Assembly (NCBI GenBank): GCA_964619505.1
Contig: CAZUCK010000005.1
Coordinates: 10,300-74,299, forward strand
DNA from: an uncultured Fimbriimonas sp.
Lineage (GTDB): Bacteria > Armatimonadota > Fimbriimonadia > Fimbriimonadales > Fimbriimonadaceae
Length of the DNA stretch: 64,000 nt
Direction: 5' to 3'
This document shows positions 1 through 64,000 of the stretch, piece after piece. A program made the translations under genes and the position numbers. The notes under the pieces are model-generated. The model was not told the origin of the DNA and made no database searches. It saw nothing but the letters and a program-made list of their open reading frames with translations. Positions within the stretch are counted from its first letter, which is position 1. Each line of letters begins with the position of its first letter.

Positions 1-1250
1 GGCAATGCGGGCCTGTAGACCGCAGAAGCCACCAGTTTCGCCGCCGATTTCCCATCCTTCGGCGAGGCGGCTTGGCCGATCTCCAAGGTCACGCCGCCGT
101 TGGCGTTGAACCTTCCTGACATCCAGTCTGCTGCCTTGGCGAGAAGTCGTTGACGCACGAGTCCAACGTTGTGGGCAGTGGATGGCAGGATGATGCCAAA
201 TCCGGTTTCGCCGTACCGGGCAACCACGTCGAGTCGACGCAAATTGTCCTTGAAGAACTCGGCGGCATCGGACAGGAAGTCGATGACACTCTGCTCTCCG
301 TAGAATCTGCGCATCCCTTCGAGGCCGGTGAACCGAATCATGACAAGGGCGACGTGGGTCTCGTTGCTCGCTGCCCTGTGGAGCTCTTCTTGCAGCCTGC
401 TGTTGAAATAGCTCTCCGTGTAAGCGCCCGTCGCCGCATCGATCACGTCGTAGTCGATCGCGCTCGTCTGGCGTCGCAGCACGCGATCCTTCTCTTCTTC
501 CGCAGTCAAAATCTTTCGCAGCTTGGCAAGCGACTGTCGCAAGATGTGGGACACGTAATTGCAGGAGATCCCGAGCTGATTGGCGATCTCCGTTTGGTTC
601 ATCGCTTCGAAATGGAACAGAAGCAAGACCTGTCGCTCCAGGTCGCGCAACTGCCGCATCGCCTGCTCCAACAGCACGCGGTCCTCCACGCTGAGCTGCT
701 CTGGGCAGAATGCAGAGGCATCGAGTTTTTCAACTTCGCTCGACCCGTCGTCTTCACTTTGAGCCGGCAGGTCAAGTGAGGCCACGCGCAACATCTCTTG
801 CGTTTGGTAGACCTCTTGGACCGCAGATTCACTGATGCTGAGTTCGTCGGCGATTTCACGTTCGGTCGGAGTTCGCCCAAGCGATTGTTGGAGCATGTTG
901 GACGTGCGATTGACTTTGTGTCTGAGCTCTTGCAGCCAAGCGGGGTGTCGAATGATTTGAGATCGGTCGCGCAGATAGTGCTTTATCTCGCCCGCGACGA
1001 GATAAGTCGCATACGTGTTGAACCGAACACCGGCTTCGGGGTCAAATTTTGTCAGCGCATTCAGAAGGCCGATGAAGCCGACCTGCACGAGATCTTCGAA
1101 CGGCTCGATGCCGCTGAACCTTCGAGCGATTCGCTCGACGAGGTTCGCGTATTGAACCATGATCAGATCTTTGAGATCGGGTTTCGGATCCCTCAGATAA
1201 CGCAACACCAGACCTTCCGTGTCCTGGTGCAATCCTGTTTGCTCAGACAT
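1..1250 (-). CDS. RNA polymerase sigma factor (group 3, SigB/SigF-like) fused to a C-terminal degenerate GGDEF-like domain; partial, 3' end runs off the left edge
   Basis: Hand translation of the minus strand from ATG 1250..1248 gives MSEQTGLHQDTEGLVLRYLRDPKPDLKDLIMVQYANLVERIARRFSGIEPFEDLVQVGFIGLLNALTKFDPEAGVRFNTYATYLVAGEIKHYLRD (sigma region 2). Further on comes NQTEIANQLGISCNYVSHILRQSLAKLRKIL (region 4 HTH). Without any stop it continues into DVIDAATGAYTESYF...VALVMIRFTGLEG...RRLDVVARYGETGFGIILP (GGDEF fold). The frame is open to position 1, so the gene is absent from the ORF track. ORFs 150..779(+) and 798..1613(+) are its antisense shadows. Confidence 0.8.
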   Translation of the reverse strand, partial: MSEQTGLHQDTEGLVLRYLRDPKPDLKDLIMVQYANLVERIARRFSGIEPFEDLVQVGFIGLLNALTKFDPEAGVRFNTYATYLVAGEIKHYLRDRSQIIRHPAWLQELRHKVNRTSNMLQQSLGRTPTEREIADELSISESAVQEVYQTQEMLRVASLDLPAQSEDDGSSEVEKLDASAFCPEQLSVEDRVLLEQAMRQLRDLERQVLLLFHFEAMNQTEIANQLGISCNYVSHILRQSLAKLRKILTAEEEKDRVLRRQTSAIDYDVIDAATGAYTESYFNSRLQEELHRAASNETHVALVMIRFTGLEGMRRFYGEQSVIDFLSDAAEFFKDNLRRLDVVARYGETGFGIILPSTAHNVGLVRQRLLAKAADWMSGRFNANGGVTLEIGQAASPKDGKSAAKLVASAVYRPAL

Positions 1251-1306
1251 ACTCACTCCGTTGATCGCCTTGGCCGACGTTCCTCGTCGACCTCAATTCC
1301 CGTTCC

Positions 1307-1325
1307 GGCTTCCATCCTGGAAGCC
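1307..1325 (-). other. perfect hairpin GGCTTCCA-TCC-TGGAAGCC in the 108-nt spacer between pilC and the sigma gene (possible attenuator or processing site; no U-tract)
   Basis: An 8-bp perfect inverted repeat with a 3-nt loop, read directly from the sequence. It lies about 33 nt beyond the pilC stop on the minus strand. Confidence 0.3.
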
Positions 1326-1358
1326 ACCTTCCTACCCTTTTGCCCTAGCCCCGTCGCG

Positions 1359-2564
1359 TCACTTGACGCTCGTGACCAGTTTGAAGATGGGCGTCATGAT
1401 CGAAATGGCGATGAAGCCCACGATCACACCCATGAAAATGATCAGCATCGGCTCGATCATCGACGTCAAACCCTTAACCGTGGATTCGACTTCAGAATCG
1501 TAAAAGTCGCCGACCTTAACGAGCATCTCGGAGAGACGCCCAGTCTCTTCCCCGATGTCGATCATCGTCGTGACCATGTTTGGAAACAGCCCGGATGCGG
1601 CCAGCGGCTGTGAAAGCTTCTGACCCTCGCGGATGCATACTCGCGTCGTCTCAATTGCTTCGCTTAGGACCTGGTTCCCCAGGGTTTCCCCTACGATTTC
1701 AAGGCTCCGCATCATCGGTACACCGGAGTTGATGAGTGTTCCAAAGGTTCGCGAGAACCGCGCGACGCTCATCTTGAGCACCAACTCACCGACAACCGGA
1801 ATTCTTAACTTCATGCTGTCCAATTGGCGTCGGCCCGTCACCGTTTTGCCCCAACTCTTGACCCCCATGAAAGCTCCGAAGAGGCCAATCAAGATCATCC
1901 ACCAGTAGGCCGCCATGAAATCGCCCATGGCGAACAGGCCCTTGGTGACGGGAGGCAGTTCGACCTGCATACCGGTGAAGATTTCCTTGAACTTCGGCAA
2001 AACGAAACTGAATAGTGCGAACAGCATCACTTGGGAGAAAATGAGAACCAGGACGGGGTACATCATCGCGCCCTTGATCTTCGCCCTCATGTCCGCTTCG
2101 TACTCGAGGAATGCGGCCAAGCGGTCCAGGATCTGGTCCAAGATGCCACCGACTTCGGCGGCGCGAACCATGTTCACGTAAAGCTTATTGAAAATGATCG
2201 GATGCTTGGCAAGGGAGTCGGAAAGCGTCAAGCCACCCTTTACGTCCGCCGTGACCAATTCAAGGCACTCCTTGAAAATGGGATCCTTGGTCTGGCCGAC
2301 GAGGATGTCGAGGCACCTCAAAATTGGAATACCCGCGTCGATCATCGTCGCAAACTGTCGCGAGAATACGACGAGCACTTTTAGCTTGACTTTCTTCTTG
2401 CCGACGACCATCTTGCCGGCCTTTGCGCCTGTCTTCTTGATGTCCGTGCAATGGAGCGATTGATCTCGCAACTTGGCAAGAACCAATTGCTCGTTGTCCG
2501 CGTCGATGGTCGCGCGGACGACGCGTCCAGAAGTGTCTATGGCGGTATAGGCGTACAGCGGCAT
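1359..2564 (-). CDS. pilC: type IV pilus / type II secretion platform protein (PilC/GspF family)
   Basis: ORF 1359..2594, start trimmed to ATG 2564 (MPLYAYTAIDTSGRVV..., the usual PilC/GspF N-terminus). It has a two-fold GspF-type repeat organisation and hydrophobic helices (MMYPVLVLIFSQVMLFALFSFVLP; MLIIFMGVIVGFIAISIMTPIF). Confidence 0.9.
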   Translation of the reverse strand: MPLYAYTAIDTSGRVVRATIDADNEQLVLAKLRDQSLHCTDIKKTGAKAGKMVVGKKKVKLKVLVVFSRQFATMIDAGIPILRCLDILVGQTKDPIFKECLELVTADVKGGLTLSDSLAKHPIIFNKLYVNMVRAAEVGGILDQILDRLAAFLEYEADMRAKIKGAMMYPVLVLIFSQVMLFALFSFVLPKFKEIFTGMQVELPPVTKGLFAMGDFMAAYWWMILIGLFGAFMGVKSWGKTVTGRRQLDSMKLRIPVVGELVLKMSVARFSRTFGTLINSGVPMMRSLEIVGETLGNQVLSEAIETTRVCIREGQKLSQPLAASGLFPNMVTTMIDIGEETGRLSEMLVKVGDFYDSEVESTVKGLTSMIEPMLIIFMGVIVGFIAISIMTPIFKLVTSVK

Positions 2565-2738
2565 GTTACTTGTCAGCTCCCTGGGTGAACGCACCGTGCG
2601 CGCTCCAGTAAGACAATTCTCGGTCTGGCGCTTCCATATTCCAACGAGGTTTCACAGGTTCTTTGAAAAAATCCTGTTGAAAGCTTCAAAAAGCATCGTG
2701 CGGGCACCATGCCGTTTCGTGGTACGGTTCCAAAAGAG

Positions 2739-3800
2739 ATGAGCTTTCTACGTCTTGCGGTGATCATGGCCGGCGGATCCGGCGACCGGTTTTGGCCCCT
2801 CTCCCACGCCACGCGACCCAAGCAACTGCTCAAATTGACGCACCCCGAACAAACGCTTCTACAAGAAGCAGTCCAACGGCTTGCTCCCCTCATCAGTAAG
2901 GATCGGGTCCACATTGCTTCGACCCAACTGCTTGAGTCAGCCATTAAGGCCCAACACTGCGTACTGCCCGACAACGTCATCACGGAGCCCGACAAGCGCA
3001 ACACGCTCGGATGCCTCTCCTGGGTCGCAGCTAACTTGATTGCGAAGTATCCCAAAGAACCCATCTCTCTCGCGGTGTTCCCGACGGACCAAAAGATAGG
3101 CAACGTGGCCCTATTTCGAGACACGGTGAACAAGGCGCTCGTCATCGCCGAACAGACGGGCAACCTCGTGACGATCGGGATTCGGCCGCAGCGGCCGGAA
3201 ACGGGATTCGGTTACATTGAAGTGCCCGACGCGGCGAGCATCCGCGAGCCCCAGAAAGCGAAGCGTTTCCACGAAAAACCCACGCTGGAACGAGCTCAAC
3301 TCTATGTGAAGAGCGGCGCGTTCCTTTGGAACAGCGGGATGTTCTTCTGGCGGCTGGATTCGTTCATGAACGAACTGAAAGCGGCTCAACCCGAAACCCA
3401 CGCAATCATCGAAAAGATGGCCAACGCCATGAAGTTAGGAAAGGACAAATTGGCGGAGGAGTTGTTCAAGCAACTGCCCAGCCAGTCCATCGATCAGGCC
3501 CTTATGGAAAATTCCAAGAACGTATTCGTAGTGCCCGGCGAGTTCCCATGGGATGACGTCGGTTCGTGGGACTCCCTGGAGCGCTCTTTTGAGAGGAACG
3601 CGGATGGAAACGTGGTTCAGGGCAAGGTCTTTGCCGTCGACACAGGTGGCTGCGTGCTTGTGAACGAGAGCAATCAAAAAGTGGGTGTTCTTGGCGTCTC
3701 GGACCTCGTCATCGTCGTTTCCCAGGACGGAATCCTCATTTGCCACAAGGACCGAGCTCAAGAGGTAAAGATCATCGCCCAAGAGTTCGAAAAGGAGTGA
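2739..3800 (+). CDS. manC: mannose-1-phosphate guanylyltransferase (short form, no PMI/cupin domain)
   Basis: ORF 2709..3800. The N-terminal nucleotidyltransferase motif LAVIMAGGSGDRFWPLS...PKQLL and the later FGYIE and WNSGMFFW are typical of ManC/CpsB. ATG 2739 is preferred because it gives the normal short leader before the GGSG loop; 2709 is possible. Confidence 0.85.
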   Translation: MSFLRLAVIMAGGSGDRFWPLSHATRPKQLLKLTHPEQTLLQEAVQRLAPLISKDRVHIASTQLLESAIKAQHCVLPDNVITEPDKRNTLGCLSWVAANLIAKYPKEPISLAVFPTDQKIGNVALFRDTVNKALVIAEQTGNLVTIGIRPQRPETGFGYIEVPDAASIREPQKAKRFHEKPTLERAQLYVKSGAFLWNSGMFFWRLDSFMNELKAAQPETHAIIEKMANAMKLGKDKLAEELFKQLPSQSIDQALMENSKNVFVVPGEFPWDDVGSWDSLERSFERNADGNVVQGKVFAVDTGGCVLVNESNQKVGVLGVSDLVIVVSQDGILICHKDRAQEVKIIAQEFEKE

Positions 3801-3883
3801 CGACCGCACTCTCCGCCAGCGTGACGCCCCTTTCACGTCACAATGGGTGCTTCAGGGCCTCCCAAGGGATCAATCGTTAGGGA

Positions 3884-4618
3884 ATGAGCGTTACGGAAGA
3901 CAGGATGCACAAGCCGGAAGAGTCAGCGCGCGCCGAGGTGTCCGTTCTCGTGCCCGCGCTCAATGAGGAAGACAGCATCCGACAGGTGATTGAGCGCGTG
4001 CTCGCCATCCCCATGAAGGTGGAGGTCATTGTGATCGATGACGGCAGCAGCGACACAACCGCTGAAATCATGAGAAGTTTCGAGGACCGCATCATCGCCA
4101 TCCACAATGAACGCCGCCAAGGGAAAGGAGCTGCCATCGTCAGGGGATTGGCAAAGGCCACTGGCCGGGCGGTCATCATTCAAGACGCCGATCTGGAGTA
4201 TCTCCCGGAAGAAATTCCCTCCGTCGTGAACCCAATTCTCGAAGGCAAGGAAACCGTCGTCTACGGCACACGATTCTCGAGTGGCATGCCGACGTCCATG
4301 GCCCTACCCAACAAAATCGTCAACATCCTCCTCGCCTGGGCCGTACGCCTCCTTTACTGGCGCCGCGTGACGGACGAAGCCACTTGCTACAAGGCATTTC
4401 GCCTCGACGTGATCAAGGGCATGGACCTCCAATGCCAGCGATTCGAATTCTGCCCCGAGGCGACCGCCAAAGCGATCCGCATGGGCCAGCACATCCTAGA
4501 AGTGCCCATCTCCTACACGGCTCGGACAACTCTCGAAGGTAAAAAGATCCGGTGGACTGACGCGCCACACGCTTTCCTGACCCTAATGCGTTACCGGCTC
4601 TGGAAGCCGGAGAAGTGA
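3884..4618 (+). CDS. family 2 glycosyltransferase (polyprenol-phosphate sugar transferase-like)
   Basis: [26 protein letters not shown] and IIQDADLEY (DxD) are GT2/GT-A signatures. An AGGGA Shine-Dalgarno-like motif lies before the ATG. Confidence 0.85.
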
Positions 4619-4671
4619 CTCCCCGAATAACCCGGCCTTAACCCGCTCGCCGGTACAATGGCTTTCGTCTT

Positions 4672-5736
4672 ATGAAAGCTCTCATCCTCGCAGGCGGCAA
4701 AGGCACCCGGCTTCGCCCCATCACTTTTTCCATGGCCAAGCAACTTGTGCCCGTGGCCAATAAGCCTGTCATCGAGTACGGCATCGAAGCCATCGCCGCC
4801 GCAGGAGTCAAAGATTTCGGCATCATTGTCGCCGACACGGCAAAAGCGATCGAGGAAGTGGTTGGGGACGGATCCAGATTCGGCATCAAGGTCACCTACA
4901 TTCCCCAGCCTGACCCTTTGGGCCTTGCCCACGCGGTCGCCACGGCCAAAGATTTCCTCGGCCACGATGACTTCATCATGTACCTTGGGGACAACATGAT
5001 CAAGTCGAGCCTCAGCGACCTCGTCTCTGAGTTCAAAGACCCGTCCGTTGCCGCCACGATCCTCCTCACACCTGTTCCAAACCCCTCCGACTTCGGCGTT
5101 GCCGAGCTCAAAGACGGCATAGTGTCAAGGCTGCAGGAGAAGCCCAAAGATCCAAAGTCCAATCTCGCCCTTGTCGGCGTCTATCTGTTCCGTGAATCCA
5201 TCCACGATCACATCGCCCATTTGAAGCCAAGCGCACGTGGAGAATTCGAAATCACGGACGCCATCCAATCCCTTGTGGACGGCGGCCTCAACGTTCACTC
5301 CCATATCGTCCAAGGATGGTGGAAGGACACCGGCACCGTCGAAGCCATGCTGGAGGCGAACCGACTCATCCTGGAAGACATGCCGACCGACATTCAGGGC
5401 CAAGTTGACGAGGATTCGCGCATCGAAGGGCGAGTCGTGCTCGCAAAAGGGTGCAAGGTCGTCAACAGCGTCATCCGTGGCCCAGCCGTCATCGGCGCGA
5501 ACTGCCATATCGAGAACAGCTATATCGGACCCTTCTCCGCCATCGACTCCGGCACGACCCTCAAAGATACGGAAATCGAATACTCCATCGTCCTTCAGGA
5601 CTGCGAGCTCGTAAGGCCGGGGGCACGCATCGAAGCGTCCCTGATCGGGCGCGGGGCGAAGGTCGGACACGCCGAAAGCGTGCCGAAATCGATGCAGCTC
5701 GTCCTCGGCGACTCCAGCCAAGTCACGCTGCCATGA
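4672..5736 (+). CDS. sugar-1-phosphate nucleotidyltransferase (RmlA-like glucose-1-phosphate thymidylyltransferase, long form with C-terminal left-handed beta-helix)
   Basis: MKALILAGGKGTRLRPITFSMAKQLVPVANKPVIEY is the classic G-x-G-T-R-L loop. The C-terminal third has hexapeptide-like repeats (VVNSVIRGPAVIGANCHIENSYIGP...). Confidence 0.85.
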   Translation: MKALILAGGKGTRLRPITFSMAKQLVPVANKPVIEYGIEAIAAAGVKDFGIIVADTAKAIEEVVGDGSRFGIKVTYIPQPDPLGLAHAVATAKDFLGHDDFIMYLGDNMIKSSLSDLVSEFKDPSVAATILLTPVPNPSDFGVAELKDGIVSRLQEKPKDPKSNLALVGVYLFRESIHDHIAHLKPSARGEFEITDAIQSLVDGGLNVHSHIVQGWWKDTGTVEAMLEANRLILEDMPTDIQGQVDEDSRIEGRVVLAKGCKVVNSVIRGPAVIGANCHIENSYIGPFSAIDSGTTLKDTEIEYSIVLQDCELVRPGARIEASLIGRGAKVGHAESVPKSMQLVLGDSSQVTLP

Positions 5737-5743
5737 GTGAGCA

Positions 5744-6901
5744 ATGAAAGCCGATCTGCTTGTGATCAGCGCCTCTTCGGGCGTGGGCAAGTGTGAGCGA
5801 GTCGCCTTCCAGATCGCAAAACATCTTCATGATCGTGGCCATAGGGTGCAGACCCTCATCAAAGCGCCGGTTCAAAAACGGGAGTTGCTCTCTTGGTACA
5901 GCAAAGAGCAGATTCCCATTGCCCTCAGTCAGCACATTAAGCCTTTGAAGCCGGGCGGAACGTTCACCAGCATGCTGGCCCTGGCGATGAAGATTCAGCG
6001 CTGTGCCCCAAAAGCGGTCAGCCTCCACAATCCCGACAACACCATCTCCTGGACGGACGTCGCAGCCTGCCGCCTCGCGGGCGTCAAGAAGGTGATCGTG
6101 TCGGTGCACCATCCGATGGACGCGGAGTTGATCTCGCGGAAATGGCAGCGCAGCACCAAGATCGCGGCAAATTATGCGGACTTCGTCGCCGTCACGTCGC
6201 CTGCTCTAGAGGCGAGCCTTCTAGAGATCGGCGTCTCTGACAAAAAGGTCGTGGTGATCCCTCTCGGAATAGAGGTGCCTGATGGCGGCCCAGACCGGGC
6301 TCGGGCACGCGCCCTCCTCAAGATTCCGAAAGACGCCTTCATCGTCGGCAGCATGGCCAAGCTCTCGCCTGAAAAGCGCTTTGACCAACTGATCCGCGCT
6401 TGCGCGGCGTCGAAAGAATTCAAGAAGAGCGGCCACCTCGTGATCGGCGGCGATGGCGTCGAGCGACCACGTTTGCAGCCGCTCGCCGAAAAGCTTCTTC
6501 CCGTTCAACACACGTTCCTCGGCCGCGTCGCAGACCCCGCACAGTTCTTCTCCGCTTTGGATCTGTTCATCCTCCTGTCCGAGAACGAGGGGTTTGGACT
6601 CGTGTACACGGAGGCGGGGGCTTATGGAGTCCCCAGCATCGGCTGCGACACGGGTGGCACCCGTTTCGCCATTTTGGAAGGGGAGACTGGCTTCCTCGTA
6701 CCCGTCAACGAGCCGGAACAGATGACGACCAAGCTGGACTTCGTGATGCAGGACGCGATGATTCGGCACCAGTTGGGCGCGAACGCGAAAGCTTTCGCGG
6801 AAAAGAATTTCGGGATGAAGAAAATGGTCGACGCCTACGAGAAGATTTTGGGCCTCGCCGAGCCGACAGTGAGGAAGGATCGAAGAAAGGTTTCGTACTG
6901 A
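5744..6901 (+). CDS. family 4 (GT-B) glycosyltransferase
   Basis: The C-terminal half has the GT4 pattern LSENEGFGLVYTEAGAYGVPSIGCDTGG...ETGFLV (EX7E-type motif). Confidence 0.85.
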   Translation: MKADLLVISASSGVGKCERVAFQIAKHLHDRGHRVQTLIKAPVQKRELLSWYSKEQIPIALSQHIKPLKPGGTFTSMLALAMKIQRCAPKAVSLHNPDNTISWTDVAACRLAGVKKVIVSVHHPMDAELISRKWQRSTKIAANYADFVAVTSPALEASLLEIGVSDKKVVVIPLGIEVPDGGPDRARARALLKIPKDAFIVGSMAKLSPEKRFDQLIRACAASKEFKKSGHLVIGGDGVERPRLQPLAEKLLPVQHTFLGRVADPAQFFSALDLFILLSENEGFGLVYTEAGAYGVPSIGCDTGGTRFAILEGETGFLVPVNEPEQMTTKLDFVMQDAMIRHQLGANAKAFAEKNFGMKKMVDAYEKILGLAEPTVRKDRRKVSY

Positions 6902-7044
6902 GCTCTATTGAACACATGGTCATTGACAATGTTATGACCGATGGATGAGCAAGCTTTTGTTGCTATCCGTCAGTGGCGCCGTTGAAATTTCTTCGGCCAA
7001 GCCCTATCTCAGGACCAACCGGCTCACGAGGAGGTTTCTCCCGG

Positions 7045-8874
7045 CTACTCCACCGTCACCGACTTCGCCAGGTTTCGCGGTTGGTCGATCTCGCACCCGT
7101 TCATGCGCGCCACGTGGTACGCAATCAGTTGGAGTGGGATCACCGACAGCAAGGCGTTTAGGAATTCGAACTTTGTGCGTGGAATTTTCAGGACATGGTC
7201 GACCGCCTTCTCGACGTTACTGTCGGCCTCCAAAGTGACGGCAATGACGGTGCCACCCCGTGCCTGAACCTCCTTCATGTTGCTGATCGCCTTTTCGGCG
7301 ATCGCGGGATCGGTTGCGCCAAAGATCGCGACAACCCCGGGGTTCACCAGGGCCAGGGGGCCATGCTTCATTTCGCCGGCGGGGGATTCCTGGGTCGGGA
7401 TATAGGCCAATTCTTTAAATTTCAGAGCCCCCTCCATTGCGACGTAAGCGTCCGCGCCGCGACCAAGGAAGAAGCAGAGGGGCGTGCTCTTGATCTCCTC
7501 GCAGAGTTTGATTATTTCGGGCTCCAGCTTCAGGATTTCGGCCGCTTTCTGGTCGAGGGTGCGAAGCTCGTCCACCCACTCATGCACCCTGATGCCAGGT
7601 GATTCCTGCACTTGGGCGATGTGAAGGGCAAGCAGGGTCAGGACCATGACCTGCGCCATGTAAGCCTTGGTGCTGGCCACGGAGATTTCGGGGCCCGCCT
7701 GGGTGAAGATGGTGCGGTCGCATTCCCTTGCAATGCTGCTGCCGACCACGTTGACGATGCCAAGCGTTCGGATTTTGCGCTCCTTGCAAAGGCGCAAGGC
7801 GCTCAAAGTGTCAAGCGTCTCTCCCGACTGGCTCACAAAAATGGCGAGCGACCGGGGCGACAGGACGGGGTCGCCGTAACGGAATTCGCTCGAATAATAC
7901 ACGTCGCAGGGCAGCCGCAATAGCTTTTCGAACAGGTGCTTGCCCATCAGGCCCGCGTGGAACGCGGTGCCGCAGGCGATGATGTTGACGCGGTCGATCT
8001 CCGCCCACACATGCTCGCTGAACACTCGGTCCAGCCGTACGTCGACCTGGTCGTCGATCCGACCCGCGATGCTCTGGCGGATGACCTGCGGTTGCTCGTG
8101 CATCTCCTTGCGATAGAAGTGCTCATAGCCGCCGCGCTCGGCGGCCGCGATGTCCCATTCGATGTGCTGAGCCTTGAAGGGCACTGGCTTGGCATCTTTG
8201 TCGATAATGCGGACCTCTTCCTTCGTCAAGATCGCCAAATCCTGTTCTTCCAAGATGACCACTTCACGGGTGTATGGGAGCAAAGCAGGAATGTCGCTCG
8301 CCAGCAGGTTCTCACCTTCTCCCAAACCGATGACGAGTGGGCTGGAGTTGCGCACGGCCACGATTTTTCCGTCTTCGCGTTTGGACACCACGACAAGGGC
8401 AAACGCGCCGCGCAGGCGCTTCACGCCCAGCCGAACGGCTTCTTCGAGAGGTACGCCCTTGGAGTACTCCTCACCGAGGACGTGCGCCGCCACTTCTGTG
8501 TCGGTCTGTGACCTGAACTTGTGGCCCTTCGCCGAGAGTTCGTCCCGCAACTCCTGGAAGTTTTCGATGATTCCGTTGTGGATGATCGCCACTTGTTCAT
8601 AGGCGTCGTAATGGGGGTGGGCGTTGATGTCGGTCGGTCCGCCGTGGGTGGCCCACCGTGAGTGGGCGATGGCCATATGCGCGCTCAGGGGCTTCTCGCT
8701 GAGCAGCTTCCCGAGTTCCGTCAGCTTGCCCGCGCGCTTGACGATGGAGATCTCGCCGTTGTTCCGGTAGGCGATGCCCGCGCTGTCGTATCCGCGGTAT
8801 TCAAGGCGTTTGAGTTGATCGAACACCACGTCGACCGCATTTTTGGGGCCGACGTATCCGGCAATGCCACACAT
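7045..8874 (-). CDS. glmS: glutamine--fructose-6-phosphate aminotransferase
   Basis: Starts MCGIAGYVG (N-terminal catalytic Cys). Has two SIS domains (SQSGETLDT) and a conserved C-terminus ...NLAKSVTVE. Length 609 aa. Confidence 0.97.
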   Translation of the reverse strand: MCGIAGYVGPKNAVDVVFDQLKRLEYRGYDSAGIAYRNNGEISIVKRAGKLTELGKLLSEKPLSAHMAIAHSRWATHGGPTDINAHPHYDAYEQVAIIHNGIIENFQELRDELSAKGHKFRSQTDTEVAAHVLGEEYSKGVPLEEAVRLGVKRLRGAFALVVVSKREDGKIVAVRNSSPLVIGLGEGENLLASDIPALLPYTREVVILEEQDLAILTKEEVRIIDKDAKPVPFKAQHIEWDIAAAERGGYEHFYRKEMHEQPQVIRQSIAGRIDDQVDVRLDRVFSEHVWAEIDRVNIIACGTAFHAGLMGKHLFEKLLRLPCDVYYSSEFRYGDPVLSPRSLAIFVSQSGETLDTLSALRLCKERKIRTLGIVNVVGSSIARECDRTIFTQAGPEISVASTKAYMAQVMVLTLLALHIAQVQESPGIRVHEWVDELRTLDQKAAEILKLEPEIIKLCEEIKSTPLCFFLGRGADAYVAMEGALKFKELAYIPTQESPAGEMKHGPLALVNPGVVAIFGATDPAIAEKAISNMKEVQARGGTVIAVTLEADSNVEKAVDHVLKIPRTKFEFLNALLSVIPLQLIAYHVARMNGCEIDQPRNLAKSVTVE

Positions 8875-8979
8875 GCCTTAAAGGATGGCACGGAATGGAA
8901 ACGAGGGTGGGACTTGGGGGTTTCGTTGTTGAGGGACGTTCCTTCGAGCGCGGGCTCAGGTCTCGAACCGCCTTCGGGC

Positions 8980-9885
8980 TCAGCCTTTTGTCCCTCTGCG
9001 GATGTAGGTCAGGTCGGTCGTGAGCTTCCAGGTTTTGCCGCCGTCGGTCGAGTTGTGCAACACCTGCCTAACTTGGTTCTCATTGATCCTGAGCAGTTCT
9101 TCCTTGGCCATCACAGGCTGCCCGTTTACGTACGACGTGCCAGCAAGCTTGATGCCATCTTTTTCCGGCTTCCCGATCTTTTCCACGATCCAACCGGTGT
9201 CATCGATCCAGCTTTGGCGCCACTCGTGAGCGAAACGGTCGAAATAGAAGAAGCTCTTGCCTTCCCGACCCGTTGAATCCGTCCAGTTCTCCGAAATTGA
9301 GAAACCGCGTAATTGCTTGACGATATGGCTGGTGTTATTGAAGAGATTCGCGCCCGTTACGCTCACAACCCAATCGCCCACCCAGAAATCCATTCCGTCG
9401 GCGCCGGGCACCCCCTTGAGGGGAAATTCCATCTTCTCCAATGCTGCCTTAAAGCGTGGAGTCTCTCGAATGGACTCAAACTCAGGTGCCCGCTCCAAGC
9501 TGCGCAAGTCCCCATACCCGACCGCGATTGCCTCATCCAGCCGATCGAGCGCAAGATCTTGATTGCCTGAAAGCGCGTAACTCATAACGAGGAACGGAAG
9601 GGTCTGGGGCAGAGCAAACTGGTGCGAACGCACGTCCTCAAGGAGTTCAATGGCAGACGGATAATTCTTAAGGTTGAACCGAACTACGCCGAGACGGTAC
9701 TCGAAACCGGTGTGGCCTTCGGTCGGCCCGTTCTTGAGCAGGTCAACATAAAGCGGCTCGGCTTCCTGCCATTTTTGGGCTCGGAAAAGAACGAGGGCCT
9801 TCGCCGACGTGTCGGCAGCGCTCGCCTGTGCCATGCCTAAAGCAGGGAGGGCAATCGCAAGGCAAAGAAGAATCACTGATTTCAT
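8980..9885 (-). CDS. secreted hypothetical protein, TPR-like N-terminal part plus beta-rich C-terminal domain
   Basis: Internal start ATG 9885 of ORF 8980..10326 gives a signal peptide MKSVILLCLAIALPALGMAQASA. Helical repeats follow (KWQEAEPLYVDLLKN..., NYPSAIELLEDV..., GNQDLALDRLDEAIAVGY). The 147 codons upstream of this start look non-coding. Confidence 0.6.
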   Translation of the reverse strand: MKSVILLCLAIALPALGMAQASAADTSAKALVLFRAQKWQEAEPLYVDLLKNGPTEGHTGFEYRLGVVRFNLKNYPSAIELLEDVRSHQFALPQTLPFLVMSYALSGNQDLALDRLDEAIAVGYGDLRSLERAPEFESIRETPRFKAALEKMEFPLKGVPGADGMDFWVGDWVVSVTGANLFNNTSHIVKQLRGFSISENWTDSTGREGKSFFYFDRFAHEWRQSWIDDTGWIVEKIGKPEKDGIKLAGTSYVNGQPVMAKEELLRINENQVRQVLHNSTDGGKTWKLTTDLTYIRRGTKG

Positions 9886-10154
9886 ATTGCGGACCTCTGA
9901 CACCGGGGTAATACGCGTCCAATCACGTCTTTTGTCACCGGGAACGAACTTCTCATAAGAAGGATACTGATGTGTGGAGCACCTCCCGGAGCGTGCGAAG
10001 ATTGCCGCCCGACCTGTCGAGGCCCGCGACATTCCACGCGGTTCCGAAGTCCTGCACGCTGGTGGGCGAAAAGATCCCTTGACATCACGACATCTAGCGA
10101 GGAGATCCTTCACATTAGGAATCGAGCCAGTAACAGCAACACACGAAGCGGCTC

Positions 10155-11282
10155 CTACTTTCTCCAAGAGTCGTGGTAGGCGGTGAGGATCAGGTCCGTG
10201 ATCGTGAACTGGTCGAAGAAAGCAATGTCGTTCTCTGACTTGCACCCGAATCGCTTCATCCAGCCCGCGAAATCCATTGCCGCGCGCACATTCTTCGCGA
10301 CCAAATCGGCGCTCGTACCGCCCCACTTCACATCGGCGACTTGCTTTGTCACCTCGTCGACGACGGCTTGAATGAAATCCGCCTCCAGTTGGATGTGCGC
10401 GCGGGCCTTGTCAGCGTCAAGGATCGCCCCGTGACCGGGGACGTAGGTCTGTGCGCCAAGGGCCAGAAGGTTCGTAAGCGTGTGGACTTGCTCGGAAGGG
10501 TATCCGCCGCCGAGGTATGGCACGGGATAGTCCACAAGGTCCCCGGTCGATACGATGCGATCCTTTGGCAAGAAGGCTACGATGTCCCCCTTCGTGTTGC
10601 CAAGACCGAGAAATTTCAGCTCCACGGGGCAATCGCCAAGATCCAGCGTTAGATCCTGCGTGAACGTCATGGTCGGAAAAGCCATCGGCTCGGCCAACCA
10701 ATCCTTTTGAAGACTCTCCCTTGCCGCAAGATAGTCCACCAACTGCTTCTTGACGTCAGCCGGATACTCTTTGCCCGCCGCGTTTTTTCCAGTCGCTACG
10801 CGTTGCCGGACCTCTTCCGTATGGTTGACGTACTCCTTTGCAATGGCTGGGTAGTAGTCATGCATCTGCTTGGCCGTCTCCGCGTGGGCGATGATCTGAA
10901 GACCCGGGAAGGCGTCGACGTACGCCCGATTACCCCGTGTGTGGTCCTCATGCCAATGCGTGTTCACGACATAGCGCACCGGTTTGTCCGTCCAGTGCTT
11001 GATTTGCGCGATGTCTTCTCTCGCGTCGGCGGGCGTTTGAGTTGTGTCCACGACCAAGACTTCGTTGCCGCCGATGACGACCAATGTGTTCCCCTGGGGT
11101 GAAGCGCCGCCCACGTCCGCATGGCGAATCGCGTAAACGCCGTTTCCCAATTTTTGAACCTGGCGCACGAACGTTGTGGCGCTCGGCATTGGGTCGGTTG
11201 CACTTGCAGCGGACTGTCCCACAGCCATCGTAGAACCAATCAGAGTCATCAAGACGGAAGCACCCCAGTGTCGAAACCTCAT
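10155..11282 (-). CDS. secreted metallo-beta-lactamase-fold hydrolase
   Basis: Contains the HxHxDH motif (VVNTHWHEDHTRGN). Internal start ATG 11282 gives the signal peptide MRFRHWGASVLMTLIGSTMAVGQSAASA. ORF-track start 11603 was rejected. Confidence 0.8.
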   Translation of the reverse strand: MRFRHWGASVLMTLIGSTMAVGQSAASATDPMPSATTFVRQVQKLGNGVYAIRHADVGGASPQGNTLVVIGGNEVLVVDTTQTPADAREDIAQIKHWTDKPVRYVVNTHWHEDHTRGNRAYVDAFPGLQIIAHAETAKQMHDYYPAIAKEYVNHTEEVRQRVATGKNAAGKEYPADVKKQLVDYLAARESLQKDWLAEPMAFPTMTFTQDLTLDLGDCPVELKFLGLGNTKGDIVAFLPKDRIVSTGDLVDYPVPYLGGGYPSEQVHTLTNLLALGAQTYVPGHGAILDADKARAHIQLEADFIQAVVDEVTKQVADVKWGGTSADLVAKNVRAAMDFAGWMKRFGCKSENDIAFFDQFTITDLILTAYHDSWRK

Positions 11283-11454
11283 CCCAGTCCTCCTGCGCAG
11301 CACGCGCTTGCCAAGGGGTAACACGCGTGAAGCCTTTGCAATGGTTCCATCGGCCGATCGTTTGGCATTTCTCCGGCCCTCGAATCCCGTTGCGAGCCTA
11401 GACAGAGCCCTCGACAGATAACCGCCAGCAACGGCAAGCCATAATCCAGAACCA

Positions 11455-12348
11455 GTGCCCGCAACTTCATACATCAAGGTGGCCAGACCGAAGCAGTGGA
11501 CTAAGAACCTGCTTGTTTTTGCGGCGCTTCTTTTCACGGGCAGCTTCAAAGAAAGCGAACTCCTCATCAAGTCGTTGCTCGCTTTTGCGGCAATGTCGCT
11601 CATCAGTTCGGCGACTTACATCGTCAACGACCTGATCGACCTTGAGAAGGACCGGGCTCACCCCAAGAAGAGCAAACGTCCGCTCGCGGCGGGGGAAGTC
11701 AGCCCTGCGGTCGGGATCACCATGGCGGTCGTTTTCGCCGCGGGGTCGCTCGCCATCGCGGTTGGGCTCGGCATGGAGAGCGTCGCCATCATCGTCGGCT
11801 ATCTTGTGCTGCAAGTTGCGTACAACGGCGGGCTGAAGCACATCCCCGTCACAGACGTTTTCGTGATTGCGATGGGCTTCATTTTGCGGGCCGTGCTTGG
11901 CGCCGCCGCCATCAATGTGCCGATCTCCAGTTGGCTGCTTTTCTGCACTGGCGCGCTCGCCCTCATGCTCGGATTTGGGAAACGACGCAACGAATTCGTC
12001 ACCCAAGGGGCGGAAAGAGGCAAGACTCGCAAGAGCCTCGACGGCTACAATCTGGCCGTACTCGACGCCCTTGTGGCGATGTCTTCCGTGGGAGCGGGCC
12101 TGTGCTACGCGCTTTACGTCATTGAGAGCGATACGGGACGCAAGTTTCCCGGCCTCATCTTCACGTCTGTGTTCGTGTTCTACGGGGTTTGCCGATACGT
12201 TTATCTGGTGTTCAAGCAAGACGAGGGCGGAGAGCCGGAGAACCTCCTGTTCAAGGACGCCCATATCTTGTTCACGATCGTCGGATTCGTCGTCTTCGCC
12301 ATCCTCGCCGTCAAAGGCTTTCACGTCAGAATGCTTGACATCAAATAA
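11455..12348 (+). CDS. UbiA-family prenyl-phosphate phosphoribosyltransferase (decaprenyl-phosphate 5-phosphoribosyltransferase-like)
   Basis: ARPKQWTKNLLVFAALLF and the Asp-rich motif NDLIDLEKDRAHPKKSKRPLAAG. Polytopic membrane protein with a GTG start. Confidence 0.85.
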   Translation: MPATSYIKVARPKQWTKNLLVFAALLFTGSFKESELLIKSLLAFAAMSLISSATYIVNDLIDLEKDRAHPKKSKRPLAAGEVSPAVGITMAVVFAAGSLAIAVGLGMESVAIIVGYLVLQVAYNGGLKHIPVTDVFVIAMGFILRAVLGAAAINVPISSWLLFCTGALALMLGFGKRRNEFVTQGAERGKTRKSLDGYNLAVLDALVAMSSVGAGLCYALYVIESDTGRKFPGLIFTSVFVFYGVCRYVYLVFKQDEGGEPENLLFKDAHILFTIVGFVVFAILAVKGFHVRMLDIK

Positions 12349-13077
12349 ATGGCCGATTACAAGTTCGCGATCATCGTAGGGGGCTCATCCGGCATTGGGG
12401 CTGAGCTCGTGAAGCAACTCGCCGCTCAAGGCTGCAGGGTCGCCGCGATCGCTCGCCGGAAGGATCGATTGGACGAACTTGCAAAGTCTTGCGGGGCAAA
12501 TGTTCTGACCTTTGTACACGATGTGACGGACTACGGCGTCGTGCCCGCCTTATTCCAGGAGGTCACCAAAGAGCTCGGCGGGCTGGATCTCATCGTCTAC
12601 GCCAGCGGCGCGATGCCCGAGGTCGGATTCCACGAATTCGATTTTGCCAAGGACAGGCTCATGGTCGAGGTCAATCTGCTCGGCGCGATCGCCTGGCTCA
12701 ACCAGGCCGCCATCCGTTTCGAGAACACGCACTCGGGCACGATTGTGGGGATTGGAAGCGTTGCAGGTGACAGGGGCCGATCGGGACAACCCGTTTACAA
12801 CACGACGAAGGCGGCGCTTGCGACCTATTTGGAAGCCATTCGGAACCGCATCTGTCGTTATGGAGTCAAAGTGGTCACGATCAAGCCCGGCCCAACCGAG
12901 ACAGAAATGACGCAGGCTCTGCACCTGAAGAGCGCAATGCCGGCGGACGAAGCGGCGCGAAGAATTTTGGCGAAATCGAAGAGGACCGGAGAGCACTATT
13001 TGAAGGCCATCCATCGGCCGATCTTCTGGGCGATCAAGAGGGTCCCCTCGCCGCTCTTTCGAAAACTCAAGATCTAG
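12349..13077 (+). CDS. short-chain dehydrogenase/reductase (DprE2-like)
   Basis: IIVGGSSGIGAELV (Rossmann TGxxxGxG type) and the catalytic YNTTK (YxxxK). The ATG directly abuts the TAA of the preceding gene. Confidence 0.8.
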   Translation: MADYKFAIIVGGSSGIGAELVKQLAAQGCRVAAIARRKDRLDELAKSCGANVLTFVHDVTDYGVVPALFQEVTKELGGLDLIVYASGAMPEVGFHEFDFAKDRLMVEVNLLGAIAWLNQAAIRFENTHSGTIVGIGSVAGDRGRSGQPVYNTTKAALATYLEAIRNRICRYGVKVVTIKPGPTETEMTQALHLKSAMPADEAARRILAKSKRTGEHYLKAIHRPIFWAIKRVPSPLFRKLKI

Positions 13078-13100
13078 CAGTTACAGACCGGGGTCCAGAA

Positions 13101-14525
13101 ATGACCAGCAAAGCAATCCCAACTTCCAAGCTGCTCCCCCCAGAACGCGTCGCCCGCCTAACCGGCTTCGGCATGACCTCCGCGGCCGACGGCTATGTCT
13201 ACCGCCCCACCTGCGTTGACGAAATTCGCGAAGTTCTGGACCTCGCCCGTCAATCGGGCCGCAGGATCGTCCAACGCGGGGCGGGGCAAAGCTACGGTGA
13301 CGCCAACATCGGAGCGGAGTGCATTGTGCTCGACATGACCCGAATGCGCAGGACGCTGGCTTGGGATGCGAAGACGGGCATCATCGAAGTGGAAGCGGGC
13401 GTAACGGTCGAAGGTCTTTGGCGGCAAACGTTGGAAGATGGCTACTGGCCTCCCGTCGTCAGCGGCACGATGATGCCGACCCTCGGCGGCGCGCTCGCCA
13501 TGAACATTCACGGCAAGAACAACTATTGTCAGGGACCCATTGGCGAGCACGTCCTTGAAATCGACCTCCTTGACACCAAAGGCAACCTCCGCACGCTTAC
13601 ACCCAAGGACGATGCGTTTTATGCGGTGATCAGCGGGGCGGGCTTGTTGGGCATCGTGACGCGGGTCAAGCTGCAAATGAAGAAGATCGGCAGCGGCGAC
13701 GTCCGGGTCCTACCCGTATCCTGCGCCAATTTGAACGCTCAGTTCCAAGCGTTCGAGAAGTTCGAGCACGACGCCGATTACATGGTCAGTTGGATCGACT
13801 GCTTCGGTGGAGGCGGCAAACTTGGACGCGGGTTGTTCCACGCCGCGTGGTACACGCAAACCGACGGCGTTGCCACGCTAAGGCCGGAACACCAAGACCT
13901 TCCGGACACGATCTTGGGCATGTTTCCAAAGTCGGTGGTTTGGCGGTTCCTGAAAATGTTCTGCAACCGGTTCTTGTGGAGGCAACTCAATTGGGCAAAG
14001 CACACATCATCGAAACTTCTAGGTGATGGCAAATCTCACTCACAGAGCCTCGTTGGCTTCTCGTTCCTGCTCGATTACGTCCCCAATTGGCGTTGGGCTT
14101 ACCGGCCAGGCGGATTTATCCAATATCAATCCTTCGTTCCAAAGGAGCACGCCAAACGTGTTTTCGACACTCAGATCACGATGCAGCAGGAAGCGGGGCT
14201 TGAATCTTTCCTCGGGGTCATGAAACGTCATCGGCCGGACAAGTTCCTTTTTTCCCATGCCGTCGACGGGTACTCCCTGGCCCTGGATTTCAAAGTGACG
14301 AAAGGCAACTGGCAGAGGCTGCAGGCGCTTGCGCATCGAATGAACGACCTCGTCTTGGAAGCCGGAGGACGTTTCTACTTCGCCAAGGATTCCACGCTCC
14401 GTCGTTCGGACCTTCAGGCTTTTCTGGGCGAAGAGGCGATCGAGAGGTTTCGCGGGTTCAAGCGTGAGTTAGACCCTGAGGGACTGTTGACGAGTCAGTT
14501 GGCCGAGCGCGTGGGACTAGTTTAG
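13101..14525 (+). CDS. FAD-linked oxidase (DprE1-like decaprenylphospho-ribose 2'-oxidase family)
   Basis: RLTGFGMT...VQRGAGQSYGD...TLGGALAMNIHGKN...GGFIQYQSFVP...GGRFYFAKDS...ELDPEGLLTSQLAERVGL follows, by eye, the mycobacterial DprE1 sequence end to end. Confidence 0.85.
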   Translation: MTSKAIPTSKLLPPERVARLTGFGMTSAADGYVYRPTCVDEIREVLDLARQSGRRIVQRGAGQSYGDANIGAECIVLDMTRMRRTLAWDAKTGIIEVEAGVTVEGLWRQTLEDGYWPPVVSGTMMPTLGGALAMNIHGKNNYCQGPIGEHVLEIDLLDTKGNLRTLTPKDDAFYAVISGAGLLGIVTRVKLQMKKIGSGDVRVLPVSCANLNAQFQAFEKFEHDADYMVSWIDCFGGGGKLGRGLFHAAWYTQTDGVATLRPEHQDLPDTILGMFPKSVVWRFLKMFCNRFLWRQLNWAKHTSSKLLGDGKSHSQSLVGFSFLLDYVPNWRWAYRPGGFIQYQSFVPKEHAKRVFDTQITMQQEAGLESFLGVMKRHRPDKFLFSHAVDGYSLALDFKVTKGNWQRLQALAHRMNDLVLEAGGRFYFAKDSTLRRSDLQAFLGEEAIERFRGFKRELDPEGLLTSQLAERVGLV

Positions 14526-14558
14526 ACCGTCCAACGGTGCTACAGTTAGCTTCAGACC

Positions 14559-15293
14559 ATGATCGAGCTTAAAGGTCTCGCCAAGAGTTACGGATCACAC
14601 GCCGCGTTGCAGGCGACGAACCTGACGGTGCCCGCGGAGAAAACAACGGCCCTCATCGGCCCCAGCGGCTGCGGAAAGTCGACCATTCTGCGATTGATCG
14701 CAGGACTCATCGAACCATCCCAGGGCTCGGTGGTGATCGGCGGCGAATCGATGTCGCCAGAGACCGCCCTGAGTTTACGACGAAAGCTGGGGTATGTCAT
14801 CCAGGACGGTGGGCTATTCCCCCACCTTACCGCTCGCGAGAATGTCACCGTGATGGCGGATCACCTTAGGATGTATGCGGATGAGCAACGGCGCAAATTG
14901 TCTGACCTGCTCCAACTGACGCGATTCCCCGAAGAGCTGATGAATCGCTACCCGGGAGAACTTTCGGGTGGTCAGAAACAGCGGGTCGGCCTCATGAGGG
15001 CACTCATGCTGGACCCGGAAGTGCTTTTGCTGGACGAGCCACTTGGAGCGTTGGACCCCATGGTGCGCGCAGACCTGCAGACGGACTTGAAATCGATCTT
15101 CGCTGCTCTGAGCAAGACGGTCCTGTTGGTCACCCATGACATGGGTGAAGCGGCATACTTGGCAGACCGCATCGTGCTCTTAAAGGAAGGCGCCATCGTA
15201 CAGGAGGGGGAACTGCGTGACTTTCAGGTGCATCCCGCGGAACCGTTCGTCACCGATTTCTTACATGCGCAGAGGAGCATGGTGGCCGTATGA
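14559..15293 (+). CDS. ABC transporter ATP-binding protein (osmoprotectant/glycine-betaine type, no CBS tail)
   Basis: Walker A GPSGCGKST, signature LSGGQKQRV, Walker B LLLDEP. It overlaps the next gene by 4 nt (ATGA). Confidence 0.9.
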   Translation: MIELKGLAKSYGSHAALQATNLTVPAEKTTALIGPSGCGKSTILRLIAGLIEPSQGSVVIGGESMSPETALSLRRKLGYVIQDGGLFPHLTARENVTVMADHLRMYADEQRRKLSDLLQLTRFPEELMNRYPGELSGGQKQRVGLMRALMLDPEVLLLDEPLGALDPMVRADLQTDLKSIFAALSKTVLLVTHDMGEAAYLADRIVLLKEGAIVQEGELRDFQVHPAEPFVTDFLHAQRSMVAV

Positions 15294-16771
15294 GGAAGCT
15301 CTTCGTACCGCTGATGATGGGTGTGATGTTTGTCCAGGCCGGCGCACAAACGATCATCGTGGGTTCTAAGAAATTCACCGAATCGTACGTTCTGGGCGAG
15401 ATCGCTAAGAGAGAGCTAACCGATGCCGGATTTACGGTGGAGCACAAGCAAGGCATGGGCGGCACCATCATCCTTTGGGAGGCGCTGAATAGTGGCCAGA
15501 TTTCGATGTACCCCGAATACACGGGGACGATCACGGAGGAGATTTTAAAGCAGAAGGGGCGGAAGATGTCGGACGCCCAGTTGCGGTCCTCCCTTGCAAA
15601 TTTCGGCGTTGGGATGACCGATCAGCTCGGTTTCAACAATACGTATGCCCTCGTGATGACATCCAAGCGAGCGACGCAGTTGGGCATCAAGAGCATCAGC
15701 GATCTTGTCAAGCACAAGGAATTAAAGGTTGGGGTAACCCACGAGTTCCTGGATCGGCAGGACGGTTGGAAGCCCCTTGCAGCCGCCTACGGTTTGCCGA
15801 TGTCTGACGTCAAAGGCATTGATCATGGGCTGGGCTATGAGGCGCTGGCCAAGGGCGACATCGATGTCAAGGACGCGTATTCGACGGACGCAAAGATCGC
15901 TGAAAACAACTTGGTCGTTCTCAATGACGATCTCAACTTTTTCCCGCAGTACAGGGCGGTTTTTCTGTACCTCCTCAAGACTCCGCCGAAGGCGGTTGCT
16001 GCCATTGAAAAGATCGACCGAACGCTCGATGAAACGAGGATGACAGCGCTCAACGCCGAGGCGGAAAAGACCAAGAATTATGCCGAAGCGGCAAGCCTTT
16101 ACTTCAAAAAACCCGGCGGGAGTGGCAAGGTCACCTCTGGGCCAAGTGTCGCTTCCCACATTGCCGAGCTTACCGTCCAGCACTTGGAACTGGTCTTCAT
16201 TTCGTTGCTGATCGCGACCGTCGTGGGAATTCCTCTTGGCATTCTGGCGTGGCGTCCTGGAGCGCTCAGTGCGTTCATCCTTGGCGCGGTGGGCGTCATT
16301 CAGACGATTCCTTCCCTAGCCTTGCTGGCGTTTCTTGTGCCCTTGATGGGCATCCACCCTGTGACCGCCATCGTGGCACTGTTCTTGTACAGCCTACTGC
16401 CCATCGTGCGGAACACAGCGACCGGTTTACAGGAAATCCCGCCCCCACTGAGGGAATCGGCTGCAGCCCTTGGATTGCCACCCGGTGCGAGACTGCAAAA
16501 GATCTTCATGCCAATGGCCTCGCGATCGATTCTTGCCGGCATCAAGACATCGGCGGTCATCAACGTTGGCACGGCCACCCTTGCCGCTTTGATTGGCGCA
16601 GGGGGCCTTGGCGAGCCCATCATAAGCGGGCTGAACCTGAACGATGTCCCGACAATCATGCAGGGAGCCATACCGGCAGCTGTTCTCGCCGTGCTCGTTC
16701 AACTCTTATTCGATGGACTTGATAAGATTTTCGTTCCGAAAGGTCTGCGGATTTCAGGTGTCGTGAATTAG
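15290..16771 (+). CDS. fused substrate-binding domain / permease of a glycine-betaine/choline-type ABC transporter
   Basis: The N-terminal ~290 aa look like an OpuAC-type binding protein (GSKKFTESYVLGEI...YPEYTGT...). The C-terminal ~200 aa are a BPD permease with an EAA-like loop (ESAAALGLPPGARLQKIFMPMA). Confidence 0.9.
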   Translation: MRKLFVPLMMGVMFVQAGAQTIIVGSKKFTESYVLGEIAKRELTDAGFTVEHKQGMGGTIILWEALNSGQISMYPEYTGTITEEILKQKGRKMSDAQLRSSLANFGVGMTDQLGFNNTYALVMTSKRATQLGIKSISDLVKHKELKVGVTHEFLDRQDGWKPLAAAYGLPMSDVKGIDHGLGYEALAKGDIDVKDAYSTDAKIAENNLVVLNDDLNFFPQYRAVFLYLLKTPPKAVAAIEKIDRTLDETRMTALNAEAEKTKNYAEAASLYFKKPGGSGKVTSGPSVASHIAELTVQHLELVFISLLIATVVGIPLGILAWRPGALSAFILGAVGVIQTIPSLALLAFLVPLMGIHPVTAIVALFLYSLLPIVRNTATGLQEIPPPLRESAAALGLPPGARLQKIFMPMASRSILAGIKTSAVINVGTATLAALIGAGGLGEPIISGLNLNDVPTIMQGAIPAAVLAVLVQLLFDGLDKIFVPKGLRISGVVN

Positions 16772-16798
16772 CACTGGGCGGTCGTTCAGAATCTAGCG

Positions 16799-17524
16799 GT
16801 GAAGAAGATTTCCCCTCGCGAACCCGTCGGCGAGATGCGCAAGATCCCGATCATCGAGTGCGGCGAGCCGCTCGTCAACTTCATGGAGTTCTGTCCAGAT
16901 CTGATTTGGGACAGACCGCGATTTGACTATCGCCGGGAACAACTTGTGAGGAAGTCGGTTGCCGAGAAGCTTTGTGCCGCCAACTCCTCGCTCCCGAAGG
17001 GTTTTAAGCTGGCGATCATTGAAGGGTGGCGCGCTCCGCTCATTCAGAAACGCATGTACGAGGCTGCGGAAGCTCGCTATCGCGAGTTGTATCCCGGTGC
17101 GTCGGAGCGGTCGCTTCGACGAATCGTCAACCAATTCACGGCGCCGATGGACAAGAAAGGTCCGCCGCCGCACACTACTGGTGGGGCTGTTGACTTGGTG
17201 CTTGCCAGGACGGACGGTGCGTTGATGGATCACATAAGTCCGTACAGTGATCGAGACCCAGCATCGTTTGCGTTCCACGCGAAGGGGCTTTCAGATCGAG
17301 CAAGAGAAACGAGAGACATCCTTGCGTCGGCCCTGTTGCCGACAGGCATGACGAACTACCCTAGTGAGTATTGGCATTGGACCTACGGAGACCAGGGTTG
17401 GGCCTATCGGGGAGGTCACCCGCATGCCATTTACTCCCCCATCACTCCGGAGGGCTGGGCACCTGACCCTCGGGACGTGGTGGACAAACCGCTTGTTCGG
17501 ATCGCAAGCGAAGAGCGAAGGTGA
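16799..17524 (+). CDS. D-alanyl-D-alanine dipeptidase (peptidase M15, VanX/DdpX-like)
   Basis: EGWRAPLIQKRMY, PPHTTGGAVDL (H-x6-D zinc site) and SEYWHW match the VanX family. GTG start. Confidence 0.85.
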   Translation: MKKISPREPVGEMRKIPIIECGEPLVNFMEFCPDLIWDRPRFDYRREQLVRKSVAEKLCAANSSLPKGFKLAIIEGWRAPLIQKRMYEAAEARYRELYPGASERSLRRIVNQFTAPMDKKGPPPHTTGGAVDLVLARTDGALMDHISPYSDRDPASFAFHAKGLSDRARETRDILASALLPTGMTNYPSEYWHWTYGDQGWAYRGGHPHAIYSPITPEGWAPDPRDVVDKPLVRIASEERR

Positions 17525-17530
17525 GACCGG

Positions 17531-19366
17531 GTGGCGACAAGTCGCAACGTTTCGTATACTTTTCTCATGCGCCTTCCCGCCTGTTTGGCCCTCCTCTGCT
17601 TCTGCGTGTGCGCTTTTGCCCAGACGTTCGATAAGTCGTCTCCGCCAAACCACGAGCCCTTGCCAACCATCAATCCGATGCATTTGAACGTAGGCGGCAC
17701 CGCGGTGGACCTTACGTTCAGCTTTGAGGATCAGGGGACCGTTTGGACGACTGGTGACGTGTGCTCTCATCCGTGCCTGGGTCACAAGCACGCGCTTCAC
17801 GAGCAATGCAACCTCTCTTGTGACGGGCCTTGCACCGCCCTGCACGCGTTTCTTCGCGAAACGAAGATTTCGATGAACAGCGCACCCTTTTCGGACCAGT
17901 TGCACAAGCAGATCGGTGCCGGTGCCGACGCATCTGCCGCTTCCATCGCGCGGAGCGTCGCAATGATCGCTTCATCTACGATCTCGGGAGCCAATCTCAG
18001 TATCGACTATCGAAGCAAGCACTACAACACGACCCCTTGCAGCAGTCAGGAGCGCGAATTCCCTTCGCGCATCTACAAGATCAATGCGAACTGGACCGCG
18101 TCGGGCCAAACGACCACCTCGGGGATCGGCTACATGGGCGTCCCGGAAAGGGGCTTTCGTGACACCACTCCCATGGTCGCTTGTATGTGCAGCTTAGTCA
18201 GGGTCGAGATGCCCACTCGCACGGCAACCCTTACAAACATCAAGGGCCAGACTGGGCTGCAATATCCGAACTACGGAGAGTGGCGCGGCGGCATGTATTG
18301 CGGCACCGCGTTCGGCGCTCACCTCGGCACCACGCAGGAACAAGAGAATTACGGAATCGGGTTCAAAGTGCCTGACATGAACCATTTCATCATCACTGGT
18401 CAGAACAGCACCAACGAAATGGTGAATCTTGTGATCCCGCCAGGCACCATCTTACGGTCGGGCAATCCTAAGTATCAGTCGGTCGTGACGGTGGAACCCG
18501 TGATGATGAACCTTCCGCCCCATAACTTTATGACGATGACCTTCAACATCGATCACGGGCCGCTGGGGGCGGACGAGGGCGAGCAAAATGCGAATGGCCG
18601 CGTGCAGTGCATAAACATGAATCTGCTCGCCCCCCAGGAGGATGTGCCGTTCACGATGGAGGGCCCAAGCAACCCCGTGCTGAGTCTCCTCGCCAATTAC
18701 TTCTCCCATGAGAACTTCAAGGGCCCCTTGGGGCAGGTCCGGACTTGGATCGTGACCGACCGAGCCTCCATGGACGAACAGCGCAAGCATTTGATTCCAG
18801 GTCCCAATGAGAGCGGATACCTCAGCGCCCTTTACATCGTTGAACATGTCGGAGGGCTTGACCTGGGCCAGCCCGAGTACAAGAATCTTCTGGAGCCAAA
18901 GCTTGTCTCTGGGCCATTCGTAACGGAGGAGGCGGTCGACTGGTTTGTCGAGAAGATGAGTCATATCGACGCGAAGGGTCTCGCCCAGTGGATCAAGCAA
19001 AACCCGAACGGTTTCCAGCGGCTGTGGCAACCGGACAATGGACAGTACGGTCCGGAACATGCGGGGCAGTTGGCGTCGGCACTTTGCGGAAGTTGGAACG
19101 AAGATTTGCAAGAATCCGGCCTTGACTTTCTTGCCAACATCGTCCCCGAGGATCAGAGAGCAAAGCTGCTCAAAACGAATATCACGGCTGCGGTCGGTGG
19201 GGTTCTGTTGACAGGAAAACCTGGGCTCGCCGTCAGGGCCCTTGACGTCATCGCCCTGTATAAGGACAAGGCGTCAGCGGCCTTCCTCGCCAGCGTATCG
19301 GCAAATGCGCCGCAAGACGTTAAGGATCGGGCCGCCGATCTCCTGAAGCAATCCCAGGGCTGGTAG
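17531..19366 (+). CDS. large secreted hypothetical protein (Cys/His-rich N-terminal region, HEAT-like C-terminus); no recognisable family
   Basis: A 611-codon ORF with coding-like composition. GTG 17531 is preceded by GAAGG. Signal-like MRLPACLALLCFCVCAFAQ (alternative ATG start at 17567). No motifs I can assign. Confidence 0.6.
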   Translation: MATSRNVSYTFLMRLPACLALLCFCVCAFAQTFDKSSPPNHEPLPTINPMHLNVGGTAVDLTFSFEDQGTVWTTGDVCSHPCLGHKHALHEQCNLSCDGPCTALHAFLRETKISMNSAPFSDQLHKQIGAGADASAASIARSVAMIASSTISGANLSIDYRSKHYNTTPCSSQEREFPSRIYKINANWTASGQTTTSGIGYMGVPERGFRDTTPMVACMCSLVRVEMPTRTATLTNIKGQTGLQYPNYGEWRGGMYCGTAFGAHLGTTQEQENYGIGFKVPDMNHFIITGQNSTNEMVNLVIPPGTILRSGNPKYQSVVTVEPVMMNLPPHNFMTMTFNIDHGPLGADEGEQNANGRVQCINMNLLAPQEDVPFTMEGPSNPVLSLLANYFSHENFKGPLGQVRTWIVTDRASMDEQRKHLIPGPNESGYLSALYIVEHVGGLDLGQPEYKNLLEPKLVSGPFVTEEAVDWFVEKMSHIDAKGLAQWIKQNPNGFQRLWQPDNGQYGPEHAGQLASALCGSWNEDLQESGLDFLANIVPEDQRAKLLKTNITAAVGGVLLTGKPGLAVRALDVIALYKDKASAAFLASVSANAPQDVKDRAADLLKQSQGW

Positions 19367-19428
19367 CGAGCCGTTTTGCCTCCCAGAGGATCGCTTGTTG
19401 TAAACTTGGTCGCAGGGAGCAAAGGGGC

Positions 19429-20397
19429 TTGGACAAACATCAACATCTGGATTTCTTGGGCGTAACGGAAGCGGCTGCGTTGGGATGCGCGCCTTGGGTT
19501 GGCAAGGGAGACCGGCACAATGCGGATCAAGCCGCTTGCGAGGCCATGCGTCGTCGGCTGAACGACATGGACATTTGCGGAACTATCGTCATCGGTGAAG
19601 GCGAGCGCGACGAGGCGCCCATGCTCTACATCGGCGAGAAGCTTGGCGCGGGAGATGGGCCAAACATCCAGATTGCGGTGGATCCACTTGAAGGCACAAA
19701 CCTTTGTGCCAACGGGACTCCCAACGCGATTTCGGTCTTGGCGGCCGCCGTTGAAGGCGAAGGCTTCTTAATGCACGCACCGGACTGTTACATGGATAAG
19801 TTGGTGGTGGGCAAAGAGTGCATTGGCGTCATCGACATCACGGTGCCTCCACGAGTCAATGTTCGCATGATGGCGAAGGCTCTCGGCAAGGATGTAGACG
19901 AGTTGATCATCGGCGTTCTGGACCGCCCCCGACACGAGGCTCTCATCCAAGAGATTCGCGACGCTGGGGCCAGAGTGCACTTGGTCCCGGACGGCGATCT
20001 TTCGGTGGCCATTGCGGCCCTGGACCCCGACGCGGGAATCGACGGCTTAATGGGCATCGGCGGTGCGCCGGAAGGTGTGATTACTGCCGCCGCCGTTCAA
20101 TGTTATGGCGGCGAGATGCAAGCAACACTGCAGTTTCCCCGTGAGGATCAGCGAGCCAGAGCCATGCAAATGGTCGGCGGTGACTTGGGGCGAGTGTTTA
20201 GGACGGAAGATCTGGCCCGCGGGAGCGTTTACTTCGCGGCGACCGGCGTCACCTCCGGCGACCTATTGAAGGGCGTGCGGTACCGTCGAGGATACGCGTT
20301 GACGGAATCGATCATCATGCGCTCGGCGGAAGGCACCATCCGGAGAATCGAGACGATCCATCGTCACGCCGGCGAGGCCGGCTACACCCCGATTTAG
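19429..20397 (+). CDS. glpX: class II fructose-1,6-bisphosphatase
   Basis: LDFLGVTEAAALGCAPWVGKGDRHNADQAACEAMRRRLN...VIGEGERDEAPMLYIGE...VDPLEGT is the GlpX pattern. TTG start. Confidence 0.92.
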   Translation: MDKHQHLDFLGVTEAAALGCAPWVGKGDRHNADQAACEAMRRRLNDMDICGTIVIGEGERDEAPMLYIGEKLGAGDGPNIQIAVDPLEGTNLCANGTPNAISVLAAAVEGEGFLMHAPDCYMDKLVVGKECIGVIDITVPPRVNVRMMAKALGKDVDELIIGVLDRPRHEALIQEIRDAGARVHLVPDGDLSVAIAALDPDAGIDGLMGIGGAPEGVITAAAVQCYGGEMQATLQFPREDQRARAMQMVGGDLGRVFRTEDLARGSVYFAATGVTSGDLLKGVRYRRGYALTESIIMRSAEGTIRRIETIHRHAGEAGYTPI

Positions 20398-20536
20398 ATT
20401 CCGGTTGGTCGATGGCTCAAAGGCATTGTAAGTGCACCAAGTCGGCCCCTTGGCTGCCCCCTTTAGCCCCCATGGCGAACACACAGGCTAAAATATCCGT
20501 TACCTTATTGGCAGCGATTCGCAAAGGGAGTGTTTT

Positions 20537-21322
20537 ATGCCGCGTTCGATATGGAACGGAGTGATCAGTTTTGGGCTCGTCAGCATCCCGGTGGGTCTCT
20601 ATTCGGCCGTACAAGAAAAGGACATCCGCTTCAACCAGCTTCATAAGCCCTGCGGTTCGCGGATCAAGCAGCAAAAGTTCTGTCCGACCTGCGAGAAGGT
20701 GGTTGAGGCGGATGAAATCGAACGCGGATTTGAACTCAGCAAGGCTCATTACGTCGTCGTCGACGACGCAGATTTTGAAGCTTTGCCGGTGCCGTCGAAG
20801 CACACGATCGAGGTGACGTCGTTTGTGAAGGCGGAAGAAGTGGATCCGATCTACTTTGATCAAACCTATTACCTCGAGCCTTCCGATGCCGGCAAGAAAC
20901 CGTTGGCCCTTTTGATGCGGGCTTTGGAGGAGAAGCAGGTCATCGCCGTCGCGAAAGTCGCGCTCAGAAACAAGGAGAACCTCTGCCTCCTGCGCTCGAC
21001 CAAAGGTGGAGTGGTTCTCGAGACGCTTTACTGGCAGGACGAGATTCGAAAACCCGAAGAGACAAACCTCGAAGGAATCAAGATCGACGAGCGGGAATTG
21101 AAGATGGCTGAGAGCCTTGTGGACCTCCTCGCCGGAGATTTTCACCCGGAGGAATTCCAGGACACCTACCGCGCCGCACTCATGGAGCGAATTGAGGCGA
21201 AGCAGCACGGTGGACAGTTGACTGTGGCGCCCGAACCGAAGGAAGCCAGGGTGGTGAACCTGATGGACGCCCTGAAGGCCAGCCTAGAACAGGCTCAGAA
21301 AGACAAGGCGAAGAGCGGGTGA
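20537..21322 (+). CDS. ku: non-homologous end joining protein Ku
   Basis: MPRSIWNGVISFGLVSIPVGLYSAVQE..., YYLEP and a basic C-terminal tail are characteristic of bacterial Ku. Confidence 0.95.
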   Translation: MPRSIWNGVISFGLVSIPVGLYSAVQEKDIRFNQLHKPCGSRIKQQKFCPTCEKVVEADEIERGFELSKAHYVVVDDADFEALPVPSKHTIEVTSFVKAEEVDPIYFDQTYYLEPSDAGKKPLALLMRALEEKQVIAVAKVALRNKENLCLLRSTKGGVVLETLYWQDEIRKPEETNLEGIKIDERELKMAESLVDLLAGDFHPEEFQDTYRAALMERIEAKQHGGQLTVAPEPKEARVVNLMDALKASLEQAQKDKAKSG

Positions 21323-21383
21323 GGGGTCGGTCCCTGCGGTGTTCCGTTTGACACTTATCGTGAGCTGAGCGGCAGCACCGTCG

Positions 21384-24053
21384 ATGCCCAAGAACTACGA
21401 AGAAAAGCGTGACTTTGACAAGACCCCAGAGCCTAAGGGGGCTCCTGAGCGGATTGGCGGTGGACCCCTTCGCTTCGTCGTTCAGAAGCATGCGGCGCGA
21501 AACCTGCACTACGATCTGAGGCTGGAAATCGATGGAGCGCTGGCTTCTTGGGCGGTCCCAAAAGGACCATCTCTGAATCCAAAGGACAAGCATCTTGCCG
21601 TTCACGTTGAAGATCACCCGCTCTCGTACGCTTCCTTTGAGGGGCAGATACCGAAGGGCGAGTATGGGGGCGGCGAGATCATCGTGTGGGACCAAGGCGT
21701 GTACTCGCCAGATGACTATGGCAAGCTTTCCTGGGACGACCGCGTCGAAGCAAATGATCGGATGCGCGACGGTGTGAAAAAGGGCAAGCTCTCGTTCACC
21801 TTAAGGGGCACCAAGCTGAATGGCTCCTGGACGCTGGTGAAAACGGCGCGCTCAGAGAACGAATGGCTCCTCATCAAACACAAGGACGAGAATGTCTCCG
21901 AAACGCGAGACATTTTGAAAGAGGATCGGTCAGTTCTCTCGGGACGAACTGTGGAAGACGTTGCCGCTGGGCGTGACGGCTCAAAGGTGGAACTCGATTT
22001 GCGGGAGGTCGTCGGCGCGGTCCAAGCGGCGATGCCCAGGAGATTGGATCCGATGACGGCCACCGAAGTCGAGAAGCCGTTCACCAAGCAAGGGTGGCTG
22101 TTCGAGGTGAAGTTGGACGGAATCCGGGTTCTCGCCATCGTTGAGAACCGTCGCGTCAAGTTGCTCTCAAGGAATGCCAAGGACATCACGGCCAAATTTC
22201 CCGCCCTTGTCCGCGAACTGGCCGCTTTTCCACACGACACGTTCATCCTCGATGGAGAGGTGGTGATCTACGACGAGAAGGGCGTTCCCAGTTTTCAAGG
22301 CTTGATGGAGAGGTTCCAGCGTACCAACCCGCGTGAAATCGACCGGTGGGACCAAGTCGCTCCTGTCGAATACTGCGTCTTTGACCTCCTGTTTCTGGAC
22401 GGCTGGGACCTTCGCCAGGCGCCATTGTCGGAGCGCCGGAATCTGCTGGTGGAGGCCGGTTTTCGCGGCGCCTCGACTCGAGTCATGGATGCGTTCCCTA
22501 CAGAGGGCGAGCTTGTTTTTGAGCAAGCTAAGGCGATGGGTTTCGAAGGGGTGGTCGCCAAGAAGTTGGACTCGCGATACAAGGAGGGCACCCGCAGTCA
22601 GAACTGGGTGAAGATCAAGGGCTATCACTCGGATGATTTCTTTGTAGCCGGTTACACCAAAGGTGAAGGGATGCGGCGTTCAACCTTCGGCTCCCTGATC
22701 CTCGGTTCCTACGAAAATGGAACGTTGGTCTATCAGGGCAACGTGGGTGGCGGCTTTTCGGACGCGATGCTCGAAGAACTCCGGGCAATACTGGATGAGA
22801 TCCGCTCCGACGACAATCCCTTCGGCGGACCCATTTCCGCCGAAGGCGAAATTCATTGGGTGCAACCAAAGCTGTGCGCTGAAGTCCAATATATGACCCG
22901 AACGCGAGAAGGGCGGTTGCGATTCCCTGTGTTTTTGAGGCTGAGACCTGATGTGATCTTGTCTGAGCCTCCGCGGTCGGAGGCTGCCGTGGCGCAGGGA
23001 AACGACGTTGAGTCCATCTTGGAACAGCTTGGCCAACCGAAGAATGACATTGTTGTGACCGTAGAGGGCGAACAGATTCGGTATTCCAGTTTGGACAAAG
23101 TGCTCTGGCCTGCGCACGAAAGCCATCCCGCGGTCACGAAGCGAGATTTGGCCGTGTACTATGCGAAGATTTCTCAGCACATGCTTCCGCACCTGAAGGA
23201 TCGGCCCCTTTCATTTGTACGATGTCCTGACGGGATCACGGGCGAGCACTTTTTCCAGAAGCATTATGAGAAAGGGCTTCCCGACTTTGTCGACGAGGTT
23301 GCGATTTGGTCCTCCCACAATAAGAAGTCGCCGAATTACGTGATGGTGAACAACTTGCCGACACTGATGTGGCTGGCCCAGGTGGCGACGCTTGAGATTC
23401 ACCCATGGTATTCGCGGGTTGACCCCGAACCGGACGCTCGAGACCTGCCGACCGTCTCGTCAGGTTCAGAGGAAGCTCTGGATGCGTCGGTGTTGAACTA
23501 CCCCGATTTCATGGTGGTGGATTTGGACCCCAATGTTCACTCGGGAAAGGAAAAACCTGGAGCAGAACCCGAAGTCAACGAAGCAGGCTTCAAAATGGCG
23601 GTTGAAGCGGCGCTTGGTTTCAAGCAGGTGCTTGACGACATGAAGCTGACCGGTTACCTTAAGACTTCAGGCAAGACGGGCCTCCACGTCTATATTCCCA
23701 TTGCAAGGAACCTGACTTACGACGTCGTCAGACCACTATGTGAAGTGTTCGGGCGGCATCTGATGCAAAATATGCCTGACATCATCACGATGGAATGGGT
23801 CGTCAGTAAGCGGCCCAACAAGATCTTCTTCGATCATAACCAAAACGTCCGCGGGAAGACGTTGGTGAGCATATTCTCTCCGAGGCCAGTCCCAGGCGCA
23901 CCGGTGTCCATTCCCATTGAGTGGAGCCAGTTGAAGAACGTCTATCCGATGCAACACACGCTTCACAGCGTGCCCGCCTCCCTTGCAAAAGTGGGAGATC
24001 GCTGGCGTGACATCCTTGAGCGAAAGCAAGATCTGCATTCCCTGCTTTCTTAG
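21384..24053 (+). CDS. ligD: multidomain ATP-dependent DNA ligase LigD (phosphoesterase - ligase - polymerase/primase)
   Basis: N-terminal PE domain (FVVQKHAARNLHYDLRLE), ligase motif I (EVKLDGIR), and a C-terminal LigD polymerase domain (YLKTSGKTGLHVYIP). Lies 61 nt after ku. Confidence 0.95.
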   Translation: MPKNYEEKRDFDKTPEPKGAPERIGGGPLRFVVQKHAARNLHYDLRLEIDGALASWAVPKGPSLNPKDKHLAVHVEDHPLSYASFEGQIPKGEYGGGEIIVWDQGVYSPDDYGKLSWDDRVEANDRMRDGVKKGKLSFTLRGTKLNGSWTLVKTARSENEWLLIKHKDENVSETRDILKEDRSVLSGRTVEDVAAGRDGSKVELDLREVVGAVQAAMPRRLDPMTATEVEKPFTKQGWLFEVKLDGIRVLAIVENRRVKLLSRNAKDITAKFPALVRELAAFPHDTFILDGEVVIYDEKGVPSFQGLMERFQRTNPREIDRWDQVAPVEYCVFDLLFLDGWDLRQAPLSERRNLLVEAGFRGASTRVMDAFPTEGELVFEQAKAMGFEGVVAKKLDSRYKEGTRSQNWVKIKGYHSDDFFVAGYTKGEGMRRSTFGSLILGSYENGTLVYQGNVGGGFSDAMLEELRAILDEIRSDDNPFGGPISAEGEIHWVQPKLCAEVQYMTRTREGRLRFPVFLRLRPDVILSEPPRSEAAVAQGNDVESILEQLGQPKNDIVVTVEGEQIRYSSLDKVLWPAHESHPAVTKRDLAVYYAKISQHMLPHLKDRPLSFVRCPDGITGEHFFQKHYEKGLPDFVDEVAIWSSHNKKSPNYVMVNNLPTLMWLAQVATLEIHPWYSRVDPEPDARDLPTVSSGSEEALDASVLNYPDFMVVDLDPNVHSGKEKPGAEPEVNEAGFKMAVEAALGFKQVLDDMKLTGYLKTSGKTGLHVYIPIARNLTYDVVRPLCEVFGRHLMQNMPDIITMEWVVSKRPNKIFFDHNQNVRGKTLVSIFSPRPVPGAPVSIPIEWSQLKNVYPMQHTLHSVPASLAKVGDRWRDILERKQDLHSLLS

Positions 24054-24059
24054 GAGTGC

Positions 24060-25598
24060 TCACCTAAGCCGCTGGCTGGCGTCTTCGACCGCTTCAACGG
24101 TTTTAGCGACAAGCGCTTCCGTACCGGGCTTTGCCGCAGGGTCTGCAAGATCAATGAACTCAGCCATTGAAAGCACATGACCCCGATTGGCGTCCTTTCC
24201 CCAAGAGACATGCGTACGCGAGACTTCATCCAGGAGCAAATACATGCACATCCGAAAGCAGTTGGCGAGGAAAGTCCGATATCGCAATCTTGCGGAGGGA
24301 TCTTTAGGCTCGGTGAGAATGTGCTTGCCATTCCTCAGGAGCCCGCTGTAGTCCAGAACGAAATGTTGGGGCGACCGCGAGTTCCAGGCTTCCGGCACAA
24401 AGGACTCCGTTATGATCTTCTTCGTCTCGAAGAATGCATTGTGGGTTGGATAGGGGCCGTCGTCCCAGAGTGTTTGGCATAGATACTCACCGCTCTGCGA
24501 TTTTCGATCGAAGGAGATTCGCTGCAACCCTTGATCCATGAGCCAACCAAGCCACAGCCACGAAAGGCGAATGTCTTTGAGCTGTTGATCGGGGGAGGGG
24601 CCACCAGATTTCTTTAAGATGATCTCTTGTGGGAAGCCCAACGATTCGAGGTCTCCGCCGGCGTACTGTCGGGCGAGGTCGCCGAAATCCCACATGGGAT
24701 TGGGCAACAGGGGCTCAGAGTGGCTTCCAAACAGCACCGGGGGTCGCGGCTTGATTTCTAATCCGAGCAGCCTCTTCCTTTCAATGTGCTGCGCAATGAG
24801 CGTCGATTTGAATTTGTCAAAAGCCGTTTGAGCCGCCGGAGTAGGGGGAGCCAGTACCGATCGCTTGTCCACCTCAAGAAGCATTGCCCAAAGGTTCTCG
24901 TCCGAGGGGTCCGCCAAATAGTGGTCCTCGACGGTGAAAAAAGTGGCACGTTCTGCATCAGTCGCTCGACGCGGAAGGTCCGGGAGCCACTGGGCGATGC
25001 TGGCATGTTGCTGCCCGTGGAAAACGTCCTCGGACAACCTATTCATCTGAATTCCAATTCTTAGGCCCCAAGGATCCAAAGCCAGAATTTCATTCTTGGC
25101 ATTGACCGCCTGCGACAAGGACTCGATCCTGCCATAGGTGAGGCTGGGCAAACGGGCCTGCAGTTCCTCGGAAAAGGCGGCGTCGCGCGCTTGGGGAGTG
25201 TCGCCAGGCAATACGGCACCTCCCGGCTGCAGAGGGCGATCATTCATTGGATCGCGGAGTCTCTTGATCCCATATTTCTCACGGTCAAGATGAATGAGGC
25301 TTACAATGCGATCGGCGTCCTCTGGACCTACATGCATTGCCGCCCTCCGCTTGATGGTGGCGTCGCTGAAATCATACACGGCGAGCTCTAGCCCGTCCGG
25401 ACCGTGGCAAGAAGCGCATGCGCTGCCGTCTACAAAACCTGCCTTTCGCCAGGCGGCGATTCCTTGGAGGTATGGGCTTTCGGCTGAAACCTCTTGGAAC
25501 TGCGACGGCCGTGCAGTCACAATCTGCGAGCTCAGTATCCATGGCACGAGGCTGAGAGTGGCCACCAGCATAAATCGCGTCGCGAATGGGTTTGGCAT
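24060..25598 (-). CDS. secreted hypothetical protein with one N-terminal c-type haem motif (CxxCH)
   Basis: Signal-like MPNPFATRFMLVATLSLVPWILSSQIVTA, then GSACASCHGPDGLEL (CxxCH). The remaining ~430 aa have no family I can recognise. Confidence 0.65.
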   Translation of the reverse strand: MPNPFATRFMLVATLSLVPWILSSQIVTARPSQFQEVSAESPYLQGIAAWRKAGFVDGSACASCHGPDGLELAVYDFSDATIKRRAAMHVGPEDADRIVSLIHLDREKYGIKRLRDPMNDRPLQPGGAVLPGDTPQARDAAFSEELQARLPSLTYGRIESLSQAVNAKNEILALDPWGLRIGIQMNRLSEDVFHGQQHASIAQWLPDLPRRATDAERATFFTVEDHYLADPSDENLWAMLLEVDKRSVLAPPTPAAQTAFDKFKSTLIAQHIERKRLLGLEIKPRPPVLFGSHSEPLLPNPMWDFGDLARQYAGGDLESLGFPQEIILKKSGGPSPDQQLKDIRLSWLWLGWLMDQGLQRISFDRKSQSGEYLCQTLWDDGPYPTHNAFFETKKIITESFVPEAWNSRSPQHFVLDYSGLLRNGKHILTEPKDPSARLRYRTFLANCFRMCMYLLLDEVSRTHVSWGKDANRGHVLSMAEFIDLADPAAKPGTEALVAKTVEAVEDASQRLR

Positions 25599-25702
25599 GG
25601 CCTTGATCCTTAGAGTGTAGCAAACGACGTGGCTTCAAGCGTGCTGAAGCTCCGCACTCGAAACGACCGCCGCGTCTTGAACATCGGGTTCGGGGTCTTA
25701 CA

Positions 25703-27625
25703 TTGAGCGAGAAGGGGACCAGACCCAAATGGAAAGTCGTGATACCATTGGAATTGAACATGGAGATCAAAGGCGTTGAACTGCCGATGGGTGGCACGCC
25801 AGTCGATGAACGCGACGCAAGCGATGGGGAGAACCTGACTCCAGACGAGAAATGCGTTGCCATGGTTGGCTTGAATAGTCGCGGAAAGATCGTCAGTCTT
25901 GACGAAGCCGCCGAAAAAATTCTCGGATGTAAGTCTGAAGAAGCGATGGGTTGTTCGGCCCTCGTCGGCCCTCGAGAAGATTTGTCCGACGGCGAAAGCA
26001 CAGAACCATTCCTCAATGAGCATGGGCGGCAAGCTGAAGAGCGGTGCAGGGCATTGGTCGCCGCCATGACCTCGATCATTTGGGAATCGAATGCCGCGGG
26101 TGAGTTCGTCGTTCGACAAGAATCCTGGGAGAGCTTTACGGGGCAGACCTGGGACGAATATCGGGGCAGGGGCTGGCTGAAAGCCCTCCATCCGCTGGAT
26201 CTTTCGCGCTTGAGCAAGGCATGGATCAACGGTCTGCGAAATCGTAGGACGGAAATCTACGAGGCTCGACTCTGGCACGCACCGACGAAGGAGTATCGCT
26301 ACATCGTCACCAGGGCCGTGCCCATGATGAATGCCGACGGATCCGTTTCCGAATGGGTGGGCACGATCACAGATATCCATGACAGGAAGTGCGCTGAGGA
26401 GCGTTCGAAGTTTATGTTGGCGCTCAATGATCGCATTCGCGCCTCAGATACGGCCGACGAGATTCTCTACGCAGTCGTTCGCGCATTGGGCGAACAATTG
26501 CGCCTTAGCAGATGCGCTTATGGGCAAATCGACACCGAAAACGGCCTGTGCATCATCCATGACGACTATGCAAAGGACGTGCCTTCGATAACCGGTCAAC
26601 GCCCGCTCGGAGAAACGAGACCAGACCTCTTGGCGTCCTTACGGGCCGGTGAAGTCATGGTCATTGAAGACGTCCGCCTCGACCCGCGAACTGCGGATGC
26701 ACCGGAATCAAATTTCAGACCTGCAGACGTTAGGTCCATGATTGTGATCCCGGTCACAAAAGGTGGTGCGCTCCAGGGGCTGTTCACCCTTCAGGACCTC
26801 AACGTCCGTATGTGGACACAGCAGGAACTCCATTTGGCAACCGAAGCGGCCGACCGGGCCTGGTTTGCCATACAGGCCCTGCAAAATGCGCTTGCTATCA
26901 AGCAATTGAACGCCGACCTCGAACGGAGGGTGGCCGCGCGCACCGCGGAACTGGAGGCGGCGAACCGCGAAATGGAGGGATTCACCTACACCGTCTCGCA
27001 CGACTTGAGAGGGCCCCTTAGAGCGATCATGTCTTCGAGCATGATCCTGATGGAGGATTACGGAGACCGCGTCGAAGGCGAGGAACGAAGATTGCTCGAG
27101 CGTCAAGCGAGCGCAGCGAAGAAGCTGGGCCAAATCATCGACGACGTCTTGAAGCTTTCCCGCCTCGGCAGGGCTGAGATCCACAAGACGACTTTCAACT
27201 TGTCGGTCCTTGCGCAGGAAGTTGCGACCGAGATTGGAGGGCAAGACGCAGAGCAGCGACTCGTGTTACAGGTTGACGAGGAGTTGACGGCCGTTGGAGA
27301 CCCGCAACTTATGAAGCTGGCCCTTCAGAATCTCTTGGAGAACTCACTAAAGTTTGCCAAACCTGCGACCGTGGCTCACGTCAGGCTCGAGCGGCGTATA
27401 GAGAACAACCGCGAGCTTTTCACTGTGGCGGACGATGGCATTGGTTTTGACCAGCAGTACGTTGAAAAGATCTTTGTCCCGTTCGAAAGGCTGCACCGCG
27501 ACGAAGAGTATCCAGGCACCGGCATCGGACTTGCCAACGTGAAGCGCATCGTCGAGCGGCATGGCGGGAAGATCTGGGCCGAGGGTCATCCCGGCGTGGG
27601 TGCAACGTTCTATTTCACCTTGTGA
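25703..27625 (+). CDS. PAS/PAS/GAF sensor histidine kinase (cytoplasmic, orphan)
   Basis: H-box FTYTVSHDLRGPLRAI. N/G boxes (LLENSLKFA; DDGIGFD; GTGIGLANVKRIVERHGG). Upstream PAS-like and GAF-like segments. No transmembrane helices seen. TTG start. Confidence 0.88.
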   Translation: MSEKGTRPKWKVVIPLELNMEIKGVELPMGGTPVDERDASDGENLTPDEKCVAMVGLNSRGKIVSLDEAAEKILGCKSEEAMGCSALVGPREDLSDGESTEPFLNEHGRQAEERCRALVAAMTSIIWESNAAGEFVVRQESWESFTGQTWDEYRGRGWLKALHPLDLSRLSKAWINGLRNRRTEIYEARLWHAPTKEYRYIVTRAVPMMNADGSVSEWVGTITDIHDRKCAEERSKFMLALNDRIRASDTADEILYAVVRALGEQLRLSRCAYGQIDTENGLCIIHDDYAKDVPSITGQRPLGETRPDLLASLRAGEVMVIEDVRLDPRTADAPESNFRPADVRSMIVIPVTKGGALQGLFTLQDLNVRMWTQQELHLATEAADRAWFAIQALQNALAIKQLNADLERRVAARTAELEAANREMEGFTYTVSHDLRGPLRAIMSSSMILMEDYGDRVEGEERRLLERQASAAKKLGQIIDDVLKLSRLGRAEIHKTTFNLSVLAQEVATEIGGQDAEQRLVLQVDEELTAVGDPQLMKLALQNLLENSLKFAKPATVAHVRLERRIENNRELFTVADDGIGFDQQYVEKIFVPFERLHRDEEYPGTGIGLANVKRIVERHGGKIWAEGHPGVGATFYFTL

Positions 27626-27632
27626 GGACTGG

Positions 27633-30566
27633 TCATTCGCTCGCCATCAGATTGAGAACTTCCGCCAAGTGAAGGGCTTCTCGACTTGTTCCTTGTCGTA
27701 TCTGTTCACGGCAACTGAACCCGTCAGCGATGATCAGGGTTTCGGCGTCTGCGTCGCGAATGAGGGGAAGCAGCGATTGTTCACCGCATTTTATCGAGAC
27801 ATCGAACGGCTTACCCTTTTCAAATCCGAAGGGGCCGGCCATACCGCAGCAGCCCGGTGCGGACCCTTTCAATTTTAGACCCAACTTTCCGAGGATCGAG
27901 TCTTGCGCGGCAGTTCCCATAATCGACTTGTGGTGGCAGTGGCCGTGGACGATGGCGTCTCGTTCGATCCGTGGGAATTTGAAATCAGGTGCGAAGCGCT
28001 CCAGGAACTCGCTGAAAAGAAAGGTTTGAGAGGCGAGTTTTTTAGCGAGAGGCTTTTCGGGAAAGAGGTTCAACAACTCATCGCGAAAAACAGCGGCGCA
28101 GCTGGGCTCCAAAACCACGATCGGCGTGCCTGCCTGAATCGCGTCGTTGAGGGCATCCATGATGTTCAAGAGATGTCTTTTGGCTTCAGCAAGCATTCCA
28201 AAGTCGTAGAGCGGCCTGCCGCAACACATGTTTTGCGTAGGCACGGTGACGGCAAAACCTGCACGTTCCAAGACCTCCAATGCAGCACGCGCCGTTTCGG
28301 GGTGGAAGTGATTGTTGAACGTATCGGGCCAGAGGATGACGTCGGGAATCGGAGAATTTGAATGGGTTTTGGGTTGACGCTGGGCGACCCATTTCTTAAA
28401 AGTCTGCCTCGCAAAGATTGGCACTTGGCGCTGCTGGGCAACGCCGAGCATGGCCTTAAAGGGGCGAGTTTTGGCGATCGCGTTTGCCAGGCTCGGAATG
28501 ATCGACGCAAGCCGTGCCCATTTGTCGATCCGGCCAAATGCGTAAGCGCGTAGGGGTCTTGGGCGACCTTCGAAATAGTGGGAAAGGAACTCAGCCTTGT
28601 AAGTCGCCATATCGACTTGAGTTGGGCAGTCACTCTTGCATCCTTTGCAGGAGAGGCAGAGGTCGAGCGCTTCTTTCACCTCTTCATTCTTCCAGCCGTC
28701 TTGGATGAGATCACCTTGCGCCATCTCCATCAAAAGGCGAGCCCGACCGCGCGTGGAGTGCTTTTCCTCACCGGTGACTTGAAAGCTGGGGCACATGATG
28801 CCGCCGGATTTCCGGCGGCAAACGCCGGCACCGACACAGCGGAAAGCCGCCTCCCCGAAGCTCCCGGCGTCAGTTGGGAATTTGAAATGGGTTTCGAGCG
28901 TTTTGAACCGCAGCGCCGGGCTGACGGCAAGGTTTTCATCCAGTTTGTAGGGTGCGACCAGTTTGCCCGGGTTCATCTTCCAAGCGGGGTCCCAGATCGC
29001 CTTGAACTCGGCGAAGGCTTGGATCAGTTCCTTCCCATACATTCTGGTGAGCAGTTCACCTCGAGCCTGGCCGTCACCGTGCTCGCCGGTGAGTGATCCA
29101 CCATGGCGGTGAACGAGATCGGCGCCTTCTTCCATGAACCGACGCATGTCAGCGACGCCTTGGTCAGAGCGAAGGTCGAAATCGATTCTAATGTGGACAC
29201 AGCCGTCGCCGTAGTGTCCATAGGATGAGCCCGTATAGCCGAACTGGGCCATCAAAGAATGGAAGTCCTGAAGATAGTCGCCTAGAACGCTGGGGTCGAC
29301 GGCGGTATCCTCCCAGCCCTCCCAGTTCTCCTTTTCGCCCGGAACGTGAGCGATTGCTCCGAGGCTCGTTTCGCGCAATCGCCAGATGCTTCGTTGTTCA
29401 TCGTCTTCCAAGCAAAGGTTCGCTGTGGCTTTGCCCGCTGCCGCATCCATGAGTCTCTTGGCACGATCGATCGCAGCGCCCTTGGTGTCGCCCCCGAACT
29501 CGACGAGCAGCCAGACGTTTCCTTCGGGCAACAGTTCCCTTCCCACCGGCTTCATGCCCTTCAACTTCATCTTTTCGAAGAACATCACGTCAAGGCCCTC
29601 GCATGCGAGCGGCTTAAACTCCAGACAGGTTTTGACGTAGTGTCCAGCCGCTGGCTGGTCTGGGAAGCCGAGAGCCAACATCACCTTCGCTTTCGGGAGT
29701 TCAATCAGTTTCACTTTCGCGCTCAGCACGAGCGCGCAGGTGGATTCCGAGCCGACCAACGCGCGAGCGACATTGAAGCCGTTTTCCGGTAGGAGTTCGT
29801 CGAGGTTATAGCCGGATACGCGCCTGGGAATTTTGGGATAGCGCTCTCTTATGAGATCGGCGTACCTGTCGCGTAGGTCGGCGAGCGCGCTGTAAATCTC
29901 GGCTTTCCGGCCGCCTTTTGCGAGAATGTCTTGGAATTCGTCTTCGGTGGTGGGGCCGACGGTCATTCGATGGCCGTCGTAGGTTAGGATTTCCAGTTCC
30001 TGAACGTTGTCGGAGGTTCGCCCCGCCGTGACCGAGTGGACACCGCAAGAGTTGTTCCCGATCATGCCGCCGAACGTACATCGGCTATGGGTGGCCGGAT
30101 CGGGCCCGAAAGCGAGTCCGTGGGGTCTGACGGCGTTCTGAAGGTCGTCAAGCACGGTGCCCGGCTGAACTCTTGCCTGCTTGCCGGCGCCGTCGACTTC
30201 AAGAACGCCGTACATGTGGCGTGAGAAATCGAGAAGGAGGGCGAAGTTACTCTCTTGTCCCGCAAGAGACGTGCCGGCGCCGCGGGCGATGATGGGGACA
30301 CCATGCTTCAAGGCGACGGTTACGGCAGCTTCGACGTCGCACTCATCCAGTGGAGTGATGACCCCGATGGGGACGGAACGGTAATTGGAGGCTCCGTGGG
30401 CGTACATGCCTCGCGTGCCGGGATCAAAGGAGATTTCGCCTCTCACTGTCGCCGCCAAATCCTTGTGAAGGGCATTGAGATCGAGGTCGAGGCTCGCCTC
30501 GGTGCCCGTTTGGTTGCCGCTTTCGAAACGGATGGGCAGCATACGGATGGGGATTCGCGTGGGCAT
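27633..30566 (-). CDS. FAD-binding and (Fe-S)-binding oxidoreductase (YdiJ-like; GlcD-type FAD oxidase fused to 4Fe-4S and CCG domains)
   Basis: N-terminal PCMH FAD domain (ARGAGTSLAGQ), ferredoxin-type CLSCKGCKSDCP, and C-terminal Cys-rich CCG-type repeats (MCCGRP..., GCCGMAGPFG). Length 977 aa. Confidence 0.9.
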   Translation of the reverse strand: MPTRIPIRMLPIRFESGNQTGTEASLDLDLNALHKDLAATVRGEISFDPGTRGMYAHGASNYRSVPIGVITPLDECDVEAAVTVALKHGVPIIARGAGTSLAGQESNFALLLDFSRHMYGVLEVDGAGKQARVQPGTVLDDLQNAVRPHGLAFGPDPATHSRCTFGGMIGNNSCGVHSVTAGRTSDNVQELEILTYDGHRMTVGPTTEDEFQDILAKGGRKAEIYSALADLRDRYADLIRERYPKIPRRVSGYNLDELLPENGFNVARALVGSESTCALVLSAKVKLIELPKAKVMLALGFPDQPAAGHYVKTCLEFKPLACEGLDVMFFEKMKLKGMKPVGRELLPEGNVWLLVEFGGDTKGAAIDRAKRLMDAAAGKATANLCLEDDEQRSIWRLRETSLGAIAHVPGEKENWEGWEDTAVDPSVLGDYLQDFHSLMAQFGYTGSSYGHYGDGCVHIRIDFDLRSDQGVADMRRFMEEGADLVHRHGGSLTGEHGDGQARGELLTRMYGKELIQAFAEFKAIWDPAWKMNPGKLVAPYKLDENLAVSPALRFKTLETHFKFPTDAGSFGEAAFRCVGAGVCRRKSGGIMCPSFQVTGEEKHSTRGRARLLMEMAQGDLIQDGWKNEEVKEALDLCLSCKGCKSDCPTQVDMATYKAEFLSHYFEGRPRPLRAYAFGRIDKWARLASIIPSLANAIAKTRPFKAMLGVAQQRQVPIFARQTFKKWVAQRQPKTHSNSPIPDVILWPDTFNNHFHPETARAALEVLERAGFAVTVPTQNMCCGRPLYDFGMLAEAKRHLLNIMDALNDAIQAGTPIVVLEPSCAAVFRDELLNLFPEKPLAKKLASQTFLFSEFLERFAPDFKFPRIERDAIVHGHCHHKSIMGTAAQDSILGKLGLKLKGSAPGCCGMAGPFGFEKGKPFDVSIKCGEQSLLPLIRDADAETLIIADGFSCREQIRQGTSREALHLAEVLNLMASE

Positions 30567-30768
30567 GGGGGTGGAGTGTCGATTGATTGTTGTCGGCTGC
30601 CTGACGGGAGATTGGATTATGTGCCTAGAGCGACACGCTCAAGTGAAAGACGTTTGAAGTGGCTCCTTATGGCTCCTCAGGCGTCGCGTCGCGGTGGTGA
30701 TTCGAGCCAGTGGATTGGCAAATTTGCTCTTCGACGTCAAACAATTGGCACAAGGCTGCGGAAGTAGA

Positions 30769-33588
30769 ATGAAGGATATGTCCGAAGGGCCTCGGCCATC
30801 TGGAACCGTCACCTTTCTGTTCACCGACATTGAGGGCAGCACCAAGCTTTGGGAGGGCCACCGCAGCGCCATGACCACTGCCCTGGCACGTCATGACGCC
30901 ATCCTACGAGGTGTCATCGCCGATACAGGAGGGTTCGTCTTCAAAACGATTGGAGACGCGTTCTGCGCCGCCTTCACGACAGCCCATGACGCGGTGGCGG
31001 CCGCCTTACACGCTCAGTTGGCGCTGACGGGGGAGGGCTGGCCCAAGGAGACACCCATCAGGGTGCGCATGGCCATTCATACGGGCGCTGTGGAAAGCAG
31101 AGTGGATGACTATTTCGGCCAACCCCTCAACCGTGTCGCGCGCCTTTTGGCAACCGGCCACGGAGGCCAGACCTTGCTCTCCCAGACCACCTACGACCTT
31201 ACGCGTGACTCGGTGCCTCCTGGCTGCGGGCTCCGTGAACTGGGCGAGCACAGGCTCAAAGACTTAGGCAGGCCCGAGAGCGTTTACCAACTGACGCATG
31301 CGCGGCTGCCGGCGACCTTTCCACCGTTGCAGTCGCTTGACAATCCGGGTTTGAAACACAACTTGCCGCAACAGGTGACCAATTTTGTGGGGCGTGAGAA
31401 GGAGATGGCGGAGATCCAATCGCTGTTGTCGAGGGCTCGCTTGCTGTCCATCACGGGGTCCGGAGGCAGCGGCAAATCGCGCCTCGCGCTTCAAGTTGCG
31501 GTCGATGAGCTTGACGGAACGGGCGATGGCGTTTGGCTTGTCGAACTGGCGCCGCTTTCCGATTCGAACTTAGTCCCTCAAACGGTTGCCAATGCCCTTG
31601 GAGTCAAAGAGGAGCAAGGCAAGCCTCTGATTCAGAGCCTCATCGAGCACTTGAAGAGCAAGCGACTCTTGTTGTTGTTGGACAACTGCGAACATCTTTT
31701 GGACGCATGTGCTAGGCTTTCGGACCTCCTAATTCGACAGTGTCCTGGCGTGCAGATCCTGACCACCAGCCGCGAGAGCCTGGGTATCGCCGGAGAGCAG
31801 GTCTATAAGATTCCTTCCCTGTCGATCCCCAATCCAAAGTTGGCCCAAACGCCTGAAACCCTGTCGCACTTCGAGGCAGTTCAGTTATTCATCGATCGTG
31901 CCTTGATGGCTCATCCATCTTTCTTGGTCACGAACAAGAACGCTCCGGCTTTGGCGTCACTCTGTTTCCAACTGGACGGCATTCCTTTTGCCATCGAGTT
32001 GGCGGCGGCACGTGTTCGATCTCTTTCGGTGGAAGAGATCGACGGCAAGCTGGATCAACGTTTCCGACTGCTCACGGGCGGCTCGCGAACGGCCTTGCCC
32101 AGGCACCAGACCCTTCGTGCCCTCATTGACTGGAGCAACGACTTGCTGAATGAGGACGAGCGATCTCTTCTTTGGCGTCTCTCCGTTTTCACAGGAGGGT
32201 GGACCCTTGAGGCTGCGGAATGTGTCTGTGCAGGCGAGGGTGTAGATGATTGGCAAGTGCTTGACCTTCTGACGTCCCTCGCCGACAAAAGTCTGGTGGT
32301 CGCAGAACAGAAAGGCGGTCGGTCACGCTATTCGTTGCTGGAGACGGTGCGACAATATTCAAGGGACCGCCTTGAAGAATCGGGATCGCGGCGGGAGTGG
32401 CGAAACCGCCATTTCGACCATATGTTGTCCCTAGCCGAAGAAGCGGAACCCCAGCTGACTGGCCCTGATCAGGCTAAGTGGCTGGACCAACTCGACATCG
32501 AACATGACAACCTGAGGGCGGCACTGAGTTGGAGCACGGATGAGCAGAGCAAGCTCGGCAATGATGCAACTTTGCGAGTGGCCGGGGCACTCTGGAGATT
32601 TTGGTTGATCCGAGGTTTTCTTGCCGAGGGCCGAATCTGGTTGGCTGATCCGCTGCGCGAGACGCAAGGTACCGGCACGATGGCCGTTCGGGCAAAGGCT
32701 CTCAACGGGGCAGGCGCTTTGGCCCGACAGCAGGGCGACTACGAAGATGCCCGAGGGTTTCACCAAGAGGGGCTCGCGCTCTTCAAGGAGATCGGCGACC
32801 TCTCAGGCGTCGCGAGGTCGCTCCTCAATTTGGGCAACGTAGCCTACGAACAGGGAGCCTACGACGAAGCGCGAGCCCTGTACGAAGAAAATCTGAGCAT
32901 TCGTCGACAGTTGGGAGACAAGTGGGGCATCGGATTGTCTTTGAACAACTTGGGAAGCGTCGCTCTGGACCAAGGAGACTATGAGGCCGCCAGCAGCCTT
33001 CTGAGCGAGAGCCTCGAGATTGCCAGGGCCCTAGGGGACCCGTCCGGAACGGCCCTAGCCTTGGCCAATTTGGGGAACGTCGCCTTTCAGAAATTGGATT
33101 ACCCAGCAGCCCGCAAGTTGTTCGAAGAGAGTTTGACGCTTTATGATGCTCTCGACGACGCCCGCGGACTCGCCTCCGCAAACAACAACTTGGCGATGGT
33201 AGCCATCGAACAGGGCGACTTCCAAGCAACTCGTTCGTTCATCAACAAGGGCTTGAAGGCTTTCAGAGATCTCGATGACCCGCGCAACATCGCCTACTCC
33301 CTTGAGATTGCCGCACCACTCACAGCGGAGACAGGTGACCCCAGTTCGGCTGCCCGTATTTGGGGTGCAGCGGAGCGATTGCGTGAAGTGATCGGCGTGC
33401 CGTTGCCGCCCAACGAGCGTTCGCTCTACGACCGGCGGGTGGCGGCTGCACGAACCGCATTGGGTGACGAAGTTCTGTTTAGCCGATCCTGGCAAGAAGG
33501 CCGCAACCTCGACTTGGAGGCGGCGATCGAGAGGACCCTTGAACAGGCTGTGGTAACGCATGGTATCCCGATGAGCAACGTGCCTTAA
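30769..33588 (+). CDS. class III adenylate/guanylate cyclase domain fused to a STAND-type P-loop NTPase and TPR array
   Basis: Cyclase motifs VTFLFTDIEGST, IGDAFCAAF and RVRMAIHTG. P-loop ITGSGGSGKSRLA with LLLLDNCEHL. At least 8 TPR-like repeats (ARSLLNLGNVAYEQGAYDEARALYEE...). ATG 30769 (GGAAG upstream) is preferred to GTG 30694. Confidence 0.9.
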   Translation: MKDMSEGPRPSGTVTFLFTDIEGSTKLWEGHRSAMTTALARHDAILRGVIADTGGFVFKTIGDAFCAAFTTAHDAVAAALHAQLALTGEGWPKETPIRVRMAIHTGAVESRVDDYFGQPLNRVARLLATGHGGQTLLSQTTYDLTRDSVPPGCGLRELGEHRLKDLGRPESVYQLTHARLPATFPPLQSLDNPGLKHNLPQQVTNFVGREKEMAEIQSLLSRARLLSITGSGGSGKSRLALQVAVDELDGTGDGVWLVELAPLSDSNLVPQTVANALGVKEEQGKPLIQSLIEHLKSKRLLLLLDNCEHLLDACARLSDLLIRQCPGVQILTTSRESLGIAGEQVYKIPSLSIPNPKLAQTPETLSHFEAVQLFIDRALMAHPSFLVTNKNAPALASLCFQLDGIPFAIELAAARVRSLSVEEIDGKLDQRFRLLTGGSRTALPRHQTLRALIDWSNDLLNEDERSLLWRLSVFTGGWTLEAAECVCAGEGVDDWQVLDLLTSLADKSLVVAEQKGGRSRYSLLETVRQYSRDRLEESGSRREWRNRHFDHMLSLAEEAEPQLTGPDQAKWLDQLDIEHDNLRAALSWSTDEQSKLGNDATLRVAGALWRFWLIRGFLAEGRIWLADPLRETQGTGTMAVRAKALNGAGALARQQGDYEDARGFHQEGLALFKEIGDLSGVARSLLNLGNVAYEQGAYDEARALYEENLSIRRQLGDKWGIGLSLNNLGSVALDQGDYEAASSLLSESLEIARALGDPSGTALALANLGNVAFQKLDYPAARKLFEESLTLYDALDDARGLASANNNLAMVAIEQGDFQATRSFINKGLKAFRDLDDPRNIAYSLEIAAPLTAETGDPSSAARIWGAAERLREVIGVPLPPNERSLYDRRVAAARTALGDEVLFSRSWQEGRNLDLEAAIERTLEQAVVTHGIPMSNVP

Positions 33589-33634
33589 GGCTCGCCCAGA
33601 TGGATGGCCCCTCGAGTTCCGACGGTGGTCGGAA

Positions 33635-34654
33635 GTGATCGCCTGCCTTTGCACTCGGAGCGTTGAACCCAAGGTGTTACGCGAAGGCTTTGAAAGCTCT
33701 TATAATCTAGGGGTGGCAACCGATGAGAGCGCAATCGCGAAGCCCGTGCGCTATCCCTTGTTCGACGTCCTAAGGCTGTTCTTGGCCCTGGAAGTCGTCT
33801 TCGGGCACGTCTTGAAGCTGCCCAGCGGTGAATCGCTCCTCAATCCTATTCCGGCCGTCGCATGTTTCGTTTGCCTGTCGGGATTCTTAATTCCCGGCTC
33901 GTTTACGAATTCACGCAATTGGGGTCATTTCGCGTGGAAGCGTTTACTGCGAGTCATGCCGGGATTTCTCGTGTCCTTTACCCTCGTGGCGGCGCTCTGG
34001 GGACCTCGAATGGTGGTCCCAACTTTTGTGTTCTACCTTTATATGGGACTCGGGCCCCAATTGAGCGCCAATCCGGTTCTTTGGTCGCTGATGCTGGAAG
34101 AGGTGATGTACTTCTTCCACGGCTTGGCCCGGGTGACGCGTCGGGTCTGGAACATTTACACCGTGATCTTAGTGTTCATCGCCCTCAGCGCTTTATGGCT
34201 GACCCTTAACTATTACGACGTCGATATGCCCTTCGGATCGGGACGTGTCATTCCACCCATCACTTCGTTTCTGGCAGGAAACATCCTTTCGTTCGGCAAG
34301 GAATGGATGAAGCGCATCCATTGGGCTCCCATCGCCGGAGCGTTGGCATTGACGCTGGCGGCACGAACGATGTTCGAGATACCGTGGGAAGTCGCGACAC
34401 CCTTGACTTGCGCGTTGACGGTCGCCCTGGCTTTCAGGCTGCCGCAGATTCCGTGGGATATCCCTGATTACAGCTTCGGCGTGTACGTCTATCACTACCC
34501 AATCTTCCTTCTCACGCGAGCTCTGTGGCCGACCGTGGCCAGTTCGCTTTGCCTTGCCGCGCTTTCATGGCACCTGTTGGAAAGCAAGGCGCTTACCCTG
34601 AAGGACTGGCAACCACGCAGGGGACACCGGGAGCCGATCGCGGACGCCGTGTAA
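33635..34654 (+). CDS. membrane acyltransferase (acyltransferase-3 family)
   Basis: Polytopic hydrophobic protein beginning ...RYPLFDVLRLFLALEVVFGHV, the typical acyl_transf_3 N-terminus. In-frame GTG 33713 (preceded by TATAAT and AGGGG) is an alternative start. Confidence 0.75.
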   Translation: MIACLCTRSVEPKVLREGFESSYNLGVATDESAIAKPVRYPLFDVLRLFLALEVVFGHVLKLPSGESLLNPIPAVACFVCLSGFLIPGSFTNSRNWGHFAWKRLLRVMPGFLVSFTLVAALWGPRMVVPTFVFYLYMGLGPQLSANPVLWSLMLEEVMYFFHGLARVTRRVWNIYTVILVFIALSALWLTLNYYDVDMPFGSGRVIPPITSFLAGNILSFGKEWMKRIHWAPIAGALALTLAARTMFEIPWEVATPLTCALTVALAFRLPQIPWDIPDYSFGVYVYHYPIFLLTRALWPTVASSLCLAALSWHLLESKALTLKDWQPRRGHREPIADAV

Positions 34655-34706
34655 GTGCACAAGGAATCTTCTCAAGAAGGCACTTCTCCTCCATATCTGG
34701 ACCGTA

Positions 34707-34794
34707 TGGAGGAGAGAAGGGGATTCGAACCCCTGAAGGTTTGACCCTTAGCGGTTTTCAAGACCGCCGCAATCGACCACTCTGCCATCTCTCC
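34707..34794 (-). tRNA. tRNA-Ser (anticodon UGA), CCA encoded
   Basis: Hand fold of the minus strand: acceptor GGAGAGA/TCTCTCC; 3-bp D stem GCA/TGC; anticodon stem GCGGT/ACCGC with loop CUUGAAA (anticodon UGA); long variable arm AAGG-GTCAAA-CCTT; T arm AGGGG-TTCGAAT-CCCCT; discriminator U, then CCA. Confidence 0.93.
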
Positions 34795-34857
34795 GAGGGG
34801 AGATTGTACTCGGGTGAAGGGTGTCGCGGTGCTGGGATGTTGGGGTGTGACGCCGCG

Positions 34858-35187
34858 TCAATCGACAATGAAGAGCCGAGTGCCATGTTGAGACGATGAA
34901 CGGTGGCCGGGCGGGCCATCCGCCACCTGATAGCTGTAACCCGCTTTCAAAGTGAATTTGCGGCCGTCTGCAAGTTCAGTCTCCATCTCCCCTTCCAGGC
35001 AAAAAATCACGTGCCCCTTTTCGCACCAGTGGTTAGCCCGATATCCCGGCGAGTAGTCGACCATGCGTATGCGAATATCGCCGAAGAGGCGGGTGCGCCA
35101 GATGGCCATTCCGGTATCACCTGGGTGTTCTGTCGGCTCGACGACGCTCCAATCGGTCGTCGAGAACGGGATGTCTGTGATACGCAT
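34858..35187 (-). CDS. small cupin-fold protein (DHCW-motif cupin type)
   Basis: 109 aa; ...YSPGYRANHWCEKGHVIFCLEGEMETEL.DGR...AGYSYQV matches the small single-domain cupins annotated as the DHCW-motif family. Confidence 0.75.
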   Translation of the reverse strand: MRITDIPFSTTDWSVVEPTEHPGDTGMAIWRTRLFGDIRIRMVDYSPGYRANHWCEKGHVIFCLEGEMETELADGRKFTLKAGYSYQVADGPPGHRSSSQHGTRLFIVD

Positions 35188-35240
35188 GGATAGGGGTGCC
35201 GCGTGTTACGGTGTTGGGGAGATTCTGAATCTTTTGGGCG

Positions 35241-36002
35241 CTAATCACGCTCAACATAGCGGTTCTTGACCGCTTTCATCGCCGCCTCGGTTCGGCTGTT
35301 GACTTGCAGCGCTTTGAGAATGTTGCTCACGTGGTTCTTGACCGTCTTCTCGGCGATGGTCAGTTTAGAGGCAATGTCCTTGTTGCGCAGACCCTGGGCG
35401 ACCAAGTCGAGAATTTCCGATTCGCGATCGCTGAGGGCAAGCAATTCGCTGTCATCGGTCTCATCTTCGTCTTTGATGCGGCGGAAATCTTCGAGAACCT
35501 TAGTGGCAATCTTCGGGGTGATTTTGGCTTCGCCTTTGTGCGCGAGGCGGATCGCGTCGATGACGTCCTGCGGGGTCGAGGTCTTGAGAAGGTAGCCGAG
35601 CGCGCCTGCCCGAAAGGCGTCGAAGATGGTGTCCTCGTCTTCTTGAACGGTGAGAATGACCACCTTGACAAGCTTCTCCTTCTGCAACAGTTTGCGGGTG
35701 AGTTCGATGCCGGTCATACGGGGCATGTTGACGTCCGTGAGGAGCACGTCGGGCGGATCGGTGAGGCATACATCCAGCGCTTCCTGACCGTCTTTGCAGA
35801 CCGCGAGGAGCTCGCACTCGCCCATGAGGGTCAGCGTCTTCTGAAGGGCGCCTCTGTAAGATGGCTCATCGTCAACGACGATCACTCTAATCTTTTGCGA
35901 CACGACGGGAGTATACATCTGGGCCTGCTGACTGGCCAGCTGGGTCGCTCCATCGTGAAAATTAACAGATTCTTTAAATATCGATTGATTTAATGCACTC
36001 AT
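35241..36002 (-). CDS. response regulator, NarL/FixJ (LuxR-type HTH) family
   Basis: Receiver domain IRVIVVDDEPS...LLTDVNMPRMTG...ILTVQ. C-terminal LSDRESEILDLVAQGLRNKDIASKLTIAEKTVKNHVSNILKAL. The first ~28 codons are AT-rich; ATG 35918 (MYTPVVSQKIRVIVVDD) is an alternative start. Confidence 0.9.
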   Translation of the reverse strand: MSALNQSIFKESVNFHDGATQLASQQAQMYTPVVSQKIRVIVVDDEPSYRGALQKTLTLMGECELLAVCKDGQEALDVCLTDPPDVLLTDVNMPRMTGIELTRKLLQKEKLVKVVILTVQEDEDTIFDAFRAGALGYLLKTSTPQDVIDAIRLAHKGEAKITPKIATKVLEDFRRIKDEDETDDSELLALSDRESEILDLVAQGLRNKDIASKLTIAEKTVKNHVSNILKALQVNSRTEAAMKAVKNRYVERD

Positions 36003-36189
36003 TCTTCCCTCTTGGATTCATATTATTCATTTCGAGAGCCAAACCCTAAGGGGTCCTAGGACCTCTGAGGTTGGAGTGTTATAGGAGGGCGGAACGGTCA
36101 AGGTTCTAAATTCAAAATGTCGACCTGCAGAGGTCACGACACCCCGACACCTCAACAGAGCAGTTCTCTAAGGCACAATGTGAATCTGC

Positions 36190-37188
36190 ATGGCTGTTCT
36201 TGAAGTTCGTGACCTTGAAGTCTCTTTTGGCCCGGTGCGCATTTTGCGTGGGGTGAATTTTGACTTGGAGGCTGGGCAGACCCTGGGGGTCGTAGGTGAA
36301 TCGGGCTGCGGGAAGTCTATGACGGGCTTCGCCATTATGGGGATGCTGCAGCGGCCGGGCATTCTGAAAGGTTCCATAAAGCTGGACGGCCGCGAGATTG
36401 CCAATTTGCCCGAGCGAGAGATGCGGGAGGTGCGCGGTGACCAGATTGCGCTCGTGATGCAGGACCCGTTCACAAGTTTGAACCCTATGATGCGGGTTGG
36501 CGACCAGATCGGCGAAGCTTTGCGGCTTCACCAGGGTATGGGGCGCAATGAGGCGTGGAAGAAATCGGTCGAGATGTTGGAGAAGGTGGGGGTCTCCGCG
36601 CCGGAGAGTTCAGCCCGGAAGTTCCCGCACCAAATGAGCGGCGGTCAGAGGCAGCGCGTGGTCATTGGGATGGCGTTCGCTTGCAAACCAACCGTGCTGA
36701 TCGCAGATGAGCCGACGACCGCGCTGGATGTGACCTTGCAGGCGCAGATTTTGAGGTTAATACGCGAGTTGCAGGAAACGGAAGGAACCGCGGTGATGCT
36801 GATCTCCCACGACATTGGGGCAATTGGATCGATCGCGTCGCGGATCGCAGTGTTTTATGCCGGGCGAATTGTGGAACAGGGTCCCTCGGAGTCGGTGCTG
36901 CGGCGGGCGGCCATGCCGTACACCAGGGCGCTTCTCAACGCTTTGCCAAGGGCGGGCATGAAGAGATTGGAGGCGATCGGCGGGCAGCCGCCAGATTTCG
37001 CTCACCTGCCTGCCGGATGCGCGTTCGGACCTCGTTGCCCGCTGCACTTAGAGAAATGCTCTGAAGAGCCGGGATTGCTGTCCGTCGGCAGTGCGCAGTC
37101 CTCGGCTTGTTGGCGCGCGGAGGAAGTCTCGAAGATGCCTCCTGGGAAGATGCTGAACGACGAAGCGGGTGTTGCGCACAAGGATTGA
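36190..37188 (+). CDS. oligopeptide/dipeptide-type ABC transporter ATP-binding protein (OppD/DppD-like), orphan
   Basis: Walker A GESGCGKSM, signature MSGGQRQRV, Walker B LIADEPTTALD, and the Opp-type C-terminal Cys motif GCAFGPRCPLHLEKC. There is no permease or binding-protein gene next to it. Confidence 0.9.
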   Translation: MAVLEVRDLEVSFGPVRILRGVNFDLEAGQTLGVVGESGCGKSMTGFAIMGMLQRPGILKGSIKLDGREIANLPEREMREVRGDQIALVMQDPFTSLNPMMRVGDQIGEALRLHQGMGRNEAWKKSVEMLEKVGVSAPESSARKFPHQMSGGQRQRVVIGMAFACKPTVLIADEPTTALDVTLQAQILRLIRELQETEGTAVMLISHDIGAIGSIASRIAVFYAGRIVEQGPSESVLRRAAMPYTRALLNALPRAGMKRLEAIGGQPPDFAHLPAGCAFGPRCPLHLEKCSEEPGLLSVGSAQSSACWRAEEVSKMPPGKMLNDEAGVAHKD

Positions 37189-37206
37189 TTGGAGGATCGG
37201 ACTCGG

Positions 37207-39609
37207 TCACAGTTCCAAGGCTATTTGCTCGGGCATTGCGTCCGCGACGACGGTCGCTTTTGTCACGGGGTCCCGGCTGAGGTAGATGCATTGGTCGGCG
37301 ATCTGGTTGATCTCTTCGATGTGACTGATGATGAAGATCTGGCTGAAGCGGTTCTTCAGGCCGATGAGCCTTTCCAGGACGCTTTGGCGCCTCTCGGCGT
37401 CAAGGCTGCCAAACACTTCATCGAGGATGAGGAGCGACATGGGGTGGCCGCTCATCTCTTGAATCAGTTCGCTTAGGGCGAGTCGCAGAGAGAGAGCGAC
37501 CACGTCCTCTTCGCCACCCGAAATCACGTGTTTTACGACGTTGTCGTCGAGAAGGATGGGTTTGAAATTCTTGTCGAGATCCAGCAACGGATATCGACCG
37601 TTGGTGAGAATGCTGAGGTTCTCAGATGCGCGGGCGATGAGGTCGGGTCGGATGCTCTTGTTGAGTTCTTCCCTAAGTGCACGCAACTCCCTTTGCGCGA
37701 CTTCATGCACCGCTTCGAGTTGCTCGAGTTCTTTGAGTTCTTGATCTCGTTTGGCCCGCTCGCTCAGCCGCGTGACCGCTTCGTTGTGTCGAATTTCAGC
37801 TTGCTTATGGGCGGATTCGGAGGTCGCGATGGCGGCGTCTTGGATTTTGAGATCGGAGTCAAGCCTTCGGTGGGTTTCGATCGCCGTCTGGGCTTCTTCT
37901 TCTTGGGCAAAGCCGGTTGAGTTTCTCTGGGCTTTCAACTCGCCGTAGCGTGTACGCTCGGCTTCAAGCTCCTTATCGGCTGCCTCTTTGCTTTTGGCGG
38001 TGATGGCCAGGCGCTGGTCGGCGTCCACGAGGGCTAGGAAGCGCTCGTGCTGGGGTCTTAAATCGTTGAGCTTGCGAGCGAGGGCTTCATGGCGCCCCCT
38101 GTCGTAGTTGGAAGGGAGGACAGCCAGACCATCGCTGATCTCCTTCAGCTGCGTCTCGCGATTCTTGAGGTCAAGTTCAATGCCTTTCGATACCTGATGG
38201 GCAAGCATTGCCTCTTGGCGGGCCTCGTGTCCTTGCTTCAAATCGGTTTCGGCTTCAGTTTGCGATTGCACGGCGGCCGTGAGGGCCGCCGGGGGTTGGG
38301 AGAGATCGCGTACGGCTTTTTCGAGTTTGAGACGTTCACGGTCGCGTTTTTCCCACTCGGCTTTCCGAATGGTGAGCCCTTTCTTCATGGACTCCGACAC
38401 GGGCTGACCGCACTCGGGGCAGGTCCCCTTTGCGATCATGGCTTCCGCCTGGTTCAGTGAGTCCTTCAGTTGGTTGGCTTCCGCGACTGCCCGTTGCCAG
38501 ACCCCTTGGGCATTCAATTGGGCCGCCTTCCAGGCTCGATCCTGAATCTCGACTTCTTGCCGGGCGCTGCTTGCCGCTTGTGTCAGAAGGGCCACCGCCG
38601 CTTCGACTTTAGCAAGGTCAGGGACCGGCACATCGGCGGCCTTTTCCTTCAGCCTCGCGATCTCCTGATCGAGGTTCGCCTTTTGCTGGAGAAGGGCTTC
38701 TCGTTGTCGTTCGGACTCGCGCAGCTTTTCGCTTTCGACGAGCTGATTTTCCATCTCGCGGTATTGGGTCTCGGCAACCTCCAACTCCGCCTTTTCGGCG
38801 GAGTCCTTCTGGGCCACCGCGAATGCCGCTTCCGCTTGCTTCAAGGCGCTTTTGAGACCCTCAGCCTTTGCCTCGATCGCTCTCATGTCGCTCGCCAACT
38901 GGAGAAAAGACTCAGCCCTTTCCCGAGCAATCTTCGCCTCTGGAAGCTGTTTGAGGATGGCGGACCGGGCCAGCTGAGATTCTGCGATCCTAGAGGTGAC
39001 TTCTTGCAGGGCCGTGAGAGCGGCGAGTCGTTGGGCTTCCAATTCCAAGGGGTCGCCAAGCATGGCTCGGCCACCTTTGATCTCGTTCTCGAAGTTGCGG
39101 CGGCGCTGGCGGGCGAGCTCTTCAGCTTGTTTGAGGCGATCGAAGCCAAGCATCCTTGCGACTTCGTCCTGCTGAGCTGAGTTGGTCTTGAAGTTCAGGA
39201 ACCCAAGGTTCTTTTGTTCCGCGCAGAACGAGTTGATGAATTGCTCGTAATTGAGGCCGAGGAGCTTCTCACATGCGCGTTTGACGTCAGTTTTGCTGGA
39301 GGCGAGGGTGAAGGCGTTGTCGCCGAGGGTTCTCAGATGGGCGTCGACGTGGGTGCGGCAGACTTCGTAAACGGTGCCTCCAAATTCGAATTGGAGGGTG
39401 GCGGCATAGCGTTTCCCGTCGCTCCAGAAGAACTTGATGTTCTCCAGATTGTCTCGTTGCTCACCGTAGAGAGCGAAGGTTACAGCCTCCAGGAGGGTGG
39501 TTTTGCCGGTGCCATTGGCGCCGACGACGGCCGTCATGCCGTCACTGAACGTGATGCAGGAATCCCGGTGCTGCCGGAAGTTCTCAAGCCTCAACTGGAG
39601 CAGTTTCAA
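37207..39609 (-). CDS. sbcC: SbcC/Rad50-family DNA double-strand-break repair ATPase
   Basis: Walker A GANGTGKTT, long coiled-coil, zinc hook GTCPECGQP, signature ISGGEEDVVALSLRLAL, Walker B LILDEVFGSLD. TTG start overlaps the sbcD 3' end by 26 nt. Confidence 0.9.
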   Translation of the reverse strand: MKLLQLRLENFRQHRDSCITFSDGMTAVVGANGTGKTTLLEAVTFALYGEQRDNLENIKFFWSDGKRYAATLQFEFGGTVYEVCRTHVDAHLRTLGDNAFTLASSKTDVKRACEKLLGLNYEQFINSFCAEQKNLGFLNFKTNSAQQDEVARMLGFDRLKQAEELARQRRRNFENEIKGGRAMLGDPLELEAQRLAALTALQEVTSRIAESQLARSAILKQLPEAKIARERAESFLQLASDMRAIEAKAEGLKSALKQAEAAFAVAQKDSAEKAELEVAETQYREMENQLVESEKLRESERQREALLQQKANLDQEIARLKEKAADVPVPDLAKVEAAVALLTQAASSARQEVEIQDRAWKAAQLNAQGVWQRAVAEANQLKDSLNQAEAMIAKGTCPECGQPVSESMKKGLTIRKAEWEKRDRERLKLEKAVRDLSQPPAALTAAVQSQTEAETDLKQGHEARQEAMLAHQVSKGIELDLKNRETQLKEISDGLAVLPSNYDRGRHEALARKLNDLRPQHERFLALVDADQRLAITAKSKEAADKELEAERTRYGELKAQRNSTGFAQEEEAQTAIETHRRLDSDLKIQDAAIATSESAHKQAEIRHNEAVTRLSERAKRDQELKELEQLEAVHEVAQRELRALREELNKSIRPDLIARASENLSILTNGRYPLLDLDKNFKPILLDDNVVKHVISGGEEDVVALSLRLALSELIQEMSGHPMSLLILDEVFGSLDAERRQSVLERLIGLKNRFSQIFIISHIEEINQIADQCIYLSRDPVTKATVVADAMPEQIALEL

Positions 39610-40717
39610 GCTCTTTCGCCTCCTGCAAGAGATCGTTCCCGAGTGCTTTCACTTCTTCCCTTCCAACGTCGGTAGGCAGTTTTGCACCATCGATGTGTTC
39701 GGCCCAACTTGCTTCCAGGGAGCGTGTCCGCCCATCCTGGGTCAAGCCGATGGAATATGCGGTCGGCGGAAAAGTCTTAAGGCGGTAATCCAAGGTTCTC
39801 AACTGGATGGAGCGGACGGCTTCAAGGCTGATTTTTGCCCGAACCTCAGGGCGAACGTTGCGTACAAGTTGGCGGACAATGGGCATCTCTTCGCCCCACT
39901 TCGCCGCAGCGACAAGTCGATCGCCCAGTTCGTCAGCGGTTAGACCATCGCCATCGAGACTGGGCAAATCGATGACCTTTCGCGTGTCTAGCTTCTGGAA
40001 TTCCATTTCGGTCCTCTCTGTATCGAAAAGGACCCAGCCTTTGGGCGTTCCCGTTTCCTCCCAAATGTTGCTGGAAGTAAAGTCCGTTGAGCCTGCATAG
40101 CATACGTTCTTGCCGAATGCCTGGTGCTTGTGGAAATCGCCGAGTGCAACGTACGTCCAGAGGTGATGGCGGGTCTCATCCAAGTCGAAATTCGACGTGT
40201 TGGGAAGCATCGCTTGGGTCGCGATACCGTGCACCGAAAGGAGGCTGAACCGCTTCCGCAGTTGGGGGACCCAATCGATGCTTTGCCGCTGGATTAGGCT
40301 TTTGCTGGGGACACAAAGCACCTCGAGATCCAGCTCGTCGATGGCAAAGGCGGCGGCTTCCGACGGATGCACGCGGATGCCCGGGATGCCTTTGAACAGC
40401 TTTAAGATGTTGCCGCTGTCGCTTGTTTTCGGGGTGTCGTGATTTCCGCCGACGATGATGAACGGCTTGGCGTCTCGCTTTGCTTGGAAGGTGCCCAGCG
40501 CTCTGAACGCTTCAACGATGGTGGCGTTGCTTGGCCGTACGACGTCGAAGAGGTCACCGCTGTGGATAACCACATCCGGGTCCGTTTCCAAGATCGCAGC
40601 CAGACAGGCCCTAAAAGTCTGCATGACGTCGTACTCGCGCTGGTTGAAGCCCTGCGGGGTCGACCGATTGAACGCTCGGAAGCCAAGGTGGGTGTCGCTG
40701 AGGTGGGCGATCTTCAT
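39584..40717 (-). CDS. sbcD: SbcD/Mre11-family nuclease
   Basis: Internal ATG 40717 gives MKIAHLSDTHLG (motif I), followed by HSGDLFD, GGNHD and VHG. The 46 codons upstream in ORF 39584..40855 were rejected. Confidence 0.9.
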   Translation of the reverse strand: MKIAHLSDTHLGFRAFNRSTPQGFNQREYDVMQTFRACLAAILETDPDVVIHSGDLFDVVRPSNATIVEAFRALGTFQAKRDAKPFIIVGGNHDTPKTSDSGNILKLFKGIPGIRVHPSEAAAFAIDELDLEVLCVPSKSLIQRQSIDWVPQLRKRFSLLSVHGIATQAMLPNTSNFDLDETRHHLWTYVALGDFHKHQAFGKNVCYAGSTDFTSSNIWEETGTPKGWVLFDTERTEMEFQKLDTRKVIDLPSLDGDGLTADELGDRLVAAAKWGEEMPIVRQLVRNVRPEVRAKISLEAVRSIQLRTLDYRLKTFPPTAYSIGLTQDGRTRSLEASWAEHIDGAKLPTDVGREEVKALGNDLLQEAKELETAPVEA

Positions 40718-40869
40718 GGGAACGTGCGGAGTATACACCCGTCTACTTGTCGGCGGATGTTCGAAATCTTCATTGAAAGAGACGTTTGAAAGGTCCTGAA
40801 CGCCATGGCCGAACGTCCAAAACGAGTGGACCGCGTAACAATTGAGACTTCCCACCCATCTTAAAACCT

Positions 40870-41436
40870 ATGCTGATTCGACCCAAGACAAAGGAAACCG
40901 ACCCAGATCTTGAGAATTTGCATGTAGGCGACTTAGAGGTTACGGAAGAGGGCGTGCACGAAACGGGGGCAGAGCCTCCGAGTCAAGCGGGAGCTGCGGT
41001 TGCCGTCGTGCTCGCGATGTTTTATCTTCTTCGGGCGTTTGAATTTGCAGCCATTTACGGTTACACATTGCACTTTGCTTCCCAGCCGGGGAGGGTGCTT
41101 GATCTTCGGTGGGTCGTGGCGGCCTATTGCGTTTTGGCTACTGGGCTCCTTCTCATCGCACCCAGGTTCACCGCCTGGTTTGCTCCTGGAAATGGGTGGC
41201 GTGTAGGCAGGCTCGCACTCGTCAGTTTGGGCTTTTACTTGTTTTCGCTGAGCGTGCAGCCCTTGATGCTCCTAGCCATCGGCCTGCCACCGAGTGGCCG
41301 AGCGAACAATGTTTTTGCCACCTTCATGGACCCGGATCAGGCGACTTACGCTCCTGCCGTGCTGGGGCTTGCGATCTTGCTGATCATGGGGGTCGCAATG
41401 CGGATGGCCGTTTCGCACCCCGAGCCTGAAGAATAG
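40870..41436 (+). CDS. hypothetical integral membrane protein
   Basis: 188 aa with an acidic N-terminus followed by about four hydrophobic helices. No recognisable family. Confidence 0.45.
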   Translation: MLIRPKTKETDPDLENLHVGDLEVTEEGVHETGAEPPSQAGAAVAVVLAMFYLLRAFEFAAIYGYTLHFASQPGRVLDLRWVVAAYCVLATGLLLIAPRFTAWFAPGNGWRVGRLALVSLGFYLFSLSVQPLMLLAIGLPPSGRANNVFATFMDPDQATYAPAVLGLAILLIMGVAMRMAVSHPEPEE

Positions 41437-41454
41437 CGCGGGTACGCTTGGTTC

Positions 41455-42354
41455 ATGCTGTCTGCCCCCATCACTTCCCCCGGCAAACGTCTGCGTGAGC
41501 TCATGAAGGAGGACTGCGTTCTCCTTCCCGGAGTGTTCAACGGCATCAGCGCACGCGCCGCGCACAGCGCGGGGGCAAAGGCGCTTTACATCACGGGAGC
41601 TGGAGTCACGAACGCCGCGCTGGGAGTGCCGGACGTGGCATTGGTGACGCTGAACGAAATGGCATCGGCGGCGGCAAGCATATGCGAGATCGCCCCAATC
41701 CCAGTCATTTCGGATGCAGACACTGGGTTTGGCGAGACGATGAATGTCTCGCGTACCGTGATTGAGATGGAACGTGCAGGCCTCGCCGGCATCCATTTGG
41801 AGGACCAAGTAAGTCCCAAACGCTGCGGCCACCTTGACGGCAAGGGGGTCATTACGGCGGAGGAGATGTCGATGAAGATTCTTGCCGCGGTCGAAAGCAA
41901 GAAGGATCCATCGTTCATGATCGTTGCCCGTACCGATGCCCGAGGAGTTGAAGGTCTGGATGCAGCGATCGAGCGTGCGAGGCGCTATGAAGCGTTCGGC
42001 GCGGACGCCATTTTTCCTGAAGGGCTGACAACGGAAGATGAGTTCGAGGCGTTCCGCAAGGCACTGAAAGTGCCTCTGCTTGCGAACATGACGGAGTTCG
42101 GTAAAACGCCTCTGATTCCCCTTTCTCAGTTCAAGTCGCTTGGGTACAATTTGGTCATCTTCCCGATGACGGCTTTTCGGGTGATGCTTAAGGCAATCTC
42201 TGAAACTTACGAGGAGTTGCTTGAAACAGGCACCCAAGCGGGACTTCTGGACAAGATGCGCACGCGGGCCGAATTGTACGATTTGATTGAGTACGAAGCC
42301 TACAGCGCAAGAGACCGGCGGTGGGCCGATAAGGTTGTCAAGGGAGACGCGTAG
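41455..42354 (+). CDS. prpB: methylisocitrate lyase (isocitrate lyase/PEP mutase superfamily)
   Basis: SPGKRLRELMKED.VLLPGVFNGISA, ISDADTGFGE and IHLEDQVSPKRCGHLDGK (the KRCGH catalytic loop) match PrpB. Confidence 0.9.
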   Translation: MLSAPITSPGKRLRELMKEDCVLLPGVFNGISARAAHSAGAKALYITGAGVTNAALGVPDVALVTLNEMASAAASICEIAPIPVISDADTGFGETMNVSRTVIEMERAGLAGIHLEDQVSPKRCGHLDGKGVITAEEMSMKILAAVESKKDPSFMIVARTDARGVEGLDAAIERARRYEAFGADAIFPEGLTTEDEFEAFRKALKVPLLANMTEFGKTPLIPLSQFKSLGYNLVIFPMTAFRVMLKAISETYEELLETGTQAGLLDKMRTRAELYDLIEYEAYSARDRRWADKVVKGDA

Positions 42355-42399
42355 TCAGAGGCATAGGCCATAAGAACGCGAACGATTCAAAGAGGAAAC

Positions 42400-43545
42400 A
42401 TGAGCGCAACAGCCAGCCACCCGAACTATAGCCCCGGACTCGAGGGCGTCATTGCCGGAATCAGCACGATCAGCGAGATCGACAGCGATCGAAGCAGTCT
42501 TCAATACCGCGGCGTAGACGTCCACGATTTGGCGGAGCGAGGATCTTTCGAACAAACCGCCTATCTGCTGATTTACAACAAGCTGCCCAACAAGAAGGAG
42601 CTCGAGGATTTCAACAAATTGCTGGGAGCCGAGCGGGACGTTCCCGACGCCGTCTACTCGACCTTGCGAAGCCTGCCCAAAAACACGCACCCAATGGACG
42701 CGATCCGTGCCGCCTATGCGGTGTTGGCTCCCTACGATCCCGACTACAATGCGCCATCGACCGACCACGCCGCAAATGTCCGCAAAGCGGTACGTATCAT
42801 CGCGAAGGCGGGAACGATGGTCGCCAACGGCCATCGTCTGCGCATGGGCCAAGAGGTCGTCAAACCTGACCCTTCGCTCGGCACCGCTGCGAACTTCCTT
42901 TACATCTTAAACGGTGCGAAGCCGGACGATTACACGGTGACCGTGATGGACGCATCCCTGACCCTGTATGCGGAGCACGGATTCAATGCCAGCACTTTTG
43001 CCAACCGCGTGACGGTTGCCACCTTGAGCGATCTATACAGCGGCGTCATCACGGGCATCGGCACTCTTCGCGGACCGCTCCATGGCGGCGCAAACGAGGA
43101 AGCGATGAAGATGCTCATGGAGATCGGTTCACCCGACAAGGCTGAGGCTTGGATCCGCGATGCGCTCGCAACCAAGAAGAAGATCATGGGCTTTGGCCAT
43201 CGGGAGTACAAGAAGGGCGACAGTCGCGCCATGTACATGACCAAGGTCGGCAAGGAAATCGGCCGACGGATGGGTAACACCAAGTGGGGCGACATCGCCG
43301 ACATCTTGGAAAAAGTGATGCGGGACGAGAAGGGCCTTTACCCGAACGTCGACTTCCCCGCCGCCTATGCTTACTATCTGCTGGGCATCCCGATCGACTT
43401 GTATACGCCGATCTTCGTGATTGCACGCGTTTCTGGTTGGACCGCCCACGCAATCGAACAGCTGGACAACAACCGACTGATTCGCCCGACGGTCATTTAC
43501 GAAGGCGAGCACAACGTCGCCTACGTTCCGATCGACGAACGCTGA
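42400..43545 (+). CDS. prpC: citrate synthase family enzyme, probably 2-methylcitrate synthase
   Basis: Short-form citrate synthase: GLEGVIAGISTIS, LYAEHGFNAST, GPLHGGANE and MGFGHREYK.GDSR. The assignment to the methylcitrate cycle rests on adjacency to prpB. Confidence 0.8.
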   Translation: MSATASHPNYSPGLEGVIAGISTISEIDSDRSSLQYRGVDVHDLAERGSFEQTAYLLIYNKLPNKKELEDFNKLLGAERDVPDAVYSTLRSLPKNTHPMDAIRAAYAVLAPYDPDYNAPSTDHAANVRKAVRIIAKAGTMVANGHRLRMGQEVVKPDPSLGTAANFLYILNGAKPDDYTVTVMDASLTLYAEHGFNASTFANRVTVATLSDLYSGVITGIGTLRGPLHGGANEEAMKMLMEIGSPDKAEAWIRDALATKKKIMGFGHREYKKGDSRAMYMTKVGKEIGRRMGNTKWGDIADILEKVMRDEKGLYPNVDFPAAYAYYLLGIPIDLYTPIFVIARVSGWTAHAIEQLDNNRLIRPTVIYEGEHNVAYVPIDER

Positions 43546-43560
43546 CCCCACTTGCTAAGA

Positions 43561-43592
43561 ATGGCCCCCGAGGATCCTCGGGGGGCCATTTT
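43561..43592. terminator. rho-independent-type terminator hairpin between convergent prpC and ruvC
   Basis: ATGGCCCCCGAGG-ATCC-TCGGGGGGCCAT forms a ~12-bp GC-rich stem with one bulged G, followed by a TTTT run. It starts 15 nt after the prpC stop. Confidence 0.6.
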
Positions 43593-43782
43593 CACTTTAT
43601 CGCCCCAAGGTACCGGTGTGTGGAAGCCGCCAGGTCGAAATCGAAGAGGTATACGGCCGGCGACGTTAGAGCCCGCTGGGAGGTTACTTCTCGGAAAGAA
43701 CAAGAGGCACCCGCGGCAAGATCCCATCGCTTCGCTCCAGAATGACGGGTTCCATCGGGGACCCCGAATCATCAGCAAACCG

Positions 43783-44265
43783 TCACTTTCCCAGAGCGAT
43801 GTTGGAACGAAACGCGTGGCAAATCGCGATCGCAAGGGCATCGGCAACATCGTCCGGCTTTGGGGGTGCCGATAAGCCAAGCAGTTTGGCGACCATGAAC
43901 TGGACTTGTTTCTTCTCCGCTGAACCCGTGCCCACTACAGACTGCTTCACTTCAGGCGGACTGTATTCGGACCACTGAAGGCCCTTTTGGCTGGCCGCCA
44001 GCAGGATGCCGCCGAGCGACTTGGCCACGTCCATCGCCGTCGTCTTGTTCACCGTAAAAAGCAGGCGTTCGGTTGCCATGCCGTCAGGCTGATGCTCATC
44101 AATCAATTGCAAAACGCGCTCGTGAACGAGGCGGATGCGATCGGGCATGGGGATCTGAGGCGTCTCGATGAGGCCGTAGGCGACCGGTGTCAGCCGGGAG
44201 CCCTCTTTCAGGATCACGCCGTAGCCCACGCGGCCGAAGCCGGGATCGATGCCAAGGATCTTCAT
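43783..44265 (-). CDS. ruvC: crossover junction endodeoxyribonuclease RuvC
   Basis: MKILGIDPGFGRVGYGV..., ERLLFTVNKT and PDDVADALAIAICH are RuvC catalytic-acid motifs. The start overlaps the mutL stop (ATGA). Confidence 0.93.
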   Translation of the reverse strand: MKILGIDPGFGRVGYGVILKEGSRLTPVAYGLIETPQIPMPDRIRLVHERVLQLIDEHQPDGMATERLLFTVNKTTAMDVAKSLGGILLAASQKGLQWSEYSPPEVKQSVVGTGSAEKKQVQFMVAKLLGLSAPPKPDDVADALAIAICHAFRSNIALGK

Positions 44266-46046
44266 GTGCGCTTGAATTTCCTGAAGAGTTCATCCCTGCC
44301 GAGGGTGATCGTGATGGGGCGTCCGTGGGGACACATGTAGGGGTTCTCGGTCGTGGCCAAGTCGAGTATCAACTTCTCCATCTCGGCGACGCTCAGAGGG
44401 TCGCCCGACTTGACGGCCATTTTGCATGAGGAGGTGATCCAGATTTGCTCGCGGGTCGGAACCAGCTTGCGGGTGACGCTGGATTCCACCAGCTCATCGA
44501 CCATATCTTGAAGCACCTTGACCGGGTCCTTGCCCTTCAGCGCGGCGGGCGCGGCGCGAATGATGTAGCTTTCGCCGCCAAACGGCTCAAGGTCGAAGCC
44601 CACCTTTTCGACCTCCTCCATCCGGTCTCTGAAGAGAACCGCCGCGCGTTTGTCGAGGTGGAGGGTGACGGGCGTCAGCAAGACCTGCTTTTCGATGGCG
44701 CTCGCTCCTTTGAGTCCGCATAGATATTCGTAGAGGATTCGCTCGTGCGCGACGTGCTGATCGATGATGACGATCCCTCTGGCCGTCTCGGCGACGATGA
44801 ACGTATTCATCGCCTGGCCAAGTACTCGAAGTCCCTCAAGGAGCTCCCCGAATGGGTATCGCTCCGTTTGCAGCTCGGTCGGGCCCGGTTCCAATCCCGA
44901 TTCCGGCATCGGAACACTCATGGCGCTGAGGGGAGATTGCGCCTGGATGGTGAGCTCTGCGATGTTTACCGGAGGCCATGGAGCCGGGGGCCGCGCCATG
45001 GCGAGAGCTTCGTTGGCGGCGGCGACCGCCCCTGCCGCGGGCATCATTCCGTGTTCCATGAGGGCAGACTTTACGGCGACGCGGACGGCGTCGAATGCGG
45101 CGCCTTCTTGTTGGAATTTGACTTCGCTCTTCGTGGGGGAGACGTTGACGTCCAGCCTGGCCGGGTCCATCTCGATGGCGAGGGCGACGATCGGATAGCG
45201 CTTCTCGGGGGTAAGGTCGCGATAGGCTTGGTCAAGGGCAGCCATGAGCGTGCGTGTCCTGACGGGCCGGCCATTGACGCTGAAGTATTGATACGCGCGA
45301 GTGTGACGCGTGACGTGGGGCGGACTCACGAACCCACGGAGTTCGAGCCCGCCGACCGTTGTACGAACTTCGGCTAGACTTCGTGCAATTTCCCTTCCCC
45401 AGACATGCGAGATCGCTTCGAGCATGTCGCCCGTCCCTGTGGTCTCGATCGCAAGCTGGCTGTTGTGTCGCATTGTGATGGCAAGGTGGGGGTAGGCAAT
45501 GGCATAGCGAGAGATGACTTCCAGGCAGGCGCCCAGTTCGGTTGTGTCGGACTTCAAGAACTTGAGCCTGGCGGGCGTGTTGAAGAAGAGGTCTTCGACG
45601 ATGACTTCTGTGCCCTTGGGCCCCGAGGTCGCGGCTGGCTCTTGGATGATCGAGCCATCCACTTTGAGTACGGCGCGCAATCCGTCCCCTAAAGCGGTGG
45701 ACAAGGTCATTTTAGAAACGGAGGCGATGCTGGGAAGGGCCTCGCCGCGAAAGCCGAGGGTTTGAACGCCAAGCAGGTCGTCGACTGAGGATATCTTGGA
45801 CGTTGCGTGCCTTTGAAGAGCTTGTCGGGCGTCTTCGAGGCTCATACCAATCCCGTTGTCGCTGACCCGGATCAGGGATTTGCCACTGTCGGCGAGATCG
45901 ATGTCAATCTTGGTCGCCCCGGCGTCGATCGCATTCTCAATCAGTTCTTTGAGGGCTGAGGCGGGCCGCTCGACCACCTCGCCAGCCGCGATCTGGTTGA
46001 CCGTGTGCGTGTCGAGGAGATGGACTTTGCGGACGATGGTCGCCAT
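44262..46046 (-). CDS. mutL: DNA mismatch repair protein MutL
   Basis: Internal ATG 46046 gives MATIVRKVHLLDTHTVNQIAAGEVVERPASALKELIENAIDAGAT (GHKL N-terminus). The C-terminal dimerisation/endonuclease region contains QHVAHERILYE and ...CPHGRP. Confidence 0.95.
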   Translation of the reverse strand: MATIVRKVHLLDTHTVNQIAAGEVVERPASALKELIENAIDAGATKIDIDLADSGKSLIRVSDNGIGMSLEDARQALQRHATSKISSVDDLLGVQTLGFRGEALPSIASVSKMTLSTALGDGLRAVLKVDGSIIQEPAATSGPKGTEVIVEDLFFNTPARLKFLKSDTTELGACLEVISRYAIAYPHLAITMRHNSQLAIETTGTGDMLEAISHVWGREIARSLAEVRTTVGGLELRGFVSPPHVTRHTRAYQYFSVNGRPVRTRTLMAALDQAYRDLTPEKRYPIVALAIEMDPARLDVNVSPTKSEVKFQQEGAAFDAVRVAVKSALMEHGMMPAAGAVAAANEALAMARPPAPWPPVNIAELTIQAQSPLSAMSVPMPESGLEPGPTELQTERYPFGELLEGLRVLGQAMNTFIVAETARGIVIIDQHVAHERILYEYLCGLKGASAIEKQVLLTPVTLHLDKRAAVLFRDRMEEVEKVGFDLEPFGGESYIIRAAPAALKGKDPVKVLQDMVDELVESSVTRKLVPTREQIWITSSCKMAVKSGDPLSVAEMEKLILDLATTENPYMCPHGRPITITLGRDELFRKFKRT

Positions 46047-46151
46047 GTTGGTTGACTCATTGTAATCGGTTGGAGGAATGAATGATGCGACTGAAGAGCC
46101 TGGAGCTTGAGGTCCTGACTTCCGAGGCTCAACCAGTACAATGAAGGTCAA

Positions 46152-46478
46152 ATGTCAGATGGAGCGACGCTGATTGTCACCCGGATGGACGAAAGGGACA
46201 TCCGCTTTAGGGAGGCACTGGTTTTGCTCAACGGCAAAGAGATCGCCAATCTGAAATACGGCGACACATTGGAGCAATCGCTGAAGTCGGGAACTTACAC
46301 GGTTCAAGCGACGAACCGCGTTTTCAAGAGCGCGGTGTTTGAATTGGAACTCAAAGAAGGTGAGCGGGCAGAATTCTCAACAGGAAACGTGCCGAACGGC
46401 TGCTTCGGCTTCCTGATGATCCTTCAGATGGCGCCGCCGACCATCTTCTTGAAGAGGACCGGCGACGCAAGGGACTAG
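46152..46478 (+). CDS. small hypothetical protein
   Basis: A 108-codon ORF divergent from mutL with coding-like composition. Beta-rich sequence with a hydrophobic C-terminal stretch (CFGFLMILQMAPPTIFL). No family recognised. Confidence 0.4.
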   Translation: MSDGATLIVTRMDERDIRFREALVLLNGKEIANLKYGDTLEQSLKSGTYTVQATNRVFKSAVFELELKEGERAEFSTGNVPNGCFGFLMILQMAPPTIFLKRTGDARD

Positions 46479-46485
46479 CCGTTGA

Positions 46486-46758
46486 TTACCAGCGGCCGCG
46501 ACCGCCGCCACCGCCACCGCCACTTCGAGGCTCACGGGGTCTGGCTTCGTTGACTGTCAATGTTCGGCCGTCGAGCTGCTTATTGTGCATCTCAGCGATC
46601 GCCGTGTCGAGTTGGTCTCCGTCAATGTCGACGAATCCGAATCCGCGTCCCTCAACGATTCTTGCGCTGCTGGCTCCGTAGGGTGCGAAGGCGGCTGTGA
46701 GCCCTTCCTCCGTGGTGGAGTAGGAAAGGTTTCCTACGTATAGCGATTTAGTGGCCAT
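46486..46758 (-). CDS. RRM-type RNA-binding protein with Gly/Arg-rich tail
   Basis: RNP2 LYVGNL and RNP1 RGFGFV, with a C-terminal GGGGGGGRGRW tail. 90 aa. Confidence 0.9.
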   Translation of the reverse strand: MATKSLYVGNLSYSTTEEGLTAAFAPYGASSARIVEGRGFGFVDIDGDQLDTAIAEMHNKQLDGRTLTVNEARPREPRSGGGGGGGRGRW

Positions 46759-47071
46759 GTGGTCTCCCGGCGAGGTTCCTTTGAATCTCGACCATCGTTT
46801 CGTTTTCGATTCCGCACCGCACTCTAGAGGTAGCCGAAGCTCGTATCTGAAGCGTTAAGGCAGTAGAGAAAGCGTAACGTGCGCATTATGGCATCAAAAA
46901 CCAAGCGTGTTTGCAAGCCTTTTTTGGCCCGAGAGTTTTTTGATGTATACTGCCTCAACCGTGATGGGAGGGGATTTTCCACACGTTATCAACGGGCCAT
47001 TGCGATTGACTTGTGTTTGATGGACTGGACCTTTAAAGACGTACCCTCACCCTTGAGGGGCTTTCAGTTAA

Positions 47072-47359
47072 ATGCCTATCACGATCATAGAAAACTCCAA
47101 CACCGACGCGATTGAAGCGCGATCTTTCGAGGTCACGATCTGCCAGGTTCGTGAAGACCACCACATTTATTATCGAGCATGGGCGCACGCCTTAGGTCGC
47201 GGAGCGCAAGCTTACGGGCACTCGCCTGAGGCGGCCTTGTCAAAGCTTTACGATGAAGTCATTCCCAGGTTGACGGGACTCAAGCCTTCGTCGACGCGAA
47301 CCGTTCCTGCCGCTCACATCGCAGAGCGTCGGGCAAGGCACGCGGACCAGGCGCGTTGA
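47072..47359 (+). CDS. small hypothetical protein, possibly HicB/UPF0150-like fold
   Basis: 95 aa. The pattern ...HHIYYRAWAHALGRGAQAYGHSPEAALSKLYDEVI resembles the HicB-type core (aromatic-A-x-x-P-x-L-x-G-x-x-x-x-G-x-[ST]-x-E-E-A). No obvious SD and no partner toxin gene. Confidence 0.4.
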   Translation: MPITIIENSNTDAIEARSFEVTICQVREDHHIYYRAWAHALGRGAQAYGHSPEAALSKLYDEVIPRLTGLKPSSTRTVPAAHIAERRARHADQAR

Positions 47360-47369
47360 CCAAAAGTCG

Positions 47370-47834
47370 TCACAGCGAGCCGCGCCACGTATCCTGATTG
47401 ACCAGATGGTCGATTCGGCTGCTGGCGGCACGGAGGCGTGCGCAAAGGACCCGGCCCAGATTCACCATAACCACGAAACCCATCTCCCGCTTGTCGTTCA
47501 TGAGGTTTCGAAGTTCGCGCGCCGGAATCTTGGCCACGCTGACGGTACCGATGCAAATGACATCAGCAGATCGTGGTTGATCGTCTAAGAGAGACACCTC
47601 TCCCAGAACGCTTCCCGGGCCAACATCGGCGAGCGAGTCTCCTGTCGACGTGATGACTTTGACACGGCCATTGAGAATCACGAAAAGGTCATTGCTCTTC
47701 TCGCCCATCTTTATGAGGAGTTCGTTGGGGAGATAAACCTTGACCTCAGCCAAGTCGGCAATCTCTTTGATCGCATCGTCTTTCAGGCCGACGACCAAAT
47801 AATTCTTCTTGAAGATTTCGAGGTTTGCTGACAT
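47370..47834 (-). CDS. stand-alone cyclic-nucleotide-binding (CAP effector) domain protein
   Basis: 154 aa with GPGSVLGEVSLLDDQPRSADV (the G-E...R-S-A phosphate-binding cassette). It lies 36 nt downstream of the permease gene on the same strand. Confidence 0.85.
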   Translation of the reverse strand: MSANLEIFKKNYLVVGLKDDAIKEIADLAEVKVYLPNELLIKMGEKSNDLFVILNGRVKVITSTGDSLADVGPGSVLGEVSLLDDQPRSADVICIGTVSVAKIPARELRNLMNDKREMGFVVMVNLGRVLCARLRAASSRIDHLVNQDTWRGSL

Positions 47835-47870
47835 CTAGGCCATTTTACGCTCGCTGACGCCGAACATCGC

Positions 47871-49781
47871 TCAATCCAAGAAATAGCGGACGTTGGTCAC
47901 GACCACGTTCTTTCTGGAGCCCAAAGACTGCTTCAATTGGTTGGCCACATTCTCTTGAAGAAGGCTGTGTAGCCAGGTGGAAGCGACGGCTTCCGGCACA
48001 ATGACGGTGATCACGCGATCAGGGTTTTCTTCATGCAATCGGTCAACGTATTCAAGCACTGGCTGGATGAGCGACCGGTAGGGCGTCTTCAGCACTTCTA
48101 GGGGCACTCCCTCGCCGTAGCGCTCCCATAGGGACATGACTTCGGGGAGAGCCTTTCGGTTGATGGCAACGTGAACGGCACGACATTCTAGGCCGATGAG
48201 AAGTGCATATTCGAGGGCGGCAAGGATGCCTCGATGGACGCGGGGCACAAGCAAGATCGAGGCATGCGCGGCGGGCATACGGGGCGGTTCGTCGCCGATT
48301 GCGAGTTGCCTTGCGATCGATCCGTATCTCGTCTTGATGGATTTGAACAGCGCGAACTGAACCGCAAGAAGGATGGTGACGATCCATGCCCCTTCCGTAA
48401 ATTTAGTGACGAGGATGATGCCCGTCACGATCATGGTCAGGACGGCGCCAAATCCGTTGATCACGGCGCTTTGTTTCCAATGGGGCTCCTTCGTCTTGAA
48501 CCAATGGACGACCATCCCGATCTGCGAAAGGGTGAACGCAGTAAACACGCCAACCGCGTAAAGCGGCAAGAGACCGTCCAGTTGGCCCTTGAAGTACCAG
48601 ACGATTAAGGCGGCGGCGGCGCCAAGAAAGAGGATGCCATTGTGGAACACGAGCCGGTCCCCTTGTCGTGCGAGAGGCCGAGGCAAATAGCCGTCCCGGG
48701 CGAGCAAACTGGCCAGCCTTGGAAAGTCGGCGAAGGCGGTGTTTGCGGCGAGGATCAGAATAGCGGCGGTCGAGATTTGAACGAAGTAGAACGGGATGCT
48801 GTGGATGACAACGCCGGCGGCGTTCTTACCGTCGAAGACCCAACTGGCGATTTGGGCGACGAGGGTCATGTAATGGGGATCGCTTCCATCGTTCAAGCTC
48901 AGAACGGGCAGGTGGATTGCGAGATACCCGGTGCCAAGGAACATCGCGGTGAGGATCCCCGCCATCCACCTTAGGGTGACGGAAGCATTGTGCGATTCGG
49001 GAATCTTGAACGCTTGGACACCATTGCTGACCGCTTCGATGCCGGTCAGTGCGGTGCACCCTGCGGCGAATGCACGGAGAATGATGAACAGAAGGGCGAA
49101 GCTGACTTCCTTGCCGACGAGGCTCTCCCCACCTTTGACCGCGGTGACGATCTGATGGTGACCCGGCGGCGCTTGGAAGGTCTTGTAGATTCCAAAGCAC
49201 AGGAGCAAAAGCATCCCAAGAACGAAGGCATAGGTCGGGAATGCAAAGACGACTCCGGACTCTTTAACTCCTCTCAGGTTGGCCCAAGCGACCACGGCGA
49301 CGCACAGAATGCATATCGGGACCAGATATGGACTGAGTGAGTGATAGGCCGACGTGATGGCTGCGATTCCGGCTGCGATGCTAACGGAGACGGTCAGTAC
49401 GTAATCGACAAGGAGGGCGGCTCCGGCAAGGAGCCCAGGGGTCTCACCCAGATTTTCACTGGCCACGATGTACGACCCGCCGCCCGAAGGATACGCGTGA
49501 ATGGTTTGGTTGTACGAGATCGCGACGATGATGATCAAGATGCAGATCGCGAGTGAAATGTAGATTTGAAAATGGAGCGCGTCTTGACTGCGGAGGATCA
49601 GGATTCCAAGGATGGCTTCCGTGGCGTAGGCTACGGACGACAGGGCATCCGAAGAAAATACGGGCAAACCCAAAAGGGGACCAAGACGTTCTTGGTGAGC
49701 TCTCGAGGTAGGGATTGGAGCGCCAAGCAGGGCTCGACGCAACCTGCCGATCAGGTTCCAAGATTTGGGTCGCTCAATCAT
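47871..49781 (-). CDS. APC-superfamily permease with a C-terminal cytoplasmic domain
   Basis: Internal ATG 49781 gives MIERPKSWNLIGRLRRALLGAPIPTSRAHQERLGPLLGLPVFSSDALSSVAYATE. About 12 hydrophobic helices are followed by a ~170-aa soluble tail. Confidence 0.85.
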   Translation of the reverse strand: MIERPKSWNLIGRLRRALLGAPIPTSRAHQERLGPLLGLPVFSSDALSSVAYATEAILGILILRSQDALHFQIYISLAICILIIIVAISYNQTIHAYPSGGGSYIVASENLGETPGLLAGAALLVDYVLTVSVSIAAGIAAITSAYHSLSPYLVPICILCVAVVAWANLRGVKESGVVFAFPTYAFVLGMLLLLCFGIYKTFQAPPGHHQIVTAVKGGESLVGKEVSFALLFIILRAFAAGCTALTGIEAVSNGVQAFKIPESHNASVTLRWMAGILTAMFLGTGYLAIHLPVLSLNDGSDPHYMTLVAQIASWVFDGKNAAGVVIHSIPFYFVQISTAAILILAANTAFADFPRLASLLARDGYLPRPLARQGDRLVFHNGILFLGAAAALIVWYFKGQLDGLLPLYAVGVFTAFTLSQIGMVVHWFKTKEPHWKQSAVINGFGAVLTMIVTGIILVTKFTEGAWIVTILLAVQFALFKSIKTRYGSIARQLAIGDEPPRMPAAHASILLVPRVHRGILAALEYALLIGLECRAVHVAINRKALPEVMSLWERYGEGVPLEVLKTPYRSLIQPVLEYVDRLHEENPDRVITVIVPEAVASTWLHSLLQENVANQLKQSLGSRKNVVVTNVRYFLD

Positions 49782-49887
49782 TCCTTTATCACCAAGAATC
49801 GTCGACTCCGGCCATCCTTGACCACAGAGCATGATAGCAGGTCGCCCCTCAGGGGCGACCTGCGGAAACCAAAGGTAGATTAGCTTT

Positions 49888-51471
49888 GTGAAACAAGCGT
49901 GGGTGGTTTTATCGTTGATTGCAGCCGGCTGTGGCGGTGATTATTCGGCAAGGAAAGCAGCGTCAGCGCAAGGAAATGTCTTGCGGGCCGCGATCAACGT
50001 CAACCCGACCACGCTTGATCCCGTAAAGGTCCAGGACGTAGACACGATGCCGATCATTCAGAACGTCTTCGAGGGCCTCGTCAGGTGGGATGAGAACAAC
50101 GAATTGAAGCCTGATCTGGCCGATAAGTGGGAGGTCACGAACGGCGGCACAACCTATACGTTCCACTTGAAGAAGGGAGTGAAGTTTCACAATGGCCGAC
50201 TCATGACGGCGGAGGACGTGCAATTCTCGTTTGATCGCGCCTGCGATCCGGAACTCAGTTCTCCGACGGCGGCCAACTACTTGGGTGACATCGTGGGTTC
50301 AAGAGACCGGCTTGCCCGAAAGGCGAAGTCCGTCTCCGGGATCAAGGTCATCGATCCGCTTACGATTCAAATAACGCTCGACAAGCCGCGGGCTTATTTC
50401 CTTGGAAAGCTGACCTACGCGTGCGCTTTTGTGGTGTGCAAGGAGGCGGTGACAAAGGGAAAGGAGATCAACGGTGGAGGTTCGATGATCGGTACGGGGC
50501 CCTTCAAACTGGACAGTTTCGTGCCGGAGCAGCAGTTGAACCTCGTAGCGTTCGACGGCTATCACGATGGCAGGCCCAGACTGGATCGCATCGAGGAGTA
50601 TGTGATGAAAGACGTGCAGACGAGGGTCGGGAAGTTTCGCACGGGCGAAGTAGACCTGGTCGGCATTGTGCGACAGGACATCCTTGCGACCCAAAAGGAC
50701 TCGGTGTTGGGGCATGAGTTGAAGCTCTACACGAGGCCCGCCGTGACCTACTTGGCTATGAACCCCAACGGCTATGCGCCATTCAAGGACGTACGAGTCA
50801 GGCGTGCCTTTGCAATGGCGATCGACAAGAAACCCATCGTCAATGGGCTGCTTGGCGGCACGAATCCGTTGGCGGAAGGGATTCTTCCCCCGGGCATCAC
50901 GGGCCACAGGGATCAACCCAAAGTCTTGCCGTATGACCCAACTGTGGCGGCCAAACTGTTGGCCGAGGCGGGATTCCCCGGCGGAAAAGGCATGCCCGAT
51001 CTAGAACTCGTGATCAATGATCAGACCGCGGACACGCGTCTCGTCGCGGAAGCTCTGGCCTCACAGATCACAAAGAATCTTGGCGTTCCAGTTAAGTTGC
51101 GAACAATGGAGTGGCGTTCTCTGCTGGAGAAGCGAAACAAGGGGACTCTGGGCTTCTTCATCCTTGCCTGGTACGCCGACTATTTGGACCCACAGAACTT
51201 CCTCAGTACGTTGCTGACGACCCATGGACCCGGCAACCACTATGGGTATTCCAACTCGGAAGTGGACAAGCTTTGCGATGAAGCGGATACGACGACCGAT
51301 TCGGCAAGTCGTACGGCGCTTTACCAAAGGGCGGAGGACGCGATCCTCCAAGACGCGCCTTGGCTCCCCTTGTATTTCGTCAGCGACCCCGAGTTGGTGA
51401 GCCCCAGAGTCACGGGAATCCAGAACAATTTGATGGGCCACCTCCCGTACGCAAAGGTGGAAGTCAAGTGA
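49888..51471 (+). CDS. peptide/nickel-type ABC substrate-binding lipoprotein (family 5), orphan
   Basis: Lipobox LIAAGC. NPTTLDP, FEGLV, KGVKFHNG and YADYLDPQNFL are family-5 SBP landmarks. GTG start. No permease genes adjacent. Confidence 0.9.
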   Translation: MKQAWVVLSLIAAGCGGDYSARKAASAQGNVLRAAINVNPTTLDPVKVQDVDTMPIIQNVFEGLVRWDENNELKPDLADKWEVTNGGTTYTFHLKKGVKFHNGRLMTAEDVQFSFDRACDPELSSPTAANYLGDIVGSRDRLARKAKSVSGIKVIDPLTIQITLDKPRAYFLGKLTYACAFVVCKEAVTKGKEINGGGSMIGTGPFKLDSFVPEQQLNLVAFDGYHDGRPRLDRIEEYVMKDVQTRVGKFRTGEVDLVGIVRQDILATQKDSVLGHELKLYTRPAVTYLAMNPNGYAPFKDVRVRRAFAMAIDKKPIVNGLLGGTNPLAEGILPPGITGHRDQPKVLPYDPTVAAKLLAEAGFPGGKGMPDLELVINDQTADTRLVAEALASQITKNLGVPVKLRTMEWRSLLEKRNKGTLGFFILAWYADYLDPQNFLSTLLTTHGPGNHYGYSNSEVDKLCDEADTTTDSASRTALYQRAEDAILQDAPWLPLYFVSDPELVSPRVTGIQNNLMGHLPYAKVEVK

Positions 51472-51476
51472 CGACG

Positions 51477-52718
51477 ATGGATGCGGCACAGCTGGACTCC
51501 CAGGACGTTCTCGCCCCTTTTCGGGCTGAATTTGCCATCGACGATCCCGACATGATTTACCTGGACGGGAACTCGCTGGGGCGGATGCCTCTACGCGCGG
51601 CCTCGATGCTCATGCAGGCGGCTGAGCACCAGTGGGGCAGTCGAATGGTTCGGGCTTGGGGCGAGAGTTGGATCCATGTGCCGAGAAGGCTGGGCGACAA
51701 GATCGCAAGGTTGATCGGGGCCGAGCCGGGAGAGGTGCTCGTCACAGACTCCACCTCCGTCAACTTCTTCAAACTCGTGTCAGCCGCGCTTGAGGCCAGA
51801 GTGGGAAGAAGCAAGATCGTCACGGAGGATTTGAACTTCCCATCCGATTTGTATTTGCTGCAGGGCATTGTGCGAATGTTGGGCGACCGCCACAAAATTG
51901 CCCGAGTGACGTCGCCTGACGGGCTGATGCCTGGCGACGTTCTTCGCGAATTGGATGGCGATACTGCGCTGTTGACCTTGTCCCACACGGCGTTCAAGAG
52001 CGGATATTTTCACGATCTGGCTGGCCTGACGAAGGCGGCTCACAAGGAGGGTGCGCTGACGTTGTGGGACTTCAGCCACTCGGTGGGGGCGTTGCCATTG
52101 GACGTGAAGGCAGCGAACATCGATTTGGCCGTGGGATGCACCTACAAGTACCTGAACGGCGGGCCAGGTGCGCCTGCGTTTCTTTACGTTCGCAAGGACC
52201 TTCAGGAGAGCCTGTTCAGCCCCATTTGGGGTTGGTTTGGGCAAAGCCAGCAGTTCGATTTCAAGTTGGAATACTCGCCTGCGCAGGGCATTCAGCGTTT
52301 CATGGCGGGGACGCCTTCCATGCTCTCGATGATCCCCATCGAGGCAGGGGTGGACTTGATCATGGAGGCGGGCATGGATCGAGTTCGGGCGAAGTCGGTC
52401 GCCCAGACGGAGTTCCTGATTGCCCTTTGGGAGAGACACCTGAAGCCCCTGGGTGTGACTCTGAACTCGCCGCGCGATTCGTCGGTGCGCGGTTCCCACG
52501 TGTCACTGGGGCACGCCGATGCCCTTCGGATCGATCAGGCTTTGATCGAGGAGATGAACGTGATTCCCGATTTTCGATACCCTGACAACATCCGTTTCGG
52601 GGTGTCGCCGCTTTATACGAGCTTCGCTGAGATTGAGGAAGGGGTCATGCGGTTCAAGCGGGTGCTGGACGAAGGGATTCACATGAAGTACTCGTCCGAG
52701 CGACCGACCGTGACGTAG
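51477..52718 (+). CDS. kynU: kynureninase
   Basis: YLDGNSLGRMP and the PLP-lysine region GCTYKYLNGGPGAPAFLYV are typical of kynureninase. ATG 51477 sits 6 nt after the SBP stop; GTG 51468, overlapping that stop, is also possible. Confidence 0.9.
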   Translation: MDAAQLDSQDVLAPFRAEFAIDDPDMIYLDGNSLGRMPLRAASMLMQAAEHQWGSRMVRAWGESWIHVPRRLGDKIARLIGAEPGEVLVTDSTSVNFFKLVSAALEARVGRSKIVTEDLNFPSDLYLLQGIVRMLGDRHKIARVTSPDGLMPGDVLRELDGDTALLTLSHTAFKSGYFHDLAGLTKAAHKEGALTLWDFSHSVGALPLDVKAANIDLAVGCTYKYLNGGPGAPAFLYVRKDLQESLFSPIWGWFGQSQQFDFKLEYSPAQGIQRFMAGTPSMLSMIPIEAGVDLIMEAGMDRVRAKSVAQTEFLIALWERHLKPLGVTLNSPRDSSVRGSHVSLGHADALRIDQALIEEMNVIPDFRYPDNIRFGVSPLYTSFAEIEEGVMRFKRVLDEGIHMKYSSERPTVT

Positions 52719-52916
52719 CAAGTAAGAATACCAGTTATTTAAATCCCGGAACACCCTTCTTTACATTGCAGTAGAATAGATATTGTGGTTGTACGCAAGT
52801 ATGCGCCCATCAGTACCGTTCTGATAGGAATTGCATTGGTCTTGATGGGTTTCTATCGTGCCGCGGAAGGCACCATCTAGCGTTCTTCGGCACCGAACCG
52901 GCGAAGATGCTCCAAA

Positions 52917-53488
52917 ATGCGTAAGGTTGGCTCAAAAGAGCGTTTAAGACAGTTCCTGCTTAACCACATTGGCGAGGTCGTGAGTGCCAAGCAACTCCAA
53001 GACGCCGCCGGGCAGAACGTCACTGAATGGGCGCGTAGGGTGCGTGAACTGCGCGAGGACGAGGGCTGGCCCATCCTGACTCACAATGACTCAGCGGACC
53101 TCAAACCCGGGCAGTATGTCCTCAGAGACGCACCCAAGGCCGATCACGGCGCGGTCTCGTTTGCCAAAAGCATATCGGCAAAGGTTCGCGCCGAAGTCCT
53201 AGATCGAAACGGCTTCACTTGCCAAATGTGCGGGCTCACGCCGGGCGAAATTGACCCTCAACCGGTCGCAAGGTCCGGCTGCATATCGGGCACATTGTCG
53301 ATAAGAACCTAGGCGGGTTGCCGGAGCTTTCGAACCTCCGCGCCCTATGCTCGACCTGCAACCAGGGAGCCAAGAACATCACCGGTCAAAAGCCGACAAC
53401 CATTTGGCTGCTGTCGCAAATCCGACGGGCCGGAATGGACGAACAAAGGGCCGTGTACGAATGGCTCAAGTCGAAATTCGGGCAGTGA
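52917..53488 (+). pseudogene. HNH endonuclease gene interrupted by a -1 frameshift (or a 1-nt sequencing error) at a C-run near 53255
   Basis: Frame 0 ends ...NGFTCQMCGLTPGEIDP then runs into TAG at 53310. The -1 frame from 53255 reads PSTGRKVRLHIGHIVDKNLGGLPELSNLRALCSTCNQGAKN...KSKFGQ* (stop at 53486..53488). The two CxxC pairs and the His/Asn of one HNH finger are therefore split between frames. Confidence 0.8.
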
Positions 53489-53537
53489 GTGTCAACAATA
53501 TGAACCCCCACGCTGAAGCGGGGGAGGGTTCCGGAAG

Positions 53538-54101
53538 TCACCCCAACTTCTTTCGCATGGCCATGTGCGGGATGGTGGCTTGCTCAAACGGTTTGCCGAC
53601 GGCTTCGTATCCCAACTTCAAATAGAAGGGGATGGCGGTCTCGCGGGCGTCGAGGACCATCTGCTTGCCGCCCAATTGGTACGCGAGGTGTTCCGATTCC
53701 GCGACCAGACGTCTCCCCAGTCCCTTGCCTTGGCAGTCCTCGGCGACCGCCACTTGGCGCATTCGGACCACGCCTTCGGATTCTTTCAAGAGATAGAGTG
53801 CCGCCTTCACTGCGCCGGCGATCACGATGGCTAAATGGACGTGGGTGGCTTCGGCGGCGAGTTGTTCGGGCGTGAAGTGGAGGCCGAGCGGCTTTCTCAG
53901 AATCTCGTGCCGCAATGCGATCACCTCATCGTAAAGGGCGGAGCCGTGGGGCACGATCAAGATCGATTGATCCAGTATTGAGTTCAACGATTTGACGGTC
54001 GAAATCAAACGCTGGACGTCTTCGGGCTTCCAGTCGATATGCCGCTGAGACCATCGTTCCCAATCCTCAAGTTCCTTTGCCGTGAGGGAGCGAGTATTCA
54101 C
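53538..54101 (-). CDS. GNAT-family N-acetyltransferase with ~50-aa N-terminal extension
   Basis: The acetyl-CoA binding motif RQVAVAEDCQGKGLGRRLV (Q/R-x-x-G-x-G/A) and ...AIPFYLKLGYE. Confidence 0.8.
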   Translation of the reverse strand: MNTRSLTAKELEDWERWSQRHIDWKPEDVQRLISTVKSLNSILDQSILIVPHGSALYDEVIALRHEILRKPLGLHFTPEQLAAEATHVHLAIVIAGAVKAALYLLKESEGVVRMRQVAVAEDCQGKGLGRRLVAESEHLAYQLGGKQMVLDARETAIPFYLKLGYEAVGKPFEQATIPHMAMRKKLG

Positions 54102-54227
54102 TAAAACACTTTATCCGAGGATGAAGGTCAGTCCTTTTGCGGGCTGACGGCATAAAGGGCCTTGTCGTTGGGAACTCGTTGACACGTAAGCTGAAACACT
54201 CTCACTCACTTGCGATACAATGGACTC

Positions 54228-54788
54228 ATGAGCCCCAGCACAGTTCTTGGATCCCTTGTTGCGGTTGCCGCGATGGGTCTTGCGATGAATCACGGGTCGG
54301 TGCCTCGCGACGAAAGCCCCATGCAGGGCAAATTGGCGCCCGCCTTCGCTGCCTCCACAGCTGCAGGAAAGTCATTCGACCTCAAGACGTTGACGGCAAA
54401 GGGTCCGGTCTTTCTCTATTTCATCAAAAAGGACTGCCCAACGAACGCTCGTGCCGAGAAGTATTACAACCGAATTTTCGAGGCTTCGGGCGGAAAGGCA
54501 AACATCATCGGAGTCATTAACGCCGACGCCGAGCAATATGAGGCTTGGGACAAACGATTCAAGGCGCCGTTCCCTGTGGTGCTCGACCCCCAGAAGAAAG
54601 TCATTGGTGCCTTCCAAGCGGAGAGGTCCCCATGGGTGGTCGAAGTCGGAACGAGTGGCAAAATCGCCAAGGTCTGGGAAGGCTACTCTGAGCCGATGCT
54701 GAAGGAGTTGTTCCAAGCGATGGCCGGGAACGCCAATTGGTCGGCTGCCAATTTCTCAGGAACGCCGATGGAACCCGCCTATGGCTGA
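54228..54788 (+). CDS. secreted thioredoxin-fold (redoxin/AhpC-TSA-like) protein
   Basis: Signal-like MSPSTVLGSLVAVAAMGLA, then GKLAPAFAAST..GKSFDLKTLTAKGPVFLYFIKKDCPTN (a single Cys at the CxxC position). TTG 54210 is an alternative start. Confidence 0.7.
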   Translation: MSPSTVLGSLVAVAAMGLAMNHGSVPRDESPMQGKLAPAFAASTAAGKSFDLKTLTAKGPVFLYFIKKDCPTNARAEKYYNRIFEASGGKANIIGVINADAEQYEAWDKRFKAPFPVVLDPQKKVIGAFQAERSPWVVEVGTSGKIAKVWEGYSEPMLKELFQAMAGNANWSAANFSGTPMEPAYG

Positions 54789-54827
54789 CCCTTCTGATCT
54801 CTCCTTCGGTCGAAGGAATTTTACGTG

Positions 54828-55322
54828 TTACGTCGGAAAACGGGGGCTCATGCTCATTTGCCAAATTTGGCCCGTGTGATAGCCGGCGTGTTGGCAGATT
54901 CGAATCAAACCTTGCTCACCGGTCACCTTGTCACCGATTGGACTCAGGAGTGGCATCGCCAGTTGTTCCGGCGTTGGGCCCTCGATGACCGGTTTCAATC
55001 TCTCGCCTGAGAAAGCGAGGGCATCATTGAGGGCTTGCAGCGTCTGTTGCTTGGGATCGCGGAACGGACCTCCGACTCCTTCGCGCAAGAATCCTTCGTG
55101 AACGGCTTGATCAAGAAGGGCCTCAAACTGCGTCGCAGCGGGATCGCGATCCGTCATTCGGGCTGACCAGTAATGCTCGCACCCTGCGATGTGATACACG
55201 ATTTCACAGATGTTGTGGCCCTCAGGATAGAGCCGCCACGCGAGTTGCTCATCGGACAGCCCGTCGATGGCTTGGGCAAGGCGTGCACGAGTGAAATGCC
55301 AGACTTCTGCGTACTGCGTCAC
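54828..55322 (-). CDS. DinB-family (four-helix bundle, metal-binding) protein
   Basis: 164 aa. His-containing helices (ICEIVYHIAGCEHYW; ICQHAGYHTGQI) are spaced as in DinB/YfiT-like proteins. Confidence 0.75.
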   Translation of the reverse strand: MTQYAEVWHFTRARLAQAIDGLSDEQLAWRLYPEGHNICEIVYHIAGCEHYWSARMTDRDPAATQFEALLDQAVHEGFLREGVGGPFRDPKQQTLQALNDALAFSGERLKPVIEGPTPEQLAMPLLSPIGDKVTGEQGLIRICQHAGYHTGQIWQMSMSPRFPT

Positions 55323-55372
55323 GTTGTTAGCTTACGAGGTGATCCGAGTTCGCGTCGGCAAGGGAGGTGCAC

Positions 55373-55675
55373 TCAATGTGTCTCGAAGGTCCAAGTGACA
55401 ATCTCCAGGTGATCGGCCATTGGCCTAACTTGCCCGATGAATTGCAGAATCTTTGGCTCCCGTCAATGACTTAGCACGATGGGTAAATTCTCCGCCACGT
55501 CCAAAAAGCGGGCGCTATGGATTCAGTGGGAAGCGTCGAATCCCATGGTTCCCTGCTAGGCTGTCGCACCGGCCAGACCTTCGCCGCGGGCCAATTCGAT
55601 GAGCGCCGCATAGAGGGGTCTCCCATGCCACTGCACGGTTTCTTCGAGATAGATCTCAAGAGCCATTTGTTTCAT
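55373..55675 (-). pseudogene. DUF190 (CrcB-associated, PII-like) gene with three in-frame stop codons
   Basis: Hand translation from ATG 55675 gives MKQMALEIYLEETVQWHGRPLYAALIELARGEGLAGATA*QGTMGFDASH*IHSARFLDVAENLPIVLSH*REPKILQFIGQVRPMADHLEIVTWTFETH*. The family pattern (IYL...G.PL...G.aGaTV.RG..GFG...iH...l..dLPiv...ekI..F) is kept in one frame over 101 codons. The ATG overlaps the crcB stop (ATGA). Confidence 0.75.
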
Positions 55676-56067
55676 GCCGTGCCTCCGATTGCACGCCCAA
55701 TGACCAAGCCCAGCCAGCAGCCGCAAACGCTCAGCGTCACGTTGAAAAGCATGTACTGCAAAGCCATCCCGTACGACCCTTGCTGAACCAATTCAACTGC
55801 TTCATAGGAGAACGTGGAGAAGGTGGTGTAGCCGCCCAAAACACCGACCGCGAAAAAGAGCCGCCAACTCGGATGCCAATCAAGCTTCAGCATCATGGCC
55901 ATGAATAGGCCAATGATGAGCGATCCTGTGACGTTGATGATGGTCGTTCCCCAAGGGAAGATCGCACCCCATCTGCCCGCAATGTAGCTGCCCAACCAAT
56001 AGCGAGCGTTCGCACCGAGGCCTCCGCCGAGGAAGACGAGCAGGCTTGCCGCACCGGGGTTCACCAA
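55672..56067 (-). CDS. crcB: fluoride ion channel CrcB/FluC
   Basis: LVFLGGGLGANARYWL and GVLGGYTTFSTFSYE are CrcB signatures. 131 aa with four hydrophobic helices. TTG (or the adjacent GTG) start. Confidence 0.9.
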   Translation of the reverse strand: MVNPGAASLLVFLGGGLGANARYWLGSYIAGRWGAIFPWGTTIINVTGSLIIGLFMAMMLKLDWHPSWRLFFAVGVLGGYTTFSTFSYEAVELVQQGSYGMALQYMLFNVTLSVCGCWLGLVIGRAIGGTA

Positions 56068-56158
56068 CCGTGTTTACCCTTTCTCGAGCGTGCCTGCCGC
56101 AGAGATTGCTCTTCTTGCGGTAAACATACTTGTCCGAATTAACCGTAGGAATCAATCG

Positions 56159-58189
56159 ATGCAAACAACCAAGACCTTCCAGCGTGCCCTTCTCCTTGCG
56201 TTCAGCTTCACCGCCGCATTTGCCTCAGCCCAAGACGTCCCAAAAGACATCACCGATGCGCTGAAGAAAGCCGATGCCTCCATCGCTGCTATCGTGGCCA
56301 TACCCGATAAGGAGCGAACCTTCGAGAACACGCTGGGTGCATTCGACGATTTGAGCGCGGTGCTCGAGAAAGACACCTCCCTCTTCATCTTTTTGGAGAA
56401 CGTTTCCCCCGATCCCAACGTGAGAGACCAGGCGAGAGCGGCCGATGAAGCGGTGAGCAACTGGGGCACGGCTGTGGGAAAACGGGAAGACCTCTACAAA
56501 GCCATCAAGGCCTATGCGGATACGAAGCCCGAGCTCACGGGCGAACGGGCACGATTCCTTGAATTCACCATGCGCGACTATCGCAGAGCGGGCATGGACC
56601 TACCGGCGGATCAGCGTTCGAAATTGCAGGCCAACGAACTGGAGCAGAATAAGCAGAACATCGCGTTCGACCAGAACATTGCCGACGATGAAACGCGCAT
56701 TCCCTTTCTCCTTTCTGAATTGACAGGGGTTCCGAAAGACGTTTTGGACAAACAGCCCAAGCAGAAAGACATTTACTTGCTCGGCTTCGACTATCCCACC
56801 TATGACGGCGTCATGATCCACTGCCCCAACGAGGGCACGCGACGCAAATTTTGGTCCGCCTTTAGACGACGCGCCGGAACGAAGAACGTCCGCGTGCTTG
56901 AAAAGCTGATTCAACTTCGTTGGGACGAAGCGCAGATGCTCGGATATCCCACGACCGTCGATTACGTCGTCGAACCTCGAATGGCCAAGAACGCCAAGGC
57001 GATTGCGGACTTCTACACGAAGCTTCGTCCGATCGTGCGGAAGAAGGCGAACCTTGATTACCAGGAATTCCAGGAGGCAAAACGGAAGTTCACGCACGAC
57101 CCGAAGGCGGTCTTTATGCCCTGGGATTATGCGTTTTACAAGGATCAGCTCCAGAAGCAGAAGTATTCGGTGGACAACGAAAAGGTGCGCGAATACTTCC
57201 CCATGATGGCCGTCGTGGCCGGCTTGTTTGGGATTACGCAGTCTCTTTATGGGTTGCAGCATAAGGACGTGACAGCGGACGCCGGAAAGCTGGGGCTCCC
57301 CTTGTGGCACCCCGATGTGAAGCTGTATGAAGTCATCGACGTGAAGACCCACGAGATGATGGGGCACTTCTACACGGATTTGTATCCACGACAAGGCAAA
57401 TACACGCACGCGGCCTGCTGGGGTCTTCAAGGACGAAAGGTTTGGGCGGATGGCACGGTTCAAAAGCCCCTTGCCGCCCTCGTCTGCAACCTGACAAAGC
57501 CGACTGCGGACAAACCTTCATTGCTCGACCACGACGAGGTGGAGACGATTTTCCACGAGTTTGGGCACTGCCTTCACGACATCCTCGCGCAATCGACGAC
57601 GGATCGATTCTCCGGTTCCAACGTCGCTCTCGATTTTGTGGAAGCTCCCTCGCAGATGTTTGAGAACTGGACCTGGGATGCGAAGGTTCTGCGCAGCTTT
57701 GCGAAGCACTACAAGACGGGCAAGGCTTTCCCCGACGCGATGTTGAAAGGAATGCTGGCCGCACGGCACCTTGGCAGCGGCATCGAGACGGAGGGGCAAT
57801 TCTATCTTGGTCTCATGGATCAGGATTACCACACGGCCAAGGGAGGCAAGGTTGACACCACAAAGCTTGCCAACGATCTGCTGCCGCAAGTCACGATGTA
57901 TCCGTACGTCGGCAACGCAACGATGTTTCAAGCTTCGTTCGGACACTTGACGAATTACGAATCGGCCTATTACGGCTACATGTGGTCCCTCGTGTACGCA
58001 CAGGACATGTTTCAGCGATTCCAACAGCTCGGAATGCTCGATCCAAAGGCGGGTGCCTATTACCGCGAGAAGATTCTTGCCAGAGGCGGCACGATGGATG
58101 AGATGGCGATGTTGAAGGACTATCTCGGCCGCGAGCCTAAGTTGGACGCGTTCTTGAAGCACCTCGGCCTCGACGCGAACGCCAAGTAA
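56159..58189 (+). CDS. secreted M3-family zinc metallopeptidase (oligopeptidase A / dipeptidyl carboxypeptidase-like)
   Basis: HEFGH zinc motif (TIFHEFGHCLHD) with a downstream E (FVEAPSQMFENW). ATG 56159 gives the signal peptide MQTTKTFQRALLLAFSFTAAFASAQ. Confidence 0.92.
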   Translation: MQTTKTFQRALLLAFSFTAAFASAQDVPKDITDALKKADASIAAIVAIPDKERTFENTLGAFDDLSAVLEKDTSLFIFLENVSPDPNVRDQARAADEAVSNWGTAVGKREDLYKAIKAYADTKPELTGERARFLEFTMRDYRRAGMDLPADQRSKLQANELEQNKQNIAFDQNIADDETRIPFLLSELTGVPKDVLDKQPKQKDIYLLGFDYPTYDGVMIHCPNEGTRRKFWSAFRRRAGTKNVRVLEKLIQLRWDEAQMLGYPTTVDYVVEPRMAKNAKAIADFYTKLRPIVRKKANLDYQEFQEAKRKFTHDPKAVFMPWDYAFYKDQLQKQKYSVDNEKVREYFPMMAVVAGLFGITQSLYGLQHKDVTADAGKLGLPLWHPDVKLYEVIDVKTHEMMGHFYTDLYPRQGKYTHAACWGLQGRKVWADGTVQKPLAALVCNLTKPTADKPSLLDHDEVETIFHEFGHCLHDILAQSTTDRFSGSNVALDFVEAPSQMFENWTWDAKVLRSFAKHYKTGKAFPDAMLKGMLAARHLGSGIETEGQFYLGLMDQDYHTAKGGKVDTTKLANDLLPQVTMYPYVGNATMFQASFGHLTNYESAYYGYMWSLVYAQDMFQRFQQLGMLDPKAGAYYREKILARGGTMDEMAMLKDYLGREPKLDAFLKHLGLDANAK

Positions 58190-58262
58190 CATCCTTGACC
58201 ACCGGACCTCCAAAACAAAATTGGAGATCCGGCGTCAATTGAGCGGATACACTGCGGGTTCC

Positions 58263-59942
58263 ATGCTTAAAGGCGAGCTCTCCCGAAAGGATTTCCTCAA
58301 ATCCGTCGTCATTTCCGCCGTCGCAGCTTCCCTCCCCTCAAACGCTCCTGCTAACCAAGGGGCACCAGCGGCCGGGGCTGAAATCACGATTGACGATCTC
58401 AAGGCGTTCACCAAACTCGCCGGGCTTAGTTTTTCAGACGACGAGTTGAAAGAAACGTTGTCTGATGTCAAAGACTGGCTGACCGGCTACAAGGCGGTTC
58501 GAGACTTGCCTATACCGTTTGAGGTGGAGCCCCCCACCGTCTTCACGCCGAAGACCCACCGCATGATCACTGCGAAGGCGGGGGTTTCGGTCAAAACGAC
58601 GCGGATTTCCAACTTGAAAAGACCCGCGAGCGACGAAGACTTGGCTTTCATGTCCGTGCGGCAGTTGGGGGACTTGATTCGGACACGCCAAGTGTCCCCT
58701 GTCGAACTCACGGAGCTGTATCTGGCCAGGCTGCGCAAATTCGGCGATAAGCTGAACTGCGTCATCACCTTGATGCCGGAGCAGGCATTGGAGAGGGCGC
58801 ATCAGGCGCAGCGCGAGCTTGAGGGCGGCTGGCATCTGGGGCCCCTTCATGGAATTCCGTGCGGGATCAAGGATCTCTTCGCAATGCGGGGAGCGCCGAC
58901 GACCTGGGGAGCCGACCCCTATAAAGAACAGGTGCTGCCTTACGACAGCGCGGTTGTGGAGAGGCTGCATGCTGCCGGTGCAATCGTCCTTGCAAAATTG
59001 AGCATGGGCGCCCTGGCGATGAATGACGTGTGGTTCAAAGGTCGTACAAACAACCCGTGGAACCTCAATGAAGGTTCGAGCGGTTCGTCAGCAGGTTCGG
59101 CCGCTGCGACAGCGGCGGGGCTCGTCGCGTTCACGGTGGGTACGGAGACCTTGGGTTCGATCGTATCACCCAGCAACCGCTGCCGCGTGACCGGATTTAG
59201 ACCGACTTATGGCCGCATCAGCCGGTACGGCGCGATGGGGCTCAGTTACTCGATGGACAAGGTTGGGCCGATCTGCCGGGAAGTGGAAGATTGTGCCCTT
59301 GTGTTTGCCGCGTTAACGGGGCACGACCCGCGCGACCGTGCCTCCGTCGATAGGCCCTTCCATTATCGTCCAGACGTCAAGGTCACAGACCTTAAGGTCG
59401 GAGTCTTGGCACCGGACCCGACGAGCAAAGACCCCGTTGCACCCGATGCGATTGCGTCGACGCTGACGAGGATGGGGATTTCGCCTCGAGCGGTCAAGAT
59501 CGACCCAATCCCCGAAGCGATCGTGAGCGTTCTCGAAGTGGAAGCGGCGGCTTCTTTTGACGAGCTGACTCGGAGCGACCGGATTCACCAGTTGACACAC
59601 AGTGACTGGCCCGAAACCTTTCGGGCGAGCCGTTTTGTACCCGGGGTTGAATACCTTCAAGCTCAACGGGCCAGGGCGTGGCTGATGGATCGGTTTGAGG
59701 ATGAGCTAGGGGATCTGGATGTGCTCGTGCTGCCGGGAGTTGGGCGGCCAACGTTGAGGATTACGAACCTGACCGGGCACCCGCAGGTGAACATTCCGCA
59801 AGGAGCGGATGAAAAAGGTGCTTCGGTGTCCGTATCATTCGTCGGGCGAATCTACGAGGAAGACCAACTGTTGGCGTTTGCGAGAGCCTATCAAGAGCTT
59901 GGCGGATATCACCGTCTGCGACCAAATCTGGTCTCCCTTTAA
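58263..59942 (+). CDS. amidase-signature family amidase, probably exported
   Basis: GIPCGIKDLF (catalytic Lys region) and the Gly/Ser-rich signature EGSSGSSAGSAAATAAG. The N-terminus MLKGELSRKDFLKSVVISAVAASLPSNAPA is Tat-like (RK in place of RR). TTG 58221 is an alternative start. Confidence 0.9.
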   Translation: MLKGELSRKDFLKSVVISAVAASLPSNAPANQGAPAAGAEITIDDLKAFTKLAGLSFSDDELKETLSDVKDWLTGYKAVRDLPIPFEVEPPTVFTPKTHRMITAKAGVSVKTTRISNLKRPASDEDLAFMSVRQLGDLIRTRQVSPVELTELYLARLRKFGDKLNCVITLMPEQALERAHQAQRELEGGWHLGPLHGIPCGIKDLFAMRGAPTTWGADPYKEQVLPYDSAVVERLHAAGAIVLAKLSMGALAMNDVWFKGRTNNPWNLNEGSSGSSAGSAAATAAGLVAFTVGTETLGSIVSPSNRCRVTGFRPTYGRISRYGAMGLSYSMDKVGPICREVEDCALVFAALTGHDPRDRASVDRPFHYRPDVKVTDLKVGVLAPDPTSKDPVAPDAIASTLTRMGISPRAVKIDPIPEAIVSVLEVEAAASFDELTRSDRIHQLTHSDWPETFRASRFVPGVEYLQAQRARAWLMDRFEDELGDLDVLVLPGVGRPTLRITNLTGHPQVNIPQGADEKGASVSVSFVGRIYEEDQLLAFARAYQELGGYHRLRPNLVSL

Positions 59943-60032
59943 GGGCATCTGGGTCTTGGGGCTTTTTATTTGCACGTCGGATGGGACATTCTTAGTCCGT
60001 CGGCTGGGAGGCCGCGGGAGAGGGGGATTACC

Positions 60033-60470
60033 GTGGACTACGTCATAACAATCGCAAGGTGCATGGTGTGCCTATTTTTCTCCGTCCTGTTCCTGCAATC
60101 TGGGTTCGACAAATTCGTGGACTGGACGGGCAACTTGCACTACCTGGATGAGCATTTCGAGAAATCGGTTCTGCACAAGTTCGTTATGCCCTTGCTCATG
60201 ATGCTGACTCTGATGGAGATTGGGACGGGTGTGCTTTGTTTTGGATCAGTTGCGTCCATCCTTACCAAGGGACAGGAGATCATCCCAATCATCGCCATGA
60301 GCATGGTCTGTCTTACGCTGACCTCATTGTTTGCCGGACAAAGGCTGTCCAAGGACTATCCGGGTGCGGCGACCGTCACCACGTACTTTGGCGTGGCATT
60401 ACTGGGACTGGTGCTGATGTGGCCCTTGCTGCCCGAGCTGCCCAAGTTGTTGGAAACCGCAACTCAATGA
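60033..60470 (+). CDS. DoxX-like small integral membrane protein
   Basis: Four hydrophobic helices, with FLQSGFDKF near the first helix as in the DoxX family. GTG 60033 is preceded by GGGAGAGGGGGA. ORF-track start 59970 (TTG) and ATG 60063 are alternatives. Confidence 0.6.
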   Translation: MDYVITIARCMVCLFFSVLFLQSGFDKFVDWTGNLHYLDEHFEKSVLHKFVMPLLMMLTLMEIGTGVLCFGSVASILTKGQEIIPIIAMSMVCLTLTSLFAGQRLSKDYPGAATVTTYFGVALLGLVLMWPLLPELPKLLETATQ

Positions 60471-60895
60471 CAGCCGCAGCCGCCGCAACCGCCGGCTCTG
60501 CCGGTGTCAAGACCCTCGATGCCCTCTTCGTCCGTTGAGAACGAGGAGCCGCATCCGCAGGATTTCACCGCGTTTGGATTCTCGATCTTGAATCCACCTC
60601 CCAACACATCGTCGACGTAGTCGACATGGGCGCCCTTGAGGTACTTGAGGCTGAGCGAATCGACCGTGATGCTGACGCCCTTATCGGCGAAGACGACATC
60701 ATCGGCCTCGGGGGCCGCATCGTCCAACGCCATGCCGTAGGAAAGTCCGGAGCAACCGCCGCCGGCGACCCAGATGCGAAGGGACGCACCCTGCTTGTTG
60801 TGCTCAACGATCATGCCGGCGAGCTCGGATGCGGCTCGCTCGGTGAGGGTCACGTCGGGGGTCGTCGTCAGTTCGGTTTGATCTTTTATTGCCAT
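60464..60895 (-). CDS. A-type iron-sulfur cluster carrier (IscA/SufA/ErpA family) with extra Cys/Gly-rich C-terminal tail
   Basis: LRIWVAGGGCSGLSYGMALD and ...NPNAVKSCGCGSSF are the three conserved carrier cysteines. A 23-aa tail STDEEGIEGLDTGRAGGCGGCGCH follows. Confidence 0.85.
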   Translation of the reverse strand: MAIKDQTELTTTPDVTLTERAASELAGMIVEHNKQGASLRIWVAGGGCSGLSYGMALDDAAPEADDVVFADKGVSITVDSLSLKYLKGAHVDYVDDVLGGGFKIENPNAVKSCGCGSSFSTDEEGIEGLDTGRAGGCGGCGCH

Positions 60896-61183
60896 TGGGT
60901 TCGCCTTGTTGAATCGAATTGTTATTTTATCCTACGTTCAGAGTGACGGTTTCGACACGCCGTTCATTGCTGTTGTTCCATGGACGGCTGTTTCGATGTT
61001 GGGATCTTATCGTGTCGAGGCTCCTCATTCCTGGTCGCAATACGTTTGGCATGCGAGCGGCAACGATGAAGGCGGCGTCCGACAACTCCAAAACGAATCT
61101 ACACTTTTTAGTCCATAATCATCGTAGAAGAGATGGCAGCGCGTAGCGGGGTCTCCCCGGAGGGCGTTTTGGCCACGAAGATT

Positions 61184-62704
61184 ATGAGTGAGCAGATTCT
61201 TGATGAAAGCACCGAACTGCTGGAGCAGTTCGCGAACCGCGAGTATGAGCATGGTTGGTCCGTCGACCTTGAGACCGATCAATTTGACCCGGGTCTGAGC
61301 GAGGATGTCGTCCGTCGCATTTCCGCTAAGAAGAATGAGCCTGAGTGGCTGTTGGACTGGCGGCTCAAGGCGTACAAGCACCTTCTGACGATGAAGGAGC
61401 CGCATTGGCCCAACGTCAAGTACGAGCCGGTCAACCTGCAGGACATCATTTACTACTCGGCGCCTCGAATGAAGCCGCTCCTGAACTCGCTGGACGACGC
61501 CGACCCAGAGATTTTGAGGACTTTCCAGAAGCTGGGCATCCCCGTCGAGGAGCAGAAGTTGCTCTTGAATGTGAAGGGCGCCGCTCATTCTGCACCTGGT
61601 CCTCAAGCACTGGCGCATCAGCTGTCCGGCGTGGCGGTCGATGCGGTGTTCGACTCCGTGTCCGTCGTCACCACATTTAAGGAGAAACTTAGGGAGATCG
61701 GAGTGATCTTCTGCTCCATCCAGGAGGCGGTGCAAGAGCATCCCGACCTGGTCAAGGAATATCTGGGCAGCGTGGTTCCCTACAGCGACAACTACTACGC
61801 GACCCTGAACTCGGCCGTATTCTCGGATGGGTCGTTCGTCTACATCCCTAAGGGCACGCGCTGCCCGATGGAGCTCTCGACCTATTTCCGCATCAACGCC
61901 GAGAAGACCGGACAGTTTGAGCGGACGCTGATCATCGCCGACGAAGGCGCTTACGTTTCGTACCTGGAAGGCTGTACGGCCCCGATGCGCGACGAAAATC
62001 AGCTTCACGCGGCCGTCGTGGAACTGGTCGCCCGCGATGACGCCACCGTGAAGTATTCGACGGTGCAGAACTGGTACCCGGGCGACAAGGACGGCAAGGG
62101 CGGGATCTTCAACTTCGTGACCAAGCGCGGGCGCTGCATGGGCAAGCGCTCCAAGATCACCTGGACGCAGGTCGAGACGGGCTCCGCCATCACCTGGAAG
62201 TACCCTTCTGTGATTTTGCAGGGCGATGATTCCATCGGTGAGTTCTATTCGGTGGCCCTGACCGCCAACAAGCAGCAGGCCGACACAGGCACCAAAATGA
62301 TCCACATCGGCAAGAACACCCGCTCGACGATCGTGTCGAAGGGCATCTCCGCCGGCAACGGGCAAAACACCTATCGCGGCTTGGTTAAGATCAATGCAGG
62401 GGCGCAGAACGCACGGAATTACTCGCAGTGCGATTCGATGCTGATGGGCGACCGGTGCGGCGCCCACACGTTCCCTTACATCGAGGTCAAGAACCCGACC
62501 GCTACGGTGGAGCATGAGGCGTCGACCTCCAAGATCGGAGAGGATCAGATCTTCTACTGCAACCAGCGAGGGATTCCGACCGAGGACGCGGTGAACATGA
62601 TCGTATCCGGATTTTGCAAAGAGGTCTTTCGCGAGCTCCCGATGGAGTTCGCCGTCGAAGCTCAGAAGCTGCTGGGCGTAAGTCTTGAAGGATCGGTAGG
62701 CTGA
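61184..62704 (+). CDS. sufB: Fe-S cluster assembly scaffold protein SufB
   Basis: ATG 61184 gives [25 protein letters not shown]... Conserved SufB blocks include [46 protein letters not shown] and the C-terminal ...[11 protein letters not shown]. Confidence 0.95.
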
Positions 62705-62826
62705 CGACTGATCCGCTTTGGTGGTCAAAGTCGAGGGCCCGCACCTTATTCAACTGAACTTTCGACTCTCTCTCCTGTCATAACCCAAGAGAAGTCTTGT
62801 CGTGACTTTTTTTCTAGGAGAGGAAT

Positions 62827-63396
62827 ATGAGGAAATCAACCATCTTTCTGGTCGTTCTTGGCGTCGCAATGTCCTTTGGACCGGCGCTCGCAACCGCACC
62901 CCAAGGCAAACCTTCTGAGAAGGTGCCCATCAAACAGAGCAACAAGGACATTCGCGAGGGCATCAAGTTCGCGCGCCAAGCCCACAAGCTGATCTCTGAG
63001 GCGCTGCCCGTCTACGAGGGCCACCGACTCGACGCCTTGAAGGACATTCGAGGGGGCACAACTGAATTGGTCAAGGCCTTACGGGCGGCGTCGAACCCCG
63101 GCAACGACAACCCGCCGAGAAACCCGAACGCCGGAAAAGGCAGGCTCAATGGCAACAGGCCCAACGGCAACGCTCCCAAGCCGCCCAAGCCGACCGACAA
63201 CGAGTCCAAATCGAAATACACCCCGGATCAAATTGCCGACAGCGACAACAAGCTGAAGCAAGCTTCGGGCCTCCTTGATCAAGCGATCAAGGCACTGGAC
63301 AACGCCGATCCCGTGTACCACGGAGAGCGCGTGGAGGCCATTAACAAGTTCAAGAACGCTCAGAAGCAAATCGCCACGGCTCTGACGATCAAGTAA
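62827..63396 (+). CDS. secreted hypothetical protein with an internally duplicated helical motif and an Asn/Pro/Gly-rich linker
   Basis: Signal peptide MRKSTIFLVVLGVAMSFGPALATA; AGGAGAGG sits just upstream of the ATG. There are two copies of A...PVY(E/H)G(H/E)R(L/V)(D/E)A...L..AL, separated by NPGNDNPPRNPNAGKGRLNGNRPNGNAPKPPKP. Confidence 0.6.
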   Translation: MRKSTIFLVVLGVAMSFGPALATAPQGKPSEKVPIKQSNKDIREGIKFARQAHKLISEALPVYEGHRLDALKDIRGGTTELVKALRAASNPGNDNPPRNPNAGKGRLNGNRPNGNAPKPPKPTDNESKSKYTPDQIADSDNKLKQASGLLDQAIKALDNADPVYHGERVEAINKFKNAQKQIATALTIK

Positions 63397-63415
63397 CGGC
63401 CATCCAGGGCAAAAC

Positions 63416-63447
63416 TTGGCCGGGCGCGTTGAGCGTCCGGCCAATTT
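63416..63447. terminator. bidirectional terminator-like hairpin between convergent genes
   Basis: TTGGCCGGGCGC-GTTGA-GCGTCCGGCCAA forms a 12-bp stem with one G-U pair, flanked by AAAA upstream and TTT downstream. Confidence 0.55.
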
Positions 63448-63475
63448 CTGTTGAGTCATTCGCCCAAGTGTTGGA

Positions 63476-64000
63476 TCAACTGACTTCGACGGACTGGTAA
63501 CTGAAGATCAAACCCAGCTGCGCGCCTCGATGGTCGTGTATGTTGAGGTTCGGAAGCCGAAGACCCACCGGCACACAGCCGTTCAGTTTGAAGCGCGAGG
63601 TGGCATGTCCCGCCCCGTCGAATAGCGTGATTTGCATCGTCTTCTTCGTGCCCGCTTTGATTTGCCCCAACGCACCCGCCAAATCTAATGGGGTGAACGG
63701 CATCGACACCACCACCGTCCTGACTTTTTCAGCCGCTGCAGGGTTCGCCGCTAGATCGGGTGCAATCAATTCAATTCCATCCACCGCACTGACGTTCGCC
63801 ATCGCTGACCCGTCCAACAGGAGTGTCACCCCGTTCACAGGTCCGGTCGTCGCTGCGGGGCCAGATGGCAATGCAACAGAGGCCAATTTGGTTTGTGGTG
63901 CTACAGGGGTTGCCGTCACCGTAACATTCACGGTCCAAACGGTCGGGAATCCAACTGATGGGCTCCCGTTCACTTGCCCGACGTATCCGGAGGGCATATT
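63476..64000 (-). CDS. hypothetical beta-rich protein, probably partial (frame open to the right edge)
   Basis: ORF 63476..63997; the codon beyond the listed Met is not a stop, so the gene may start outside the window. Thr/Val/Pro/Gly-rich sequence with no family I can assign. Confidence 0.45.
   Translation of the reverse strand, partial: NMPSGYVGQVNGSPSVGFPTVWTVNVTVTATPVAPQTKLASVALPSGPAATTGPVNGVTLLLDGSAMANVSAVDGIELIAPDLAANPAAAEKVRTVVVSMPFTPLDLAGALGQIKAGTKKTMQITLFDGAGHATSRFKLNGCVPVGLRLPNLNIHDHRGAQLGLIFSYQSVEVS

Follow-up and report, generated by a model that had tools for sequence, protein, structure and literature searches.

A group-3 sigma factor fused to a degenerate GGDEF domain in Armatimonadota suggests direct control of the sigma factor by a second messenger

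Gene organization at the locus

The window, which is the whole stretch of 64,000 nucleotides of Fimbriimonas DNA that was analysed, starts with a minus-strand gene whose product is composed of a sigma factor and a degenerate GGDEF domain (Table 1). This gene, here called sigma-dGGDEF, has an open frame that runs from ATG 1250 without a stop through 416 codons to window position 1, and the N-termini of all close homologs agree with this start. Its absence from the ORF listing is due solely to the frame continuing past the window end. The 3′ end is outside the window, and the true stop, which a sequence-only reading of the same DNA had marked for checking, is placed by the homologs: these are 418–428 residues long, and therefore just about 9 C-terminal residues are missing from the window. 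Translation also bears out the uninterrupted frame of at least 416 codons that this reading had described, and contains all the motif strings that it had quoted, including DAATGAY.

The synteny with pilC and other pilus genes is conserved. About 75 of 82 loci have pilC directly upstream of sigma-dGGDEF in the same orientation; in the window, the T2SSF match agrees with the earlier placement of the gene immediately downstream of pilC. In two deep-branching members the sigma gene ends a pilQ-pilB-(pilT)-pilC cluster, in the order secretin-PilB-(PilT)-PilC-sigma, and two divergent members lie away from pilus genes. A strict MshEN regular expression gave no match. In the PilB of one locus (L086), the MshEN motif is discernible by eye, only with conservative substitutions.

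Table 1. Features of the pilC-sigma-dGGDEF unit; residue numbers refer to the fusion protein
Feature	Residues	Window position	Strand	Evidence or note
Bipartite promoter-like signal, 21 nt before the pilC GTG		2616..2646	(-)	Conserved across loci
CGTTGG, 17-nt spacer, CCGAGAAT		2646-2641 (CGTTGG); 2623-2616 (CCGAGAAT)	(-)	Parts of the pilC promoter-like signal
pilC, T2SSF platform protein, 411 aa		1359..2594	(-)	First gene of the pilC-sigma unit; PF00482, E=6.5e-62
pilC-sigma intergenic leader		1251..1358	(-)	Sequence
GGA-loop hairpin, loop AGGAU		1326-1306	(-)	Leader
GGA-loop hairpin, loop AGGAA		1292-1272	(-)	Leader
Conserved box TCAACGGAGTGA holding the Shine-Dalgarno sequence		1264-1253	(-)	Leader
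sigma-dGGDEF gene, first 416 of ~425 codons		1..1250	(-)	Open frame, Pfam domains, full-length homologs
Sigma region 2	33-97	960..1154	(-)	Sigma70_r2 PF04542, 58.8 bits; many family-wide invariant residues
Sigma region 3	108-171	738..929	(-)	Sigma70_r3 PF04539, 48 bits
Disordered acidic r3-r4 linker, after region 3				AF2 pLDDT <50 at 152-186
Sigma region 4	197-246	513..662	(-)	Sigma70_r4 PF04545, 47 bits
Connector	247-269	444..512	(-)	AF2 helix 230-264 and 230-269 (two runs); L248, E252 >=90% conserved
Linker TAEEEKDRVLRRQTSAIDY	249-267
Degenerate GGDEF domain	270-410	21..443	(-)	PF00990, 64.5 bits, E=1.3e-17; Foldseek; PDB phmmer
DAATGAY	271-277
R292, PleD R313, secondary I-site Arg cross-linking GGDEF domains	292	375..377	(-)	Gapless PleD alignment
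VALVMIRFTGLEG	300-312
RRLDVVARYGETGFGIILP	338-356
RRLD, PleD R359xxD362 primary I-site	338-341	228..239	(-)	Gapless PleD alignment
GETGF, degenerate counterpart of GGEEF	347-351	198..212	(-)	Alignment to PleD
R368, PleD R390, third primary I-site residue	368	147..149	(-)	HMMER alignment to 4urs and PleD numbering

Promoter-like signal and leader

The bipartite signal upstream of pilC occurs in 58 of 69 loci. With a CGTTGG-N17-CCGAnAAT PWM it scores 26.5, whereas the next-best site of the window reaches 11.7 and shuffled sequences reach 20.8 at most. This specificity is partly circular, as the sites had also served to train the PWM. The signal is a conserved promoter-like element and putatively a sigma-28-like promoter. 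In the 64 kb window and the locus flanks, five weak sites are the only further copies above chance, so that a regulon, pilus genes included, is a matter of conjecture.

The leader between pilC and the sigma gene contains GGA-loop hairpins in 63 of 78 loci, against 25.2 ± 3.8 in shuffles. Explicit pair counting gives a hairpin covariation of 0.438 versus 0.186, which was reached by 0 of 500 shuffles. RNAalifold predicted no structure from the leader alignment, Rfam has no family matching the leader, and no terminator was found in it. The composition of the leader, with at least two GGA, the loops AGGAU and AGGAA, and CGGAG at the Shine-Dalgarno sequence, is that of a CsrA/RsmA leader motif, and the hairpins are putatively CsrA-like. 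Searches by tblastn with CsrA of E. coli and B. subtilis gave no match in the window and 86 loci (about 1.24 Mb, just about 17 kb per genome, a sample much too small for the negative to carry weight), and no literature on a CsrA-family protein for this leader was found.

The sigma factor half

The sigma half contains regions 2, 3, and 4, all with scores above the Pfam cutoffs, whereas region 1.1 and the non-conserved region are absent. This is the composition of group 3 of the sigma-70 family, as the sequence-only reading had it for the N-terminal part. The recognition helix of region 4, ISCNYVSH, is invariant from I228 to H235 in 91 sequences. Among proteins of solved structure, S. aureus SigB (112 bits) and sigma F (99.8 bits) are nearest. 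The top NCBIfam model is SigB/F/G (TIGR02980), followed by a SigF model; at 187.9 bits against the NCBI threshold of 234.35 bits, the protein is related to the SigB/SigF/SigG subfamily but not a member of it. Membership in FliA/WhiG (TIGR02479) was rejected at 128.6 bits against a curated cutoff of 189.6, and an ECF (group 4) sigma with a C-terminal extension was rejected on the presence of region 3. The N-terminal 250 residues are predicted to be a working group-3 sigma factor, nearest to the SigB/SigF type.

The degenerate GGDEF half

The PF00990 match of the C-terminal half is well above the Pfam gathering cutoff of 23.8 bits, in line with the GGDEF fold that had been proposed for it, and 51 of 63 divergent members match PF00990 at E≤0.001. 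Searches by phmmer against the PDB also lead to GGDEF domains. With Foldseek, the GGDEF half of the model aligns with 4urs_A (TM 0.74, rmsd 3.1, 148 columns), and the model returns SigB/sigma structures as well. The two AF2 runs, with a shallow and then a deep alignment, have a pLDDT of 77.6 and 80.9, and in them the last sigma 4.2 helix is predicted to continue as a rigid stalk into the GGDEF fold. In neither run is the GGDEF half docked onto the sigma half with confidence (pTM 0.38 and 0.40), and the earlier idea of an auto-anti-sigma packing is thus unsupported.

The stretch RRLD-VVARY-GETGF is spaced like RAID-LPCRY-GGEEF of PleD (BLASTP, 91 residues, no gaps). PleD D327, D329, K332, N335, D344, and E370/E371 are replaced by R, T, E, R, I, and T/G, with R306, R314, and I323 at the metal-binding D327 and the guanine-binding N335 and D344. 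The metal- and guanine-binding positions are variable across the family, and GG[DE]EF is found in 0 of 63 divergent cluster representatives. An active diguanylate cyclase was rejected on these grounds. Judged by its residues, the domain is without every catalytic determinant and unable to make c-di-GMP. The loss of the active site that had been read from GETGF is therefore family-wide and takes in further catalytic residues.

The I-site, in contrast, is retained. All of 91 sequences, with identities of 36–91%, share R338, D341, R368, and R292, and the divergent representatives have R338 in 57, D341 in 61, and R292 in 56 of 63. Only five residues of the C-terminal half, R338, D341, R368, P397, and L406, are at least 90% conserved at 27–58% identity. 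These alignments indicate that the I-site is under the strongest constraint in the domain. The spacing of the RxxD motif noted earlier is the same as in PleD, and the domain has the features of a PopA/PelD-type receptor sequence, namely RxxD 5 residues upstream and the equivalents of R390 and R313. In PleD, R313 completes the I-site from a second GGDEF domain. A few divergent members have H, S, P, or Q in place of R338, and a subgroup with an insertion at the GGDEF position has no Pfam GGDEF match, so the mechanism may not be universal.

The two further PleD I-site arginines, R368 and R292 in the fusion protein, were not part of the sequence-only reading.

Distribution of the fusion

Relatives are encoded in at least 280 species-representative genomes; the best 80 of these relatives are full-length, have 58–90% identity, and are nearly all from Fimbriimonadales/Armatimonadota. 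There are 1090 protein clusters at E≤1e-10, of which the best 120 all have both domains, and about 60 clusters at 50% identity cover both halves. A second, divergent branch comprises 1109 clusters labelled Armatimonadota, including Chthonomonadales. The same in-frame fusion is present in more than 2000 protein clusters overall and is consistent across independent assemblies from NCBI, JGI, ENA, and Logan. Its recurrence in hundreds of genomes excludes the hidden frameshift for which a check had been proposed. This comparative evidence shows a real fusion on which selection acts. When the C-terminal domain by itself was the query of a word-indexed search, no independent architectures emerged, only truncated fragments of the sigma-dGGDEF family.

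The family is already in public databases, labelled just 'sigma-70 family' or 'sigma-B factor'. No published description of a sigma-GGDEF fusion was found in the literature searched, and the supplements of the F. ginsengisoli genome paper have nothing under 'fliA' or 'GGDEF'. The sequence-only reading had known of no characterised example, and the literature searched yielded none either; the architecture is nevertheless not rare and constitutes a phylum-wide Armatimonadota family.

Comparison with known systems

Proteins in which a degenerate GGDEF domain has kept its RxxD form an established class of c-di-GMP receptors, among them PopA of Caulobacter (PMC12564702). SgmT is reported to be a receptor of this kind as well (PMC3509222). 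Sigma-dGGDEF resembles PopA, PelD, and SgmT in its dead GGDEF domain and in the RxxD located 5 residues upstream of the former motif, and it resembles SgmT in the C-terminal position of the receptor domain in a signalling protein. The output is a sigma factor in sigma-dGGDEF, whereas in the PopA/PelD/SgmT type it is a REC adaptor, membrane scaffold, or histidine kinase. PleD and WspR are similar in that the alignment is gapless from the DxLTG turn to GGDEF, R359, D362, R390, and R313 are matched, and a stalk precedes the domain. In contrast, PleD is an active enzyme in which the I-site inhibits catalysis. Sigma-dGGDEF is without catalysis and has nothing left to inhibit, so that its I-site has to exert its effect on the attached sigma factor or on partners.

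c-di-GMP is known to reach transcription via dedicated transcription factors, riboswitches, and one anti-sigma factor. In the RsiG-sigma WhiG system of Streptomyces, how much of a group-3 sigma is available depends on c-di-GMP (PMC7005675), and this is the sole documented case found, in keeping with the earlier statement that c-di-GMP control of a sigma factor is known only in trans. RsiG acts as a separate anti-sigma whose E(X)3S(X)2R(X)3Q(X)3D repeats, paired on a coiled coil, bind c-di-GMP, whereas the presumed receptor of the fusion is covalent and of the GGDEF type. A motif scan found no match to the RsiG repeat in the fusion protein, and an RsiG-like mechanism was rejected on the absence of the paired motif. 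One isolated match to the motif is present in a 65-aa ORF of the window near 41029.

ECF41/42-type 'one-component' sigmas carry their own regulatory domain after region 4, without a separate anti-sigma. They belong to group 4, lack region 3, and have SnoaL-like, TPR, or similar extensions that are not receptors of nucleotide second messengers, whereas sigma-dGGDEF has region 3 and is SigB/F-like. Synechocystis SigF, a group-3 sigma, regulates its own expression and is devoted to type IV pilus genes (pilA1, motility) (PMC2532724). Control of pilin genes by a group-3 sigma such as the one predicted here would thus have a precedent. Unlike sigma-dGGDEF, SigF has no C-terminal domain, and its promoter is TAGGC / GGTAA as against CGTTGG-N17-CCGAGAAT.

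Interpretation

The scrambled active site, together with the invariant PleD I-site residues, makes c-di-GMP binding by the retained I-site the best inference. The reading that we hold to be somewhat probable is that sigma-dGGDEF is a one-polypeptide, second-messenger-responsive alternative sigma factor, which would respond to c-di-GMP via its built-in I-site. A canonical RxxD-GGEEF cyclase, the single one seen, is encoded in one genome fragment (L014), and this predicted enzyme points to a source of c-di-GMP within the clade.

An intercalated c-di-GMP dimer would bind the I-site and bridge two GGDEF domains, or the GGDEF domain and another surface. Through such bridging the sigma factor would change in oligomeric state or in geometry, with consequences for holoenzyme formation or for the use of promoters. 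By analogy with the immobilisation of PleD/WspR and with RsiG-WhiG, sequestration at high c-di-GMP is somewhat likelier than activation. The gene may be co-transcribed with pilC from the conserved sigma-28-like promoter, possibly with autoregulation, and translation of the sigma factor is probably gated by the GGA-loop hairpins of the leader. The likely output would be the control of type IV pilus or fimbria-related genes. The more far-reaching proposal, which is plausible and put forward tentatively, is that this is the first sigma factor that itself senses a nucleotide messenger, with c-di-GMP switching holoenzyme or promoter use and a CsrA-like translational gate in addition.

Conservation of the I-site residues could instead reflect contact with a protein or with another ligand. 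It is rather unlikely that the dead GGDEF domain serves, independently of nucleotides, in protein-protein interaction or dimerisation with the Arg/Asp patch as its interface, for which an active cyclase, the pilus platform or ATPase, or an anti-sigma-like partner are possible contacts. GGDEF domains usually follow a dimerising helical stalk and AF2 predicts such a helix, a conserved stripe on one helix (R285/E288/R292, 91 sequences) extends past the canonical I-site, and the tight pilC linkage could mean a physical partnership. However, conservation falls on precisely the four c-di-GMP contacts of PleD, at identical spacing, while the other surface drifts. RxxD, moreover, is no structural requirement of the GGDEF fold and is absent from many GGDEF domains.

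That the pocket senses another guanine nucleotide, such as pGpG, 3′3′-cGAMP, (p)ppGpp, or GTP, is improbable. The link of the site to c-di-GMP comes by sequence inference only, and some degenerate GGDEF domains, such as Caulobacter PdeA, sense GTP at the former active site. In sigma-dGGDEF, however, the equivalents of PleD N335, D344, D327, and E370/E371 are lost and variable, and the active-site pocket is therefore not maintained; a GTP sensor at this site was rejected for the same reason. The only known ligands of the RxxD and R390 constellation are c-di-GMP or closely related cyclic dinucleotides.

A decaying relic without regulatory role, an artefact of assembly or of a frameshift, or a pseudogene might be suspected from the degenerate motif and the ORF ending at the window edge; it is refuted by the comparative data given above, in which the domain is kept across the order with invariant residues, and is hardly credible. 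Synthesis of c-di-GMP or another product via a non-canonical active site is equally far-fetched, with nothing more than fold membership in its favour and with both metal acidic positions, the guanine Asn/Asp, and GG[DE]EF absent and unconserved in the family.

Significance

If the c-di-GMP-responsive sigma factor is confirmed, no link from c-di-GMP to the promoter choice of RNA polymerase known so far would be as direct, with the chain of receptor, anti-sigma, and sigma merged into one polypeptide. It would also widen the 'one-component sigma' idea from ECF to group-3 sigmas. With a small domain and defined key residues, a direct test is feasible. Cultured Armatimonadota, such as Fimbriimonas ginsengisoli and Chthonomonas calidirosea, exist. 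For this widespread and barely studied phylum, the fusion would provide a first handle on gene regulation and on pilus or fimbria control.

Domain architecture and distribution

The sigma–GGDEF fusion gene is a minus-strand frame that is stop-free from its ATG to the window end, as the sequence-only reading had described, and all peptide landmarks quoted there are found in the translation. The ORF lister omits the gene because its frame runs off the window. Since most homologs have 418–428 residues, the window protein is short of only about 9 C-terminal residues. Curated HMMs match both a sigma half and a GGDEF half in this one protein. The top NCBIfam model is the SigB/F/G subfamily (187.9 bits, under its curated cutoff), followed by SigF, and the FliA/WhiG model scores 128.6 bits. 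The nearest solved sigma factors by sequence are S. aureus SigB and sigma F.

Features of the fusion protein and its surroundings (nucleotide positions refer to the window unless a homologous locus is named; residues are counted from ATG 1250)
Feature	Position	Strand	Remarks
Sigma–GGDEF gene	ATG 1250 to 1	minus	open frame, 416 codons
Sigma70_r2	residues 33–97		curated HMM
Sigma70_r3	residues 108–171		curated HMM
Sigma70_r4	residues 197–246		curated HMM
GGDEF (PF00990)	residues 270–410		64.5 bits, E=1.3e-17, gathering cutoff 23.8
PleD R313, secondary I-site	R292
PleD D327, metal binding	R306
PleD N335, guanine binding	R314
PleD D344, guanine binding	I323
PleD R359, primary I-site	R338
PleD D362, primary I-site	D341
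PleD GGEEF (368–372), active site	GETGF (347–351)
PleD R390, primary I-site	R368		equivalence via HMMER alignment to 4urs
pilC–sigma intergenic leader	1251–1358	minus	GGA-loop hairpins at 1326–1306 and 1292–1272
pilC (PilC-type T2SSF platform protein)	1359–2594	minus	curated HMM; upstream neighbour of fusion gene
Bipartite promoter-like signal	2616–2646	minus	CGTTGG (2646–2641), 17-nt spacer, CCGAGAAT (2623–2616)
GlmS-like gene	7045–8874	convergent	after glycosyltransferase cluster
Secretin–PilB–(PilT)–PilC–fusion clusters	L084 1–7344; L086 462–7242
L014 cyclase-like protein	10705–12666 of L014	minus	654 aa, canonical RPYD-LAGRY-GGEEF

A word-indexed search with the fusion protein finds 1090 clusters at E<=1e-10. 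The best 120 of these share 66–91% identity, have 394–467 aa (mostly 418–428), all contain Sigma70 r2, r3 and r4 plus GGDEF, and, where a source is named, come from Fimbriimonas or Fimbriimonadaceae. Relatives are encoded by at least 280 species-representative genomes; the best 80 of the 280 have full-length relatives with 58–90% identity and are in nearly all cases labelled Fimbriimonadales or Armatimonadota. The closest, at 90%, is from a Fimbriimonadales MAG (locus L001). An exhaustive profile search adds about 60 clusters at 50% identity that cover both halves (650 down to 160 bits), and a profile built from divergent members adds another 1109 with the same architecture, with Armatimonadota, Chthonomonadales and Chthonomonadaceae as named sources. 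Judged from these searches, the architecture is phylum-wide in Armatimonadota. Because the fusion recurs across so many genomes and clusters, a frameshift or chimera is excluded. Database labels for the family read only 'sigma-70 family' or 'sigma-B factor'.

Two family members carry other labels, namely locus L080 (titled 'Methyloversatilis discipulorum' MAG) and protein P0317 ('Chloroherpetonaceae bacterium' MAG). For L080, mis-binning is likelier than horizontal transfer, since its non-coding regions are nearly identical to those of the Armatimonadota locus L075.

Degenerate active site and retained I-site

The window protein aligns without gaps to PleD (sequence and numbering verified against PDB) from V269 to past F351. 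The proposed loss of the GGDEF active site is borne out: the close clade has variable residues at this position, e.g. GETGF, GLTGF, GKTGF or NSTGF, and GG[DE]EF occurs in 0 of 63 divergent cluster representatives (27–58% identity), in which metal and guanine positions are scrambled. The RRLD motif occupies the PleD I-site position, as had been supposed. It is invariant in the close clade, and the divergent representatives keep R338 in 57/63, D341 in 61/63, R368 in 57/63 and R292 in 56/63. In a 91-sequence alignment of both branches, the only invariant residues of the GGDEF half are T274, R285, E288, R292, R338, D341 and R368. With I-site residues kept and catalytic positions scrambled, the pattern indicates that selection has discarded the enzyme and retained exactly the predicted allosteric c-di-GMP site, plus R285 and E288, which share a helix with R292.

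The first GGDEF helix bears a charged stripe of invariant or near-invariant residues, R285, E288, E289 and R292 (window ~375–398, minus strand). Its first three residues share a face of the helix with the arginine equivalent to R313 and extend past the canonical I-site, and the stripe may form a larger surface for a ligand or partner. A longer subgroup of 427–559 aa (P0205, P0209, P0213, P0217, P0218, P0229, P0230, P0233 and P0234) carries an insertion where the GGDEF motif used to be ('..PGLHF'). Most of its members retain RxxD and the R368 equivalent, and it probably accounts for most members without a Pfam GGDEF match.

Among 1.24 Mb of sampled DNA, a canonical GGDEF protein occurs just once, encoded ~1.5 kb away from the fusion gene in one Fimbriimonadaceae genome (L014). 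It is likely an active, product-inhibited cyclase. A c-di-GMP source is thus plausible, as sampled Fimbriimonadales DNA holds at least this one RxxD-GGEEF cyclase.

Predicted structure and proposed mechanism

In the AF2 models (pLDDT 77.6 from 32 sequences, 80.9 from 91) each half has a confident fold. The pTM is just 0.38–0.40, and the r3–r4 linker is disordered. The suggested auto-anti-sigma packing finds no support, because neither of two AF2 monomer runs places the GGDEF domain against sigma 2 or sigma 4 with confidence. The terminal helix of region 4.2 runs unbroken into the GGDEF fold (predicted helix 230–269), like the stalk helices N-terminal to GGDEF domains in cyclases. Foldseek pairs the model with sigma factors and, at TM 0.74, with 4urs_A, a GGDEF domain from T. 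maritima.

The reading that we favour by a modest degree is a one-component, c-di-GMP-responsive group-3 sigma factor. As in PleD, the ligand would occupy the I-site, probably in the form of an intercalated dimer that connects one protomer, through R338/D341/R368, to R292 of a second. Once bound, c-di-GMP would alter how the sigma factor oligomerises or its geometry, and through this its access to promoters or to core RNAP. Pilus- or fimbria-related genes are the probable targets; both the regulon and the sign of regulation are inferred. That the GGDEF half is a nucleotide-independent interaction or dimerisation module is unlikely, though the strongest rival, and has to be set beside the conserved I-site arginines. 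A different guanine nucleotide as ligand, to be weighed against the scrambled guanine positions, is less probable again. Residual catalysis is highly improbable with GG[DE]EF absent from the divergent set, and a relic domain or artefactual fusion is equally so, given the conserved residues and the recurrence of the architecture.

Pilus context, putative promoter and leader

The fusion gene lies directly downstream of a PilC-type gene, as first read, and pilC adjoins upstream on the same strand, 60–240 bp away, in ~75/82 loci; the others are mostly truncated contigs. In two deep-branching members (L084 and L086) it is the last gene of a secretin, PilB, (PilT), PilC cluster, and in two other divergent members it is unlinked to pilus genes. 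If conservative substitutions are allowed, the PilB N-terminus of L086 (RVGDVFVREGLITAEQLDEAVEKQ) agrees with the MshEN motif for c-di-GMP binding; the L084 copy is without the first Arg of this motif. Besides pilC, no further pilus gene or pilin motif is found in the 64-kb window.

Divergent from pilC is a sugar-nucleotide and glycosyltransferase gene cluster (2709–8874) with two NTP_transferase genes, one GT2 and one GT4/GT1. It may be a surface polysaccharide locus whose place beside the pilus/sigma unit is peculiar to this genome; the context in L081 differs. A tRNA-Ser (anticodon TGA; 34707–34794, minus strand) is the sole Rfam or ARAGORN match in the window.

Upstream of pilC, 58/69 loci have a CC[GA]AnAA[TCA] box, mostly 7–37 nt before the start codon, with the variants CCGAGAAT, CCGACAAT or GCCGATAAC. 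The sigma-28/WhiG -10 consensus is GCCGATAA, which variants such as GCCGATAAC resemble. Another block is conserved exactly 17 nt upstream of the box. With a PWM trained on the same sites, CGTTGG-N17-CCGAGAAT is the only above-chance site in the 64-kb window, and the signal upstream of pilC makes up 47/52 strong matches across 1.24 Mb. Autoregulation of this signal by the fusion sigma is possible. The fusion gene would be co-transcribed with pilC from this conserved promoter; no sigma-70 promoter or terminator was found between the two genes.

The leader between pilC and the sigma gene contains GGA-loop hairpins in 63/78 loci (25.2 +/- 3.8 in dinucleotide shuffles), the loop being most often AGGAU; stems of >=5 bp occur in 54 loci (12.9 in shuffles). 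One hairpin, ~45–52 nt before the sigma start codon, has double changes in all 7 stem pairs and a covariation score of 0.438 vs 0.186, reached by 0/500 shuffles, with slid registers at <=0.211. A conserved TCAACGGAGTGA box before the start codon contains the Shine-Dalgarno sequence (window and L001–L082 leaders). By its sequence features, the leader has the classic arrangement of a CsrA/RsmA-type translational operator, typical of repression, and as such would gate translation of the fusion gene. The leader has no Rfam match, a CsrA search of the small sample (1.24 Mb, ~17 kb per genome) turned up no gene, and a literature search found nothing on CsrA-type control of such a leader.

Comparison with known systems

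Fimbriimonas is fimbriated and non-motile and has many pseudopilin genes (PMC4072686). The group-3 SigF of Synechocystis is autoregulated and drives a pilin promoter (PMC2532724). The GGDEF half is conserved in the manner known from PopA and other degenerate-GGDEF receptors. The proposed working principle is that of PopA, PelD and SgmT-type I-site receptors, with a sigma factor as output. RsiG–WhiG has a similar target class, whereas the presumed receptor here is covalent, of GGDEF type and without RsiG motifs. ECF sigmas with C-terminal extensions follow a similar logic, and the fusion sigma belongs to group 3 instead. No description of a sigma–GGDEF fusion was found in the literature; known modules and principles are joined here in an undescribed combination. 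The key biochemical claim is an inference; the architecture itself is conserved, hints at a mechanism and lends itself to direct tests.
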